Positions 1 to 40,535 of a DNA stretch of 40,535 bases are shown here, one piece after another. How positions within the stretch are numbered: position 1 is the stretch's first letter; each line of letters starts with the position of its first letter. Location of the stretch: positions 1 to 40,535 of the forward strand of contig JAAFKJ010000147.1 of NCBI GenBank assembly GCA_021399395.1, read 5' to 3'. Below the pieces are notes generated by a model. The model was not told the origin of the DNA. It worked only from the letters and a program-made list of their open reading frames with translations, and did no database searches. The stretch is from Candidatus Heimdallarchaeota archaeon (GTDB taxonomy: Archaea > Asgardarchaeota > Heimdallarchaeia > Heimdallarchaeales > Heimdallarchaeaceae). Both the position numbers and the translations under genes were made by a program.

Positions 1-174
1 TGCTTTCTTGGCTGCTTCCTTTGGCTTAGTTGTTGCTTTCTTGGCTGCTTCCTTTGGCTTAGTTGTTGCTTTCTTGGCTGTCTCTTTTGGCTTAGCTGCT
101 GTTTTCTTGGCTGCTTCCTTTGGCTTAGCTGCTGTTTTCTTGGCTGCTTCCTTTGGCTTAGCTGCTGTTTTCTT
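1..174 (-). repeat. 33-bp coding tandem repeat (11 aa, KKTAAKPKEAA / KKATTKPKEAA), at least 5 copies
   Basis: Units such as ttcttggctgcttcctttggcttag recur with a 33-nt period, in frame with rpo5, and are cut by the window edge. Confidence 0.93.
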
Positions 175-801
175 TACAGTAGTCTTCTTTTTTGTAGCAG
201 GCTTATCATCTGATAGTCTTAATCTTGCTGATGATTTTATTATCACTCTATAATATGCCCCATCCTCACCCATTTCGGGGTTACGTACAATTTTTATTAT
301 GTCACCTGGTTTAGCTTGAATTGCTTTAACAGCTGGATCAGTTTCAAGTATTTTTGGGATTTGATATTTTTCTATCTGATATCTAGTAAGAAAACTCTTG
401 ATTTCTTTATTTTTCAACTTGATATGCTGAGGAACCAATTCATGATCGAAAATATTGAAAAGAGGATTAGTGCTACTTATAATCTCGATTCCCAATTTAA
501 CAGATTCTTTCTTTGCATAATGAGTTAATGCTGATTCAGCAATCAAAAGTGCTTCATCTAAACTTTCCTCTTCTTGTAGTTTTCCTAATGTTCGAATTGT
601 TTTGACTCCAATTTGAGGGTTTTTAGGAAATCGAGCAATAGCTGTTATTTTGTCTCCTTCTTCCTGTTTTTTTTCAGCATAGACATCAATATAATCATCA
701 TTATCGTCAGGTTTTTTGATAGAAAATCCTCTGAATTCGAGAATTTCTTTAATTCCCCTTTTGATTCTTTCTTCCTTTGCTTGCTGTTCTTTAGATATCA
801 A
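1..801 (-). CDS. rpoH: RNA polymerase subunit Rpo5/RpoH (Rpb5-like), with N-terminal extension and Lys/Ala-rich C-terminal tail; runs off the left edge
   Basis: Not in ORF track; translated by hand. Core: FNIFDHELVPQHIKL...YQIPKILETDPAVKAIQAKPGDIIKIVRN...YYRVI = Rpb5 C-terminal domain. N-terminus RIKRGIKEILEFRGFSI resembles Rpb5_N. Start taken as TTG 801 (alternative TTG 831). No stop before position 1. Confidence 0.92.
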   Translation of the reverse strand, partial: MISKEQQAKEERIKRGIKEILEFRGFSIKKPDDNDDYIDVYAEKKQEEGDKITAIARFPKNPQIGVKTIRTLGKLQEEESLDEALLIAESALTHYAKKESVKLGIEIISSTNPLFNIFDHELVPQHIKLKNKEIKSFLTRYQIEKYQIPKILETDPAVKAIQAKPGDIIKIVRNPEMGEDGAYYRVIIKSSARLRLSDDKPATKKKTTVKKTAAKPKEAAKKTAAKPKEAAKKTAAKPKETAKKATTKPKEAAKKATTKPKEAAKKA

Positions 802-869
802 GGAGGTTGCCTCGCTCTCATTAACTATCAATTGGTTTAAAATCTTTTGAAAAGTGACTAGTTTGCAAT

Positions 870-1229
870 TTATGAATTATCCTTCTCTGTTTTTTGGAAT
901 TTAATAAAATAAGAACCATCCTTATCTCTTCCAATAATAGGGTTTTGATCATCATTTTCAGAAAGAAGTTTCTCTAAATCAACTTCAAAAACTCCATCAC
1001 TTGTCAATCTGATGTCTTCCACTCCTTCTTGAATTTCTGTCTTTCCAATTTCTTTTTCTACAATTAATTCAAGTTCTCTTTCTTTGATGTCAAGATTATC
1101 ATCTTGTCTGTATGTTTTGAACTTGAATGATCCACAAAACGGACATCCACTAATAAGGATTTGAGTGTTTAACTCAATCTCTTTTTCACATAAACCGCAA
1201 ATAGTAATTTTCTTTGATGGTTCTACCAT
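870..1229 (-). CDS. Zn-ribbon protein, DUF2072/OapC-like
   Basis: CGLC...GCPFCGSFKF, followed by GVFEVDLEKLL...PIIGRDKDGSYFI, typical of this archaeal family. Confidence 0.7.
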   Translation of the reverse strand: MVEPSKKITICGLCEKEIELNTQILISGCPFCGSFKFKTYRQDDNLDIKERELELIVEKEIGKTEIQEGVEDIRLTSDGVFEVDLEKLLSENDDQNPIIGRDKDGSYFIKFQKTEKDNS

Positions 1230-1270
1230 ATTCTCACATTACCATCTTTCATTATTATTTTTTTTGTATA

Positions 1271-2125
1271 TTATTCCATATAAACACTTGAATTATATAG
1301 AAAAGGACCATCATACCCACATTCAGAACACTTCTTCTCTTCAAGTGCTTTTAAGGTACTAAAATCACCGGCATCCCCAATACTATAGATAATACCACAT
1401 TTGCATTTGTAAGATTTTGGAGTTGCTGCACTTTCTCTGAAATAAGTTGGGCCAAAATAATGGTTAGCAATTGTTTCCTTAGAACTACTTTTCACCTTCA
1501 ATATGTACATGTCGGAAGTTTTTTTCTCTAAGGGTGTAGGAAAAGCATATTTGTTGAAATTTGGAAGCTTTTTATCAATTTCCAAATCCATTACATTTAC
1601 CATTTCATTTATCCAATCGTTGTTTTCTTCTCCATCATCAAATGAGAGGTAAATTTTTGAAGGAGATACTTTTGATGCACATTGGATTGCTCTTGATAAT
1701 CCCACTTCTAGTCCTTCTTTGGTAAGTGGTGGTTCAAGGAAAACATAATCGAATTGGTTTTTCATTATTGCCAGCATTCTGATTCTGATATCATGGTTAA
1801 TGTATCTAATACAGCGCATTTTGTAATCAAATTTTAGTTTGAACACAATTTCAGGAATTCTCTTATCTATATCCAACACCGCTAAATCTCTTGGTTTTGC
1901 AACCATCCCCAAAGATAACGAAGATAAATCCATATCACCTAAGAATACTATGCGCTTCTTTTCATAGTTTTCTGGATTTTCAAGTAATATTCTTTGATAG
2001 CTAGTATCTAATGTTACAAAATACTGATCATACTCAGGATTGGGTTTTCCCCTAAGTTCTTGAATTTCAGAAAATGCTTCATTAATGCTTTCTGGAAGGT
2101 CTAACTCAAGAGATTCATCACTCAT
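1271..2125 (-). CDS. BpsA/DUF43-like SAM-dependent transferase (branched-chain polyamine synthase-like) with C-terminal Cys cluster
   Basis: YDQ, VFLGDMDLSSL, VLDIDKRI, FDYVFLEPP...GL...LSRA motifs; C-terminal CKC...CSEC. Confidence 0.7.
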   Translation of the reverse strand: MSDESLELDLPESINEAFSEIQELRGKPNPEYDQYFVTLDTSYQRILLENPENYEKKRIVFLGDMDLSSLSLGMVAKPRDLAVLDIDKRIPEIVFKLKFDYKMRCIRYINHDIRIRMLAIMKNQFDYVFLEPPLTKEGLEVGLSRAIQCASKVSPSKIYLSFDDGEENNDWINEMVNVMDLEIDKKLPNFNKYAFPTPLEKKTSDMYILKVKSSSKETIANHYFGPTYFRESAATPKSYKCKCGIIYSIGDAGDFSTLKALEEKKCSECGYDGPFLYNSSVYME

Positions 2126-2171
2126 TGATGAAGTTCAGTTTACTACTTTAAAAAGGTTCACTGAACTATCA

Positions 2172-4436
2172 TTATGATAAGAAGGTCAATTGCTTCAGAA
2201 TATTAAATAGCTCATCTATTGGAAGTTTTTGTAACTTCTTATTATCTCTAGTCTTTCTTTCCATTTCCATAAGCAGAAGACCATACTCATAAGCTGATTT
2301 AGAAATTTGAGCAAATGTAGAATCATATTGTGCAATTGTTTGAAGTTTTTCACTTGCTTTGTTTGCTTCTTTAGAAGCTTCAACAAAGAATGAAGCTGCT
2401 TTATAATTGTCTTTGTTAGTATCAGCTCCAATTCCCAGAATTGCAGCCTTTGTTGCATCTAGAAAATTGGTTAATGCCTCCGATAATACTTTCTTTATTT
2501 TAATTGCATTCCAATTGATATTTGAATCCTTTAATTCAAACATATCTTTGTGTAGTAGTAGTTCTCCACAATCCTCACTAATTCTAATATTGATTACATT
2601 GAATAGCTTAAATTGGTTAAAATTGTGGTTTATTACTAGTTGATAATTTTCTTTTGTTGTTTCTTTCTTCGAAACTGCGATTTTATAGCTTCTAGCGATG
2701 AGATCAATCACAGTATTTAGAAAAAGAAACTGTCTTGTTAGCTCAAATAAACGTAACTCTATATCTTCTCCTTGAATGAAGGTTTGACTATATCTATGTT
2801 CTACCCACATTTTGTCAATATTTGATTTATCACTTAATTGAGAAATTTCAAGTGCTTTTGTAGAATAGTAGTGTGCTTTTGCATGGTATATTATGTCCAA
2901 TACTTCGTTTGAGTCTTTTTCTGCAAGGCTATTTTCCAAATAAATTGAATTTGCCATGAATTCCAAACATTCAATATCTTTGATGACATACACTTTGCTT
3001 TCAGATTTAGGTAAGAAATAAGCTGATAATTTGATATTAGAAATATTTTCGAGTAATGGTTCAATGTTTTCAGGTTTGATTTTTTCTCCTCTCTTTTCCA
3101 AATCTATTAGCTGGTCTGAAATATCTTTGATTGCATATTCGAGGCTTTCTATGAACCTAATGAGATTTTGCTCTGCTTTGCTAATCGCCTTTTCTATTGG
3201 TAGATTTTCAAGTGTAGCAATTTTAAGTTCTTGCACAAAATTGAGATAAACATAAGGTAGACTGCTTACATAGTTGATATTGACTTTCAAACCAGGCTTG
3301 TTAACTATTGACTCAACATTTTTTATTAGTTTTTGAACTTCTTTTTTAGTACCTGTTGAGATAATAGCATTCAATTGTGAAGTTTTTGCTGCAAGTTCAG
3401 CAATTCCATGAAAGAAAATATGAACTGTTTCGTTTTTGATGATCTCCTCTTTGAGTCTCAAATTTCGTTCGTCTAAATCTGTGTTAGTTGAGAGAACTTT
3501 AAGAGCTTCTTTTTCAAGACCCAAAACAAGATTAAGAAATTGAACACTAGCAATAAAACTGTCGCTTTTGGCTGCTTCAAAACTTAATCTCAAATAATGA
3601 CCTATCAGTTCTTTATTTCTTAGAGCTTGGTTAAGTAATAGGTGACTGTTCTCTATTTGCTTAACTTTTAATTCAGGGTCCTCAGAAAGACTACTGTGGT
3701 ATTCCAATGCTTTTTCCAAGTGAGAAAGACTTCTTTCATATGCAAAATGAGTTGCTATTGGATCCTTCCACCACCAATCATAACCTAATCTTTTCAGAAA
3801 CTGAGCAGTAAATGATACATCAAATTCTGCTAGAACTAATTCATAAGCACCCCTTTCTTCGAGTAATTTTTCTTTGTTTACTTCATTGGGAGACTCTTCA
3901 AGAAGTTGTATGATTTGGTTTTTCTGATTTAACAATAGAAAGGTAAGCATAACTTCCTCAATACTTGAAGCTCGAGGGTGAGTAGAATCGAAATATGTTT
4001 GAGAAATTGAATTCAGAATTCTATAACCCTCAATATATGATGTACAATATTCTTCAGATGGTTGAGTATCGAAGATTCCTGTATTGACTATATCGGCATA
4101 TATTACCATTAGATTAGCTAGTTCCATTTGAAACTCTTGTAAATCTTCTAATTTTTTAGTTAGAATCTCCTTCCTATCAGAATCTGAATCAATTTGAGAT
4201 TTATCTCGAGTCCATTCATCTAGAAAACGACGATAAAGAAGATGTGCTAAGGAAGAAACATTGTTTAGAGTTTCAGCACAGAATTTAGAAAAACTAAGCC
4301 AAACTTGACTTAACTCATCTAAATCATCTATCTGAACGAAAGAGTGATAGATTCTTTCTCTTTCTAACTCCATCAGTACAAATTGTTTAAATGGTGAATC
4401 ACTTAGCAGTTCTATTGTTTCTTTGGAAAATTCCAT
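2172..4436 (-). CDS. Large hypothetical, probably alpha-helical protein
   Basis: 754-aa ORF rich in L/E/K/A; no catalytic motif recognised. Confidence 0.75.
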   Translation of the reverse strand: MEFSKETIELLSDSPFKQFVLMELERERIYHSFVQIDDLDELSQVWLSFSKFCAETLNNVSSLAHLLYRRFLDEWTRDKSQIDSDSDRKEILTKKLEDLQEFQMELANLMVIYADIVNTGIFDTQPSEEYCTSYIEGYRILNSISQTYFDSTHPRASSIEEVMLTFLLLNQKNQIIQLLEESPNEVNKEKLLEERGAYELVLAEFDVSFTAQFLKRLGYDWWWKDPIATHFAYERSLSHLEKALEYHSSLSEDPELKVKQIENSHLLLNQALRNKELIGHYLRLSFEAAKSDSFIASVQFLNLVLGLEKEALKVLSTNTDLDERNLRLKEEIIKNETVHIFFHGIAELAAKTSQLNAIISTGTKKEVQKLIKNVESIVNKPGLKVNINYVSSLPYVYLNFVQELKIATLENLPIEKAISKAEQNLIRFIESLEYAIKDISDQLIDLEKRGEKIKPENIEPLLENISNIKLSAYFLPKSESKVYVIKDIECLEFMANSIYLENSLAEKDSNEVLDIIYHAKAHYYSTKALEISQLSDKSNIDKMWVEHRYSQTFIQGEDIELRLFELTRQFLFLNTVIDLIARSYKIAVSKKETTKENYQLVINHNFNQFKLFNVINIRISEDCGELLLHKDMFELKDSNINWNAIKIKKVLSEALTNFLDATKAAILGIGADTNKDNYKAASFFVEASKEANKASEKLQTIAQYDSTFAQISKSAYEYGLLLMEMERKTRDNKKLQKLPIDELFNILKQLTFLS

Positions 4437-4506
4437 TAGGTATCATAAATAATGTTAGTAAAAAAACGTTTTGACATTTCTTACGTGGCGTGAATCTTTT
4501 ATTGAA

Positions 4507-4767
4507 CTAAATTTCTGAATCATTTTCGACTTTATACCACCATGGCTCGGTTAGCTCTCCTAATTTTCTATTGAACTCCTGAACAAGTTTTCTAGCTTGA
4601 GGATTTGTATCTACAGATATCTTCTGAACCTTATCTAGCTTTATTGTTCTCCCACAATATGGGCACTTTTTCGTTTTCTGCTTTGATTTACAGTAAGAAA
4701 ACTTACTACACTCTTTCCTTGAACATCTTATAACTATATATTCGGAATTGATTGTATTACTCTCCAA
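4507..4767 (-). CDS. Small Zn-ribbon protein (DUF1922-like)
   Basis: YIVIRCSRKEC...TKKCPYCG...ARKLVQEFN; overlaps the upstream gene by 11 nt. Confidence 0.65.
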   Translation of the reverse strand: MESNTINSEYIVIRCSRKECSKFSYCKSKQKTKKCPYCGRTIKLDKVQKISVDTNPQARKLVQEFNRKLGELTEPWWYKVENDSEI

Positions 4768-5170
4768 TAATTGTTACAGCAACTTCACGAGAACGGGGTT
4801 TGATATCTAAACAAACAAAAACTGGTTGTTGCCAAGTGCCAAGTTGCAGAACTCCTTCATGAATAGATATAGTTAAACTAGGACCAATTAATGAGGCTCG
4901 AAGGTGTGAATGTGCATTAGAGTCAATTAAATCGTGTTTGTAGCCAGCACCCTTCGGAATTATTTTGTGTAACAAATTTCTAAAATCATCCAAAACCCTA
5001 GATTCAAATTCAATTGCAGTTAAAGCTCCCGTTGATCCAATAACATTTGCAGACAGTAATCCAGTTTTAACACCGGATTTGATAACTAATTTCTCAAAAT
5101 CATTAGTTAAATCAACTATACTAATCTCGCCTTCAGTATGAAATTTTACTTTTTCTGATAGTACTTTCAT
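4757..5170 (-). CDS. yjbQ: YjbQ/UPF0047 family protein
   Basis: YKHD...NAHSHLRASLIGPS and LGTWQ signature motifs. Confidence 0.9.
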   Translation of the reverse strand: MKVLSEKVKFHTEGEISIVDLTNDFEKLVIKSGVKTGLLSANVIGSTGALTAIEFESRVLDDFRNLLHKIIPKGAGYKHDLIDSNAHSHLRASLIGPSLTISIHEGVLQLGTWQQPVFVCLDIKPRSREVAVTIIGE

Positions 5171-5314
5171 GAACTATTCTCCTTAATACCACCTTAACAA
5201 TCTATTAGAGTATAAATTTGTTAAAAAAGTAATCGGTTAAAAGTAAGTTAGAAAATCAAACTACAACTTCCAAAAGAAATAAGAATTAAAATCTTTCAAT
5301 ATTATAAGAGAGAT

Positions 5315-6019
5315 ATGTCAGATTCAGAAAAAAAGATGAGCATCCTAATCGAAGAAGCGAATGCAAATTACAATGCGAATAGATACAAAGATGCAGCAAG
5401 AACGTTTGAACATCTAATTACTTTAGCAATTCAGAGTGGTGAGGAAGAAGAAGCAATATATTTCGCTTATAGGGCTGCAGATTGCTGGAGAAAGGATAAA
5501 AATGAGATGAATCGGGCAGTTATTTTTAGAGATATTGGTAACCTAGCTTTTAGTTTCTGTTCAAAAATATTAGATGATTATGTTTCAAAAACAAAGAAAT
5601 CAGAAGATAAAGCAAAGGCTTTACTGCTAGCTGGTGAATGTTTAATCTCTCAAGATAAGACTAAAGCAATTAAGAGATTATCAAAAGCACAGACACTATT
5701 CGAAGAACTTGCTTCTAATACAAAAGATAGCAAATTAAAGACTAACTATCTTATGGATGCCCTTGAGAGCACAGTCAAACAAGGTGACAAAAAGCAAGCA
5801 AAGGAACTGAAAATCAGAATCGCCAACCATCATGTAAGTTCAGCTGAAAAAGATTTCAAGAAAAATACACCAGAGGATTTACAATCAGCTTTAAGGTCTT
5901 TTGAGGATGCATTAGAGATGTTTCAAAATCTCAAATTGAAAGAAGATATTCAGAGCATCTCTAAAAAAATAGCGACTCTCAAGAAGAAAGTTGCAGAATA
6001 TGACCCATTTGCAACTTAG
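5315..6019 (+). CDS. TPR/SNAP-like helical repeat protein
   Basis: Repeated helical hairpins: YKDAARTFEH, EEAIYFAYRAADCW, AKALLLAGECL, ALRSFEDALEMF. Confidence 0.6.
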   Translation: MSDSEKKMSILIEEANANYNANRYKDAARTFEHLITLAIQSGEEEEAIYFAYRAADCWRKDKNEMNRAVIFRDIGNLAFSFCSKILDDYVSKTKKSEDKAKALLLAGECLISQDKTKAIKRLSKAQTLFEELASNTKDSKLKTNYLMDALESTVKQGDKKQAKELKIRIANHHVSSAEKDFKKNTPEDLQSALRSFEDALEMFQNLKLKEDIQSISKKIATLKKKVAEYDPFAT

Positions 6020-6120
6020 AAGATAGAGAAATTTTCTTTCTTAATGTTTTTCAGATAGGAAATTACTTGAAGAAACTATTGTAAGGAAATATTCAAAAGA
6101 AGGAAATTTTAAGAGAACAT

Positions 6121-6219
6121 GGTCCCGTAGCTCAGTTGGATAGAGCCCCAGCCTCCTAAACTTAGCTTAAAAGTGGAGAAAGTTGGTGGTCGCGCGTTCG
6201 AATCGCGTCGGGATCGCCA
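6121..6219 (+). tRNA. tRNA-Arg(CCT) with 22-nt intron at 37/38 (6159-6180)
   Basis: Acceptor GGTCCCG/CGGGATC, D stem GCTC/GAGC, anticodon stem CCAGC/GTTGG, CCT at 6155-6157, T loop TTCGAAT, G73, encoded CCA. BHB: CTCC/GGAG central helix, ACTT/AAGT outer helix. Confidence 0.95.
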
Positions 6220-6248
6220 AATTCATTTCTATTAATGTGGTGTGAAAA

Positions 6249-6785
6249 ATGAGCAAACAAACATCGACTTCTATCAATGTTTTCATCTGTAATTTTCATA
6301 CATGTAACCCAAAGAAATGTACTGCAACTAGAATTGTTAAATTCAGAAAAGCGAGGGAGATAAGAATTAATCAAATAAAGTCTAAACATATTGTTCTAAC
6401 TCCTTTTTCTGAGATTGCTTTATCTCCTGCTGATAAAGAAAATGCAATAAATTATGGTCTCGTTGGTGTTGATTGCTCATGGAACAATATAGAAAATGGT
6501 AGAAATGCACTTGATAAAGGAACTGGGAGATCTCTACCCTTTCTTGTTGCAGCTAATCCAAATAATTATGGCTTTCCTTCAAAACTTAGCACTCTTGAAG
6601 CAATAGGAGCTGCACTATATATCTTAGGCAATAAAGATCAAAGTAAAGACATTTTATCCTTAGTTAGCTGGGGAGTTGAATTTTTAAAAATTAATCAAGA
6701 ATACTTAGATAGTTATTCATCCGCTAAGAATAGTAAAGAGGTTGTCAAGAAACAAGCTAAGATTATGAAAGATCTTTATGGTTAA
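6249..6785 (+). CDS. tsr3: SSU rRNA aminocarboxypropyltransferase Tsr3
   Basis: CNPKKCT, LSPAD, VDCSW, RSLPFLVAANPNNYG and LSTLEA motifs. Confidence 0.93.
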   Translation: MSKQTSTSINVFICNFHTCNPKKCTATRIVKFRKAREIRINQIKSKHIVLTPFSEIALSPADKENAINYGLVGVDCSWNNIENGRNALDKGTGRSLPFLVAANPNNYGFPSKLSTLEAIGAALYILGNKDQSKDILSLVSWGVEFLKINQEYLDSYSSAKNSKEVVKKQAKIMKDLYG

Positions 6786-6845
6786 AAGAGTCATAAAAAG
6801 TTTGATACAGAATTCTTTTAAATTACTTGTTTAAACAAGATTAAG

Positions 6846-7961
6846 ATGAAAATAGGCATAAACTGTTTTCCAACAGTTGGTGGTTCTGGAATTGTAGCCA
6901 CCCAGCTAGCAATTGAAATGGCCAAGAAAGGTCATGATGTACATTTAATCAGTTATGATACTCCTTTCTTACTTCGAACCTTCAGACATCCGAATATAAC
7001 TCTCGAACTCGTTGATATTCTTTCTTATCCTCTGTTCAAAGATATAGGTGCTCCCTATACAATCCTTGCTGCATCAAAACTTGCACAAATAGCAAAGAAA
7101 ACAGAAGTGGAATTGTTACATATTCATTATGCGGTACCGGTAGGTGTTTCAGCTTACTTGGCGAAAGAAATAACAAAAATACCCTTCGCTATTACAGCTC
7201 ATGGTTCAGATATACATACGCTAGGCATAGATCCTGCTTACAACCCAGTTCTCTCTCATGTATTCAATGAAGCTGATGGATTATCTACTGTTTCAAATTA
7301 CATGAAAAAAGAAATCCAAGAGAAATTCAATTATGAAAGAGAACTCGAAGTTTTCTATAACCCAATTGATATCGAAAAATATCAAAAAATCGATGCTCAG
7401 CTTTGTGACTTCAGGATTAAACATGAGAATAATTTCATACATGTTTCGAATTTCCGTCCAGTTAAGAATGCTCCATTTATTGTTGAAGCTTTTGCTGATG
7501 TTGTTAAAGAACACCCAGATACTGGTTTAATAATGGTTGGAGAAGGACCTGAAAGAAAGAAATGTGAAGATTTAGCGTACAATTTGGGCATATCTGAAAA
7601 TGTTACCTTCCAAGGAGTTAGGGTTTCAATAGCCCCCATTTATAGTTGTGGTGCTGCTCTTTTGTCTGCTAGTACAAACGAAAGTTTTGGCTTAACATTA
7701 GCTGAATCAATGTCTTGTGAAACGCCGGTAATTGCTCCCAAAGTAGGGGGTATTCCTGAAGTAATCGATCATGAAGAAAATGGTTTTGTCTATGAATTTG
7801 GAAACAGAGAGAGTCTTACCAAGTACATGCTCCAACTAGTAACAGATAAACAGCTTGTAAAGAAAATGGGTAAGAAAGGAAGAGAAAAAGTAGTCAATAA
7901 ATTTGAAGCAGGGATGATTGCAGATCAATACATTAAATGGTATGAGAAAATTCTAGATTAA
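6846..7961 (+). CDS. bshA: GT4 glycosyltransferase, N-acetyl-alpha-D-glucosaminyl L-malate synthase BshA
   Basis: MKIGINCFPTVGGSGIVATQLA, YPLF, HIHYAVP, HGSDI, HVSNFRPVK and ESFGL closely match BshA. Confidence 0.88.
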   Translation: MKIGINCFPTVGGSGIVATQLAIEMAKKGHDVHLISYDTPFLLRTFRHPNITLELVDILSYPLFKDIGAPYTILAASKLAQIAKKTEVELLHIHYAVPVGVSAYLAKEITKIPFAITAHGSDIHTLGIDPAYNPVLSHVFNEADGLSTVSNYMKKEIQEKFNYERELEVFYNPIDIEKYQKIDAQLCDFRIKHENNFIHVSNFRPVKNAPFIVEAFADVVKEHPDTGLIMVGEGPERKKCEDLAYNLGISENVTFQGVRVSIAPIYSCGAALLSASTNESFGLTLAESMSCETPVIAPKVGGIPEVIDHEENGFVYEFGNRESLTKYMLQLVTDKQLVKKMGKKGREKVVNKFEAGMIADQYIKWYEKILD

Positions 7962-7962
7962 A

Positions 7963-9594
7963 CTACAATCTAGAATTAATATATCCTATCCCTCCAACAG
8001 GAGTCTGCTCAGAGTAATATCTTTTGTAGGAAGTAAGATAATCACTTAAACCTGTAACTGCTGCCATAATTATCCACGGCCAACTCACCTCTTGCCACTG
8101 GTGATTATCATCATACATACCAAATTGCCACGATTTGTATCTTTCAATGTTACTTAATGGTTTATTCTGAATCTTTTTCATTTCATCCACTTTGTTTTTG
8201 ATTTTCTCAGTTAACTGGTTTGTGGAGTGAGTCAATGCTTCACTTTCTTTCTTCCTTCTAGCTTTTGAAATGCTTCCCAGAATTTTAAAGAAGTCATCAG
8301 CAAAAAGAGAAAGTGTTTGAGGTTCAAGTGTTTGACTGATATTTTCTATCCATGGTGCATTGTACAAAATTCTTGTATATTTGATGTATAATGGGCATTG
8401 TATCCCTATTTCTGTAACAGCGGGAATAACTTGAGCATTATAATTGATTTCTCCTGGTCCAGAAACTCGCACATAAATTGGCATGATTGACTGTAGAAGT
8501 GCTTGGTTGGTATCTAATCTGGGTACTAAATTAGATATGTGTTCTTCTAAATCAATATTGTCTTTATCTATGCTAAATGAGTAAATTTCCTTGTTTAAAG
8601 GACATTTACCTTCAAAATGAAGCATATTCTGATCTTCAGTACAAGACAGATCTAGTCTATATCCGTCGTTTGGACATTCATAAAAGAATGGTGAATAATC
8701 CTCTTTCTTTTTTGCGGTAGTAGGTCTCAGTCCTAGACTTTGGACTTTTTCAGAAGCTCTATTGAACTCATTAAGATATTTTTGCCTATTTTTAAGAAAT
8801 GGTTTGTACCCACCTGCTGTTAACTTACGTATTTCAGGATGAGATGAAGGGAAAAATATAACTCCCCAATCATTTATGATATTAGCTTGAATACCCCAAA
8901 TAAGTGTGATCCACTCACCTATATCAGCTGAGGTTCTATATGTTTCTCTAAGAAATGTGATAATATGTTCTATTCTTTCCATGAACAGATTTTGAGAATT
9001 TTTATCAACAGAATTCTTAAATTCGCTAAAAATGTTCTTAATCACTTGAAGATTTTCTTCAAGCCATTCAAAGTTGTTTGTTTTTATTTTATTAACAATT
9101 ACTCCCTCAATTGCATCTTCTAAAACAATAGGTTTACTATGTGAAGATTGGTTGTTGGGTAGATGAATTGAAGTAATCTCAGGTTGAATACTATCATGAG
9201 TATTAACTAAGAACATTGGAACAAGGAAATTATCCTTTTCTCTACTTAGTTCAGAAAGGGTAGCAATGGTGGCTATTTTATTGCCTATTATGCCTGAACC
9301 TCCAAATATAGTTGTTTGTTGTCCTCCAAGTATCACACCATTCTGAATTAAATTTATGTTGGATTGTACCTTTGGGGTCAATAATCCGAGTTTTTTGTGA
9401 TACTCTTCTAAGATAATTTTTAGCTTGCTCAGTTGATCTGAATTAACCTCTATTCTAGGCAACTGATTAATTTGATTCAAAACTTCAGAGAATGTTCTAG
9501 GTAAATGTCCATAGAAATATTTCCCTTCTGGAAATTCTTTGCCTTCTCGCATATGAGCTTCATAGAAGTCTCCAACTGTTTCCATAGTTTTCAT
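7963..9594 (-). CDS. bshC: Bacillithiol biosynthesis cysteine-adding enzyme BshC-like
   Basis: 543 aa; GGQQ..IFGG, K..T, HD and GPGEINY.AQ motifs; directly adjacent to bshA. Confidence 0.78.
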   Translation of the reverse strand: MKTMETVGDFYEAHMREGKEFPEGKYFYGHLPRTFSEVLNQINQLPRIEVNSDQLSKLKIILEEYHKKLGLLTPKVQSNINLIQNGVILGGQQTTIFGGSGIIGNKIATIATLSELSREKDNFLVPMFLVNTHDSIQPEITSIHLPNNQSSHSKPIVLEDAIEGVIVNKIKTNNFEWLEENLQVIKNIFSEFKNSVDKNSQNLFMERIEHIITFLRETYRTSADIGEWITLIWGIQANIINDWGVIFFPSSHPEIRKLTAGGYKPFLKNRQKYLNEFNRASEKVQSLGLRPTTAKKKEDYSPFFYECPNDGYRLDLSCTEDQNMLHFEGKCPLNKEIYSFSIDKDNIDLEEHISNLVPRLDTNQALLQSIMPIYVRVSGPGEINYNAQVIPAVTEIGIQCPLYIKYTRILYNAPWIENISQTLEPQTLSLFADDFFKILGSISKARRKKESEALTHSTNQLTEKIKNKVDEMKKIQNKPLSNIERYKSWQFGMYDDNHQWQEVSWPWIIMAAVTGLSDYLTSYKRYYSEQTPVGGIGYINSRL

Positions 9595-9666
9595 ATTGAT
9601 GTCATCAGTTCTTAATAATTTTTATATAACATAAAATAAAGTCTATACATAGAAAGGTGCTAGCAG

Positions 9667-10026
9667 ATGATTGGTAATCACAATATTGTCCATATAGAAA
9701 TACCCGCCGATGATATAAACAAAGCTAAAGATTTCTATGAAACAATTTTCAAGTGGGAAGTTACAGTCAATACAGGTTATGATGAATATGCATTCTTCAA
9801 AGATGCGGAAGATGGAATTGGTGGAGCTTTTCAAAAATCTGAAGAGATGCTGACTACAGCTCTACTCTATATATCCGTTGAGGATATCGAACAAATGTTA
9901 ACTAAAATAGAGGACAAGGGTGGTCAAATTATCAGCAACAAAACTGAAATTTCTGAAGAACATGGTTATTATGCATTATTCAAAGATACTTGTGGCAATT
10001 CTATGGGCTTGTGGTCAAGAAATTAA
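9667..10026 (+). CDS. VOC (glyoxalase/bleomycin resistance) family protein
   Basis: IVHIEIPADD..AKDFYETIFKW, YISVEDI, FKDTCGNSMGLW. Confidence 0.9.
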   Translation: MIGNHNIVHIEIPADDINKAKDFYETIFKWEVTVNTGYDEYAFFKDAEDGIGGAFQKSEEMLTTALLYISVEDIEQMLTKIEDKGGQIISNKTEISEEHGYYALFKDTCGNSMGLWSRN

Positions 10027-10267
10027 TGATAAACTTCTGTTTTTCTATTTTAACTAGTTTTCTTCTTATCTAGAATGCCCTATTTATTTCCCATCAAAGA
10101 TATAAAATACTGAACTTCCGACAAAAATCGGGCCGTATTTTTCCTTCATTATTTCTTTTTTAAATTAAGCAAACTTATGTTATTTCACGTTGAATCTTAC
10201 ACAAATTTTTTAAATGAAGAACATCTAATGAGACAACAAGAAAAAATTCTCAAGGTGAAAATAAGAA

Positions 10268-10432
10268 ATGGCTAAAGAATGCCCAAAATGTCACAGTAAC
10301 AATCTAAAAGAAGTAGAGGATAAGTCCAAACCAATAGCTTATTTCGGACATCAACCTATATATAAAAAGAAAAAAGTCTGCAAAGAGTGCACATATGAAT
10401 GGTTTGATGAAGGCGGCGCAGAGGCAGTATAA
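10268..10432 (+). CDS. Small Zn-ribbon protein (54 aa), absent from ORF track
   Basis: MAKECPKCHSNNLKEVEDKSKPIAYFGHQPIYKKKKVCKECTYEWFDEGGAEAV*; two CxxC pairs; SD-like AAGGTGA upstream. Confidence 0.8.
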   Translation: MAKECPKCHSNNLKEVEDKSKPIAYFGHQPIYKKKKVCKECTYEWFDEGGAEAV

Positions 10433-10521
10433 TAATACCCCTCTGTGTATTTTCTACCTCTTCTTTCTCTATCTAGAACCGATTCACAATCTTTTCACAC
10501 ATTTTTAAATGCTATAGGGTT

Positions 10522-11628
10522 ATGGTTATGAAGATAAAAGAATTTTTGCGAAAATACTTCTTCAGAATAATAATCTTAATTGTTATGGTCGGTTTTTTGG
10601 TTTATTTCTTTTATCGGTTGGATTTCAAAGAATCTTACAAGGTTTTAAAAGATGCTTCCGTTCTATATCTACTACTAGCATTATTTTTTATGCTTGTTAG
10701 TGCAGCAGTAAAGGCATATCGATTTTATATTCTCATAAAACCCAATCATCCTGAAGTAAAATTCTCGAAATTTTTACTTCCCTATCTTGTTGGTTATGGT
10801 TTTAGTGTACTTGGACCATTTAAAACAGGAGAATTGGCAAGTGTAGAGATAAACAAACGCAATCTAGATGTTTCTCGATCTTCCTCTTTTGCTGCTTTAG
10901 CTTTTTTTAGAGTTGTAGATGTAATAGTTGTTTTAGTATTTTTCATTATAGCACTTGGTGTTACTGTACCAAATATTATCACCAATACAATTACATCTGA
11001 TCCAGATTTAGCCTCATATATTCAGTATGGTACCAAAGTAGTTTTTTATCTAGCAATTGCAGGAACTGTTATCTTAACTGCAATATTGTTTGTTCCTCGC
11101 ATAGGACGATTTTTCTTAAAAATCACAACAACAATTACAAACAAAATCTCTAAAAAAGGTGGTGATTGGTTAGACAGAGTTGTTCAACCTGCTTTAGATG
11201 ACTACTACAAATCATTAAAGTTTCTTTATAGTAAAATAGTAATTGCGACTATTGTAGTAACCACAACTGTACTAAGATGGTTACTTGAGTTTTATTCACT
11301 TAAGTTTACCTTAGCAGCATTTTATACAGAAATCAATTTGATTGATGCAGCCTCTGTGACTTCCATTGCATTGCTTATAGGTTTACTAACATTTGTACCT
11401 GCAGGTGCTGGAACAGGAACGATAACAACAGAGATTCTTCTAATTGGTCTATTAATTAATAAGAATATAGCTGATGCTGCAATTCTCTATCAAGCTCTGA
11501 TTGGAATAATACTTACTTTGTTATTGGCGGCCATTGCTTCACCGTTTTTGAAAGAGAAAAAAACCGATATACAAAAAGAAGAACAGACTATTTCATCTGA
11601 AAGTAATGAGTCTATAATTGAAACTTAG
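10522..11628 (+). CDS. Lysylphosphatidylglycerol synthase TM / UPF0104 flippase-like membrane protein
   Basis: Multiple hydrophobic helices; P.KTGE, R..D and PAGAG motifs. Confidence 0.8.
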   Translation: MVMKIKEFLRKYFFRIIILIVMVGFLVYFFYRLDFKESYKVLKDASVLYLLLALFFMLVSAAVKAYRFYILIKPNHPEVKFSKFLLPYLVGYGFSVLGPFKTGELASVEINKRNLDVSRSSSFAALAFFRVVDVIVVLVFFIIALGVTVPNIITNTITSDPDLASYIQYGTKVVFYLAIAGTVILTAILFVPRIGRFFLKITTTITNKISKKGGDWLDRVVQPALDDYYKSLKFLYSKIVIATIVVTTTVLRWLLEFYSLKFTLAAFYTEINLIDAASVTSIALLIGLLTFVPAGAGTGTITTEILLIGLLINKNIADAAILYQALIGIILTLLLAAIASPFLKEKKTDIQKEEQTISSESNESIIET

Positions 11629-12347
11629 ATGCCCCTTTTTAAACGACTGATTAGAAAATGATGGAAACCTAATTCTTCCATTTTTTTACAGGTTGTATCA
11701 ACATCATATTCTAACCTAATATGCTCATACTCAAAATCTTTTGTTTCCTCATTTATTCTGAATGTCATAAAGGACGCCTTGGGATTATTATCTCTAGGTT
11801 GCCCTACTGATCCAGGATTTAGAAGATGCTTGTTTTCATTAACAATATGAAGCGGTTTATGGGTATGCCCTAAGAATAGAAAGTCAATCTCAGTATATTC
11901 TCTGGTAATCTCAAAGAACATATTGTATGACCATGAAGGTAAATCAGGAGATACATAATCTCTTAATGGCCTTCTAGGAGAACCATGAACAAACATAGCA
12001 TTTCCATCTGTAATAAAAAGTGGAAAGATAGAGAAGAAAGGATGAGACCCTAGAAGCAGTTTTTCATGTTCAGAAAGCTGATCCTTTGTCCATGACAATG
12101 AGATTTTCGGTAATGGGTTGAAGTACTTAAAATTGTCTTGAAATATTGCATAGTCATGATTACCAACAACATGGATTTGTGTAATCTTTTCAACAATCTC
12201 TATACATTCCTTCGGATTTGGACCATATCCAACGGTATCTCCTAGATAGATAATGATGTCAGGAGATAGGTCGTTTATTTTATCTGCTACAACAGATAAT
12301 GCTTCCAGATTTGAATGAACATCTGAGAAGATTGCTAAAGTAATCAT
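11625..12347 (-). CDS. Calcineurin-like metallophosphoesterase
   Basis: SDVHSN, LGDTVGYGP, GNHD, HGSP, GHTH, NPGSVGQPRD. Confidence 0.92.
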   Translation of the reverse strand: MITLAIFSDVHSNLEALSVVADKINDLSPDIIIYLGDTVGYGPNPKECIEIVEKITQIHVVGNHDYAIFQDNFKYFNPLPKISLSWTKDQLSEHEKLLLGSHPFFSIFPLFITDGNAMFVHGSPRRPLRDYVSPDLPSWSYNMFFEITREYTEIDFLFLGHTHKPLHIVNENKHLLNPGSVGQPRDNNPKASFMTFRINEETKDFEYEHIRLEYDVDTTCKKMEELGFHHFLISRLKRGI

Positions 12348-12441
12348 TTAAATTTCGCTCTTATACTTGCTAATTGTTTTTCCTAATAATAAGTATTTGT
12401 TCAAAAAATAATAAAAGAAAAGGTTAGAAGGCACTAAAATA

Positions 12442-14433
12442 TTATGCTTCTTCTACTTTACCCCTATATCTGCTTGTGGCAATTGCACCAAGAACTACTA
12501 AACCAATGGATACAAAGAATATAATCATAGCTAGAACATCTAGTTTGATTGCTCTTCCTACATCAGGATCCATGAAAACCTCTACTAGCTGTGTTTCATT
12601 ATATCCGTATCCACGTTTGTGCATACGAACATTAACATCTACGAAATTTGCTTTGATTGTATCAACGGGAGTTATTGAACCATTGAAATCAATATTGTCT
12701 CCTGTTGTTATGAGATCTTCTTGATTTCGATCAGCTTTAAGTTCAAGAACAACTACCCAAACGTGAAGGTTATCGACTGTTGTACCATTATCACCAAATA
12801 CAGAAATTTGAACGTGGATTTCACTACCTTCTTCTATCACAGTTTCCTCAACAACAAAATTGTCATATGATAATTGATGTTGTAAGTTGAATAACCATTG
12901 GAGTTGTCTGATTAGTAGGTGTTTATTGTCTTCCTTGAGGATATTTGTTGAATTGAATATATCAGCTGATGCTGTTGCAATAAGTTTTCCACCTCTTTGT
13001 AGTTCAAGAGCTGCTTGAAAAACTGCTGAATCATTTAATCCATAATCAACACTACTATTATACAATCGATTATCATCTAAATCTATATAATATTCTCCAG
13101 ATTTGTTCAAAGTTGCATACAAATCTCCTTCTTGGAATTGAATTATCATCTCTCCAAAGGTTCCATTCATTGTGAAGTTAAATGCAGAACCTTGATAGAA
13201 AATAGTAGAGACGTCCTTATCTGTCATTATTGAGGAATCTGTAAGATAGGGTAAATTAATCATATCACCTGTATCGAGAGTTATTGTTGAATTAACACCT
13301 GTATCCTCTGAACAGACTGTAGAATTGTAAATCTGAAGACCAAAGTTCATCAATAGTTTATTTGCTGGGTCATCATCTTCTGAGACCTCACTTAAAACAT
13401 ACAAACTTCCTCCAGATGAAGTATAGAATCTAATCGCATCAATTTCATCAGCTGTTAAGTCATTTAAATTCCCAATTAGAATAACTAGGTCATAACTTTT
13501 GATTCCACTGTACGTGAATTCATATCCATACTTTTCCATTTGCAGAGTGTTGTTAAATCCATAACTGTCTATAATAGTATTAACAACAGTAAGGTTGCCT
13601 TCTTCAGTGTATGCAGATTCTGAAATATATGTAAGAACACTTTTTTCTGCTAAATCCTCTTCATAAGAGAAATAGTCATATGTTGGATTCATTATGAAAG
13701 ATTTCCAAGCACTAACTCTGTTAAAGAGTAAAGAGTGATTATAAACTGCAGTTTTATTCTGGAAAAGTATTAATAAATATCTTAAAGGCTCACCTTCATG
13801 GAGCTCAATATCATTTCCGGGTTCATCTAATGAATTAAGTTCCTTTGCAATCTCAATTGTAACAACGTGTCTATTGAAGTCATCTAAATACTGATCTAAC
13901 ACTGCAACTGAATTTTCAACTCCAGTAACATTATCATCGGCAACCATAGAATATATAGTTGTCCCGTTGAAATAAACATCCTGAGCCCCTAGTTGTTTAA
14001 AATTCACTACAACTCCATCATCAATGGTATCGTTTGAATAACCTATTCTTGAATCAAAGTTGTTATCAAATGTTACTGCAAACCATGTATGATTAAGAAC
14101 TGGGTCATAATCAACAAAGATGTCTGTTGTATAACTAATACCCATGAATAAATGAGTAGAGTTCGCTTGAACACGGGTTGTAAGAGATATAGTACCTATG
14201 GATTGAGTTTGTACTGTGGCATTTTCCCATTCTCCAGTATAACTTTCTAAATCCCCATCAATGACTGGTTCAGTACTGTTTGAATAAACCATATCTCCTT
14301 GGGGTGTTATTCTGGTATTTCTTTCTTCATCTGATGTCATTGCTTTCAATGAAATACTGCTAAAACTTGCGAGTATTAATCCTAGTATAATTGTTGAAAT
14401 TACAACAAATTTCTTGATATGTCGTGTTCGCAC
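12442..14433 (-). CDS. Type I membrane glycoprotein: DOMON-like + GIFT (IFT52/GldG/Wbp1-like) + Ig-like domain + C-terminal TM
   Basis: Signal peptide; PVIDGD...EW; YDLVILIG..LTADEIDAIRFYTSSGGSLYV and GGKLIATASADIF..N...LQWL; C-terminal TM helix; many NxS/T sequons. Confidence 0.6.
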   Translation of the reverse strand: MRTRHIKKFVVISTIILGLILASFSSISLKAMTSDEERNTRITPQGDMVYSNSTEPVIDGDLESYTGEWENATVQTQSIGTISLTTRVQANSTHLFMGISYTTDIFVDYDPVLNHTWFAVTFDNNFDSRIGYSNDTIDDGVVVNFKQLGAQDVYFNGTTIYSMVADDNVTGVENSVAVLDQYLDDFNRHVVTIEIAKELNSLDEPGNDIELHEGEPLRYLLILFQNKTAVYNHSLLFNRVSAWKSFIMNPTYDYFSYEEDLAEKSVLTYISESAYTEEGNLTVVNTIIDSYGFNNTLQMEKYGYEFTYSGIKSYDLVILIGNLNDLTADEIDAIRFYTSSGGSLYVLSEVSEDDDPANKLLMNFGLQIYNSTVCSEDTGVNSTITLDTGDMINLPYLTDSSIMTDKDVSTIFYQGSAFNFTMNGTFGEMIIQFQEGDLYATLNKSGEYYIDLDDNRLYNSSVDYGLNDSAVFQAALELQRGGKLIATASADIFNSTNILKEDNKHLLIRQLQWLFNLQHQLSYDNFVVEETVIEEGSEIHVQISVFGDNGTTVDNLHVWVVVLELKADRNQEDLITTGDNIDFNGSITPVDTIKANFVDVNVRMHKRGYGYNETQLVEVFMDPDVGRAIKLDVLAMIIFFVSIGLVVLGAIATSRYRGKVEEA

Positions 14434-14610
14434 TTGAGTCTACTCCTATGGGTTTGTTAAAGCGCTAGCTTTTGCCTTTTTAAACTTTATTTCTTCAAAG
14501 AAGTTCTGCTTATCTTTCTGCAACAGTAGCAAAATACTTATTTGAAAGAGGAATTACTGTATAAACGTAGTCTAATTTAAATCTATGATCTGAAAAATGG
14601 AGATAAGAAT

Positions 14611-15834
14611 ATGTCTGAACTCAAAGATAAACTCCTGAAAGGCGAGTACAAAGATCAACTTGAGATAAAGGAATCGCCAATATTTGCACTATTGGATATT
14701 TCTGAAGAAGAATCTAAATTTCTCAAAGAAGTTGGGTTAGAAACAATAGAAGATCTTGCGACTAAGTGGAACGACTGTTACGAGAAAATAGCAAAAAAAA
14801 TTCCAAAGGAAAGGATTAACAGCTGGATTGCTGCTAGCCGTCTTTTATCTTTGGAGGAAACTGAAAAAGTGACTACAGGAGCCAAGATTATAATGGTAGG
14901 GATTGATAATGCAGGAAAAACCTCACTCTCCATCGCATTAAAGCATCGTGGTGCACTATCTCAACTATTCCAAAAACTCTATGCTTTAACACCTACACGA
15001 GGTTTACTTAGGAGTAAAATCGAGGTGTTTGGATTGGATGTTCACATGCATGAACTAGGCGGACAGAGCATTTATAGAGAAGATTATTTGAGTAATCCCC
15101 AACAATATTTCGTTGGAACAGACATTATTATTTTTGTGATAGATGTTCAAGCAATAGACAGATTCGAGGAAAGTTTTGAATACCTTAAACAGATTACAAA
15201 TGTTACAAATTCTTTACAGCTGAAAGTTCCTTGGAAAATATTTTTTCATAAATCAGATCCAGAATATGAGATTGATGATAAAAGTGCTGAAGTATTCAGT
15301 TCTATCATAGATTACATGTCCAAAAATTGCCCACATTTCGATCCAGCAAGGGATTTCTTCAGAACCAGTGTGAAAATTAGATCCTCAATATTAGGTGCTT
15401 TTTCTCATATATTCAGAGAAATCTCTCTAATTCAGGATGGAGTTAAAAATGCTTCACAGAATATAGCTGAAGAACTAAAAGCAGACTTCTTTGGGCTATA
15501 TGACTTCAGAAGTAATGTGTGCTTTGCGCAATATGCAAAAGAAGAAAATCTTGTAGACTTATCACACAATGCATATTACGAAGCCATTGAAACAATAGTG
15601 AATATGAGAGAGCCATTTTTAAGAATAAGGAGATATACCCTCGAAGACGAAATCAATGAGATTTTTATTCTCAGAGATTTGCGCTTTGGCGGTGATCGTT
15701 ACATAATGGCAATGTTAACGCAAGATGAAGAAATGTCAAGAAATATAGATCAAGAAGCAATTCAAGACATAATCGATGAGAAATTGCAGGATTGGATTGA
15801 GTTCCGAGGATATGCAACATTCCCATTGGAATGA
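14611..15834 (+). CDS. Arf/Rag-like small GTPase with N-terminal HhH-like and C-terminal longin/roadblock-like domains
   Basis: G1 GIDNAGKTS, G2 PTRG, G3 HELGGQ, IIFVID, G4 HKSD, G5 RTSV. Confidence 0.85.
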   Translation: MSELKDKLLKGEYKDQLEIKESPIFALLDISEEESKFLKEVGLETIEDLATKWNDCYEKIAKKIPKERINSWIAASRLLSLEETEKVTTGAKIIMVGIDNAGKTSLSIALKHRGALSQLFQKLYALTPTRGLLRSKIEVFGLDVHMHELGGQSIYREDYLSNPQQYFVGTDIIIFVIDVQAIDRFEESFEYLKQITNVTNSLQLKVPWKIFFHKSDPEYEIDDKSAEVFSSIIDYMSKNCPHFDPARDFFRTSVKIRSSILGAFSHIFREISLIQDGVKNASQNIAEELKADFFGLYDFRSNVCFAQYAKEENLVDLSHNAYYEAIETIVNMREPFLRIRRYTLEDEINEIFILRDLRFGGDRYIMAMLTQDEEMSRNIDQEAIQDIIDEKLQDWIEFRGYATFPLE

Positions 15835-15924
15835 AATCATCTATCATCTTGAGTGTTTTTCTTACATCTAATTTGATTAGAGGAATAAATCTTTAAATGA
15901 GATCAAATTATCTTTGCAAGAGAC

Positions 15925-16014
15925 GCTCCGGTAGCTCAGCCTGGCTAGAGCGGTGATCTCGTAAATCTTCGAGAAAGTCGCAGAACGGGGGTTCAAATCC
16001 CCCTCGGAGCTCCA
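15925..16014 (+). tRNA. tRNA-Thr(CGT) with 12-nt intron at 37/38 (15964-15975)
   Basis: Acceptor GCTCCGG/TCGGAGC, anticodon stem GTGAT/GTCGC, CGT at 15960-15962, T arm GGGGG-TTCAAAT-CCCCC, U73, encoded CCA; splice helix CTCG/CGAG. Confidence 0.93.
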
Positions 16015-16062
16015 ATCTATTTCGGCTTAAAGTTTAAATATATCCGTTTTTCCTCTTCTACT

Positions 16063-16995
16063 ATGACATCGTACCTCTTTATAGTAAATCCTGAAGCCAG
16101 AAATGGTGCTATAGGAAAGATGTGGCCAAATGTTGAAGAAGAAATTTTGAAGCGCGGTATGCGACATACTACTATATATACAAAAGAACCTAAGCATGCG
16201 ATCGAGATTGCTAGAGAAGAAGCCAATAACTTTGATATTATTGTTGCAACTGGTGGAGATGGAACTGTAAATGAAGTTGCAAATGGCTTATATGGTACAG
16301 GTGCTACTTTTGGAGTTTTACCACTAGGAAATGGAAATGATTTTGCTAGAGGCATACTTCTTGATGATGATTTTCAGCGAAGCTTAGATATCTTAGTTAA
16401 CTGCAAAACTTTAGATCTCACAGTAGGTATTGCTACAGCAGATGACGATAAACGTTATTTCGTTAACATTGCAGATACAGGTGTAGGAGCAACTATTTCT
16501 GTATCCGCTTTTACAGAAGCTAAATGGTTAAGGGGATTTTTGAAATATTACTATCTAGCACTCAAAGGTGTATTGAAATACAGGTTAGTTCCTACAAAAA
16601 TCCAAGTTGATGATCAAGAACCCTCTGATGGTGGATTAGTTATTCTGGCAGCAGGAGTGGGTCATCGATTCGGAGCAGGTTTTCAAATACTTCCAGATAA
16701 CTATGCATTCGAACCAGATTTTGCTATTTGCTACGCAAATGATATTGGTAAGATGGATCAAATCAATCTTCTGAATGTATTAAAAGGTGGAAATCATTTA
16801 GGAAGAAAGAATGTTCATTACATTAGAGGAAGCAAAATCAGTTTAGAATTAGGGAAAGCTCTTCCAGTTGAAGTTGAAGGTGAAATTGTAAGTTTTGCTG
16901 CTACTAAAGTAACATTCGAAGTAGCACCTGAAAAGATGAAAACTGTTGTGCCTGATGAGTTTATTCAACTAAAAGAATCGAGGCAAAAGAAATAA
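16063..16995 (+). CDS. Diacylglycerol/lipid kinase family protein (YegS/DgkB-like)
   Basis: IVNP, GGDGTVNEVANG, LPLGNGNDFA, FGAG; VEGE in place of the usual DGE. Confidence 0.92.
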   Translation: MTSYLFIVNPEARNGAIGKMWPNVEEEILKRGMRHTTIYTKEPKHAIEIAREEANNFDIIVATGGDGTVNEVANGLYGTGATFGVLPLGNGNDFARGILLDDDFQRSLDILVNCKTLDLTVGIATADDDKRYFVNIADTGVGATISVSAFTEAKWLRGFLKYYYLALKGVLKYRLVPTKIQVDDQEPSDGGLVILAAGVGHRFGAGFQILPDNYAFEPDFAICYANDIGKMDQINLLNVLKGGNHLGRKNVHYIRGSKISLELGKALPVEVEGEIVSFAATKVTFEVAPEKMKTVVPDEFIQLKESRQKK

Positions 16996-17069
16996 AGATG
17001 TAAGTACTTCTTTATGTAAAGGAAGAACACATCTTCAATCATCTTTCTATTTGAATGGAGAGAACTTAA

Positions 17070-17522
17070 TTGCACGTAGGATTTATTGTTCAAAACCTCA
17101 GTAAAGGGGAAATTGATGATTCATCTATCCAAATTTCTGAAGATGATAGAGAGATGTTCCCCAAAGAAGGGGTTTTATTTTTTATGGAATCATACGAGGA
17201 GATTTTTGGGTGTCATATCGATTCTTTTGGAAAAATCTCAGGGTTAGATGAGTGGTTTAAACAATTTCCAGTTGCAAGAGAAGACATAGTTATAATTTCA
17301 AAGTATACGGAAGGTTTCATTCTTTCAACAATGTCTGAGATTGTTGAACAACAACAACATTTCGTAATTGAAATGGATAGGATTTTAGCTCTTGAACCTA
17401 CAGATATTTTTTGTCCCAATTGTAGATATAATCTTGAGCATGCTGGAAAAGCTTCTAGAGCTGATTCTTATATACTGAAATGTGCAAGGTGTGGTTTTAC
17501 ACTTGTGAAAAAGAGTATTTGA
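17070..17522 (+). CDS. Hypothetical protein with C-terminal Zn-ribbon
   Basis: CPNC...CARCGF at the C-terminus; TTG start uncertain. Confidence 0.7.
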   Translation: MHVGFIVQNLSKGEIDDSSIQISEDDREMFPKEGVLFFMESYEEIFGCHIDSFGKISGLDEWFKQFPVAREDIVIISKYTEGFILSTMSEIVEQQQHFVIEMDRILALEPTDIFCPNCRYNLEHAGKASRADSYILKCARCGFTLVKKSI

Positions 17523-17563
17523 GTAATCATGACAAACACAGATTTATAATCTAAAAACTAAAT

Positions 17564-18595
17564 TTGTACAAGAGCAGAATGAGAATCTATAGATCAAAAG
17601 CAACCCAGGTTAAAGGTAAGAACTGGAAAATAGCTTGTGATAGTACAAATTCTACTTACTACCCTTTAGTTTTTTACAGTCATGCTCATTCTGATCATAT
17701 ACCTAGAAGGTTGCCAAAAACAGATATAATTACTTCTCGAATAACACAGATCCTCCTAAAACATTTAACATCAAATTTTGAAGATCCAACTTATCATGAG
17801 ACTTATTCTGCTGATGAACTCGTTATTAAACAGATATCTAGTGGTCACATTGTTGGTTCTACTGCCATGATCTTAGATTCAGATGAAGGTAAACTGATAT
17901 ACACTGGAGATGTATCAATAAGGGAGAAAGGTTTCTTAGAACCATTCAAACCTGAAAAATGTGATAAATTAATAGTTGAAAGCACCTTTGGTTCTCCTGA
18001 ATATATCTTCCCAGAGTATAATGAAATAATAAAAGAAACAAGAGAACAGATCTCAAATTATCTTGAAAATAACATTCCTGTTGTTTTGATGGGTTATGCA
18101 TTAGGAAAAGCACAGATGCTATATCATGCATTTTCAGATCTGTCTGAAACAATAGTTATGCATGGTGCAAATTACAAAATCAACTCCTTACTGCTAGAGG
18201 AGAATGTCGGGGGTTCTATTCCTGCTACAGCATATGAGGAAGCAAAAGAAACTGAATTACTAGAAAAAAGTAATAACTGGATACTTTATACACCTTTAAA
18301 ATCTGGTAGAGACGCTTTTTTTTCTCACCTAAAACAGAAATATGGAGTCAAGCTTTTTGCTTTTAGTGGTTGGTGTATATCACCTAATTACAAATTTAGA
18401 ATGGCGGTTGATCATGGTACCACTATAAGTGATCATGCGGATTTTAAAGAATTAATTGAGATTTGTAACAAATGTGATCCTGATCAGATTTACACAATAT
18501 ACGGTGATAATGTTAGATTTGCGGCGGAATTAAGAAAATTGGGTTTTAACGCATCCCCCTTATCAAAACAGACTCTTCTTGAATCATACTTTTAG
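17564..18595 (+). CDS. MBL-fold beta-CASP nuclease
   Basis: SHAHSDH, GHIVGS, YTGD, ESTFG, YALGKAQ, SGW, SDHAD. Confidence 0.88.
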   Translation: MYKSRMRIYRSKATQVKGKNWKIACDSTNSTYYPLVFYSHAHSDHIPRRLPKTDIITSRITQILLKHLTSNFEDPTYHETYSADELVIKQISSGHIVGSTAMILDSDEGKLIYTGDVSIREKGFLEPFKPEKCDKLIVESTFGSPEYIFPEYNEIIKETREQISNYLENNIPVVLMGYALGKAQMLYHAFSDLSETIVMHGANYKINSLLLEENVGGSIPATAYEEAKETELLEKSNNWILYTPLKSGRDAFFSHLKQKYGVKLFAFSGWCISPNYKFRMAVDHGTTISDHADFKELIEICNKCDPDQIYTIYGDNVRFAAELRKLGFNASPLSKQTLLESYF

Positions 18596-18598
18596 TCT

Positions 18599-18967
18599 TT
18601 AATAACTAGCAATCAGATCTTCTATTTTCTTTTCTTTGTAGATGATTTCATTCAAATGTATTATCTGAATAGGTATATCCCTTCGGGCAAGAAAGTCTCT
18701 TGCATTAGTACTAACTGAATTGCAGATTAGAACCAGCTTTTTCAAATTCAATGAAATAATCAACTGCTCGAGTTGAAGAAGTTTGTTTGTAGGAATTGTT
18801 CTTTTCCAGTTCATAGTAACTATACCTATATTCTTATCCTGAAGATAAAAATCTATCACATATTTCTGCCTCCCAAATTTGAAAGAAGCATTTTCTCTAA
18901 TAGGTATCTTTCTTAAATTGAACTCATTTCTAAGTACATAGTTTATGACAGATTCTTCTTTGCTCAT
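18599..18967 (-). CDS. Small protein, possibly degenerate restriction-endonuclease-like (PD-(D/E)xK) fold
   Basis: IDFYL..IGI, then LVLICNSVSTNARDF pattern; ExK residues absent. Confidence 0.5.
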   Translation of the reverse strand: MSKEESVINYVLRNEFNLRKIPIRENASFKFGRQKYVIDFYLQDKNIGIVTMNWKRTIPTNKLLQLEQLIISLNLKKLVLICNSVSTNARDFLARRDIPIQIIHLNEIIYKEKKIEDLIASY

Positions 18968-19111
18968 TGAACAAAAGTGTAATTGATTATTAAAAATAAA
19001 CCTTATTACCAGCGTAATATACTGGAAATATCAAAAAACGTAGTTTATTGACAAAAAACATGAGACGCCAGTTTTGAGAAAAATGAAAAAGGATAGATTT
19101 TTCTAATTTTT

Positions 19112-21658
19112 CTATCCAAAAACATACTTCATTTCTTTCCAATTAGATATTCTAGCAATCAAGCGATCAAATAAGGAGATGTGCTTCTTAACCATAGCCT
19201 TAGGAGTGTCTGAGAAAACATAGACGTAGTCGACTTTCTTTCTCTCTACTTCATGTGTTTTTTCTCTTATAGAATAAGTTATTTTCTCATCATTTACCTC
19301 AGTCACCATACAAGCTATACCTGTTTCTAACTCTTCCTTAGTAAACAAAATTACTGATTTTCCCACAATCATTTCAATAAGCGATGTCTGCTGTTCAATT
19401 TTATCTTCCAATAATCGCAGAAGGGCAGGAGGTAGTTCAAAGAATAACTCAGAACCCTTATAGTTATGAGTTTTTATATCTTCTTTTTCGAATACTTTCA
19501 ATTTGAATATCGAATTAGAAAATTGATTTGTAAACTCAATGTCTTCTAAAACAGCTCTTCGATCTGCACCATCTTTGTAAATAAAAATATTTTCTCCGAT
19601 TTTCTTTTCGAAATATGATTTAGATTTTCCAGTATAAGATTTTTCAAATTCTTCAGTTGAATCATCTAGAGATCTGAATTGAAAAATTGGAACTTTAGAT
19701 TTCTTAGAAGTCTTCCAAGAAACAAGTTCTCCCATCTTCCCATTTTTCAGGACATATGTTTCACCAATATTTGCTTCATGGATTACATTATCAGTTAGAA
19801 GTATCTGTTTTTCTTCATCATCCTGTTTGACATTTAATAACATGGGAACACAGATAGTATTACTAATCGTTATCCCAGTAACCTCTCCTTCAACAATATT
19901 GTCGAAAGTTCGATCATAAGCAACTATATTTTTCCCTTTTATTTCTGAGATTACTTCATCCATTCGAGTTATTTCAATGAAGGATTTTACTCCATCCTCA
20001 CCATGATATTCATTAAACCGTTCTGAAATCAGTGTGGAGAATTCTTCTCTTTTTTCACTCAATTTCTTAAGTGACCTTTTTCTAATGAAATTTGGTAAAA
20101 TGAACCAAAATGGTAAAAGCGCTCCTTTTACGGGAGAAAACCTTTCATCAACAACTGCAACAATTCTATAAGCTGTTCTTGGGTGAGACATAAAAATATT
20201 TGCGACCATATCCCATCTTCCTGGTTTGTAAATATGCTTATAGAGCCTTATTGCTGCCTCTCCTTGAAATCTTAATTTTTCATCTTCTGTAAATTCTTTT
20301 CCTGTTAACAATTGTACATTTAAACCAAAATCACCAGCGACACCTTGATAGAAACCTTCTAGTTTGTACAATGCTTGAGCTAATTCCTTTCCATAACCTG
20401 CTTTTTTCGTTTGTAAATCTGCGTCTCCTTCAAGAATTCTAACAAATATGTATAATACCGCAACTATACCATAACTAATGAGGAAATACCATCCAAAAGC
20501 AATATCTACTTTTACAGCTGCATAATCCAATGTAGTAGCTGGTAGGAGAAAAGCTTTCTTTATTATCATTTCAATCCAAGCTAATATCTGAAGCCAGATA
20601 ATATGAGCTCGTTTATTATGTGCCAATTCATGAGCCACGATACCTCGTATATCATCATCACTGAAGTCTCCTATATCGGATGCTATCATAGCAACCCTTT
20701 GATCAAACAAAGGTCCATACGCCATTGCATTCAGAATTGGAGCTTCAACAAATCCAACTTTGACTTTTCTCCTGATTCCTAATTTTAGTCTTACTTCTTC
20801 AACGAGCTTTAACACTCTCTCATCATCTGTGGGTTTGATGCCTAGAAGTATAGTTAGTAACCATCCAGATATGAAGTAAAGCAGAATTGAAAGAATTATA
20901 ATAAGCTCCCAAGGTCCGAGAGATAGGAAAACTACTCTATCAACTAGAAGTGAGTCAGCCACGAAAGTATCTGCCTTTACAAGCCCACCCAAAGTATTAC
21001 CATCTTTTGGAAGTGAGAAAGCATTGCTAAAATCAAAGAAGTAGGAAAAAGTATGATAGTAGATATTCAGATAATTCCATGTTAGGTTATCAAATCCTGG
21101 AACTAGTTTTCCAATACCATAAAGTGCTACATAAACTATAGCAAACAGAGTAAGATACAAAACTTGGGGGGACATGAGACGACTTACTAGAACAAATTTC
21201 TTTCCAAAGAAAATCAAAGCTAGAATAATGAAAACATATAACATGAGATTATATGCCCAACCAGTGAAAATCTCAGTTTTTTCATGAGTAACAAGTTCCC
21301 ATACTTTGTCCCCAACAGTTCCAACTAAGAAGACAAAGTATGTTACGACCGATATAATCATTAGTTCTCTCCATACTGGAGAATGTCTTAATTGATAAGT
21401 TTGGTAAACTGCAAGAACAAATAAACTTAGAGCTATACCCAATAACCAATGCTCTAAAAAGAATAAAACTAACCCAAAAGTCATAGCTATCGATGCTAGC
21501 ATAAGATTTTCTGAAGTTGTACCATGTTTTATTTTTGTTCTGATTTCAGATATTAAGAAAAATAATCCTAAAGCAGTAATTATAAGTCCTAAAATCAGTG
21601 TAATGTTACCATCAACCACTAGATTCCACTTATCGAGAAAATAATCTGCTATACTCAT
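19112..21658 (-). CDS. Polytopic membrane M48 (HtpX/Ste24-like) zinc protease with long C-terminal soluble extension
   Basis: NAMAYG, GIVAHELAH, E..AD, LAQALYKL, SHPRTAYRI; many N-terminal TM helices. Confidence 0.88.
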   Translation of the reverse strand: MSIADYFLDKWNLVVDGNITLILGLIITALGLFFLISEIRTKIKHGTTSENLMLASIAMTFGLVLFFLEHWLLGIALSLFVLAVYQTYQLRHSPVWRELMIISVVTYFVFLVGTVGDKVWELVTHEKTEIFTGWAYNLMLYVFIILALIFFGKKFVLVSRLMSPQVLYLTLFAIVYVALYGIGKLVPGFDNLTWNYLNIYYHTFSYFFDFSNAFSLPKDGNTLGGLVKADTFVADSLLVDRVVFLSLGPWELIIILSILLYFISGWLLTILLGIKPTDDERVLKLVEEVRLKLGIRRKVKVGFVEAPILNAMAYGPLFDQRVAMIASDIGDFSDDDIRGIVAHELAHNKRAHIIWLQILAWIEMIIKKAFLLPATTLDYAAVKVDIAFGWYFLISYGIVAVLYIFVRILEGDADLQTKKAGYGKELAQALYKLEGFYQGVAGDFGLNVQLLTGKEFTEDEKLRFQGEAAIRLYKHIYKPGRWDMVANIFMSHPRTAYRIVAVVDERFSPVKGALLPFWFILPNFIRKRSLKKLSEKREEFSTLISERFNEYHGEDGVKSFIEITRMDEVISEIKGKNIVAYDRTFDNIVEGEVTGITISNTICVPMLLNVKQDDEEKQILLTDNVIHEANIGETYVLKNGKMGELVSWKTSKKSKVPIFQFRSLDDSTEEFEKSYTGKSKSYFEKKIGENIFIYKDGADRRAVLEDIEFTNQFSNSIFKLKVFEKEDIKTHNYKGSELFFELPPALLRLLEDKIEQQTSLIEMIVGKSVILFTKEELETGIACMVTEVNDEKITYSIREKTHEVERKKVDYVYVFSDTPKAMVKKHISLFDRLIARISNWKEMKYVFG

Positions 21659-21711
21659 GACATCTTGAGGTGAAGATGAATACTTTAAAATCTTTTGTCT
21701 TTGGAAATTTT

Positions 21712-22323
21712 TTAAGAAATCGGAATCTGACGAATTACATCATTATTGAGCAAATCTTTTGCTGCTAATTGAGCATCAGTTTCTGTAAGTTTCATTAATT
21801 TTACAATATCGCTTAGTGTCGCAACACCTTTGTATTTCAGAAGCGAAATAACTTTCTTCTGCTGGTGGCTATATGATTTATTAATATCTTGTGTGATAAT
21901 TTTAGGATTTAATTCAAGTTTAGTATTAGCAAGATTTTCAGTAGGTGTGCTATATTTCTTTAAATGTTTGTCAACATAATCGTTCATTAAAGAAAAATGC
22001 TCTACTCGTCCATTCCAATCTTTAAGTTCATCCTCAAATCGGTTGTTGAATTCATCTTGAATGCTTTTTAAATCTGATCTAATCCCACTATCTTCATCGT
22101 CACAATCAGTACAAACGACTGAAACAATTTGTTCGGAAGTAGAATAAATGAACTTATAATTCTTTGTTTGAAGAAAATCGCATCCCTTGTCAACATTTTG
22201 TGCAAAAATCTCAATAGCGCTCAAAAAACTGGTTATAAGATTCTCATCGTGGTCTATGCTACCATACTTCTTATGAAAGAGGCATTCACCTGTATCTTTA
22301 GCTATCCAAATATTATGTAACAT
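21712..22323 (-). CDS. Longin-like domain fused to C-terminal winged HTH
   Basis: MLHNIWIAKDTGECLF...LITSFLSAIEIFA...EF...F...W.G...F is longin-like; VISLLKYKGVATLSDIVKLMKL is HTH-like. ATG 22323 preferred over track start 22386. Confidence 0.7.
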   Translation of the reverse strand: MLHNIWIAKDTGECLFHKKYGSIDHDENLITSFLSAIEIFAQNVDKGCDFLQTKNYKFIYSTSEQIVSVVCTDCDDEDSGIRSDLKSIQDEFNNRFEDELKDWNGRVEHFSLMNDYVDKHLKKYSTPTENLANTKLELNPKIITQDINKSYSHQQKKVISLLKYKGVATLSDIVKLMKLTETDAQLAAKDLLNNDVIRQIPIS

Positions 22324-22463
22324 AGACTTCAAGAAGATAAAAAATGACTTAGCACAAAAACTCATATAATACATGGGTATTTTCACGCGTACACTTAAGG
22401 AGAAAATTAAAACCTAATTTCATAACATAAACTATCAAAAAAATTAAAGAAAAAGAGAAGTAA

Positions 22464-23120
22464 CTATGCTTTATAAGGCATAATTTCTATGACGATATTT
22501 TCATCTATTAGTTCGACATCTCTTGCAGCTTTTCGAACAGCTTCCTTAGCGATTTCAACCATCTGTTCAGTGGTTAAATCATCGTTGTAGGTTTCTTTCA
22601 AATAAGCAATAGCTTCAGAATCACCTTCACCCATTGCCTTAGCTTTGCAAGACATTACTCCGCCACCAGGATCAACGAAATGGAGACTTGGACCTGTTTG
22701 ATCTAAACCGCCAAATAGTAACCCTACTCCAAATGGTCGAAGACCACCTTGTTGAGTAAATACTTGGATGTAATCTCCTATTTTAATTGAGAGCCCTCTA
22801 ACATCCAATGGTTCTGCATAAGTCAGTCTGAATATTTCTGCTTCTAATCTAGAACGAGAGATGAGAATTCGACCATCTGCTGCAACTCCAGCAAATATAG
22901 CTTGAATATTTTCTGATATTTTGTGAATCTTCAAATCTGGTTCGTTCAAATCAACGATTCTGAGTAATCCTGCAAGTACTACACCGTGTTTACTTTTAAT
23001 GCCGACTGCAATACTTCCTCTCCTGACAGATTCTCTAGCATATTCTGTTTGAATAATACGTCCTTCAGGTGAGTACATTGTTGTTGTTCTATCGTATCCC
23101 ATTGATTGTGGTCCTAACAT
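22464..23120 (-). CDS. psmA: 20S proteasome alpha subunit
   Basis: GYDR...YSPEGRIIQTEYA, G..ADGR, TQ.GGLRPFGV, DPGG, A.G. Confidence 0.95.
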   Translation of the reverse strand: MLGPQSMGYDRTTTMYSPEGRIIQTEYARESVRRGSIAVGIKSKHGVVLAGLLRIVDLNEPDLKIHKISENIQAIFAGVAADGRILISRSRLEAEIFRLTYAEPLDVRGLSIKIGDYIQVFTQQGGLRPFGVGLLFGGLDQTGPSLHFVDPGGGVMSCKAKAMGEGDSEAIAYLKETYNDDLTTEQMVEIAKEAVRKAARDVELIDENIVIEIMPYKA

Positions 23121-23124
23121 TTTC

Positions 23125-23787
23125 TTATGCCTCCAAATGTTTCTTTACTTCAGCAGCAGTCAATCTCTTGACTCCTTTTTTGTTCACTACTAAAACATCC
23201 ATTCCGTCACCTGTGGCAGTATCTCTGCTTGTCGCGGTAGCTAATGCTGTAATAGCAATCTTCAAACCTGCTTCTTCAGTTAAGTCTTCTTTCCATTGTG
23301 ATTCGAGGACACCATATGCGACTAAAGAGCCTGATCCGGTAGATGCAAAGTCTTCTTCAGTTATTCCTCCAGCCATATCTAATGTGTAGATGTGACCTCC
23401 ATCCTTGTCTAGACCTGCTACTATCATACTCACATAATAGGGGAAATATGCTCTATATTGCTCGTACATAATGGATGCAAGAAGATTTCCTGCCATTTTT
23501 GTAGATGGATCATATCCTCTTCCTAGTGCGTAGAGGTTTAGATTTGCTCGTGTCAGGTGAACTAGATATTGCGCATCTGAGACCAATCCCGCAATGGTAG
23601 CAATTGTAAAATCGTTGATTTCATGCAATTTTTTTGCCTTTTTAGATGCGATAAAAGAACCCATAGAAGCCCTTTTATCAGCAGCAGCTGCAATTCCACC
23701 TTTGAATTTTAATGCAATTGTTGTCGTACCATGTTTAGGATCCATAAATGGGTTATTTGTCATCCCATTAAAGTTTGGATTGTTCAT
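23125..23787 (-). CDS. psmB: 20S proteasome beta subunit
   Basis: 20-aa propeptide then G|TTT; DKRAS, KKL, AGLVSDAQ, GSGS..AYGVLE, RDTATGDG. Confidence 0.96.
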   Translation of the reverse strand: MNNPNFNGMTNNPFMDPKHGTTTIALKFKGGIAAAADKRASMGSFIASKKAKKLHEINDFTIATIAGLVSDAQYLVHLTRANLNLYALGRGYDPSTKMAGNLLASIMYEQYRAYFPYYVSMIVAGLDKDGGHIYTLDMAGGITEEDFASTGSGSLVAYGVLESQWKEDLTEEAGLKIAITALATATSRDTATGDGMDVLVVNKKGVKRLTAAEVKKHLEA

Positions 23788-23849
23788 AATATTACCTCAG
23801 TTTTTTTAATTATCTTCTGTTTAAATATTTAGTGTTTTGATTGTTTATG

Positions 23850-24566
23850 TCAATTGTAAGTTGTTTCATCGATATGAGTTACTATTTCATCTTCATATAC
23901 ATCAATGCTTACATCATCTAGGTTTAATAATTCATTACTTACCCAATTTGCAACCATCCCTATACTTGAACTAGTAGATTGGTTTTCTCTATACTCAACA
24001 TCAATTGTTCCATCTTTGTGAATAAACAAGCGAACTTGATTATTTTCGGAATCTTCCCAACATAATTGAATAAAACAGTTTATTTCTCTTTTGTAAAGAA
24101 AACGAAAGTTACCAAACCATCTCTTTTCAAGAATTGAAGTTACTATTTCTTGTTCTAAAGGGGGTACAGTTTTTATTTTCTTCCATTGGGAATTATAGTT
24201 ATTGCCTTGTATGTTTATAGCTTTGGCACTTAGAAGATCCTTAATTAGTGATTTTGTGTATCTGCCACCAGAATAAGTTAATTCATAGGTTCCTATATCA
24301 TTTTTAGATAGATACTTCCTACTTTGTAATCTTTTCAATGCTTTTGTAAGCTGATGCTGATGAAGATCAGTGGTCTTTCTTAATCCTGAAAAACTATATG
24401 AAATATTAGAATCTGATAATGTAAGTAGTAATTGAACCTCAGGCAGAGTCATATATTCATACTCTGTACTATAGAAGTAATCAGTAGGCAGATTATCTAA
24501 TTTTAAACTATTATCACTAGTTTGTTTAAAACTTGATAAATCATAATACCCTCGGTCCATATTCAT
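23850..24566 (-). CDS. Winged-HTH domain protein
   Basis: YSFSGLRKTTDLHQHQLTKALKRL...GTYELT. Confidence 0.7.
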   Translation of the reverse strand: MNMDRGYYDLSSFKQTSDNSLKLDNLPTDYFYSTEYEYMTLPEVQLLLTLSDSNISYSFSGLRKTTDLHQHQLTKALKRLQSRKYLSKNDIGTYELTYSGGRYTKSLIKDLLSAKAINIQGNNYNSQWKKIKTVPPLEQEIVTSILEKRWFGNFRFLYKREINCFIQLCWEDSENNQVRLFIHKDGTIDVEYRENQSTSSSIGMVANWVSNELLNLDDVSIDVYEDEIVTHIDETTYN

Positions 24567-24626
24567 AATATTATCAATATATTCTTTGACATAACACTAT
24601 ATAATGACTCGGTTTTATACGAAGTT

Positions 24627-26408
24627 TCACTTACTCTGTGTTGAATTATCCTTCTGTTTCTTATTGTCACTAGATGAGTCTGTAGCATCCTGAGAGGGTG
24701 ATGCTGCTGTTGGGTGTAAATAAACTTCTCCTTCAAGAATGGTATATGGTATCCTACGTTCGTCAACCCATGGTGCATCCTCACGGAATTCTTTAAACAT
24801 ATCATTACTTACTACCATTGCATTTTCTTCATCAGCTAAACGTAAGATGAATTTATCACCATCTACTCGTGCTGGAAGCATTTTTATTGCTCCTTCTTTT
24901 ACCAATTGATCAAGTCTTTTTTGCTCATCAATCTGGTATCTGAGTGCAGCATCAGCAACCGTGATTATTTTCTTAAAATTCGCTCTACTCAATCTGTTTA
25001 TCATAGATTCAACATTTGCAATTTTAGGTTTGTTTGAAGTATTTTTCTCTTCCCAAGCGATATTGGAACCATCTAAGATTGCTGTTTCAAATGGATAATT
25101 TAATTCTGGAAAAATTCTTTCTCGAGAAATCTGAGCTCTTTTAGCTAAACCAAGAAAAATATCTCTTGAGAAATATGCTACTCCCAGAAGTAAAGTAGTA
25201 AATACGATCCCATAAGCAATTTGTATAGTTATCTGTGGATTAACAAAATCTTCTATTGAGATAACTAAAACTTCTTGAAATCTAGTCAGAAGTATATTTG
25301 TATACCATTTTGTTTCAGCAACTGTGGTCCACTCTAAATCTATAGTGAAAAACAAAGCAATAGATCCTGAGCTGGTCGGATTACCTTCAAATGATAAATA
25401 GTTAATTCCAGAAGTTATTCTTGAAGAACTATCAATACTGTCAAAGTCAATGTTTTCACAATCCACTATTGGTAGAACATATAGCGATTCTCCTTCATTA
25501 TTGGTTATTTCATATTTTATTGTATATTGTTCTCCCATGGTGACATTAATGGGCAAATACCAACTATCAATTGTAATATTTGGCATAACAATAATTTCTA
25601 GAGTGTCACTTTCTGTAGCTTTTTCTGTTTCTGGGTCATCTATTGTTCGATAGGTTAAAGTGAAAGAGTGTTTCTGATAGAGATAAGTGTCAGGATAAAA
25701 TCCAACATAATCAGAAATACTATCTCCACCTTCAATTTCTAGATTCGAAACAGAGATTGATCGAGTAATTGATCCTGGTGTGCCTGTTTTATCTATTTCA
25801 TTAGTAACTGTAACATTCGTAACTGTTGTACCACCTGTATTTGAAATTGTAAATGGGACATTATTATTCTGTTCTCTATCAAGATAAACAGTCCTACCGT
25901 TTGGAAAGTACATTCTTAATTTTCCAAATGGAAGAACTATTAATTCAAATGTATCAGAAGCATATTGCATCTCAGCAGTTGTACTATTTGCATATGCATT
26001 TACTGTATAATTTCCAGCATCTTGACTATTGAATGTTGACCATGGTATAGTGTGATTGACATACCCAGTAGATGTTTCATTTAATAGTATGGTATTCTCA
26101 TAAATTACTTCAATAGCTGGATTTGTTATATTCAATTCAATATATGAATCTGGTATATAGGTATCATTACTTTCATAAGTATATTGGAGTGATAAAAGGA
26201 GATCATCTTCTCCTCTTGTCAAGCTAGATGAATTCAACTCCATAATAAACGTTGCATTCTCAAGAATGTTGAGGGCTGGATATTGTGAGTTAGGTTTAGG
26301 ATGGTCCATCGCTTCAACTACATGATATGAAGGATTAAACAAGAAAGTAAAAAACATGAATCCTACAACTAGTATATTGATTCGTTTTTCCAATGACCTC
26401 CTATACAT
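24627..26408 (-). CDS. Single-pass membrane protein: extracellular Ig/CARDB-like region + cytoplasmic Zc3h12a/NYN (PIN-like) RNase domain
   Basis: N-terminal signal, beta-rich sequon-rich region, TM (IAYGIVFTTLLLGVAYF), then AILDGSNIAW, VADAALR, DGDKFIL, VVSNDMFKEF. Confidence 0.85.
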   Translation of the reverse strand: MYRRSLEKRINILVVGFMFFTFLFNPSYHVVEAMDHPKPNSQYPALNILENATFIMELNSSSLTRGEDDLLLSLQYTYESNDTYIPDSYIELNITNPAIEVIYENTILLNETSTGYVNHTIPWSTFNSQDAGNYTVNAYANSTTAEMQYASDTFELIVLPFGKLRMYFPNGRTVYLDREQNNNVPFTISNTGGTTVTNVTVTNEIDKTGTPGSITRSISVSNLEIEGGDSISDYVGFYPDTYLYQKHSFTLTYRTIDDPETEKATESDTLEIIVMPNITIDSWYLPINVTMGEQYTIKYEITNNEGESLYVLPIVDCENIDFDSIDSSSRITSGINYLSFEGNPTSSGSIALFFTIDLEWTTVAETKWYTNILLTRFQEVLVISIEDFVNPQITIQIAYGIVFTTLLLGVAYFSRDIFLGLAKRAQISRERIFPELNYPFETAILDGSNIAWEEKNTSNKPKIANVESMINRLSRANFKKIITVADAALRYQIDEQKRLDQLVKEGAIKMLPARVDGDKFILRLADEENAMVVSNDMFKEFREDAPWVDERRIPYTILEGEVYLHPTAASPSQDATDSSSDNKKQKDNSTQSK

Positions 26409-26509
26409 AAATTACACTTCTATTCTATTATTCAAGTTAAATATTTCTTATTAGTTTAATAAGTTTAACGTGAGTAAACAGTTTTTTCCATAAAAAAATA
26501 AAAAAATGA

Positions 26510-26841
26510 TGAACGATGCGAAAATACCCCTGATTCTGTTGGGAAGCCGTCTAGGACCTTCCGGGCAACATTCGTCTAAGCGCTTTACCCAGTTCATACG
26601 AACTCTACTTAAGCTTGCTCCTCGATGATTGACCGTTTCACCGTTTCCTATATTCTCCTCAGCAAATTATCTCTAAAGATGTTACCACTTTATTCATCGC
26701 ATCATTGTCTCTGAATATAGGTCGTGTCGTTTCTGTTCCAAGAGCCATGTTCTCACATGGTGGATTTACATCCACATCGATTTTTATGGAGTCAGGAGGT
26801 TCCTCAGCAATATGCCGATAGTTGCCATTTCGCTTCGTTCA
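26510..26841 (-). ncRNA. rnpB: Archaeal RNase P RNA
   Basis: Minus strand: P1 GAACGAAGCGAAA/TTTCGCATCGTTC; GAGGAACCTCCTGA pairs with AACAGAATCAGGGGTA (P4); ACAGAAACG, TGAAACGG, GAGCAAG and GCTTAGACGAATG conserved regions. Confidence 0.92.
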
Positions 26842-26907
26842 AGTGCTTTATATCATTATACAAAATAAAACTATCTGTTTTTGTTAGAATTAAATACAAA
26901 TAGATCC

Positions 26908-28119
26908 TCAAATTACTTTCATACTTTTTCCTATTTTTTCCATAGTTTCAAGAATATAATCAACTTCTTCTTCTGAGTGGGTTGCCATAACACAACAACG
27001 TAATCGTCCTGCTTCCATTGGAACAGCTGGATAAACTATTGGAGGGACAAGAATACCTTCTTTCTTCATTTTCTTTGCAAAACGGAAGGTTTTGGTATCA
27101 TCTCCAATTATGACGGGAACTATTGGAGTATCTTTGCTCTTCAAAGTATCGTACCCTAATTCTTGCACTCCTTTGATAAAGTGTGTATAGTTCTTTTGAA
27201 GAGTTCTAATGAGATCCTTATCATTTTCAATAATCTCAAAAGCTTTTAGTGCTACAGCAGCACAAACGGGGGGAAGAGCTGCACTAAAAACAAATGCATT
27301 CGAAGTGAATTTAAGATAACTAATTACTTCCTTTTTAGCAGCTAGATAACCACCAATAGAGGGAATTGCTTTACTCAATGTTCCCATATAGATGTCCACA
27401 GAACCAGGTTTAAGGTCAAAATAATCGTCAACACCTCTGCCATTTGGACCTATTGTACCAAGAGCATGAGCTTCATCGACCATAGTAAAGGAGTCATATT
27501 GTTTAGCAACTTCAATAATCTCTGGCATGGATGCTATGTCGCCATCCATACTATATACGCCATCAACAACCACTAGTACCCGCTTGTAATTGGATCGATG
27601 TTCATCTAATACTTTCTCTAAATCACCGATATCATTATGATTAAATCTCTTCCAATCTGCTTTTGATAAAATACAACCATCGTATATACTTTGATGATCA
27701 TATTTGTCAATGACGATCAGGTCGTCCTTACCAAAAAGTGTAGAAATTAATGTCATATTAGTTACATATCCACTACTATAGACTATGGCACTTTCAGTTT
27801 TCTTAAAATCAGAGATTTTCTTCTCTAATTCTTCATGGATATCTGCTGTTCCTGTGAGTAATCTTACTCCACCAGCACCACTACCATATTTGTCGATAGC
27901 TTCGTGTGCTGCTGCAATTATCTCGGGGTGATTGACTAATCCAAGATAACTATATGAACCAAGCATTAAGAGTTCTTGATTATCTATCATTACTTTATTT
28001 GATGCTGCGCCTTGAATTGGTAACATATAAGTCATAAGTCCAAATCTGATGAGATTTTTCTCTCTATTCAATAAATCCTTGATTTTTTTATTATCTGTAA
28101 TATCTGTAAACTTACTCAC
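26908..28119 (-). CDS. PLP-dependent alpha-oxoamine synthase (BioF/Kbl/serine palmitoyltransferase family)
   Basis: SYLGL, SGYVTN, HQSI, FNHND, DGVYSMDGD, DEAHALG, GTLSKA, YPAVP..RLR. Confidence 0.9.
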   Translation of the reverse strand: MSKFTDITDNKKIKDLLNREKNLIRFGLMTYMLPIQGAASNKVMIDNQELLMLGSYSYLGLVNHPEIIAAAHEAIDKYGSGAGGVRLLTGTADIHEELEKKISDFKKTESAIVYSSGYVTNMTLISTLFGKDDLIVIDKYDHQSIYDGCILSKADWKRFNHNDIGDLEKVLDEHRSNYKRVLVVVDGVYSMDGDIASMPEIIEVAKQYDSFTMVDEAHALGTIGPNGRGVDDYFDLKPGSVDIYMGTLSKAIPSIGGYLAAKKEVISYLKFTSNAFVFSAALPPVCAAVALKAFEIIENDKDLIRTLQKNYTHFIKGVQELGYDTLKSKDTPIVPVIIGDDTKTFRFAKKMKKEGILVPPIVYPAVPMEAGRLRCCVMATHSEEEVDYILETMEKIGKSMKVI

Positions 28120-28280
28120 CTCAGTATGAAAGGTCTAACATATTTCGAATTTAGAAACTAACATGTTATTAATAAAACTTCACTTGAAATTTAAAGAAAA
28201 TATACTGAATTACAATAATTTCCCAGTTCAATTTTTGTGGGGTTTAAATAGGTTCAATGGACAGAGAGTACTGAAAGTAA

Positions 28281-28646
28281 ATGACAAGGTTTTGGGGAGA
28301 TAATGAAGAAGCTCGTACTTCAGCCAAAAGAACTATAGAAACCCATCTTCAAACAATCACAGAAAAACAAGACCACATCAATATCCAAGATCTTTTCAAA
28401 TTGTTGTGGAATGATTATCATTTATTTGAACATTACTTGCGTTTGGTGCTCAGACTAGAAGAATTAGAAAGTGAAGCCAAAATTACAATTGATTCCATGA
28501 AAAATCTTAAACCAGTAAAAATGACAGTTCTTGAATCAAATGGGTTAAAGGAGATAAAAGTGTGGGATTTTTACAATAAAAAGGAAAAAGTGGATATAAA
28601 TAAGAGAATTATAGAGCGATATAAGAAAATCAATTATCTTACATAG
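28281..28646 (+). CDS. Hypothetical protein
   Basis: 121-aa ORF filling an intergenic gap, with TATA-like TTTAAATA upstream; no motif recognised. Confidence 0.6.
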   Translation: MTRFWGDNEEARTSAKRTIETHLQTITEKQDHINIQDLFKLLWNDYHLFEHYLRLVLRLEELESEAKITIDSMKNLKPVKMTVLESNGLKEIKVWDFYNKKEKVDINKRIIERYKKINYLT

Positions 28647-28724
28647 TTTTTAATGTTATTTAATCGAAAAATATAAAGAGGGGAGAAAAAAGTAAGGAAT
28701 AGTCTAAGTTTGACTCTGCATTTT

Positions 28725-28802
28725 GGGCCAGTAGTCTAGCCTGGATAAGGCACCTGCTTGCGGAGTAGGGAATCGCAGGTTCAAGTCCTGCCTGGCCCGC
28801 CA
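28725..28802 (+). tRNA. tRNA-Arg(GCG), no intron
   Basis: Acceptor GGGCCAG/CTGGCCC, anticodon stem CCTGC/GTAGG, GCG at 28760-28762, T arm GCAGG-TTCAAGT-CCTGC, G73, encoded CCA. Confidence 0.96.
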
Positions 28803-28809
28803 TCCTTTT

Positions 28810-30759
28810 TTATTTTTCCCCTATATATCCTTCCCCAAACCATCTGAATATGATTTCATCTATTTCTTGTTCCATTTTATCATTCATTTCTCCATGGAAT
28901 TTAGCAGGATATTCGATTTTATTTAATTCTTTAACAGTCTCATGTAAAGCTCTACGTTGATGGAAAGTATCCTTTCTTGTTATCATTACAGTTCCTGTTT
29001 CTTTATGACCAAATTCGGCCAATATTACTATATCCTCACCATAATCAATTTTCATTACTCTTCCGATTTCTCCAGAAAAAATTTCTGAAATTATATCTTT
29101 TGCAGCTCTGACCATTCCACCAAAAAGAAGTATGTCATCAACGATTTTTTCGTCTCTTAGAAACCTCTTTAATGGAATCCCAGACCTATGTAAAATAATG
29201 AGCTGGTTTGGAGTAATTGTTGTAGTATCGGCAACTAGAGGGACATTATATCTAATTAAGTCGACCAATTCTTTAATGATTTTTTGAGTTTCCAAAATCA
29301 ATCTTCGTTTTTGTTGAATGTTGCTAGTTTTAAAAATAGTTTTACAATTTTTGTCAACATCTAGTAAAATTGGCTTAAGCGTCGTATCCGGTTGTTTCTC
29401 AATTGTAAAGACCTTCAAATCATCTAGTAACTTTGCACATAAGTTAAGGTCTTCTTCTTTTGGATTGGATAAATAGTTGAACAGAATGACTTGGATGAGA
29501 TCGATAAGTATCTTTGCTGATAAATGATCCATTCTTCTCTTTACTGACACATTTAATGCTTGGTTCAGATAATTTTTCCCCTTGGACATATTCAAATTCA
29601 ATATTTCCTTTTTGCCAAAGAAATATAAAATATGGGGGTTTTGCTCAATTTCTTCAGTTGTTTTACCTTCTAGAATGCCCCCCAAGATCTGATTAAATTC
29701 TATCATCTCTTTCTGTTCTAAATATAATTCTGCTAAAGAATAATCAACTAATTCATCTTTTGCACCTATTTCATCTAATATTTCCTTAGCTAAGATAAAT
29801 TCCTTAATAGAGGTAGTTATTAGTCTTTTTTGAGCATATATCTCTCCTAAATTTGAATGAACCAATGCTATAGATCTGTTATCATTCCATTTTTCATACA
29901 AAGGAATGACACTTAGAAGTCGTTTTTCAGCACTTTCGAAATTTCCTTGCATTCTTTCAACATCTGCAAGATTTGAAATTGCTGACACTTCTCCTCCCCT
30001 ATCTCCAAGTTCTTTAAAATGTGTCCCTGCAAGTTCAAAGTAATTTTTAGACTGGTTCCAATTGCCAGAGTATTTTTCCAAGATTCCTAAGAGTGCATTA
30101 AATTTTGCAATATGTACTCTGTCCCCATAATCCTTCGCAGTGGAAAGTATTTCCATACAATTATTCTTTGAATCTTCAACATTTCTTTCGGTTCTTGCAG
30201 ACCAAAGTTCCCCATAAACACAGTTGAGATATAAATCCAAGAAAACTGATTTTCTCTCGCTCTCTAAGAATGTCTCGATTTCTTCACGTATTTGGATAAA
30301 CTCTGAGATAGCATCTTTCTTCTCCCCTCTTCTATCTTTAATTCTAGCTATTCCTATTTTGCTAGCTAGACTTATCAAATGATCTTGATTATCAAGGAGA
30401 GTTTTGAAAATAGTTTCAGCTGTCTCATATTCTCCTTTACGTGATATAGAAAATCCTTGCCAAAGATTAAGATAATTATTATTATCATATTCTACCAATT
30501 TTTCTTCTAATATATCTGTTAATGAAAGATTATAGAGAATTTTTCCTAAGATAAACAATAAAATATTAGATGCTTCTGAGGTTTTTGATAATATGGTGGA
30601 TATAAGATTGAGTTGTTCTACTAAAGAATTACTTCTGCATTCAACCTTTAACTGCTGAAATAATTCTCTTTCTTCTAAAAACCAGAATTCAATATAATTT
30701 CTAATTTCAGGAAAGAACAAATCTTTATCCATTTTAAAGCTCCGAATGTTTTGACTCAT
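28810..30759 (-). CDS. TPR-repeat protein with C-terminal longin-like domain
   Basis: TPR units (LGIL...GNWNQSKNYFELA; SNLA; SNLGEIY); C-terminal LIILHRSGIPL...LFGGMVRA...SEIF. Confidence 0.8.
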   Translation of the reverse strand: MSQNIRSFKMDKDLFFPEIRNYIEFWFLEERELFQQLKVECRSNSLVEQLNLISTILSKTSEASNILLFILGKILYNLSLTDILEEKLVEYDNNNYLNLWQGFSISRKGEYETAETIFKTLLDNQDHLISLASKIGIARIKDRRGEKKDAISEFIQIREEIETFLESERKSVFLDLYLNCVYGELWSARTERNVEDSKNNCMEILSTAKDYGDRVHIAKFNALLGILEKYSGNWNQSKNYFELAGTHFKELGDRGGEVSAISNLADVERMQGNFESAEKRLLSVIPLYEKWNDNRSIALVHSNLGEIYAQKRLITTSIKEFILAKEILDEIGAKDELVDYSLAELYLEQKEMIEFNQILGGILEGKTTEEIEQNPHILYFFGKKEILNLNMSKGKNYLNQALNVSVKRRMDHLSAKILIDLIQVILFNYLSNPKEEDLNLCAKLLDDLKVFTIEKQPDTTLKPILLDVDKNCKTIFKTSNIQQKRRLILETQKIIKELVDLIRYNVPLVADTTTITPNQLIILHRSGIPLKRFLRDEKIVDDILLFGGMVRAAKDIISEIFSGEIGRVMKIDYGEDIVILAEFGHKETGTVMITRKDTFHQRRALHETVKELNKIEYPAKFHGEMNDKMEQEIDEIIFRWFGEGYIGEK

Positions 30760-31384
30760 AGAACGGACTATTTTTCTTCAAAGGAATCTGCGAAAAAGCT
30801 TCAGCATGAATAGTGGAAGCTTGAGCTCCCCTCATCAAAGTTCTATGCTTGTGAAATTTAATGTAGAAATTTTCTCCGCCCTTATAAAGTTGAGACTTGT
30901 AGCATTTGATAGCAGATTCTTTTATTTCATAATATTCTGTTATATCTACTAGTATGTGGGGATTTGGGATTAGGATTGTTGTTTCTGCAACATAGAGTTT
31001 GGAAACAAGATGAGGATTTTCATATTGTGTTTCATGAGCTGCCCATTCAATCCCCTCTCTAACTATGCTATAACTAGTTCTATGATCGCTATGATAATCC
31101 TTTTCTAAATGCGTTATGATTATTTCTGGTTGGAACTCTAAAATAAATGAGATGAAATCTTTGGTTATCTCCTTTTCATGATTAGCAACATCATCATAAT
31201 CAAAGATGATGGGACTTTGGACACCTAGAATTTTAGTAGCATCAAGATATTCTTTCTTCCTAATTGGAGATGAAGAAAGACACACTGTACTTACATTGTG
31301 GTTAGTACTTGAATACTTAGCTATAGTGCCACCTGAACTCAATGATTCATCATCAGGATGTGCAAAAACAAACGCAATTTTCAC
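30734..31384 (-). CDS. PIG-L family N-acetylglucosamine deacetylase (BshB-like)
   Basis: AHPDDE, GGTIAK, R..E, HSDH, VDIT..K..AI..Y.SQ, AEAF. Confidence 0.88.
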   Translation of the reverse strand: MKIAFVFAHPDDESLSSGGTIAKYSSTNHNVSTVCLSSSPIRKKEYLDATKILGVQSPIIFDYDDVANHEKEITKDFISFILEFQPEIIITHLEKDYHSDHRTSYSIVREGIEWAAHETQYENPHLVSKLYVAETTILIPNPHILVDITEYYEIKESAIKCYKSQLYKGGENFYIKFHKHRTLMRGAQASTIHAEAFSQIPLKKNSPFYESKHSEL

Positions 31385-31438
31385 AGCAATAAGTTAAGAA
31401 AGAAGATATAAAAAGAATTCCCATATTATTATGCGAAT

Positions 31439-32461
31439 TTACTTTTCAAGGTATTCAACAGCATAAATACCAGTTTTGTACCCATCACCTATTAAGACTG
31501 GTGCATAATCTATCTCTCCTCTGATTGTGCCAGCTGCAAACATTCCACTGATATTTGTTGTATTGTTCTCTGAGGTATGAATATGTCCTTTATCATCAAC
31601 TTTCAGATCAAAATTCTGCAGATATTTTAGATCTGGTTTATCTTTTAGTTCGATAAATACAACATCGGTAGAAATCTCCTTTTCTTCACCTTCTTTTGTA
31701 AACTTAACACCTTGAGCAACATTTGTTCCAATAATCTCTACATTCTCTAACTTGATATTGTAGTTAGTCTTAATATTAGAAGTTGCTTCTATTTTTTTCA
31801 AGAATCTTTTGTCACATCCTAGTTCTGCATCTGGACAAAGAACAGTTATTTTACGACAATATTTTCTTAAAAACAAAGCTCCTCTTGCAATGAAATTACC
31901 AGTTCCGATAATCACTGCTTTTCTACCTCTGAAAAGAGCTCCATCACAAACAGCACAATGAGAGACCCCTTTATGAACAAAGTTTTCTTCTCCCTTAATA
32001 GTATTTTTTAATTCAGGAAGGCCAGTTGATAAAATTATTATCTTAGCTGTATATGTGTCTTCATCTGTAAGTACTTCAAAACCTGTTTCGAGTTGGTTAA
32101 CGGTTTTAACGTTATCACTTATGCTGAGAATTGAAGATGATTCATCTAAAAGAGCTAAAGAGTCTGATAAATCAACTTTGTGACTATCCTGTTGATCATT
32201 CATTTCCTGAACAACCTTTTGAGCTGATTCTGAATTCAGTTTACCAAGTTGTTCGGTTACCTTCTGGATTAAATCTACGCCAACAACTTTGTCAAAGCCA
32301 GGTATATTTTCGATTTCTCCTTTCTTTGCTGTATTAGAATCGAATGGAATTCCAAAAAGTTTGATCTTTAAATCAGGATTCTTTGAATAAACTGCAATTG
32401 CTGCTGACATTCCAGTTAACCCTGATCCTATAATGGCTATGTCACAAGTGTTATCCTTCAT
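31439..32461 (-). CDS. Thioredoxin reductase-like flavoprotein
   Basis: IIGSGLTGMSAA, IENIPGF, KGVSHCAVCDG, GMFAAG. ATG 32461 preferred over track TTG 32488. Confidence 0.85.
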   Translation of the reverse strand: MKDNTCDIAIIGSGLTGMSAAIAVYSKNPDLKIKLFGIPFDSNTAKKGEIENIPGFDKVVGVDLIQKVTEQLGKLNSESAQKVVQEMNDQQDSHKVDLSDSLALLDESSSILSISDNVKTVNQLETGFEVLTDEDTYTAKIIILSTGLPELKNTIKGEENFVHKGVSHCAVCDGALFRGRKAVIIGTGNFIARGALFLRKYCRKITVLCPDAELGCDKRFLKKIEATSNIKTNYNIKLENVEIIGTNVAQGVKFTKEGEEKEISTDVVFIELKDKPDLKYLQNFDLKVDDKGHIHTSENNTTNISGMFAAGTIRGEIDYAPVLIGDGYKTGIYAVEYLEK

Positions 32462-32585
32462 AGTTGTAAAAACATTCTCAAAATACAAAAACTTTGTTGA
32501 AAAGGAAAGACATAATCAAGAATAGATTCATTAGCAAAGGTATTTCTTTCTTTGGTATTTAAATATCCGAATCAGTAAAGAATAG

Positions 32586-32712
32586 TGAAGCTAACTAGAA
32601 ATTTTCATTTAATCAGGTCGCTAACACGATGAGAACAAAAAATGATAATATGAGTAGCCAATGATTTTATTCATATACACTTTGGTTTAAGAGTTAGCTT
32701 CATGTTCTCATC
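32586..32712. other. Interleaved inverted-repeat element (candidate structured RNA)
   Basis: TGAAGCTAACT 32586-32596 / AGTTAGCTTCA 32692-32702; GATGAGAACA 32628-32637 / TGTTCTCATC 32703-32712; internal hairpin 32650-32675. Confidence 0.4.
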
Positions 32713-32795
32713 ACAATTAGAAAAGCAACACTCATTAAATTGTCAAATATAATTATATTGCTGCAAAAGAAAAGATAGAAAGGAAAAAAGGGGGC

Positions 32796-33014
32796 TTAGT
32801 TTTCGTCTACCAAAAAATAGAACACACTACGCATATCGTTTAAGTTGCTTCTTTTGACGATTAACCCCAATTCAATCAATCTTCTTAAAGCATATCTTGC
32901 TGTTCTTGCAGGAATTGCTGAAGCCTTAATTAATTGTTTTTGAGTTAATGGTCCCTTTTTTTCCAAGATTGTTAGTAGTTTCTTGCCTGAAACTGGTATT
33001 TCTTCATCTGCCAT
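32796..33014 (-). CDS. Small winged-HTH DNA-binding protein
   Basis: GPLTQKQLIKASAIPARTARYALRRLIELGLI...DMRSVFY; SD-like AAGGGG upstream. Confidence 0.85.
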   Translation of the reverse strand: MADEEIPVSGKKLLTILEKKGPLTQKQLIKASAIPARTARYALRRLIELGLIVKRSNLNDMRSVFYFLVDEN

Positions 33015-33058
33015 TTTGGTTATTCCCCTTGCTTCGTAAGTTATACAGATAACCTTTG

Positions 33059-33145
33059 TTTATAAAAGCAATCTCAGTATTTTATCCGCCATTGCTCTAT
33101 AGTTCCTAGTAGGTTTATCCGCGATAGTAAGATTGCTGTATAGTT
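33059..33145 (-). promoter_or_regulatory. Putative TATA box and repeated operator-like motifs upstream of the wHTH gene
   Basis: TTTATAAA at 33059-33066; TTTATCCGC twice; ATTGCTsTATAGTT twice. Confidence 0.4.
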
Positions 33146-33343
33146 TTTAATACTCGATATTTTTCTCGTAATATCTTCCTAATACAAACATGCTCCGTTC
33201 CTTACTATATCATTACTTTACCTTTTCTTATATAAACTCCTAAATTTCCGTATTTTAAACCCATGTAACACTAGATGAAATGGTTAGAACCACAACAAAG
33301 CTTATAAAATATTGTTCATCTAATGTATTTCTAGTGAGAAACT

Positions 33344-33802
33344 GTGAGTCACAAAGTTGAAAGCTCTCCAGAAATATACCATTTAGCTAATCAATTACAG
33401 CGTATTAACTATCTGGGAAATGTTCAAACAATACAAATTGAATTTGAATTTATTTCTGAGGATAAGAAAACTGAACTTGAACAAAACTTCACAGATTCAA
33501 CGGGGATGGGGCAATATAAGTCAGATATGATTATTCTTGAGCAGATAACAGGTAGAGATATGCTTGAAATAATCAATACCCTGCATAATGTCAATTTAAT
33601 TTTTGGAGATTTATCAGTGATCGATGGGATTACTGCTCTTGTGGAGATAAGCTATAAGGGCGAAACATTCTTTGTTGTAGTTTCGTATAATCCTACAACC
33701 AGCGGACTAGAATTAATCTCTACATCTGAAAGTCAGTTGTATTTCGAATTATTAAATTTCATAAGGACAAAATGGGCCCTATCCAAAACATTTCTTAAAT
33801 AA
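33344..33802 (+). CDS. Hypothetical protein
   Basis: 152-aa ORF with GTG start and TTATAAAA about 40 nt upstream. Confidence 0.7.
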   Translation: MSHKVESSPEIYHLANQLQRINYLGNVQTIQIEFEFISEDKKTELEQNFTDSTGMGQYKSDMIILEQITGRDMLEIINTLHNVNLIFGDLSVIDGITALVEISYKGETFFVVVSYNPTTSGLELISTSESQLYFELLNFIRTKWALSKTFLK

Positions 33803-33817
33803 ATAATCCACTTTTTC

Positions 33818-34924
33818 TTAGAAACTAATTATGTTTTCACTTAACACTTTCATTAACAATCTTAATTTCGAGTAAATATCAGAAGAATCTAGTGTGCTTT
33901 TTTTGCGCTCTATCCTATCGCTAATATCATACAGAATATACGAAGCAATATGAAAGTTGATTGTTAAATCTTCAGGATACAAGTCTTCTAGATCAAAATT
34001 CGTTCCTAATTTTCTTAGAGCAAAATTATAACCGTTTAGAAATGCAAATATGTCTTTCTTTGTGTCATCTATGTTACCATATTTCTGGAACTCCTTCATA
34101 CATGGTTTTGCAAAGAACGTTCCTATATCTTCTGATCTGTCTCTCCCAGTCATTATAAATTCAGGGTCAATAATGTAGACTTTAACCTTAGGTGGAAATT
34201 CTTCAATCGCGTCTTGTGTGATGGTTGTTACATCTGAAGAGAAAAGTAAGTTGCCTTGATGGAAATCACCATGTATCATGGTAGCACCTAATGATTTTTC
34301 CAATGAAACAAAAGAAGGTAGCATTAAATCCAGTATTTCTTCTTGGATGGATGAATCTCCTAATATTGAAAGCAAGTAAAGAATAAGTTTTTTGTAAGGT
34401 TCTGTAACAAATTTACCAGTTTCTGTTCCATGAATAGCTGCAAGAGTTTGTCCAGCTAGTTTGTGTTTATAGTCTTTTTCGACATTTGTTTCTCTGAAAC
34501 TTTTTCCAGTAACTCCTTCATAGATAATACTTCTATTTTGTTCACTTTTGTAAAGTATTTGAGGGATATAGATCCCAGGAAATCTCTTAGGGACCATTGA
34601 GATAATTTCATAGTTTTTGATTTCTTTATTAAACCGTACATCATCTGCTGAAAATTTCACAACAAGGTTGATTGAATGCTCACCAATATTAGTATTAAGA
34701 TAATAAGTTACAAAGTGAACTTTAGATTTTGATGTTCCTTTCTCAACAGAATTAACATCCTTGATTGAGATTGCAGTGGGCATCTCTCCAGTATTTTCAA
34801 ATATTTGCGTTTTGAAAACATTCTCTAAACTGTCTCCTATTGTTGATAGAATTATTTTCAGTTTTTGCTTCTTCCTAACTGAATCAGGAGATAGATTTAG
34901 TCCTTCACTACTCAACTTCAACAC
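33818..34924 (-). CDS. APH/choline-kinase-like phosphotransferase
   Basis: VVK, helix-C Glu, HGDFHQGN and IIDPE motifs. Confidence 0.85.
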   Translation of the reverse strand: MLKLSSEGLNLSPDSVRKKQKLKIILSTIGDSLENVFKTQIFENTGEMPTAISIKDVNSVEKGTSKSKVHFVTYYLNTNIGEHSINLVVKFSADDVRFNKEIKNYEIISMVPKRFPGIYIPQILYKSEQNRSIIYEGVTGKSFRETNVEKDYKHKLAGQTLAAIHGTETGKFVTEPYKKLILYLLSILGDSSIQEEILDLMLPSFVSLEKSLGATMIHGDFHQGNLLFSSDVTTITQDAIEEFPPKVKVYIIDPEFIMTGRDRSEDIGTFFAKPCMKEFQKYGNIDDTKKDIFAFLNGYNFALRKLGTNFDLEDLYPEDLTINFHIASYILYDISDRIERKKSTLDSSDIYSKLRLLMKVLSENIISF

Positions 34925-34989
34925 TTAGTTCCTAAAAAAGAGTACAAAAACTCACTGAAAAACTTAACTCTAATACTCTGAACACTTTT

Positions 34990-35376
34990 TTAAATCAGAA
35001 GATTAAGGGGATTAACCATCCCAACTATTTTGTCACCATCTACAATAATTAGATGATTTATTTTTTGTTCTTTCATTTTAAGCAATGCGGAGGATATCGT
35101 ATCAACTGATTTGATTTTGATAATTGGTGCTTGCATCACTTCTCTCACTTTTACCTTTTTCAGGTCTTGTTCCTGTGAAATAATCTTGATAATATCTTTA
35201 CTTGTTATAATGCCCACAGCATCTCCATTATCAACTACAAGCAGAGATCCAATATCAAAATCAGCCATTATCGTTATAGCATTATTTAGGTTTTTTGATG
35301 ACTTAATAGATAATGTGCCTTTAGTCATTACACTCGATACTGGATCATCCGTTTCATACGTTCTAAGTGTCATCAC
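34990..35376 (-). CDS. Stand-alone CBS-pair protein
   Basis: VSSVMTK, IGSLLVVD..VGIITSKDI, VREVM..P, HLIIVD..VGMV. Confidence 0.9.
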   Translation of the reverse strand: MMTLRTYETDDPVSSVMTKGTLSIKSSKNLNNAITIMADFDIGSLLVVDNGDAVGIITSKDIIKIISQEQDLKKVKVREVMQAPIIKIKSVDTISSALLKMKEQKINHLIIVDGDKIVGMVNPLNLLI

Positions 35377-35474
35377 AATACCCTATGAATGATACAAGTT
35401 AAAGATTTCGCATAGGTGCAATCACTAACAAACAAGCGATAAAGATAATTAGCTAAACTTTCTAACTGTTATTA

Positions 35475-37028
35475 ATGGCAGATCCTGTTAGAATCATTCA
35501 TTTCAGTGATACTCACATTACGCCTAGACAACAGTTCATTAGACCAAATTTTGATGCAGCTGTAAATGTGATAAATAGCACTCCTCATGATTTCTCTATC
35601 TTTGCTGGAGATTTAACTCAAGATGGTTTAATTGAAGAGTTCACCTTGGCTGATGAACTAAGACGAAAAATTGATTCTCCAAAAACATACTGGATTATAG
35701 GAAATCACGACAGTAGAAGTGGTGGATTTGAAGTTTGGGAGAATAAAATTGGCCCAAGAGAATTTCATGAGTTTTCAGATGATGTTCTTTTTATTGGTTT
35801 AGATTCATGTATCCCAGATCAAGATGGTGGAAGGTTTGGACGAGAAGCATTAGATTATACTAAGAAGATTTTGATGAAATACGGTGATGCTAGAATTAAG
35901 ATTGTTGGTTTTCATCATCATATTTTGCCTATCCCAAAAACTGGTAGAGAAAGATCTAATGCTATTGATGCTGGAGATATGCTTTCTGTACTTTTGGATC
36001 ATAATGTTGATGCTGTTTTCACAGGACACAAACATCATCCCAATGTTTACAAGGTTGAGGATACAATTATAGTTTCAGCAGGAAGTGTTTCAAGTTATAA
36101 GACAAGAAGCGGTGGCCCTCGCTCTTTGAATTATGTAGAGATAACACCTGAAAAAGAAGTGAAAACCAAAATAATGGAAACAAATGGAACACTAATTAGG
36201 AATGAAGTTAAAACAATCACCAGAAGATTCCGGATGGTTGATTCTGCAGGAGGGAAGTGGTTAAGATTAGCTCAAATCTCAGGTACAGATTTTGGTACTT
36301 CATTTGATGGTCATTCAGAGTTATTTACTAAAGGTATGGACTTAATCGATTCAACTAATCCTGATTTAATACTCCATTGTGGAAATTTGACCTCCAAAGG
36401 GAGAACTTCAGATTATGAGCTCGCTGTTGAAAATTTTGTAAATTATTCTGATAAATTGGTATTCTGTCCAGGTCCTAATGACCTTAAAGGTTTTGGAGAA
36501 ACTCTTTCTCACAAACATTTTGATACAGAAAGTATTTTTGAGAAGAATAAATCATGCTTCTATATCTTGAATACATCTGTTCCTGAAACAGAAATAGGGG
36601 TTGTTGGTAGAACTGTTCAAAACAGATTGGAAAGATATGTCTATCATACTCGACAAGAAACCTTAGATAAATTTCACACTGTTGTTATGCATCATCATCT
36701 TATACCCATCCCAGGTACTAGAGAAACTTCAGCTCTAGAAGATGCTGGGGATGTTCTAAGATTACTTACAAACACAGGCGTAAATTTAGTTCTCTCTGGA
36801 CACTTAGGAAAAGCTTTCTGTACAAGAGTTGAAAGAACTGCATTTGTAAACTGCAACACATTAGCATCTCAAAATACTTCTTCATTTGAAAATAGTTTCA
36901 ATCTAATCGATATCTCAGCAGATGGTGCAATAGTTGTTTCAGAGATAAACGTTCCATCGGGCTTCAGAAGAATATTGGGGATATTTCCAGGAATTCTACC
37001 CGACAAAAATAAAATGGGTTCTGTTTAG
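35475..37028 (+). CDS. Tandem CpdA/Icc-like metallophosphoesterase (second domain degenerate)
   Basis: Domain 1: SDTH, GDLT, GNHD, HHH, GHKH. Domain 2: SGTD, GNLT, GPND, HHH, GHLG. Confidence 0.88.
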   Translation: MADPVRIIHFSDTHITPRQQFIRPNFDAAVNVINSTPHDFSIFAGDLTQDGLIEEFTLADELRRKIDSPKTYWIIGNHDSRSGGFEVWENKIGPREFHEFSDDVLFIGLDSCIPDQDGGRFGREALDYTKKILMKYGDARIKIVGFHHHILPIPKTGRERSNAIDAGDMLSVLLDHNVDAVFTGHKHHPNVYKVEDTIIVSAGSVSSYKTRSGGPRSLNYVEITPEKEVKTKIMETNGTLIRNEVKTITRRFRMVDSAGGKWLRLAQISGTDFGTSFDGHSELFTKGMDLIDSTNPDLILHCGNLTSKGRTSDYELAVENFVNYSDKLVFCPGPNDLKGFGETLSHKHFDTESIFEKNKSCFYILNTSVPETEIGVVGRTVQNRLERYVYHTRQETLDKFHTVVMHHHLIPIPGTRETSALEDAGDVLRLLTNTGVNLVLSGHLGKAFCTRVERTAFVNCNTLASQNTSSFENSFNLIDISADGAIVVSEINVPSGFRRILGIFPGILPDKNKMGSV

Positions 37029-37046
37029 TTTTCAAGAATCCTCCAG

Positions 37047-37076
37047 CCTTTGTCGAAGGATTTTTTAAAGTTAGAT
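37047..37076 (+). terminator. Possible hairpin + T-run after the metallophosphoesterase gene (approximate coordinates)
   Basis: AATCCTCC...GAAGGATT imperfect stem followed by a T-tract, shortly after the stop codon. Confidence 0.25.
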
Positions 37077-37090
37077 GAAAGTATAGAATA

Positions 37091-40000
37091 ATGAAGCTTC
37101 CTAGTAATATATGTAAACGCAAAAAGTTTACTGTATACATCTTATCTTTTTATATTTTGATTTCAGTAATGTTCGCACCAATTCCACAGATATATGCTTC
37201 TTCTGGTCAAATTAATGATTATTCTAACAAATATGGAGATTCATTTATTCCGGACAATCTTGAATATAGAACAGATCCTATTTCTTTAGACGAGGGAATT
37301 AAAACTGACATTAGACCTGAGGAAATTGGTTCACCATATGTACCTATTTCATCTTCATCAGGTACTGGAGATAATTTCAATATAGATGATGAACTTATTT
37401 ATTCAGATTCACAATCGCTCAATTTACAGTATAATTTGAATTATCCTGATGATCCAGATTTTGTAGGAGATTCCTATTCAATCACTGATTTAGGTTATAC
37501 TGATGATTATTTACAATATGATATAACAAGCATGCAAGCAACTACAGACTATTATGCGTTAGAAGCTAACGTAGATCAATCTCAATATGTTGAAATAAGA
37601 GACGATTTAGTAGTTGTTTATGCTCAAGGATTTGAAGTCAAATGGGATTATGCTAATTTTACAAAAGCAAAGATTTACCTATGGGGTTTTCCTGGTATTT
37701 CAGCTGATAGAGTTGAATTAACATTAGTATCAGACGATGGAACAGGAAAACCAAATCAAACTGATATCCTAGCATCAATGGGTCCTTATGAACCACGTCT
37801 GTTACCTGTTTCTACATGGCCAGAAATGCCTGTTTTTGATTTTGCAGATTTAACTTTAACAAAAGGCACTTACTACATCGTTGCAAATTTAACCGCATCA
37901 GGAGGACCTACAGCACCTCATGCTTGGTGGTATTATAATGGAACTCACAATGATGGATTGGCATTCAGAAGTTTCACTAATGGTCCAACTTTGAGCTGGG
38001 CTACATTTAGCTATAATTTAGCTTTATCTGTAGAACTACTCCCAGTAAATTCCACGTATCATGCTCTTGAATTTAGTAGTCCTGATCAAATTGCTTTAAC
38101 TGATAATTCTGTATCGATTTCAACTAATAATGCTGTATTCTCAGGACCTTTTACAGGAGACCATCTACTAGAAGCAAATACATCTGTTGATATTAATTTT
38201 TCAACAAATTATGCTTATCATGCTACATATGTAGCTTCTTCCGTATATGGAATAACTAACTCAACTTTCGACCAAATGACAATTGATTGGAATATAACGT
38301 GGTCTACACTTGCAGCTTCTACAACGTATACACTAGTTGATAGAAATATGACGGTTAACATACCACAGGATTGGTCTGGTACTTTTAATTGGTATTATAA
38401 TACAACAACACCATTTACTTTCGAGAAACTAATTGATTACTATATAATTTATCTAGGAAACAGTTCTAATGCTGGCGAATGGTGGATAGAAACTACGAGT
38501 CCAAACCATCTATATTCAGCTACGTTTACAGATGGTATTTCTGAAACTGAACGTTTTTACCTTGGATATTGGACAACGGATACAATAAATGCTTATGGGA
38601 ATACTGGTTCTTCAGTATACGTAGAAGCGATTGTGAAATATGATGTAGGAATTCTAACTAACGATACAACAGGATTCCTGAATTATACTATTTATGATCC
38701 TGATGGAAATATTGTTTCATTAAAAACATCATTGGATGCAAATTTATCTTATGTGGATGTATCCTTCTATACTCTGGGAGGAATAGCAAATGTGGCGGGT
38801 GGATATTTCAATGAAGTGATTACATTTGATCCTTCTGTCTATGGCACAGATAAAGCAGGATTTTGGACTGCAGCAGTTATGTGGAACAATGGAACAGAGG
38901 TTGGATATTATTCTCAAAGAATAGTTGTTCAAACGCAGACTGATAGGGAAATTGAGTGGGAAATAACCCCAAACAGTGATACATGGACAACTGCTGATAT
39001 TACTAGAGAAGGATTAGATTCGTTTATTATACAAGGTTATTATTATAACATTAGTGAACCATTCTTTACAACTGGAAAGTCAATTCCAGATGCTCAAGTT
39101 TCTTATATTGTTTCTAACGCAACTTGGAACAACAATGGTAATCTTGATGATTATGCTCCATTTTATAACACTTCAGTATTAGTAGATTTCAGTGTCGGAA
39201 CATATACGGTCGACATTCAATTAACTGGTGCATTTTTAGAAGATCAATCAGTTTCATTTGATTTAACAATATTTTATGAATTATCATTAAACCCTCAATT
39301 TAGCTCAACATCTACAAACTATACGGATAACGCAATTTTCTATATAGCGTTACATGATGTTACTGGTGATGTAAATCTAAATTACTATACTGATTTGAAT
39401 GTAACTCTTTATGATGGAACTTCTTACTACTTAACATCTCCAGCTGATTATACTTTCACATATGATGGTGCTCCAAAAGAGTGGATTTTAGATATTAGTA
39501 CTACGTCTAGAAGTTTAGATGTTGGTTTCTACGATGTTTATATTGAGGTTTTAATCAATGACTATCAAGCTAATTATTCCAGTGTATATGTATCTGATGT
39601 ATATTCTTTCGAAATAACTGCTCCAAAAACAGAAATTCAAATTGACATAGCTCCTGCAACAATATATGTTTATCACGATGCTACATTTGAGTTTAGATTT
39701 GTAGATACCAATCATTCTTTGGATCTAGCAGGTGCAGTGGTGACTCCCTCAGCAAATGTTTCAGGTATCGATTTAGTTGTAAATCCTGTTGGGAATTCAT
39801 ATCGAATAGTAGTTACTAATGATAATGATACTACAAATGCCATTAAAATCTCTATAACAGTAACATTGGCAAATTATGCGACTATAACAGATTTTGAACT
39901 AGGGAATCTGGAAGTTCTAATTATCAATACAGAACTTGTTGAAAATGTTGTCTTTACACCTGCTGTTTCTTATGTTGGATATGAAACAATGGTGGTGGTT

Positions 40001-40535
40001 CAGTTTAATGATCTTACTCATTTGGAACTCATATATGGGGCAGAATTCAAAACCTTCTCCTATAATACTACCAGCTGCACCTTTGTTAGTTTAGTAGAGT
40101 GGACTGGAGGAAGATACAATTTCACATTCATTAACAAAGATGTAACCGTAAATGGTGTAGAAATAACTATTACACTTGGCAAAAACGGTTACGCAGACGC
40201 TTCAGTTATAATTGAAATAGCGGTAATATCGAAAGCCACAGATGCTGATTTTGATACAGGTTATTCCTCAGACATAGAAATCTACTATGAACAAGGGGTA
40301 ACTGTTGGAATATTATATTGGGATACAACTCTAATGGAGTATATAGCACAACCAGATACAGTTCAAGTTGTGGGAAACATCTCTGTTACTTCTGGTTATT
40401 CTAATGTTAGCGATACTATCATTATCAATATTGATCCATTAGGTACTCTAGGTGTATTCTATCTGAATATCACGGTTATGGAGCCAGGTTATGCTCCCCA
40501 AATGCTTCAAATCTTTATTACAGTAAATGAACGAA
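37091..40535 (+). CDS. Very large secreted/cell-surface glycoprotein with Ig-like repeats (partial, >1148 aa)
   Basis: Not in ORF track. MKLPSNICKRKKFTVYILSFYILISVMFAPIPQIYA signal peptide; the same frame reads ...MLQIFITVNER at the edge. T/D/N/Y-rich with many NxS/T sequons and G.Y strand repeats. Confidence 0.88.
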   Translation, partial: MKLPSNICKRKKFTVYILSFYILISVMFAPIPQIYASSGQINDYSNKYGDSFIPDNLEYRTDPISLDEGIKTDIRPEEIGSPYVPISSSSGTGDNFNIDDELIYSDSQSLNLQYNLNYPDDPDFVGDSYSITDLGYTDDYLQYDITSMQATTDYYALEANVDQSQYVEIRDDLVVVYAQGFEVKWDYANFTKAKIYLWGFPGISADRVELTLVSDDGTGKPNQTDILASMGPYEPRLLPVSTWPEMPVFDFADLTLTKGTYYIVANLTASGGPTAPHAWWYYNGTHNDGLAFRSFTNGPTLSWATFSYNLALSVELLPVNSTYHALEFSSPDQIALTDNSVSISTNNAVFSGPFTGDHLLEANTSVDINFSTNYAYHATYVASSVYGITNSTFDQMTIDWNITWSTLAASTTYTLVDRNMTVNIPQDWSGTFNWYYNTTTPFTFEKLIDYYIIYLGNSSNAGEWWIETTSPNHLYSATFTDGISETERFYLGYWTTDTINAYGNTGSSVYVEAIVKYDVGILTNDTTGFLNYTIYDPDGNIVSLKTSLDANLSYVDVSFYTLGGIANVAGGYFNEVITFDPSVYGTDKAGFWTAAVMWNNGTEVGYYSQRIVVQTQTDREIEWEITPNSDTWTTADITREGLDSFIIQGYYYNISEPFFTTGKSIPDAQVSYIVSNATWNNNGNLDDYAPFYNTSVLVDFSVGTYTVDIQLTGAFLEDQSVSFDLTIFYELSLNPQFSSTSTNYTDNAIFYIALHDVTGDVNLNYYTDLNVTLYDGTSYYLTSPADYTFTYDGAPKEWILDISTTSRSLDVGFYDVYIEVLINDYQANYSSVYVSDVYSFEITAPKTEIQIDIAPATIYVYHDATFEFRFVDTNHSLDLAGAVVTPSANVSGIDLVVNPVGNSYRIVVTNDNDTTNAIKISITVTLANYATITDFELGNLEVLIINTELVENVVFTPAVSYVGYETMVVVQFNDLTHLELIYGAEFKTFSYNTTSCTFVSLVEWTGGRYNFTFINKDVTVNGVEITITLGKNGYADASVIIEIAVISKATDADFDTGYSSDIEIYYEQGVTVGILYWDTTLMEYIAQPDTVQVVGNISVTSGYSNVSDTIIINIDPLGTLGVFYLNITVMEPGYAPQMLQIFITVNER

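What the first reader, a model, noticed from the sequence alone, without database searches (positions are those of the whole stretch)
6846..9594. Bacillithiol biosynthesis pair bshA-bshC in an archaeon
Seen: a GT4 with the full set of BshA motifs converging tail-to-tail (stops 1 nt apart, 7961/7963) on a 543-aa BshC-like gene. Known: BshA, BshB and BshC make bacillithiol (Cys-GlcN-malate) in Firmicutes and other bacteria; characterised archaeal low-molecular-weight thiols are mainly gamma-Glu-Cys, CoA, CoM and CoB. Inference: this lineage makes bacillithiol or a variant, probably via lateral transfer, which bears on redox and oxygen handling in eukaryote-related archaea.
Basis: partly seen in the sequence, partly recalled or inferred. 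Interest (0 to 1): 0.72.

Follow-up and report, generated by a model that had tools for sequence, protein, structure and literature searches.

The report
Bacillithiol-type thiol genes in Heimdallarchaeia
An Asgard (Heimdall-group) archaeon carries genes for making bacillithiol or a close relative, a small protective thiol known from bacteria, but its last enzyme belongs to a divergent lineage whose named members are all archaeal, and the presence of such genes in Asgard archaea was already noted in print.

Summary
A 371-aa GT4 gene (6846-7961, +) and a 543-aa gene (7963-9594, -) converge with one base between their stop codons.

The GT4 passes NCBI's BshA equivalog model (360.7 vs 273.7 bits). 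The 543-aa protein fails the BshC equivalog cut-off (91.3 vs 265.8) but passes Pfam PF10079. Its confident model matches B. subtilis BshC along its whole length (Z 33.3, 450 residues). It belongs to a separate "Asgard-type" BshC clade that keeps 26 of 38 canonical conserved positions and replaces 12.

A candidate for the missing middle enzyme (BshB) is the PIG-L deacetylase at 30734-31384. Its counterparts lie beside bshA-bshC in two other Asgard families.

The pair is adjacent in 28 of 28 family genomes with both genes listed. BshA occurs in 146 of 400 Asgard genomes and the Asgard-type BshC in 193.

Most likely these genes make bacillithiol or a near variant (0.7). This is not a recent transfer from Firmicutes.

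The presence of the genes is not new: a 2020 review and NCBI names already report it. New here are the divergent ligase clade, the BshB candidate, a linked thioredoxin-reductase-like gene, and a GT2-deacetylase-BshC-like operon in other Asgard lineages. No product has been detected.

The parts
6846..7961 (+). [quoted passage not shown]
   Evidence: TIGR03999 scores 360.7 bits against a cut-off of 273.7, full length; the next family scores 121 bits and MshA 72.8 against 462.5. Solved BshA structures 2jjm/3mbo match at E 2e-76 and 5d00 at 2e-71. VSN 200-202, K207 and ESFG 279-282 are present.
7963..9594 (-). Asgard-type bshC: divergent BshC-family putative cysteine-adding ligase (543 aa)
   Evidence: TIGR03998 scores 91.3 bits against 265.8 (fails). 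PF10079 scores 81.4 against 27 (passes). The AF2 model has pLDDT 92.8. Against 4wbd: Foldseek E 1.5e-20, TM 0.68; VIA Z 33.3, rmsd 2.7 A, 450 residues, model 3-541. hhalign against canonical BshC gives prob 100, E 5e-46. 26 of 38 canonical conserved positions are kept.
30734..31384 (-). PIG-L/LmbE-family deacetylase (216 aa), candidate BshB
   Evidence: PF02585 scores 80.1 against 28.2. It is the best BshB1 match in the genome, but at 85.3 bits against 182.5. It is 39.6% and 37.7% identical (E 2e-43, 2e-47) to the PIG-L genes next to bshA-bshC in families f31 and f12, whereas the genome's other PIG-L (C13) is 24-25% identical to those two. Its best PDB relatives are 2ixd and the BshB1 structure 6p2t, with the AHPDD and H.DH motifs aligned.
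31439..32488 (-). Thioredoxin-reductase-like flavoprotein with CAVC motif (349 aa), just upstream of the deacetylase; tentative partner (inferred only)
   Evidence: Pyr_redox_2 scores 72.1 bits. TIGR01292 scores 195 against 343, and YpdA 70.8 against 339.9. It is the third TrxR-type gene in the genome; better ones lie on C80 and C99. The TrxR-like -> PIG-L pair is kept in 3 of 3 family genera tested. A 29.6%-identical homologue (E 4e-34) sits beside bshC in family f4.

Best explanation
The window belongs to a Heimdallarchaeaceae-like Asgard archaeon and encodes a three-step pathway for a cysteinyl-glucosamine thiol, most likely bacillithiol (Cys-GlcN-malate) or a very close derivative. Step 1: BshA (6846-7961) transfers GlcNAc from UDP-GlcNAc to L-malate. 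This rests on strong homology: the protein passes the equivalog model. Step 2: the PIG-L deacetylase at 30734-31384 removes the acetyl group to give GlcN-malate. This is inferred from orthology with deacetylases that lie next to bshA-bshC in other Asgard families. Step 3: the divergent BshC (7963-9594) adds cysteine to the free amine. This is inferred from fold, conserved motifs and gene linkage. The thiol would serve as a redox buffer and as a cofactor for thiol transferases; the genome has six DinB_2-family proteins. How the disulfide is re-reduced is unknown. The TrxR-like paralogue next to the deacetylase is a candidate. The ligase belongs to an old clade whose named members are all archaeal, so this is not a recent import from Firmicutes.
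For: BshA: 360.7 bits against a cut-off of 273.7 and E 2e-76 to solved BshA. BshC: fold Z 33.3 over 450 residues against 4wbd, with the next hit (LysRS-I) at Z 20.6; hhalign prob 100; the GQQ...K, VP.F...D...E, GPGEI.Y.Q and C-terminal QE motifs are kept. Linkage: bshA and bshC are adjacent in 28 of 28 f1 genomes with both genes listed. They are also adjacent in f31 (same strand), f12 (convergent) and f4. A PIG-L gene abuts the pair in f31 and f12. The window's PIG-L is the orthologue of those genes, and its best solved relatives are BshB structures. Co-distribution, by my hand tally: all 146 BshA-positive genomes fall in 8 families. Seven of these carry the Asgard-type BshC. The eighth (f7) carries canonical BshC in 5 of 5 genomes tested. 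No gamma-Glu-Cys ligase (PF04107, PF04262) and no EgtD (PF10017) was found in the genome (82% complete). The pathway steps are as summarised in PMC7278568.
Against: The BshC fails its curated cut-off by a wide margin. It is 18% identical to canonical BshC at profile level. It replaces 12 of 38 canonical conserved positions, including W127, H133, D134, R333 and R376, so its substrates may differ. The PIG-L fails both BshB cut-offs (85.3 against 182.5; 64.1 against 195.25). Archaeal diacetylchitobiose deacetylases score close behind the BshB structures. It lies 23 kb from the pair. No bacilliredoxin (PF06491, PF11009) and no YpdA/Bdr orthologue was found. Asgard-type BshC occurs without any BshA in 52 genomes of six families, so the ligase is not tied to BshA alone. 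Malate-contact residues of BshA could not be checked because the papers are not held. No archaeal bacillithiol has been detected (PMC7278568). From recall, with no call behind it: cysteine ligation by BshC has not been reconstituted in vitro even for the bacterial enzyme.
Confidence: 0.7

Rival explanations
1. The pathway logic is the same but the product differs. The remodelled BshC pocket, a shifted BshA acceptor preference, or both yield a bacillithiol analogue: another hydroxy-acid aglycone, or another amino acid in place of cysteine.
For: 12 of 38 canonical BshC positions are systematically replaced. The Asgard-type clade is separated from canonical BshC by a fully supported long branch. 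Sister lineages pair the same ligase family with a GT2 in place of BshA, so the family tolerates different sugar donors and acceptors. BshA of f31 and f12 carries EGMP/EGAP in place of ESFG.
Against: The window's own BshA passes the equivalog model and keeps ESFG and VSN...K. Most BshC signature motifs are kept. The f1 ligase always pairs with a BshA-type GT4.
Confidence: 0.22
2. This is not a soluble-thiol pathway. The GT4, the deacetylase and the flippase-like membrane protein at 10522-11628 make a glucosamine-bearing lipid or surface glycoconjugate, and the BshC-like protein has an unrelated ligase role.
For: BshA matches the GlcNAc-phosphatidylglycerol synthase model weakly (49.1 bits). 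The LPG_synthase_TM protein matches the GlcN-PG flippase model weakly (31.1 bits). An LPG_synthase_TM gene also lies near the BshC-like gene in f5. BshC-like genes exist without BshA in 52 genomes.
Against: Both lipid-system matches are far below their cut-offs (49.1 against 480; 31.1 against 320). BshA passes its own equivalog model. The tight bshA-bshC(-PIG-L) linkage across four distant families points to one shared pathway.
Confidence: 0.05
3. Bacterial contamination of the bin, or a very recent transfer from a bacterium.
For: Bacillithiol genes are typical of bacteria. A 2025 RefSeq survey found none in archaea (PMC12719100, passages read).
Against: GC content is even and the neighbours are archaeal (Tsr3). 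The pair is conserved in 28 of 28 family genomes with both genes listed, including single-contig genomes G015 and G016. The closest bacterial BshA is only 34-41% identical. All named Asgard-type BshC relatives are archaeal.
Confidence: 0.02

Closest known systems
Bacterial bacillithiol pathway BshA/BshB/BshC (Bacillus, Staphylococcus, Deinococcus-Thermus, Bacteroidota, Acidobacteriota)
   Same: It has the same three enzyme families and the same inferred chemistry: a GT4 GlcNAc-malate synthase, a PIG-L deacetylase and a BshC-fold ligase. BshA passes the equivalog model. The BshC fold is shared along the whole chain.
   Different: The BshC belongs to a separate clade with 12 of 38 canonical conserved positions replaced, and it fails the equivalog cut-off. 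The deacetylase also falls below both BshB cut-offs. No Brx or Bdr/YpdA orthologues were found. The genes lie as a convergent pair plus a distant deacetylase, not as a bacterial-type operon.
Canonical bshC-bshB-bshA operon of Heimdallarchaeial family f7 (e.g. locus L031)
   Same: It occurs in the same archaeal class and has the same three functions, with BshA over the cut-off.
   Different: The f7 BshC passes TIGR03998 (376-386 bits; 5 of 5 genomes tested) and groups with canonical BshC. Its three genes overlap in one operon. None of the 12 f7 genomes has the Asgard-type BshC.
Mycothiol pathway MshA/MshB/MshC of Actinobacteria
   Same: The logic is the same: a GT4 glycosyltransferase, a PIG-L-family deacetylase and an ATP-dependent cysteine ligase related to class I aminoacyl-tRNA synthetases.
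   Different: The window's GT4 scores 72.8 bits against a cut-off of 462.5 for MshA, and the deacetylase scores 43.8 against 224 for MshB. The ligase has the BshC fold and is not a CysRS paralogue (CysRS Z 8.6-9.2 against 33.3 for BshC).
GT2 - PIG-L - BshC-like operon of Asgard families f19 and f20 (loci L032-L035)
   Same: The ligase belongs to the same Asgard-type clade, and a PIG-L deacetylase lies next to it.
   Different: A family 2 glycosyltransferase (PF00535) replaces BshA, and no BshA is present in these families. The ligases form their own fully supported subclade. The product is probably a different glycoside (inference).

Membership tests
[quoted passage not shown] | Score over the curated equivalog cut-off, full-length match | tested here: met
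   360.7 bits against 273.7; residues 1-370 align to profile 1-374 of 375. In the control genomes the model passes its cut-off in only 2 of 14.
[quoted passage not shown] | Close full-length similarity to structurally solved BshA | tested here: met
   2jjm/3mbo E 2e-76, 5d00 E 2e-71, 6n1x/6d9t E 3e-68. The next GT4 structure scores E 5e-17.
[quoted passage not shown] | GlcNAc-binding ESFG motif and VSN...K segment (as named in PMC10361700) | tested here: met
   VSN 200-202, K207 and ESFG 279-282 are present.
[quoted passage not shown] | Malate-contact residues; activity with UDP-GlcNAc and L-malate | not testable with these tools
BshC (TIGR03998 equivalog) | Score over the curated equivalog cut-off | tested here: not met
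   91.3 bits against 265.8; only residues 52-478 align, to profile 41-438 of 529.
BshC family in the wide sense (Pfam PF10079, BshC fold) | Pfam gathering score for the N-terminal Rossmann-like domain | tested here: met
   81.4 bits against 27. hhalign against 26 canonical sequences gives prob 100, E 5e-46 over 365 columns.
BshC family in the wide sense (Pfam PF10079, BshC fold) | Whole-chain fold of B. subtilis BshC (4WBD), C-terminal part included | tested here: met
   The model has pLDDT 92.8. Foldseek: E 1.5e-20, TM 0.68/0.69. VIA: Z 33.3, rmsd 2.7 A, 450 aligned, model 3-541 to chain 11-539.
BshC family in the wide sense (Pfam PF10079, BshC fold) | Conserved positions of canonical BshC | tested here: inconclusive
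   26 of 38 positions conserved at 85% or more in canonical BshC keep the same majority residue. The other 12 are replaced, including H133 and D134 of the DHD motif, R333 and R376. Their roles could not be looked up.
BshB (TIGR04001 / TIGR04000) | Score over the curated equivalog cut-off | tested here: not met
   BshB1 85.3 bits against 182.5; BshB2 64.1 against 195.25.
BshB (TIGR04001 / TIGR04000) | PIG-L fold family with its metal and catalytic motifs; nearest solved relatives are BshB | tested here: met
   PF02585 scores 80.1 against 28.2. 2ixd matches at E 2.5e-14 and 6p2t (BshB1) at E 1e-11, with AHPDD and H.DH aligned. Diacetylchitobiose deacetylases follow at E 2.5e-10.
BshB (TIGR04001 / TIGR04000) | Gene linkage with bshA/bshC | tested here: inconclusive
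   It lies 23 kb from the pair in this window. Its orthologues (38-40% identical) abut bshA-bshC in f31 and f12, and one lies 3.5 kb from bshC in f4.
Bacillithiol disulfide reductase YpdA/Bdr (TIGR04018) | Score over the curated cut-off | tested here: not met
   The best match in the genome scores 65 bits against 339.9. The TrxR-like neighbour is a CxxC thioredoxin-reductase homologue (3cty, E 9e-37).
Bacilliredoxins BrxA/B (PF06491) and BrxC (PF11009) | Presence in the genome | tested here: not met
   No match at E <= 0.001. The genome is 81.8% complete, so absence is not proven.
MshA / mycothiol pathway | Score over the curated cut-off | tested here: not met
   MshA scores 72.8 bits against 462.5. 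MshB scores 43.8 against 224.35.

The most novel reading that the evidence does not exclude
Asgard archaea hold an old BshC-type ligase lineage of their own, separate from the bacterial one. It has been combined with at least two different glycosyltransferases: the GT4 BshA in Heimdall- and Thor-like lineages, and a GT2 in Loki-like lineages. Together they would make at least two different cysteinyl-aminosugar thiols, one of them chemically new. In the window's order a dedicated thioredoxin-reductase-like paralogue, not YpdA, would recycle the disulfide. On this reading, a glutathione-like redox buffer arose or diversified within the archaeal relatives of eukaryotes independently of the glutathione system that eukaryotes use.
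Probability: 0.25. Interest if true: 0.75.

Novelty: new variant of a known kind. Interest (0 to 1): 0.5.

Why it matters
No low-molecular-weight thiol has been determined for any Asgard archaeon, the closest known archaeal relatives of eukaryotes. Which redox buffer they use bears on how they handle oxygen and on what the host of the first eukaryote could tolerate.

This window, with its relatives, turns a one-line database remark (2020) into a concrete, testable gene set: a standard BshA, a candidate deacetylase and a divergent ligase. It also suggests why a 2025 BLAST-based survey saw nothing in archaea. At 18% profile-level identity the ligase would miss that survey's stated 25% identity threshold (my inference); from my own knowledge, RefSeq also holds few metagenome-derived genomes.

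BshC's chemistry is still poorly understood. A second, deeply diverged clade with a defined set of kept and replaced positions is useful for working out which residues matter.

Tried and rejected
1. RNA evidence: no RNA holder was listed for 6846-9594.
2. Malate-site residues of BshA: the three structural papers are not held, so only motifs quoted in PMC10361700 could be checked.
3. Rooting the BshA tree with the genome's own GT4 paralogues failed. Their branches were saturated (8.9-10) and one fell inside Bacteroidota, so no root or direction of transfer is claimed.
4. The VOC/glyoxalase gene next to bshC (9667-10026) was considered as a FosB-like bacillithiol transferase and rejected. It has no FosB match. 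In G015 the gene after bshC is a metallophosphoesterase, and the nearby 119-aa ORF has no Pfam hit.
5. The flavoprotein upstream of the f7 operon was considered part of a recurring reductase pattern and rejected. It is a GltD/SudA-like protein with a Fer4_20 domain and a DHODB-type partner, and is unrelated to the window's TrxR-like gene.
6. YpdA/Bdr, BrxA/B and BrxC were not found.
7. Gamma-Glu-Cys ligases and EgtD were not found. The genome is 81.8% complete.
8. Promoter and terminator scans were at chance level (21 against 18.9 expected; 3 against 2.5) and use bacterial consensus sequences.
9. Rfam found nothing in 5900-10600.
10. Earlier notes of this scan: nothing relevant.
11. Contamination was rejected.
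Full report
OBSERVATION. One search lists an ATG-started ORF at 6846-7961 (+, 371 aa) and one at 7963-9594 (-, 543 aa). One search shows TAA at 7959-7961, one base, then CTA (TAG on the minus strand) at 7963-7965. The tail-to-tail arrangement with stops one nucleotide apart is exactly as reported. GC content is even along the window (0.316-0.361). The upstream neighbour is Tsr3/DUF367 (190.7 bits). The closest relatives of the 543-aa protein are named Heimdallarchaeaceae, Heimdallarchaeota or Kariarchaeaceae by NCBI (46 hits, best 86% identity). The window is contig C55 of a 2.8-Mb, 201-contig genome that is 81.8% complete and 2.56% contaminated.

THE GLYCOSYLTRANSFERASE. The 371-aa protein scores 360.7 bits on NCBIfam TIGR03999 (BshA; cut-off 273.7), aligned over residues 1-370. 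The next family reaches 121 bits, and MshA scores 72.8 against 462.5. In 14 control genomes the model passes its cut-off in only 2. Against solved structures, the B. anthracis, B. subtilis and S. aureus BshA entries match at E 2e-76 to 3e-68 over the full length; the next GT4 scores E 5e-17. PMC10361700 (passages read) names two substrate-proximal features of BshA: the ESFG motif that binds GlcNAc, and the VSN segment followed by a catalytic lysine. The window protein has VSN 200-202, K207 and ESFG 279-282. The malate-contact residues could not be checked because the three structural papers are not held.

THE 543-aa PROTEIN.
- Family models: it fails the BshC equivalog model (TIGR03998, 91.3 bits against 265.8; residues 52-478 only) but passes Pfam PF10079 (81.4 against 27).
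- Fold: an AlphaFold2 model built on 26 sequences is confident (pLDDT 92.8, pTM 0.93). Foldseek puts B. subtilis BshC (4WBD) first at E 1.5e-20, TM 0.68/0.69, ahead of class I LysRS at E 1e-6. VIA-align gives Z 33.3, rmsd 2.7 A, 450 residues aligned, model 3-541 against chain 11-539; the next entry scores Z 20.6.
- Divergence: an exhaustive phmmer search of 1.84 billion representatives finds 155 proteins at E <= 1e-3. Forty of them are at E <= 1e-30. The full-length ones among these are 25-59% identical. Canonical-length proteins follow at E 1e-8 to 1e-4 and 22-31% identity, and match mostly within residues 20-480. A profile-profile comparison used 26 such proteins (25 match TIGR03998 at E <= 1e-5). 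It gives probability 100, E 5e-46 and 18% identity over 365 columns (query 11-411).
- Conserved positions: in a joint alignment, 38 positions are conserved at 85% or more in the canonical set. Of these, 26 have the same majority residue in the Asgard set: G91, Q92, Q93, G99, K106, P126, F128, D134, E139, G244, F303, R313, P372, G379, P380, E382, Y385, Q388, P401, Q501, E502, G515 and others. The other 12 are replaced: P98, W127, H133, D134, P323, R333, P334, Q337, P375, R376, P490 and R497 in the numbering of the f7 protein.
- Tree: 50 sequences (quick IQ-TREE) separate 11 canonical proteins from 39 Asgard-type proteins by a fully supported branch of total length 3.0.
- Taxonomy: the members of the Asgard-type clade that carry names are all archaeal: Heimdall, Kariarchaeum, Hodarchaeales, Thor, Promethearchaeota and one 'Bathyarchaeota' label.

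THE MISSING MIDDLE STEP. The best BshB1 match in the genome lies in this same window at 30734-31384 (-). It scores 85.3 bits against 182.5 for BshB1 and 64.1 against 195.25 for BshB2, and it is a clear PIG-L domain (80.1 against 28.2).
- In family f31 a PIG-L gene is divergently adjacent to bshA-bshC. In family f12 one lies next to bshA.
- The window's PIG-L is 39.6% and 37.7% identical to those two (E 2e-43, 2e-47) and 28.8% identical to the f7 BshB. The genome's second PIG-L (C13) is only 24-25% identical to each of the three and 21.6% identical to the window's own PIG-L.
- Its best solved relatives are 2ixd (E 2.5e-14) and 6p2t, deposited as GlcNAc-malate deacetylase 1 (E 1e-11), with AHPDD and H.DH aligned. 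Archaeal diacetylchitobiose deacetylases follow at E 2.5e-10.
I take it as the BshB candidate. This is inferred, not shown.

CONSERVATION AND DISTRIBUTION. I searched 400 genomes of the phylum.
- BshA passes its cut-off in 146. By my hand tally of that table: f1 30 of 31 (G000 included), f2 1/1, f3 3/3, f4 11/12, f7 10/12, f12 16/19, f31 74/86, f32 1/1, and none elsewhere (for example f5 0/22, f19 0/14, f20 0/135).
- The Asgard-type BshC profile (E <= 1e-10) matches in 193: f1 30/31, f2 1/1, f3 3/3, f4 12/12, f5 20/22, f6 2/2, f7 0/12, f12 17/19, f19 8/14, f20 19/135, f21 2/4, f28 1/5 (weak), f31 77/86, f32 1/1.
- In all 28 f1 genomes for which both tables list coordinates, the two genes are on one contig, convergent; in the 27 genomes other than G000 the matched regions are 10-54 bp apart. 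In f31 they are on the same strand (for example G317 147914-149065 and 149101-150795). In f12 they are convergent. In f4 they are adjacent or 3-6 kb apart.
- Family f7, in the same class as the window, has no Asgard-type BshC. It has a canonical one (376-386 bits, 5 of 5 genomes tested) in an overlapping bshC-PIG-L-bshA operon.
- 52 genomes in six families (f5, f6, f19, f20, f21, f28) have the Asgard-type ligase but no BshA. In 4 of 4 such loci examined from f19 and f20 the gene order is GT2 (PF00535), PIG-L, BshC-like, with an Amidohydro_2 gene next door. These ligases form their own 100%-supported subclade. In the one f5 locus examined, no glycosyltransferase or deacetylase lies nearby.

ORIGIN. 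Identities were 34-41%. Most loci were Acidobacteriota, Bacteroidota, Rhodothermota, Balneolota and Ignavibacteriota, with two Bacillaceae and seven archaeal records.

The BshA tree had 67 rows: 58 of the 80 loci, six Asgard sequences and three GT4 paralogues of the genome. I dropped 22 near-redundant Acidobacteriota rows. All 13 archaeal BshA sequences fall in one group at SH-aLRT 83 (85 without f7). Two subclades are well supported: f1+f4+one unnamed archaeon at 97, and f12+Bathyarchaeia+f31/Thor/Hermod/Promethearchaeota-labelled records at 99. The outgroups were saturated, so the root is unreliable.

Together with the BshC tree, this argues against a recent transfer from Firmicutes into this lineage. 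It leaves open an old transfer in either direction. The f7 operon is the better candidate for a later bacterial import, although its BshA sits on a long branch inside the archaeal group.

USERS AND RECYCLING. The genome has no YpdA/Bdr orthologue (best 65 bits against 339.9) and no BrxA/B or BrxC. It has six DinB_2-family proteins over the Pfam cut-off; from my own knowledge, that superfamily contains the bacillithiol and mycothiol S-transferases. No gamma-Glu-Cys ligase (PF04107, PF04262) or EgtD-type methyltransferase (PF10017) was found.

Directly upstream of the PIG-L gene lies a thioredoxin-reductase-like flavoprotein (31439-32488). It has a CAVC motif and an insertion of about 50 residues. 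It scores 195 bits against 343 on TIGR01292, and its best solved relative is 3cty at E 9e-37. Two better TrxR candidates exist elsewhere in the genome (329 and 297 bits). The TrxR-like -> PIG-L pair is kept in 3 of 3 family genera tested (G032, G015, G011). A homologue 29.6% identical (E 4e-34) lies divergently beside bshC in f4. A role in reducing the thiol's disulfide is a hypothesis only.

WHAT IS ALREADY KNOWN. Rawat & Maupin-Furlow 2020 (PMC7278568; passages of section 13 read) report 39 archaeal InterPro hits each for BshA and BshC, most in Asgard. [quoted passage not shown] NCBI names several relatives 'bacillithiol biosynthesis protein BshC'. A 2025 paper (PMC12719100; passages read) states the opposite: a RefSeq BLAST with Chlorobaculum queries (E 1e-20, identity over 25%, coverage over 80%) found no archaeon with BshA, BshB and BshC. 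The 18% profile-level identity of the Asgard-type ligase would explain that miss; this is my inference, as is the point (from my own knowledge) that RefSeq holds few metagenome-derived genomes.

Full-text searches for bacillithiol with 'Heimdallarchaeota' (1 paper) and with 'Asgard' (3 papers) found no analysis of these genes beyond the 2020 review. This rests on the listings and on passages of PMC8261052 read; the mBio paper listed was seen only as a listing. I found no paper describing a separate archaeal BshC clade, the BshB candidate or the GT2 operon, but the library does not hold most subscription journals.

VERDICT. The presence of the genes is not new. The divergent ligase clade, the deacetylase candidate, the linked TrxR-like gene and the GT2 variant operon are additions that make the question directly testable. 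Interest is moderate (0.5).

Noticed in passing
L032:5918-10370, L033:5559-9941, L034:6628-10943, L035:5233-9544 (Asgard families f19 and f20): A conserved operon of GT2 glycosyltransferase (PF00535), PIG-L deacetylase and Asgard-type BshC-like ligase, with an Amidohydro_2 gene next door. It was found in 4 of 4 loci examined, in families that lack BshA. It may make a different cysteinyl-aminosugar thiol.
   Followed up: partly
L031:6162-9564 (Heimdallarchaeial family f7, G082): A bacterial-type overlapping operon of bshC (canonical, 386 bits), PIG-L and bshA, in the same class as the window. It shows that two different BshC forms exist within one archaeal class.
   Followed up: partly
L019:8155-9846 (family f5, G066): An Asgard-type BshC-like gene with no BshA in the family (0 of 22) and no glycosyltransferase or deacetylase nearby. 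A class I/II aminotransferase converges on it, as one also does in f31 (L017:9850-11136). Its partner enzymes are unknown.
   Followed up: no
L017:6837-8072 and L018:8976-10082: The BshA proteins of f31 and f12 pass the BshA cut-off but carry EGMP and EGAP where the window's protein and solved BshA have the GlcNAc-binding ESFG motif.
   Followed up: no
window 6121-6219 (+): ARAGORN calls a 99-nt 'tRNA-???' with a four-base anticodon (ccta) between the SNAP-like gene and tsr3. Rfam finds no tRNA there at gathering score. It may be an intron-bearing archaeal tRNA or a false call.
   Followed up: partly
window 6249-6785 (+); L021:6232-6759; L016:4040-4594: The tsr3 gene (16S rRNA aminocarboxypropyltransferase family) lies next to bshA in the window, in G015 (f1) and in G055 (f4). 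This is conserved neighbourhood with no obvious functional link.
   Followed up: no
window 5315-6019 (+): A 234-aa TPR-like protein that passes the Pfam gathering score for SNAP, the soluble NSF attachment protein (27.6 against 25 bits). SNAP is a eukaryote-type family.
   Followed up: no
window 26908-28119 (-): A BioF/Kbl-family PLP acyltransferase with high but sub-threshold scores on glycine C-acetyltransferase (402.6 against 460) and serine palmitoyltransferase (398.6 against 640) models.
   Followed up: no
window 10522-11628 (+); L019:13353-14447: An LPG_synthase_TM / flippase-like membrane protein lies about 0.9 kb from bshC in the window and about 3.5 kb from the BshC-like gene in f5. 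It matches the GlcN-phosphatidylglycerol flippase model weakly (31.1 against 320 bits).
   Followed up: no
G000 contigs C174, C179, C20, C84, C175, C82: Six DinB_2-family proteins score over the Pfam cut-off in the window's genome. They are possible thiol S-transferases.
   Followed up: no
window 35475-37028 (+): A 517-aa metallophosphoesterase with a sub-threshold match to an anti-phage phosphoesterase model (DS9_1, 87.3 against 420 bits).
   Followed up: no

What the first reader, a model, noticed from the sequence alone, without database searches (positions are those of the whole stretch)
24627..26408. Receptor-like ribonuclease: extracellular Ig-like region + TM + cytoplasmic Regnase-type NYN RNase
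Seen: signal peptide, about 360 aa of beta-rich sequon-rich ectodomain, one TM (~25170-25235), then a PIN-like domain (~24710-25090) retaining the acidic motifs DGSN, VAD, DGD and SND. Known: the DGSN...D...SND pattern typifies Zc3h12a/Regnase-1/N4BP1-type RNases, whose characterised members are soluble; IRE1 is the classic TM sensor-RNase but uses an unrelated kinase-KEN module. Inference: an extracellular cue (envelope stress, virus, cell contact) could switch on cytoplasmic RNA cleavage, i.e. an archaeal receptor-RNase signalling or defence system.
Basis: partly seen in the sequence, partly recalled or inferred. Interest (0 to 1): 0.8.

Follow-up and report, generated by a model that had tools for sequence, protein, structure and literature searches.

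The report
Membrane-anchored Regnase-type RNase in Heimdallarchaeia
This gene encodes a cell-surface protein whose outside part is three glycosylated Ig-like domains and whose inside part is an apparently active Regnase-type RNA-cutting enzyme; it is conserved in one order of Asgard archaea and has not been studied.

Summary
ORF 24627-26408 (-) encodes a 593-aa type I membrane protein: signal peptide, about 360 aa of three Ig-like beta-sandwiches with conserved N-glycosylation sequons, one TM helix (25176-25232), a short linker, and a C-terminal Zc3h12a/Regnase-type NYN domain (Pfam 60.6 bits against a cutoff of 23; the domain-only model matches ZC3H12C/B, Regnase-1 and KHNYN at TM 0.70-0.75).

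The fusion is not an assembly artefact. Full-length orthologues occur in 26 of 30 other genomes of the same family. Same-layout, diverged orthologues occur in 13 of 16 genomes of three sister families. No other Asgard NYN ORF I fetched had this layout.

The NYN domain is about 85% identical across the family; the ectodomain is about 47%.

Three of Regnase-1's four essential Asp align directly. The D225 position is Gly, and D486 probably replaces it.

An unrelated ectodomain is fused to the same NYN domain in Thermofilaceae.

New here: a full-length RNase P RNA gene lies directly upstream in 23 of 24 family loci.

The near-universal, mostly single-copy, syntenic pattern argues against a defence island. 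Ligand- or clustering-gated RNase activity remains plausible but untested. No paper describing this architecture turned up in five full-text searches.

The parts
24627..26408 (-). Whole ORF, 593 aa (P0001): type I membrane NYN ribonuclease
26310..26408 (-). Residues 1-33: Sec-type signal peptide (MYRRSLEKR, h-region 12-24, V-E-A|M site)
   Evidence: the -1 Ala recurs in many rows of alignment A1; cleavage itself is inferred, not shown
25233..26309 (-). Residues 34-392: extracellular region. Three tandem Ig-like beta-sandwiches (about 50-157, 164-274, 278-383) carrying 11 N-glycosylation sequons
   Evidence: pLDDT about 89, all-beta; Foldseek hits to tandem ASH/HYDIN-type Ig arrays and complement MG domains, E about 1e-12; profile positions 187-332 match a 15x HYDIN/ASH/CARDB Ig-repeat protein, P0123, in 11 stretches; sequons
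25176..25232 (-). Residues 393-411: transmembrane helix (ITIQIAYGIVFTTLLLGVA)
   Evidence: 19-aa Kyte-Doolittle mean 1.92; helix 391-425
25086..25175 (-). Residues 412-441: basic juxtamembrane segment (YFSRD motif; Y412, S414 and R415 invariant in the family) and a flexible linker
   Evidence: pLDDT below 50 at 424-434; the motif is only loosely kept in sister families
24711..25085 (-). Residues 442-566: Zc3h12a/Regnase-type NYN (PIN-like) nuclease domain with D446, N449, D486, D516, D518, N535, D536 and E540
   Evidence: Pfam 60.6 bits; pLDDT 93.4; ZC3H12C/B, Regnase-1 and KHNYN at TM 0.70-0.75; profile against PDB, E 2.8e-15; residue conservation
24630..24710 (-). Residues 567-593: variable, low-complexity acidic/basic tail. 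No Cys, so no CCCH zinc finger
   Evidence: 24% mean identity; 0 Cys after the TM; pLDDT below 50
26514..26837 (-). Archaeal RNase P RNA gene, directly upstream on the same strand, 105 nt before the ORF start
   Evidence: RF00373, 165.3 bits, cutoff 84, model 1-288; same adjacency in 23 of 24 other family loci; metatranscriptome contigs from two studies cover 26526-26824
26492..26506 (-). Two runs of seven T just after the RNase P RNA 3' end: a likely archaeal terminator separating the two transcription units
   Evidence: read from the sequence; the terminator function is inferred
23850..24566 (-). 238-aa MarR-like winged-helix protein, 60 nt downstream. A conserved neighbour within the family
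   Evidence: MarR_2 and SarA/Rot hits, below cutoff; Atlas feature score 0.96 to MarR/HTH_5 clusters, a lead only; adjacent in 23 of 24 loci, inverted in L062 and L063
22464..23787 (-). Proteasome beta (23125-23787) and alpha (22464-23120) subunit genes, further downstream on the same strand
   Evidence: PF00227 at 181.5 and 150.8 bits; beta follows in 21 of 24 loci; the other three contigs end first

Best explanation
Shown or strongly supported: the gene encodes a Sec-exported, N-glycosylated type I membrane protein. Outside the cell are three tandem Ig-like (CARDB/ASH-type) beta-sandwiches. A single TM helix and a flexible linker of about 30 residues hold a Zc3h12a/Regnase-type NYN metal-dependent endoribonuclease close to the inner face of the membrane. 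The gene is lineage-specific, mostly single-copy and near-universal in one order of Heimdallarchaeia.

Inferred: the nuclease is active. It keeps D446, D518, D536 and E540, which align with Regnase-1 D141, D226, D244 and D248. D486 probably supplies the fourth carboxylate in place of D225. Because of the short tether it would cut membrane-proximal RNA, for example mRNAs being translated at the translocon.

Inferred, and least certain: the ectodomain controls activity by lateral association. Binding of a surface or envelope ligand, or contact with a neighbouring molecule, would bring NYN domains together, and the Regnase-1 PIN domain needs oligomerisation to cut RNA. On this reading the protein works like a simple IRE1-style transmembrane sensor-RNase built from unrelated parts.
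For: Architecture and topology. Sequons run at 3.1 per 100 aa outside against 0.2-0.3 inside, and K/R sit after the TM.

NYN fold:
- domain model pLDDT 93.4.
- ZC3H12C 7ndk E 7.8e-9, TM 0.72-0.75; Regnase-1 0.70; KHNYN 0.68-0.71; PRORP2 0.69.
- profile against PDB gives ZC3H12C 2.8e-15 and ZC3H12A 5.5e-14.

Active site:
- D446, N449, D486, D516, D518, N535, D536 and E540 are invariant in 28 of 28 family members.
- In 108 other NYN representatives, an acid sits at position 486 only in 86, at position 517 (the D225 position) only in 17, at both in 0 and at neither in 5. That is the pattern expected if one carboxylate has moved rather than been lost.

Selection: the NYN domain averages 85% identity (minimum 76%) against 47% for the ectodomain.

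Conservation of the fusion:
- 62 near-full-length homologues.
- 26 of 30 family genomes and 13 of 16 sister-family genomes.
- All 13 sister-family loci fetched keep the signal/ectodomain/TM/NYN layout.
- 34 representatives at E <= 1e-30 among 1.84 billion, then a gap from 1.4e-48 to 3.3e-29.

The ectodomain is more than an anchor:
- Other NYN relatives manage with a bare N-terminal TM (P0101, P0118, P0180, P0204).
- Thermofilaceae fuse an unrelated ectodomain of about 220 aa plus a TM to the same NYN domain. NYN therefore behaves as an output module behind different outside parts.

Precedent for gating: mutations that block Regnase-1 PIN oligomerisation abolish RNase activity in vitro (PMC4772114; abstract and introduction read).
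Against: - No activity, ligand, partner or oligomer was shown. The homodimer prediction gave no verdict and counts neither way.
- G517 sits where Regnase-1 has D225, and D225A alone abolishes Regnase-1 activity (PMC3413151, passages).
- Xu et al. found MCPIP1's nuclease domain mainly monomeric in solution, so the need for oligomerisation is not undisputed.
- There is no RNA-binding accessory domain. The cytoplasmic part has no Cys, so no CCCH finger.
- The housekeeping-like distribution and the RNase P RNA and proteasome neighbourhood fit a constitutive enzyme equally well.
Confidence: 0.45

Rival explanations
1. Constitutive membrane-tethered housekeeping endoribonuclease. It would be the lineage's functional counterpart of bacterial RNase Y or RNase E, confining RNA decay or stable-RNA processing to the membrane. 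The ectodomain would only position or stabilise it in the envelope, for example by contact with the S-layer.
For: - Near-universal, mostly single-copy and syntenic in the family.
- Very strong constraint on the NYN domain.
- The neighbours are core RNA and protein-turnover genes: RNase P RNA directly upstream in 23 of 24 loci and the proteasome downstream.
- Sister-family loci often carry an AlaX-like tRNA-editing gene (5 of 13) or a weak PIN_12 protein (6 of 13) next door.
- The fold also resembles PRORP.
- The ectodomain resembles archaeal CARDB and S-layer-type domains.
Against: - A conserved, glycosylated 360-aa ectodomain is far more than an anchor needs. Simple TM-NYN forms exist elsewhere.
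- The RNase P RNA adjacency is absent from all 13 sister-family loci.
- Two T7 runs separate the RNase P RNA gene from the ORF.
- The family is confined to one order, so it cannot be a general archaeal decay enzyme.
Confidence: 0.3
2. Surface-sensing antiviral or abortive-infection device. The ectodomain detects virus attachment or envelope damage, and the NYN domain then destroys viral or host RNA.
For: - Zc3h12a-type NYN domains are used as effectors in conflict-type architectures: AAA_16/STAND-like NTPase plus NYN in P0106 and P0176 and an 894-aa ORF in G079.
- The ectodomain evolves much faster than the nuclease.
- Regnase-1 cleaves viral RNA (PMC5499597, passages).
Against: - No PADLOC match.
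- Distribution is core-like, not patchy.
- Synteny is stable, with housekeeping genes and no neighbouring defence genes.
- One copy in the window's genome.
- Glycosylation sequons are conserved rather than hypervariable.
Confidence: 0.1
3. Toxin-antitoxin-like or regulator-coupled pair. The adjacent 238-aa MarR-like winged-helix protein would bind and restrain the PIN-like nuclease, as VapB does VapC, or would be the transcription factor whose output the RNase controls.
For: - The 238-aa gene is adjacent in 23 of 24 family loci and stays adjacent even where it is inverted (L062, L063).
- It has an N-terminal wHTH plus an uncharacterised C-terminal half.
- NYN is a PIN-like nuclease.
Against: - No homologue of the 238-aa protein was found by tblastn next to the gene in any of the 13 sister-family loci.
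- TA modules are small, soluble, mobile and patchy. This gene is none of those.
- No interaction was tested.
Confidence: 0.07
4. Catalytically dead surface protein. The NYN domain has lost activity because Gly replaces the D225-equivalent, and it serves only as an RNA- or protein-binding module on the cytoplasmic side of a structural or adhesive surface glycoprotein.
For: - G517 aligns with the essential D225 of Regnase-1.
- Matelska et al. list 0-5 active-site residues across the RNase_Zc3h12a family (PMC5499597, passages).
Against: - All other acidic positions are invariant.
- The mutually exclusive 486/517 pattern in 103 of 108 relatives points to relocation of the carboxylate, not loss.
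- Dead enzymes rarely keep every remaining catalytic residue at 100%.
Confidence: 0.06

Closest known systems
Regnase-1/MCPIP1 (ZC3H12A), ZC3H12B-D, KHNYN and N4BP1: eukaryotic RNase_Zc3h12a (PF11977) NYN endoribonucleases
   Same: The nuclease domain is the same by HMM, by profile against PDB and by fold. The D141, D226, D244 and D248 equivalents and the DGSN and SND motifs are kept.
   Different: - Membrane-anchored behind a glycosylated ectodomain, whereas the studied members I know of are soluble (recalled).
- No CCCH zinc finger, KH or ubiquitin-binding domains.
- Gly at the D225 position, with an extra Asp (D486) where ZC3H12 proteins have Pro.
- A shorter loop before the D518 strand.
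IRE1 (ER transmembrane sensor with kinase and KEN RNase)
   Same: The overall logic of a type I membrane protein with an outside or lumenal sensor, one TM and a cytoplasmic RNase that would act on membrane-proximal RNA. Possible activation by oligomerisation. This is a comparison of how it may work, not of membership.
   Different: No kinase or KEN domain was found at E <= 1. The nuclease fold is unrelated (PIN-like). No ligand or stress link is known.
Bacterial membrane-tethered decay RNases (RNase Y, RNase E)
   Same: An endoribonuclease held at the cytoplasmic face of the membrane; a core-gene distribution within its lineage.
   Different: As I recall them, RNase Y has an N-terminal TM with KH and HD domains and RNase E an amphipathic helix, and neither has a large ectodomain. 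The catalytic folds are unrelated. No KH or HD hit at E <= 1.
PRORP (protein-only RNase P)
   Same: Placed in the same PIN-like group as RNase_Zc3h12a (PMC5499597, passages). Foldseek TM 0.61-0.69. Profile E 1.4e-9 to PRORP2. Here the gene lies next to the RNase P RNA gene.
   Different: No PPR or zinc-binding domain. The PRORP Pfam model does not hit P0001 at E <= 1. The organism has a canonical RNase P RNA.
Thermofilaceae signal/TM + about 220-aa ectodomain + TM + NYN proteins (P0108 and 10 relatives of 414-474 aa plus one fragment)
   Same: The same layout and a homologous NYN domain (hhalign probability 99.3%, 31% identity over 128 columns; Pfam 82.5 bits).
   Different: The ectodomain is not detectably related and is shorter. 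The phylum is different. These proteins are also uncharacterised: every name given by a source is 'hypothetical protein'.

Membership tests
RNase_Zc3h12a (PF11977) NYN domain family | Match to the family HMM above the curated cutoff | tested here: met
   60.6 bits against a cutoff of 23, E 1.9e-16, residues 442-563; 63.9 bits in the genome scan
RNase_Zc3h12a (PF11977) NYN domain family | PIN-like alpha/beta/alpha fold closest to solved Zc3h12a-type structures | tested here: met
   Domain model pLDDT 93.4. The top Foldseek hits are all ZC3H12C, ZC3H12B, Regnase-1 or KHNYN at TM 0.64-0.75, then PRORP
RNase_Zc3h12a (PF11977) NYN domain family | The four Asp essential in MCPIP1 (D141, D225, D226, D244; PMC3413151) | tested here: inconclusive
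   D446, D518 and D536 align with D141, D226 and D244. G517 aligns with D225. D486 is the likely substitute: the acid at 486 or 517 is mutually exclusive in 103 of 108 relatives. The geometry could not be measured
RNase_Zc3h12a (PF11977) NYN domain family | Metal-dependent endoribonuclease activity | not testable with these tools
   Needs a biochemical assay
Regnase/ZC3H12A-D subfamily | CCCH zinc finger directly after the nuclease domain | tested here: not met
   No Cys anywhere after the TM helix. No zinc-finger Pfam hit at E <= 1
IRE1-type sensor RNase | Cytoplasmic protein kinase plus KEN RNase module | tested here: not met
   The only Pfam hits at E <= 1 are RNase_Zc3h12a, CARDB, DUF7507 and TRAP_beta
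PRORP (protein-only RNase P) | PPR repeats and a zinc-binding linker before the nuclease domain; PRORP HMM match | tested here: not met
   No PRORP or PPR hit for P0001 at E <= 1. The resemblance is at fold and profile level only
CARDB/ASH/HYDIN-type Ig-like surface domains | Beta-sandwich domain related to these families | tested here: met
   Pfam CARDB is below cutoff (15.6 against 22.7 bits). However, family profile positions 187-332 match P0123 at E 2.5e-21 in 11 stretches, and P0123 is 15x HYDIN/ASH/CARDB by Pfam. Foldseek E about 1e-12 to tandem Ig/ASH and MG arrays. Met at fold and superfamily level only
Known anti-phage defence systems (PADLOC) | Match to a defence-system protein model | tested here: not met
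   0 families for P0001 at E <= 0.01
VapBC-type toxin-antitoxin | Small soluble PIN toxin with an adjacent antitoxin; patchy, mobile distribution | tested here: not met
   A 593-aa membrane protein, core-like in distribution. The adjacent wHTH gene is kept only within one family. Binding was not tested

The most novel reading that the evidence does not exclude
Heimdallarchaeial cells carry a one-protein transmembrane signalling RNase. Contact of its glycosylated Ig-like ectodomain with a surface ligand, a partner cell, the S-layer or a virus clusters the protein, assembles active NYN oligomers under the membrane, and triggers cleavage of membrane-proximal mRNAs or stable-RNA precursors. That would be a prokaryotic, Regnase-based counterpart of IRE1/RIDD-type signalling, in a class of archaea placed close to eukaryotes. 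The same output module is reused behind an unrelated ectodomain in Thermofilaceae.
Probability: 0.3. Interest if true: 0.85.

Novelty: new variant of a known kind. Interest (0 to 1): 0.62.

Why it matters
Regnase-type NYN nucleases are known as soluble regulators of mRNA stability and antiviral factors in animals. Matelska et al. describe their function in bacteria as unknown and give none for archaea (PMC5499597, passages).

This protein places such a nuclease directly behind a cell-surface glycoprotein, as a conserved core gene of one order of Asgard archaea. If the outside part controls the nuclease, this would be the simplest known way of converting a surface event into RNA cleavage, and a new class of archaeal receptor.

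Even if it is constitutive, it would be a membrane-localised RNA-processing enzyme in archaea, comparable to the membrane-tethered decay enzymes RNase E and RNase Y in bacteria.

The relocated catalytic carboxylate (position 486 or 517) is a simple, testable point about how this nuclease family builds its metal site.

The strict adjacency to the RNase P RNA gene offers a concrete first substrate hypothesis.

Tried and rejected
- Homodimer prediction of residues 385-575 x2 (searches did not complete; one search was accepted; collected). The verdict was 'no answer', score 0.00. This is not evidence either way.
- Whole-protein Foldseek returned only tandem beta-sandwich arrays, which swamped the nuclease domain. 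I therefore folded the NYN domain alone.
- NCBIfam gave only sub-threshold noise. PADLOC gave nothing for P0001.
- Single-sequence phmmer against PDB was weak (KHNYN 0.0017), and so was the full-length profile (2.4e-5). The domain profile was needed to get a clear result.
- RNA evidence: five metatranscriptome runs from two studies each hold only 6-7% of the sampled words. I laid four of them. Their contigs cover the RNase P RNA (26526-26824). No contig bridges the RNase P RNA and the ORF. Two short contigs at 90-94% identity lie on the ORF (24971-25180 and 25687-25837) and come from relatives. These are contigs from RNA libraries that may contain DNA, so I claim neither expression nor co-transcription, and the uncovered parts prove nothing.
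- Co-transcription with the RNase P RNA is judged unlikely because of the two T7 runs, but it is not excluded.
- Sister-family neighbours show no single conserved partner.
- Atlas look-ups gave leads only. The ectodomain hits score below 0.9.
- Script slips, each corrected:
  - defined the ectodomain wrongly for P0001 (length 0). Fixed. The 'Cys ecto 0' printed there is void; the sequence shows one Cys in the ectodomain.
  - One search printed wrong coordinates. Fixed.
  - mapped residues with an offset. Fixed.
  - In one search, four rows (L028, L045, L049, L050) show a spurious low-scoring domain line instead of the NYN hit, and three order-level rows (L023, L027, L032) show only the second TM because of my first-M start rule. 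L023, L027, L028 and L032 were re-checked.
  - One search printed 12 of the 13 sister-family proteins. L029 did not pass my motif and length filter; its layout is taken.
- TM calls are Kyte-Doolittle windows, not a trained predictor. Flagged segments inside NYN domains (L052, L053, P0187) are probably false positives.
Supplementary files of papers are closed. Supplementary Table S1 of PMC5499597 holds per-sequence TMHMM predictions and may already list TM-bearing RNase_Zc3h12a proteins; I could not see it.
- Literature searches for a prior description found none in the held library. Subscription-journal papers are not covered.
Full report
**The object.** Window 24627..26408 (-) is an open frame of 593 codons. 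An 80-codon ORF at 24563-24805 overlaps its 3' end in another frame; I took it to be a by-product and did not test it. The window is 32-36% G+C throughout.

**Domain content.** Pfam finds one significant family, RNase_Zc3h12a (PF11977): residues 442-563, E 1.9e-16, 60.6 bits against a curated cutoff of 23. There is also a sub-threshold CARDB hit at 179-226. NCBIfam adds nothing.

**Topology.**
- The strongest hydrophobic stretches are residues 12-24 (13-aa Kyte-Doolittle mean 2.72) and 393-411 (19-aa mean 1.92).
- The N-terminus reads MYRRSLEKR, then the h-region, then V-E-A|M. An Ala at the -1 position recurs in many rows of the family alignment. This looks like a cleavable Sec signal, but cleavage is inferred.
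- After the second helix there are 5 K/R in 20 residues; in the 15 residues before it there are none.
- Across 46 of the 63 proteins (those of at least 550 aa with two hydrophobic segments), the means are 3.54 K/R after and 0.33 before.
- Residues 34-392 carry 11 N-X-S/T sequons against 6.3 +/- 2.1 in composition-preserving shuffles; 127 of 5000 shuffles reach 11. The cytoplasmic part has 2 against 1.2 +/- 1.0.
- Ten sequon positions are kept in at least 14 of 28 aligned homologues. N93 and N141 are kept in all 28.
- In 12 sister-family proteins the asymmetry is 135 sequons outside (3.12 per 100 aa) against 4 inside (0.20 per 100 aa).

All of this places the beta-rich part outside and the nuclease inside. 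No trained topology predictor was available.

**Structure.**
- The full-length AlphaFold2 model (28-sequence alignment) has mean pLDDT 78.3. It shows an all-beta region at 50-385 (block means mostly 85-93) that divides into three sandwiches at about 50-157, 164-274 and 278-383. A continuous helix spans 391-425, followed by a disordered stretch at 424-434 and an alpha/beta domain at 442-566.
- Foldseek with the whole model returns tandem Ig-like arrays: ciliary central-apparatus ASH/HYDIN-type proteins (7sqc, 9ijj) and the MG domains of complement C3/C5 and alpha-2-macroglobulins, at E about 1e-12. Global TM scores are low, as expected for flexible multi-domain chains.
- At sequence level, family profile positions 187-332 match a 1771-aa protein, P0123, in 11 stretches (E 2.5e-21). 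Pfam reads P0123 as 15 HYDIN/VesB/ASH/CARDB Ig-like repeats.
- The nuclease domain folded alone, with a 47-sequence Asgard alignment (A2), gives pLDDT 93.4 and pTM 0.87.
- Its best PDB matches are ZC3H12C (7ndk, E 7.8e-9, TM 0.72-0.75), ZC3H12B bound to RNA (6sjd, 0.73), Regnase-1/MCPIP1 (5h9v and 3v33 at 0.70; 3v34 at 0.73) and KHNYN (9s2d 0.71, 8wzc 0.68). PRORP2 (0.65-0.69) and PRORP1 (0.61-0.65) follow. Generic PIN domains come much lower.
- The A2 profile against PDB sequences gives ZC3H12C 2.8e-15, ZC3H12A 5.5e-14, KHNYN 5e-12 and PRORP2 1.4e-9, aligned over positions 17-139 of 145.

**Active site.**
- Matelska et al. list D141, D225, D226, D244 and D248 as the MCPIP1 site (PMC5499597, passages).
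- Xu et al. report that D141A, D225A, D226A and D244A each abolish activity, that N144A does not, and that D226 binds Mg2+ directly (PMC3413151, passages).
- The correspondence between residue numbers and motifs in the PDB chains is my reading of the motifs.
- In the HMMER alignments, D446 pairs with the Asp of 'IDGSN' (D141), D518 with the second Asp of 'DDRF' (D226), D536 with the Asp of 'SND' (D244) and E540 with D248.
- The position of D225 is occupied by G517. D486 falls where the ZC3H12 proteins have Pro.
- D446, N449, D486, D516, D518, N535, D536 and E540 are invariant in all 28 aligned family members.
- I aligned 108 of the remaining 116 listed representatives from the global search to the domain HMM (8 did not align). 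D446 is kept in 108, N449 in 107, D518 in 105, N535 in 105 and D536 in 107. Position 540 is D or E in 89.
- In the same 108, an acid is at 486 only in 86, at 517 only in 17, at both in 0 and at neither in 5.
- I read this exclusivity as a carboxylate supplied from one of two alternative positions. Our protein belongs to the majority '486' type, and the eukaryotic enzymes to the '517' (DD) type.
- This is inference. I could not measure distances because model coordinates are not exposed to scripts.

**Is the fusion real and conserved?**
- The word-indexed search found 63 proteins including the query. The 62 others are 37-84% identical, nearly all at 88-100% coverage, and all but one carry PF11977. 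Every name a source gives them is Heimdallarchaeota, Heimdallarchaeaceae, Heimdallarchaeum aukensis or 'Asgard group', with product names 'hypothetical protein', 'NYN domain-containing protein' or, in the UniRef label shown, 'RNase NYN d...' (cut off in the listing).
- The exhaustive profile search of 1.84 billion representatives found 914 proteins at E <= 1e-3 and 34 at E <= 1e-30. Most of the 34 align over nearly the whole 581-position profile; the rest are shorter fragments. Scores then fall from 1.4e-48 to 3.3e-29, where the hits are almost all NYN-only; two are fragments of the ectodomain.
- Of the 31 new members of that top group, 29 have a predicted TM. The two without are fragments of 116 and 143 aa.
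- In the species-level genome set, the A1 profile matches 122 of 400 Asgard genomes.
- In the window's own family the match is full-length in 26 of 30 other genomes. The four without a match are 79-90% complete.
- In three sister families of the same order it matches 13 of 16 genomes (1 of 1, 2 of 3, 10 of 12). There it covers mainly the TM and NYN part, within open frames of 568-636 aa (one further match is a 108-aa fragment at a contig end).
- I fetched 13 such loci. All 13 have an N-terminal hydrophobic segment, about 360 aa, a strong TM (Kyte-Doolittle 2.1-3.4) and a C-terminal NYN domain (see the script caveats under Tried and rejected).
- I fetched 27 further loci, 26 from other Asgard lineages and one holding a second NYN ORF of order genome G044. 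Their 28 NYN ORFs range from 133 to 1022 aa, and none has this layout. One (L051) has three predicted TM segments after the NYN domain.
- The window's genome has a single PF11977 match.

**Different rates inside and outside.** Mean identity to P0001 over the 27 other aligned sequences is 47% for the ectodomain (29-78%), 85% for the NYN domain (76-98%) and 24% for the tail.

**Other membrane-coupled NYN proteins.**
- Of the remaining 116 listed representatives, 14 have a Kyte-Doolittle TM.
- Setting aside P0123 (which has no NYN domain) and P0187 (whose segment lies inside the domain) leaves 12. Several are simply an N-terminal TM plus NYN (P0101, P0118, P0180, P0204).
- P0108 repeats the type I layout in small: hydrophobic 1-19, TM 241-259, NYN 318-448 at 82.5 bits.
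- Its eleven close relatives (60-93% identical, one of them a fragment) are, where a source names them, labelled Thermofilaceae or Thermofilum.
- Only the NYN domain of P0108 is related to our family (hhalign 99.3%, 128 columns).
- Two other relatives, P0106 and P0176, have weak, sub-threshold AAA_16 or STAND-NTPase hits ahead of the NYN domain.

**Surroundings.**
- The 499-nt gap upstream of the ORF is not empty. It holds a full-length archaeal RNase P RNA gene (26514-26837, minus strand, RF00373, 165.3 bits against a cutoff of 84), ending 105 nt before the start codon.
- Two runs of seven T follow its 3' end, at 26506-26500 and 26498-26492. An AT-rich stretch precedes the ATG. The two genes are therefore probably separate transcription units (inference).
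- The same adjacency, on the same strand, holds in 18 of 19 family loci and in 5 of 5 loci from other genera of the family. That makes 23 of 24; the exception, L021, begins inside the NYN gene.
- It holds even though the next gene upstream varies: an aminotransferase in 12 of the 19, and a 121-aa ORF in 4.
- None of the 13 sister-family loci has an RNase P RNA within the 1.2-3.6 kb fetched on either side.
- Downstream lie a 238-aa protein with sub-threshold MarR-type wHTH hits, then proteasome beta and alpha.
- The 238-aa gene is adjacent in 23 of 24 loci (L018 ends first) and is inverted in L062 and L063. No homologue of it was found in the sister-family loci.
- Sister-family loci instead show recurrent but varied neighbours: a ~605-aa protein with a weak PIN_12 hit (6 of 13), an AlaX-like tRNA-editing protein (5 of 13), a glycerate-kinase-like protein (4) and an alkaline phosphatase (4).

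**Reading.**
- What is established: the architecture, its orientation, the identity of the nuclease fold, and its conservation as a near-universal, mostly single-copy gene of one order.
- What is inferred: activity, substrate and control.
- I favour an active, membrane-tethered endoribonuclease whose ectodomain matters for control, for three reasons. Simple anchors exist elsewhere. A different ectodomain is fused to the same module in Thermofilaceae. And the Regnase-1 PIN domain needs oligomerisation for activity in vitro (PMC4772114, abstract and introduction), which is what lateral clustering of a single-pass receptor would provide.
- The housekeeping-like distribution and neighbourhood keep a constitutive RNA-processing or decay role as a close second. 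They also argue against a defence island.
- The RNase P RNA adjacency is strict within one family and absent outside it, so it may be inherited synteny rather than a functional link.

**Prior knowledge.** Five full-text searches found no description of a membrane-bound Zc3h12a-type RNase, in Asgard archaea or elsewhere. The PIN-superfamily catalogue gives 23 archaeal and 154 bacterial members for this family and calls its function in bacteria unknown (PMC5499597, passages).

I classify this as a new variant (a new architecture) of a known enzyme kind.

Noticed in passing
window 26514-26837 (-): A full-length archaeal RNase P RNA gene (RF00373, 165.3 bits) fills the apparent intergenic gap directly upstream of the NYN ORF, followed by two T7 runs. 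The adjacency is kept in 23 of 24 other loci of the family and in 0 of 13 sister-family loci.
   Followed up: yes
alignment of 108 NYN representatives; P0001 positions 486 and 517: Across prokaryotic and metagenomic Zc3h12a-type NYN domains, an acidic residue occurs at position 486 or at position 517 (the Regnase-1 D225 position), never at both: 86, 17, 0, and 5 with neither. This suggests two alternative ways of building the metal site.
   Followed up: partly
P0108 and relatives P0211-P0220: Thermofilaceae proteins of 414-474 aa (plus one 249-aa fragment) repeat the signal/ectodomain/TM/NYN layout with an ectodomain unrelated to the Heimdallarchaeial one.
   Followed up: partly
P0106, P0176; L035 = G079:C361: Zc3h12a-type NYN domains sit at the C-terminus of proteins of about 890-910 aa with weak, sub-threshold AAA_16 or STAND-NTPase hits at the N-terminus. 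This is a conflict-system-like architecture, present in at least one other Heimdallarchaeial-class genome.
   Followed up: no
window 23850-24566 (-): A 238-aa protein with a MarR-like wHTH (sub-threshold Pfam hits; PADLOC WH_III-A 1.1e-5) and an uncharacterised C-terminal half. It is always next to the NYN gene within the family, and is inverted in two genomes.
   Followed up: partly
window 14611-15834 (+): A 407-aa protein with Gtr1/RagA (63.2 bits) and Arf (61.7 bits) family hits: a eukaryote-like small GTPase of the kind reported from Asgard archaea (that it is typical of them is recalled).
   Followed up: no
window 21712-22386 (-): A 224-aa ORF just downstream of proteasome alpha, with sub-threshold longin-type hits (Clat_adaptor_s, Fuz_longin_1).
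   Followed up: no
window 12442-14433 (-): A 663-aa ORF with an IFT52 GIFT-domain hit (28.1 bits, cutoff 27.2; no single stretch passes on its own).
   Followed up: no
window 19112-21658 (-) and 17564-18595 (+): An 848-aa protein with a Peptidase_M48 domain, and a 343-aa ORF with a sub-threshold RMMBL hit (metallo-beta-lactamase RNA-specificity domain).
   Followed up: no
window 28725-28799 (+) and 15925-16011 (+): Two tRNA genes (Rfam, 56.7 and 48.8 bits). The second spans 87 nt against a 71-position model.
   Followed up: no
L023:340-2154, L023:4227-5432 and equivalents: In sister families the NYN gene is often flanked by a ~605-aa protein with a weak N-terminal PIN_12 hit (6 of 13 loci) and by an AlaX-like tRNA-editing protein (5 of 13). 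Both are RNA-related, but neither is universal.
   Followed up: partly
L030 and L031 (G010:C183 and G010:C55): One sister-family genome carries two full-size copies of the membrane NYN gene (595- and 569-aa frames), an exception to the single-copy pattern.
   Followed up: no
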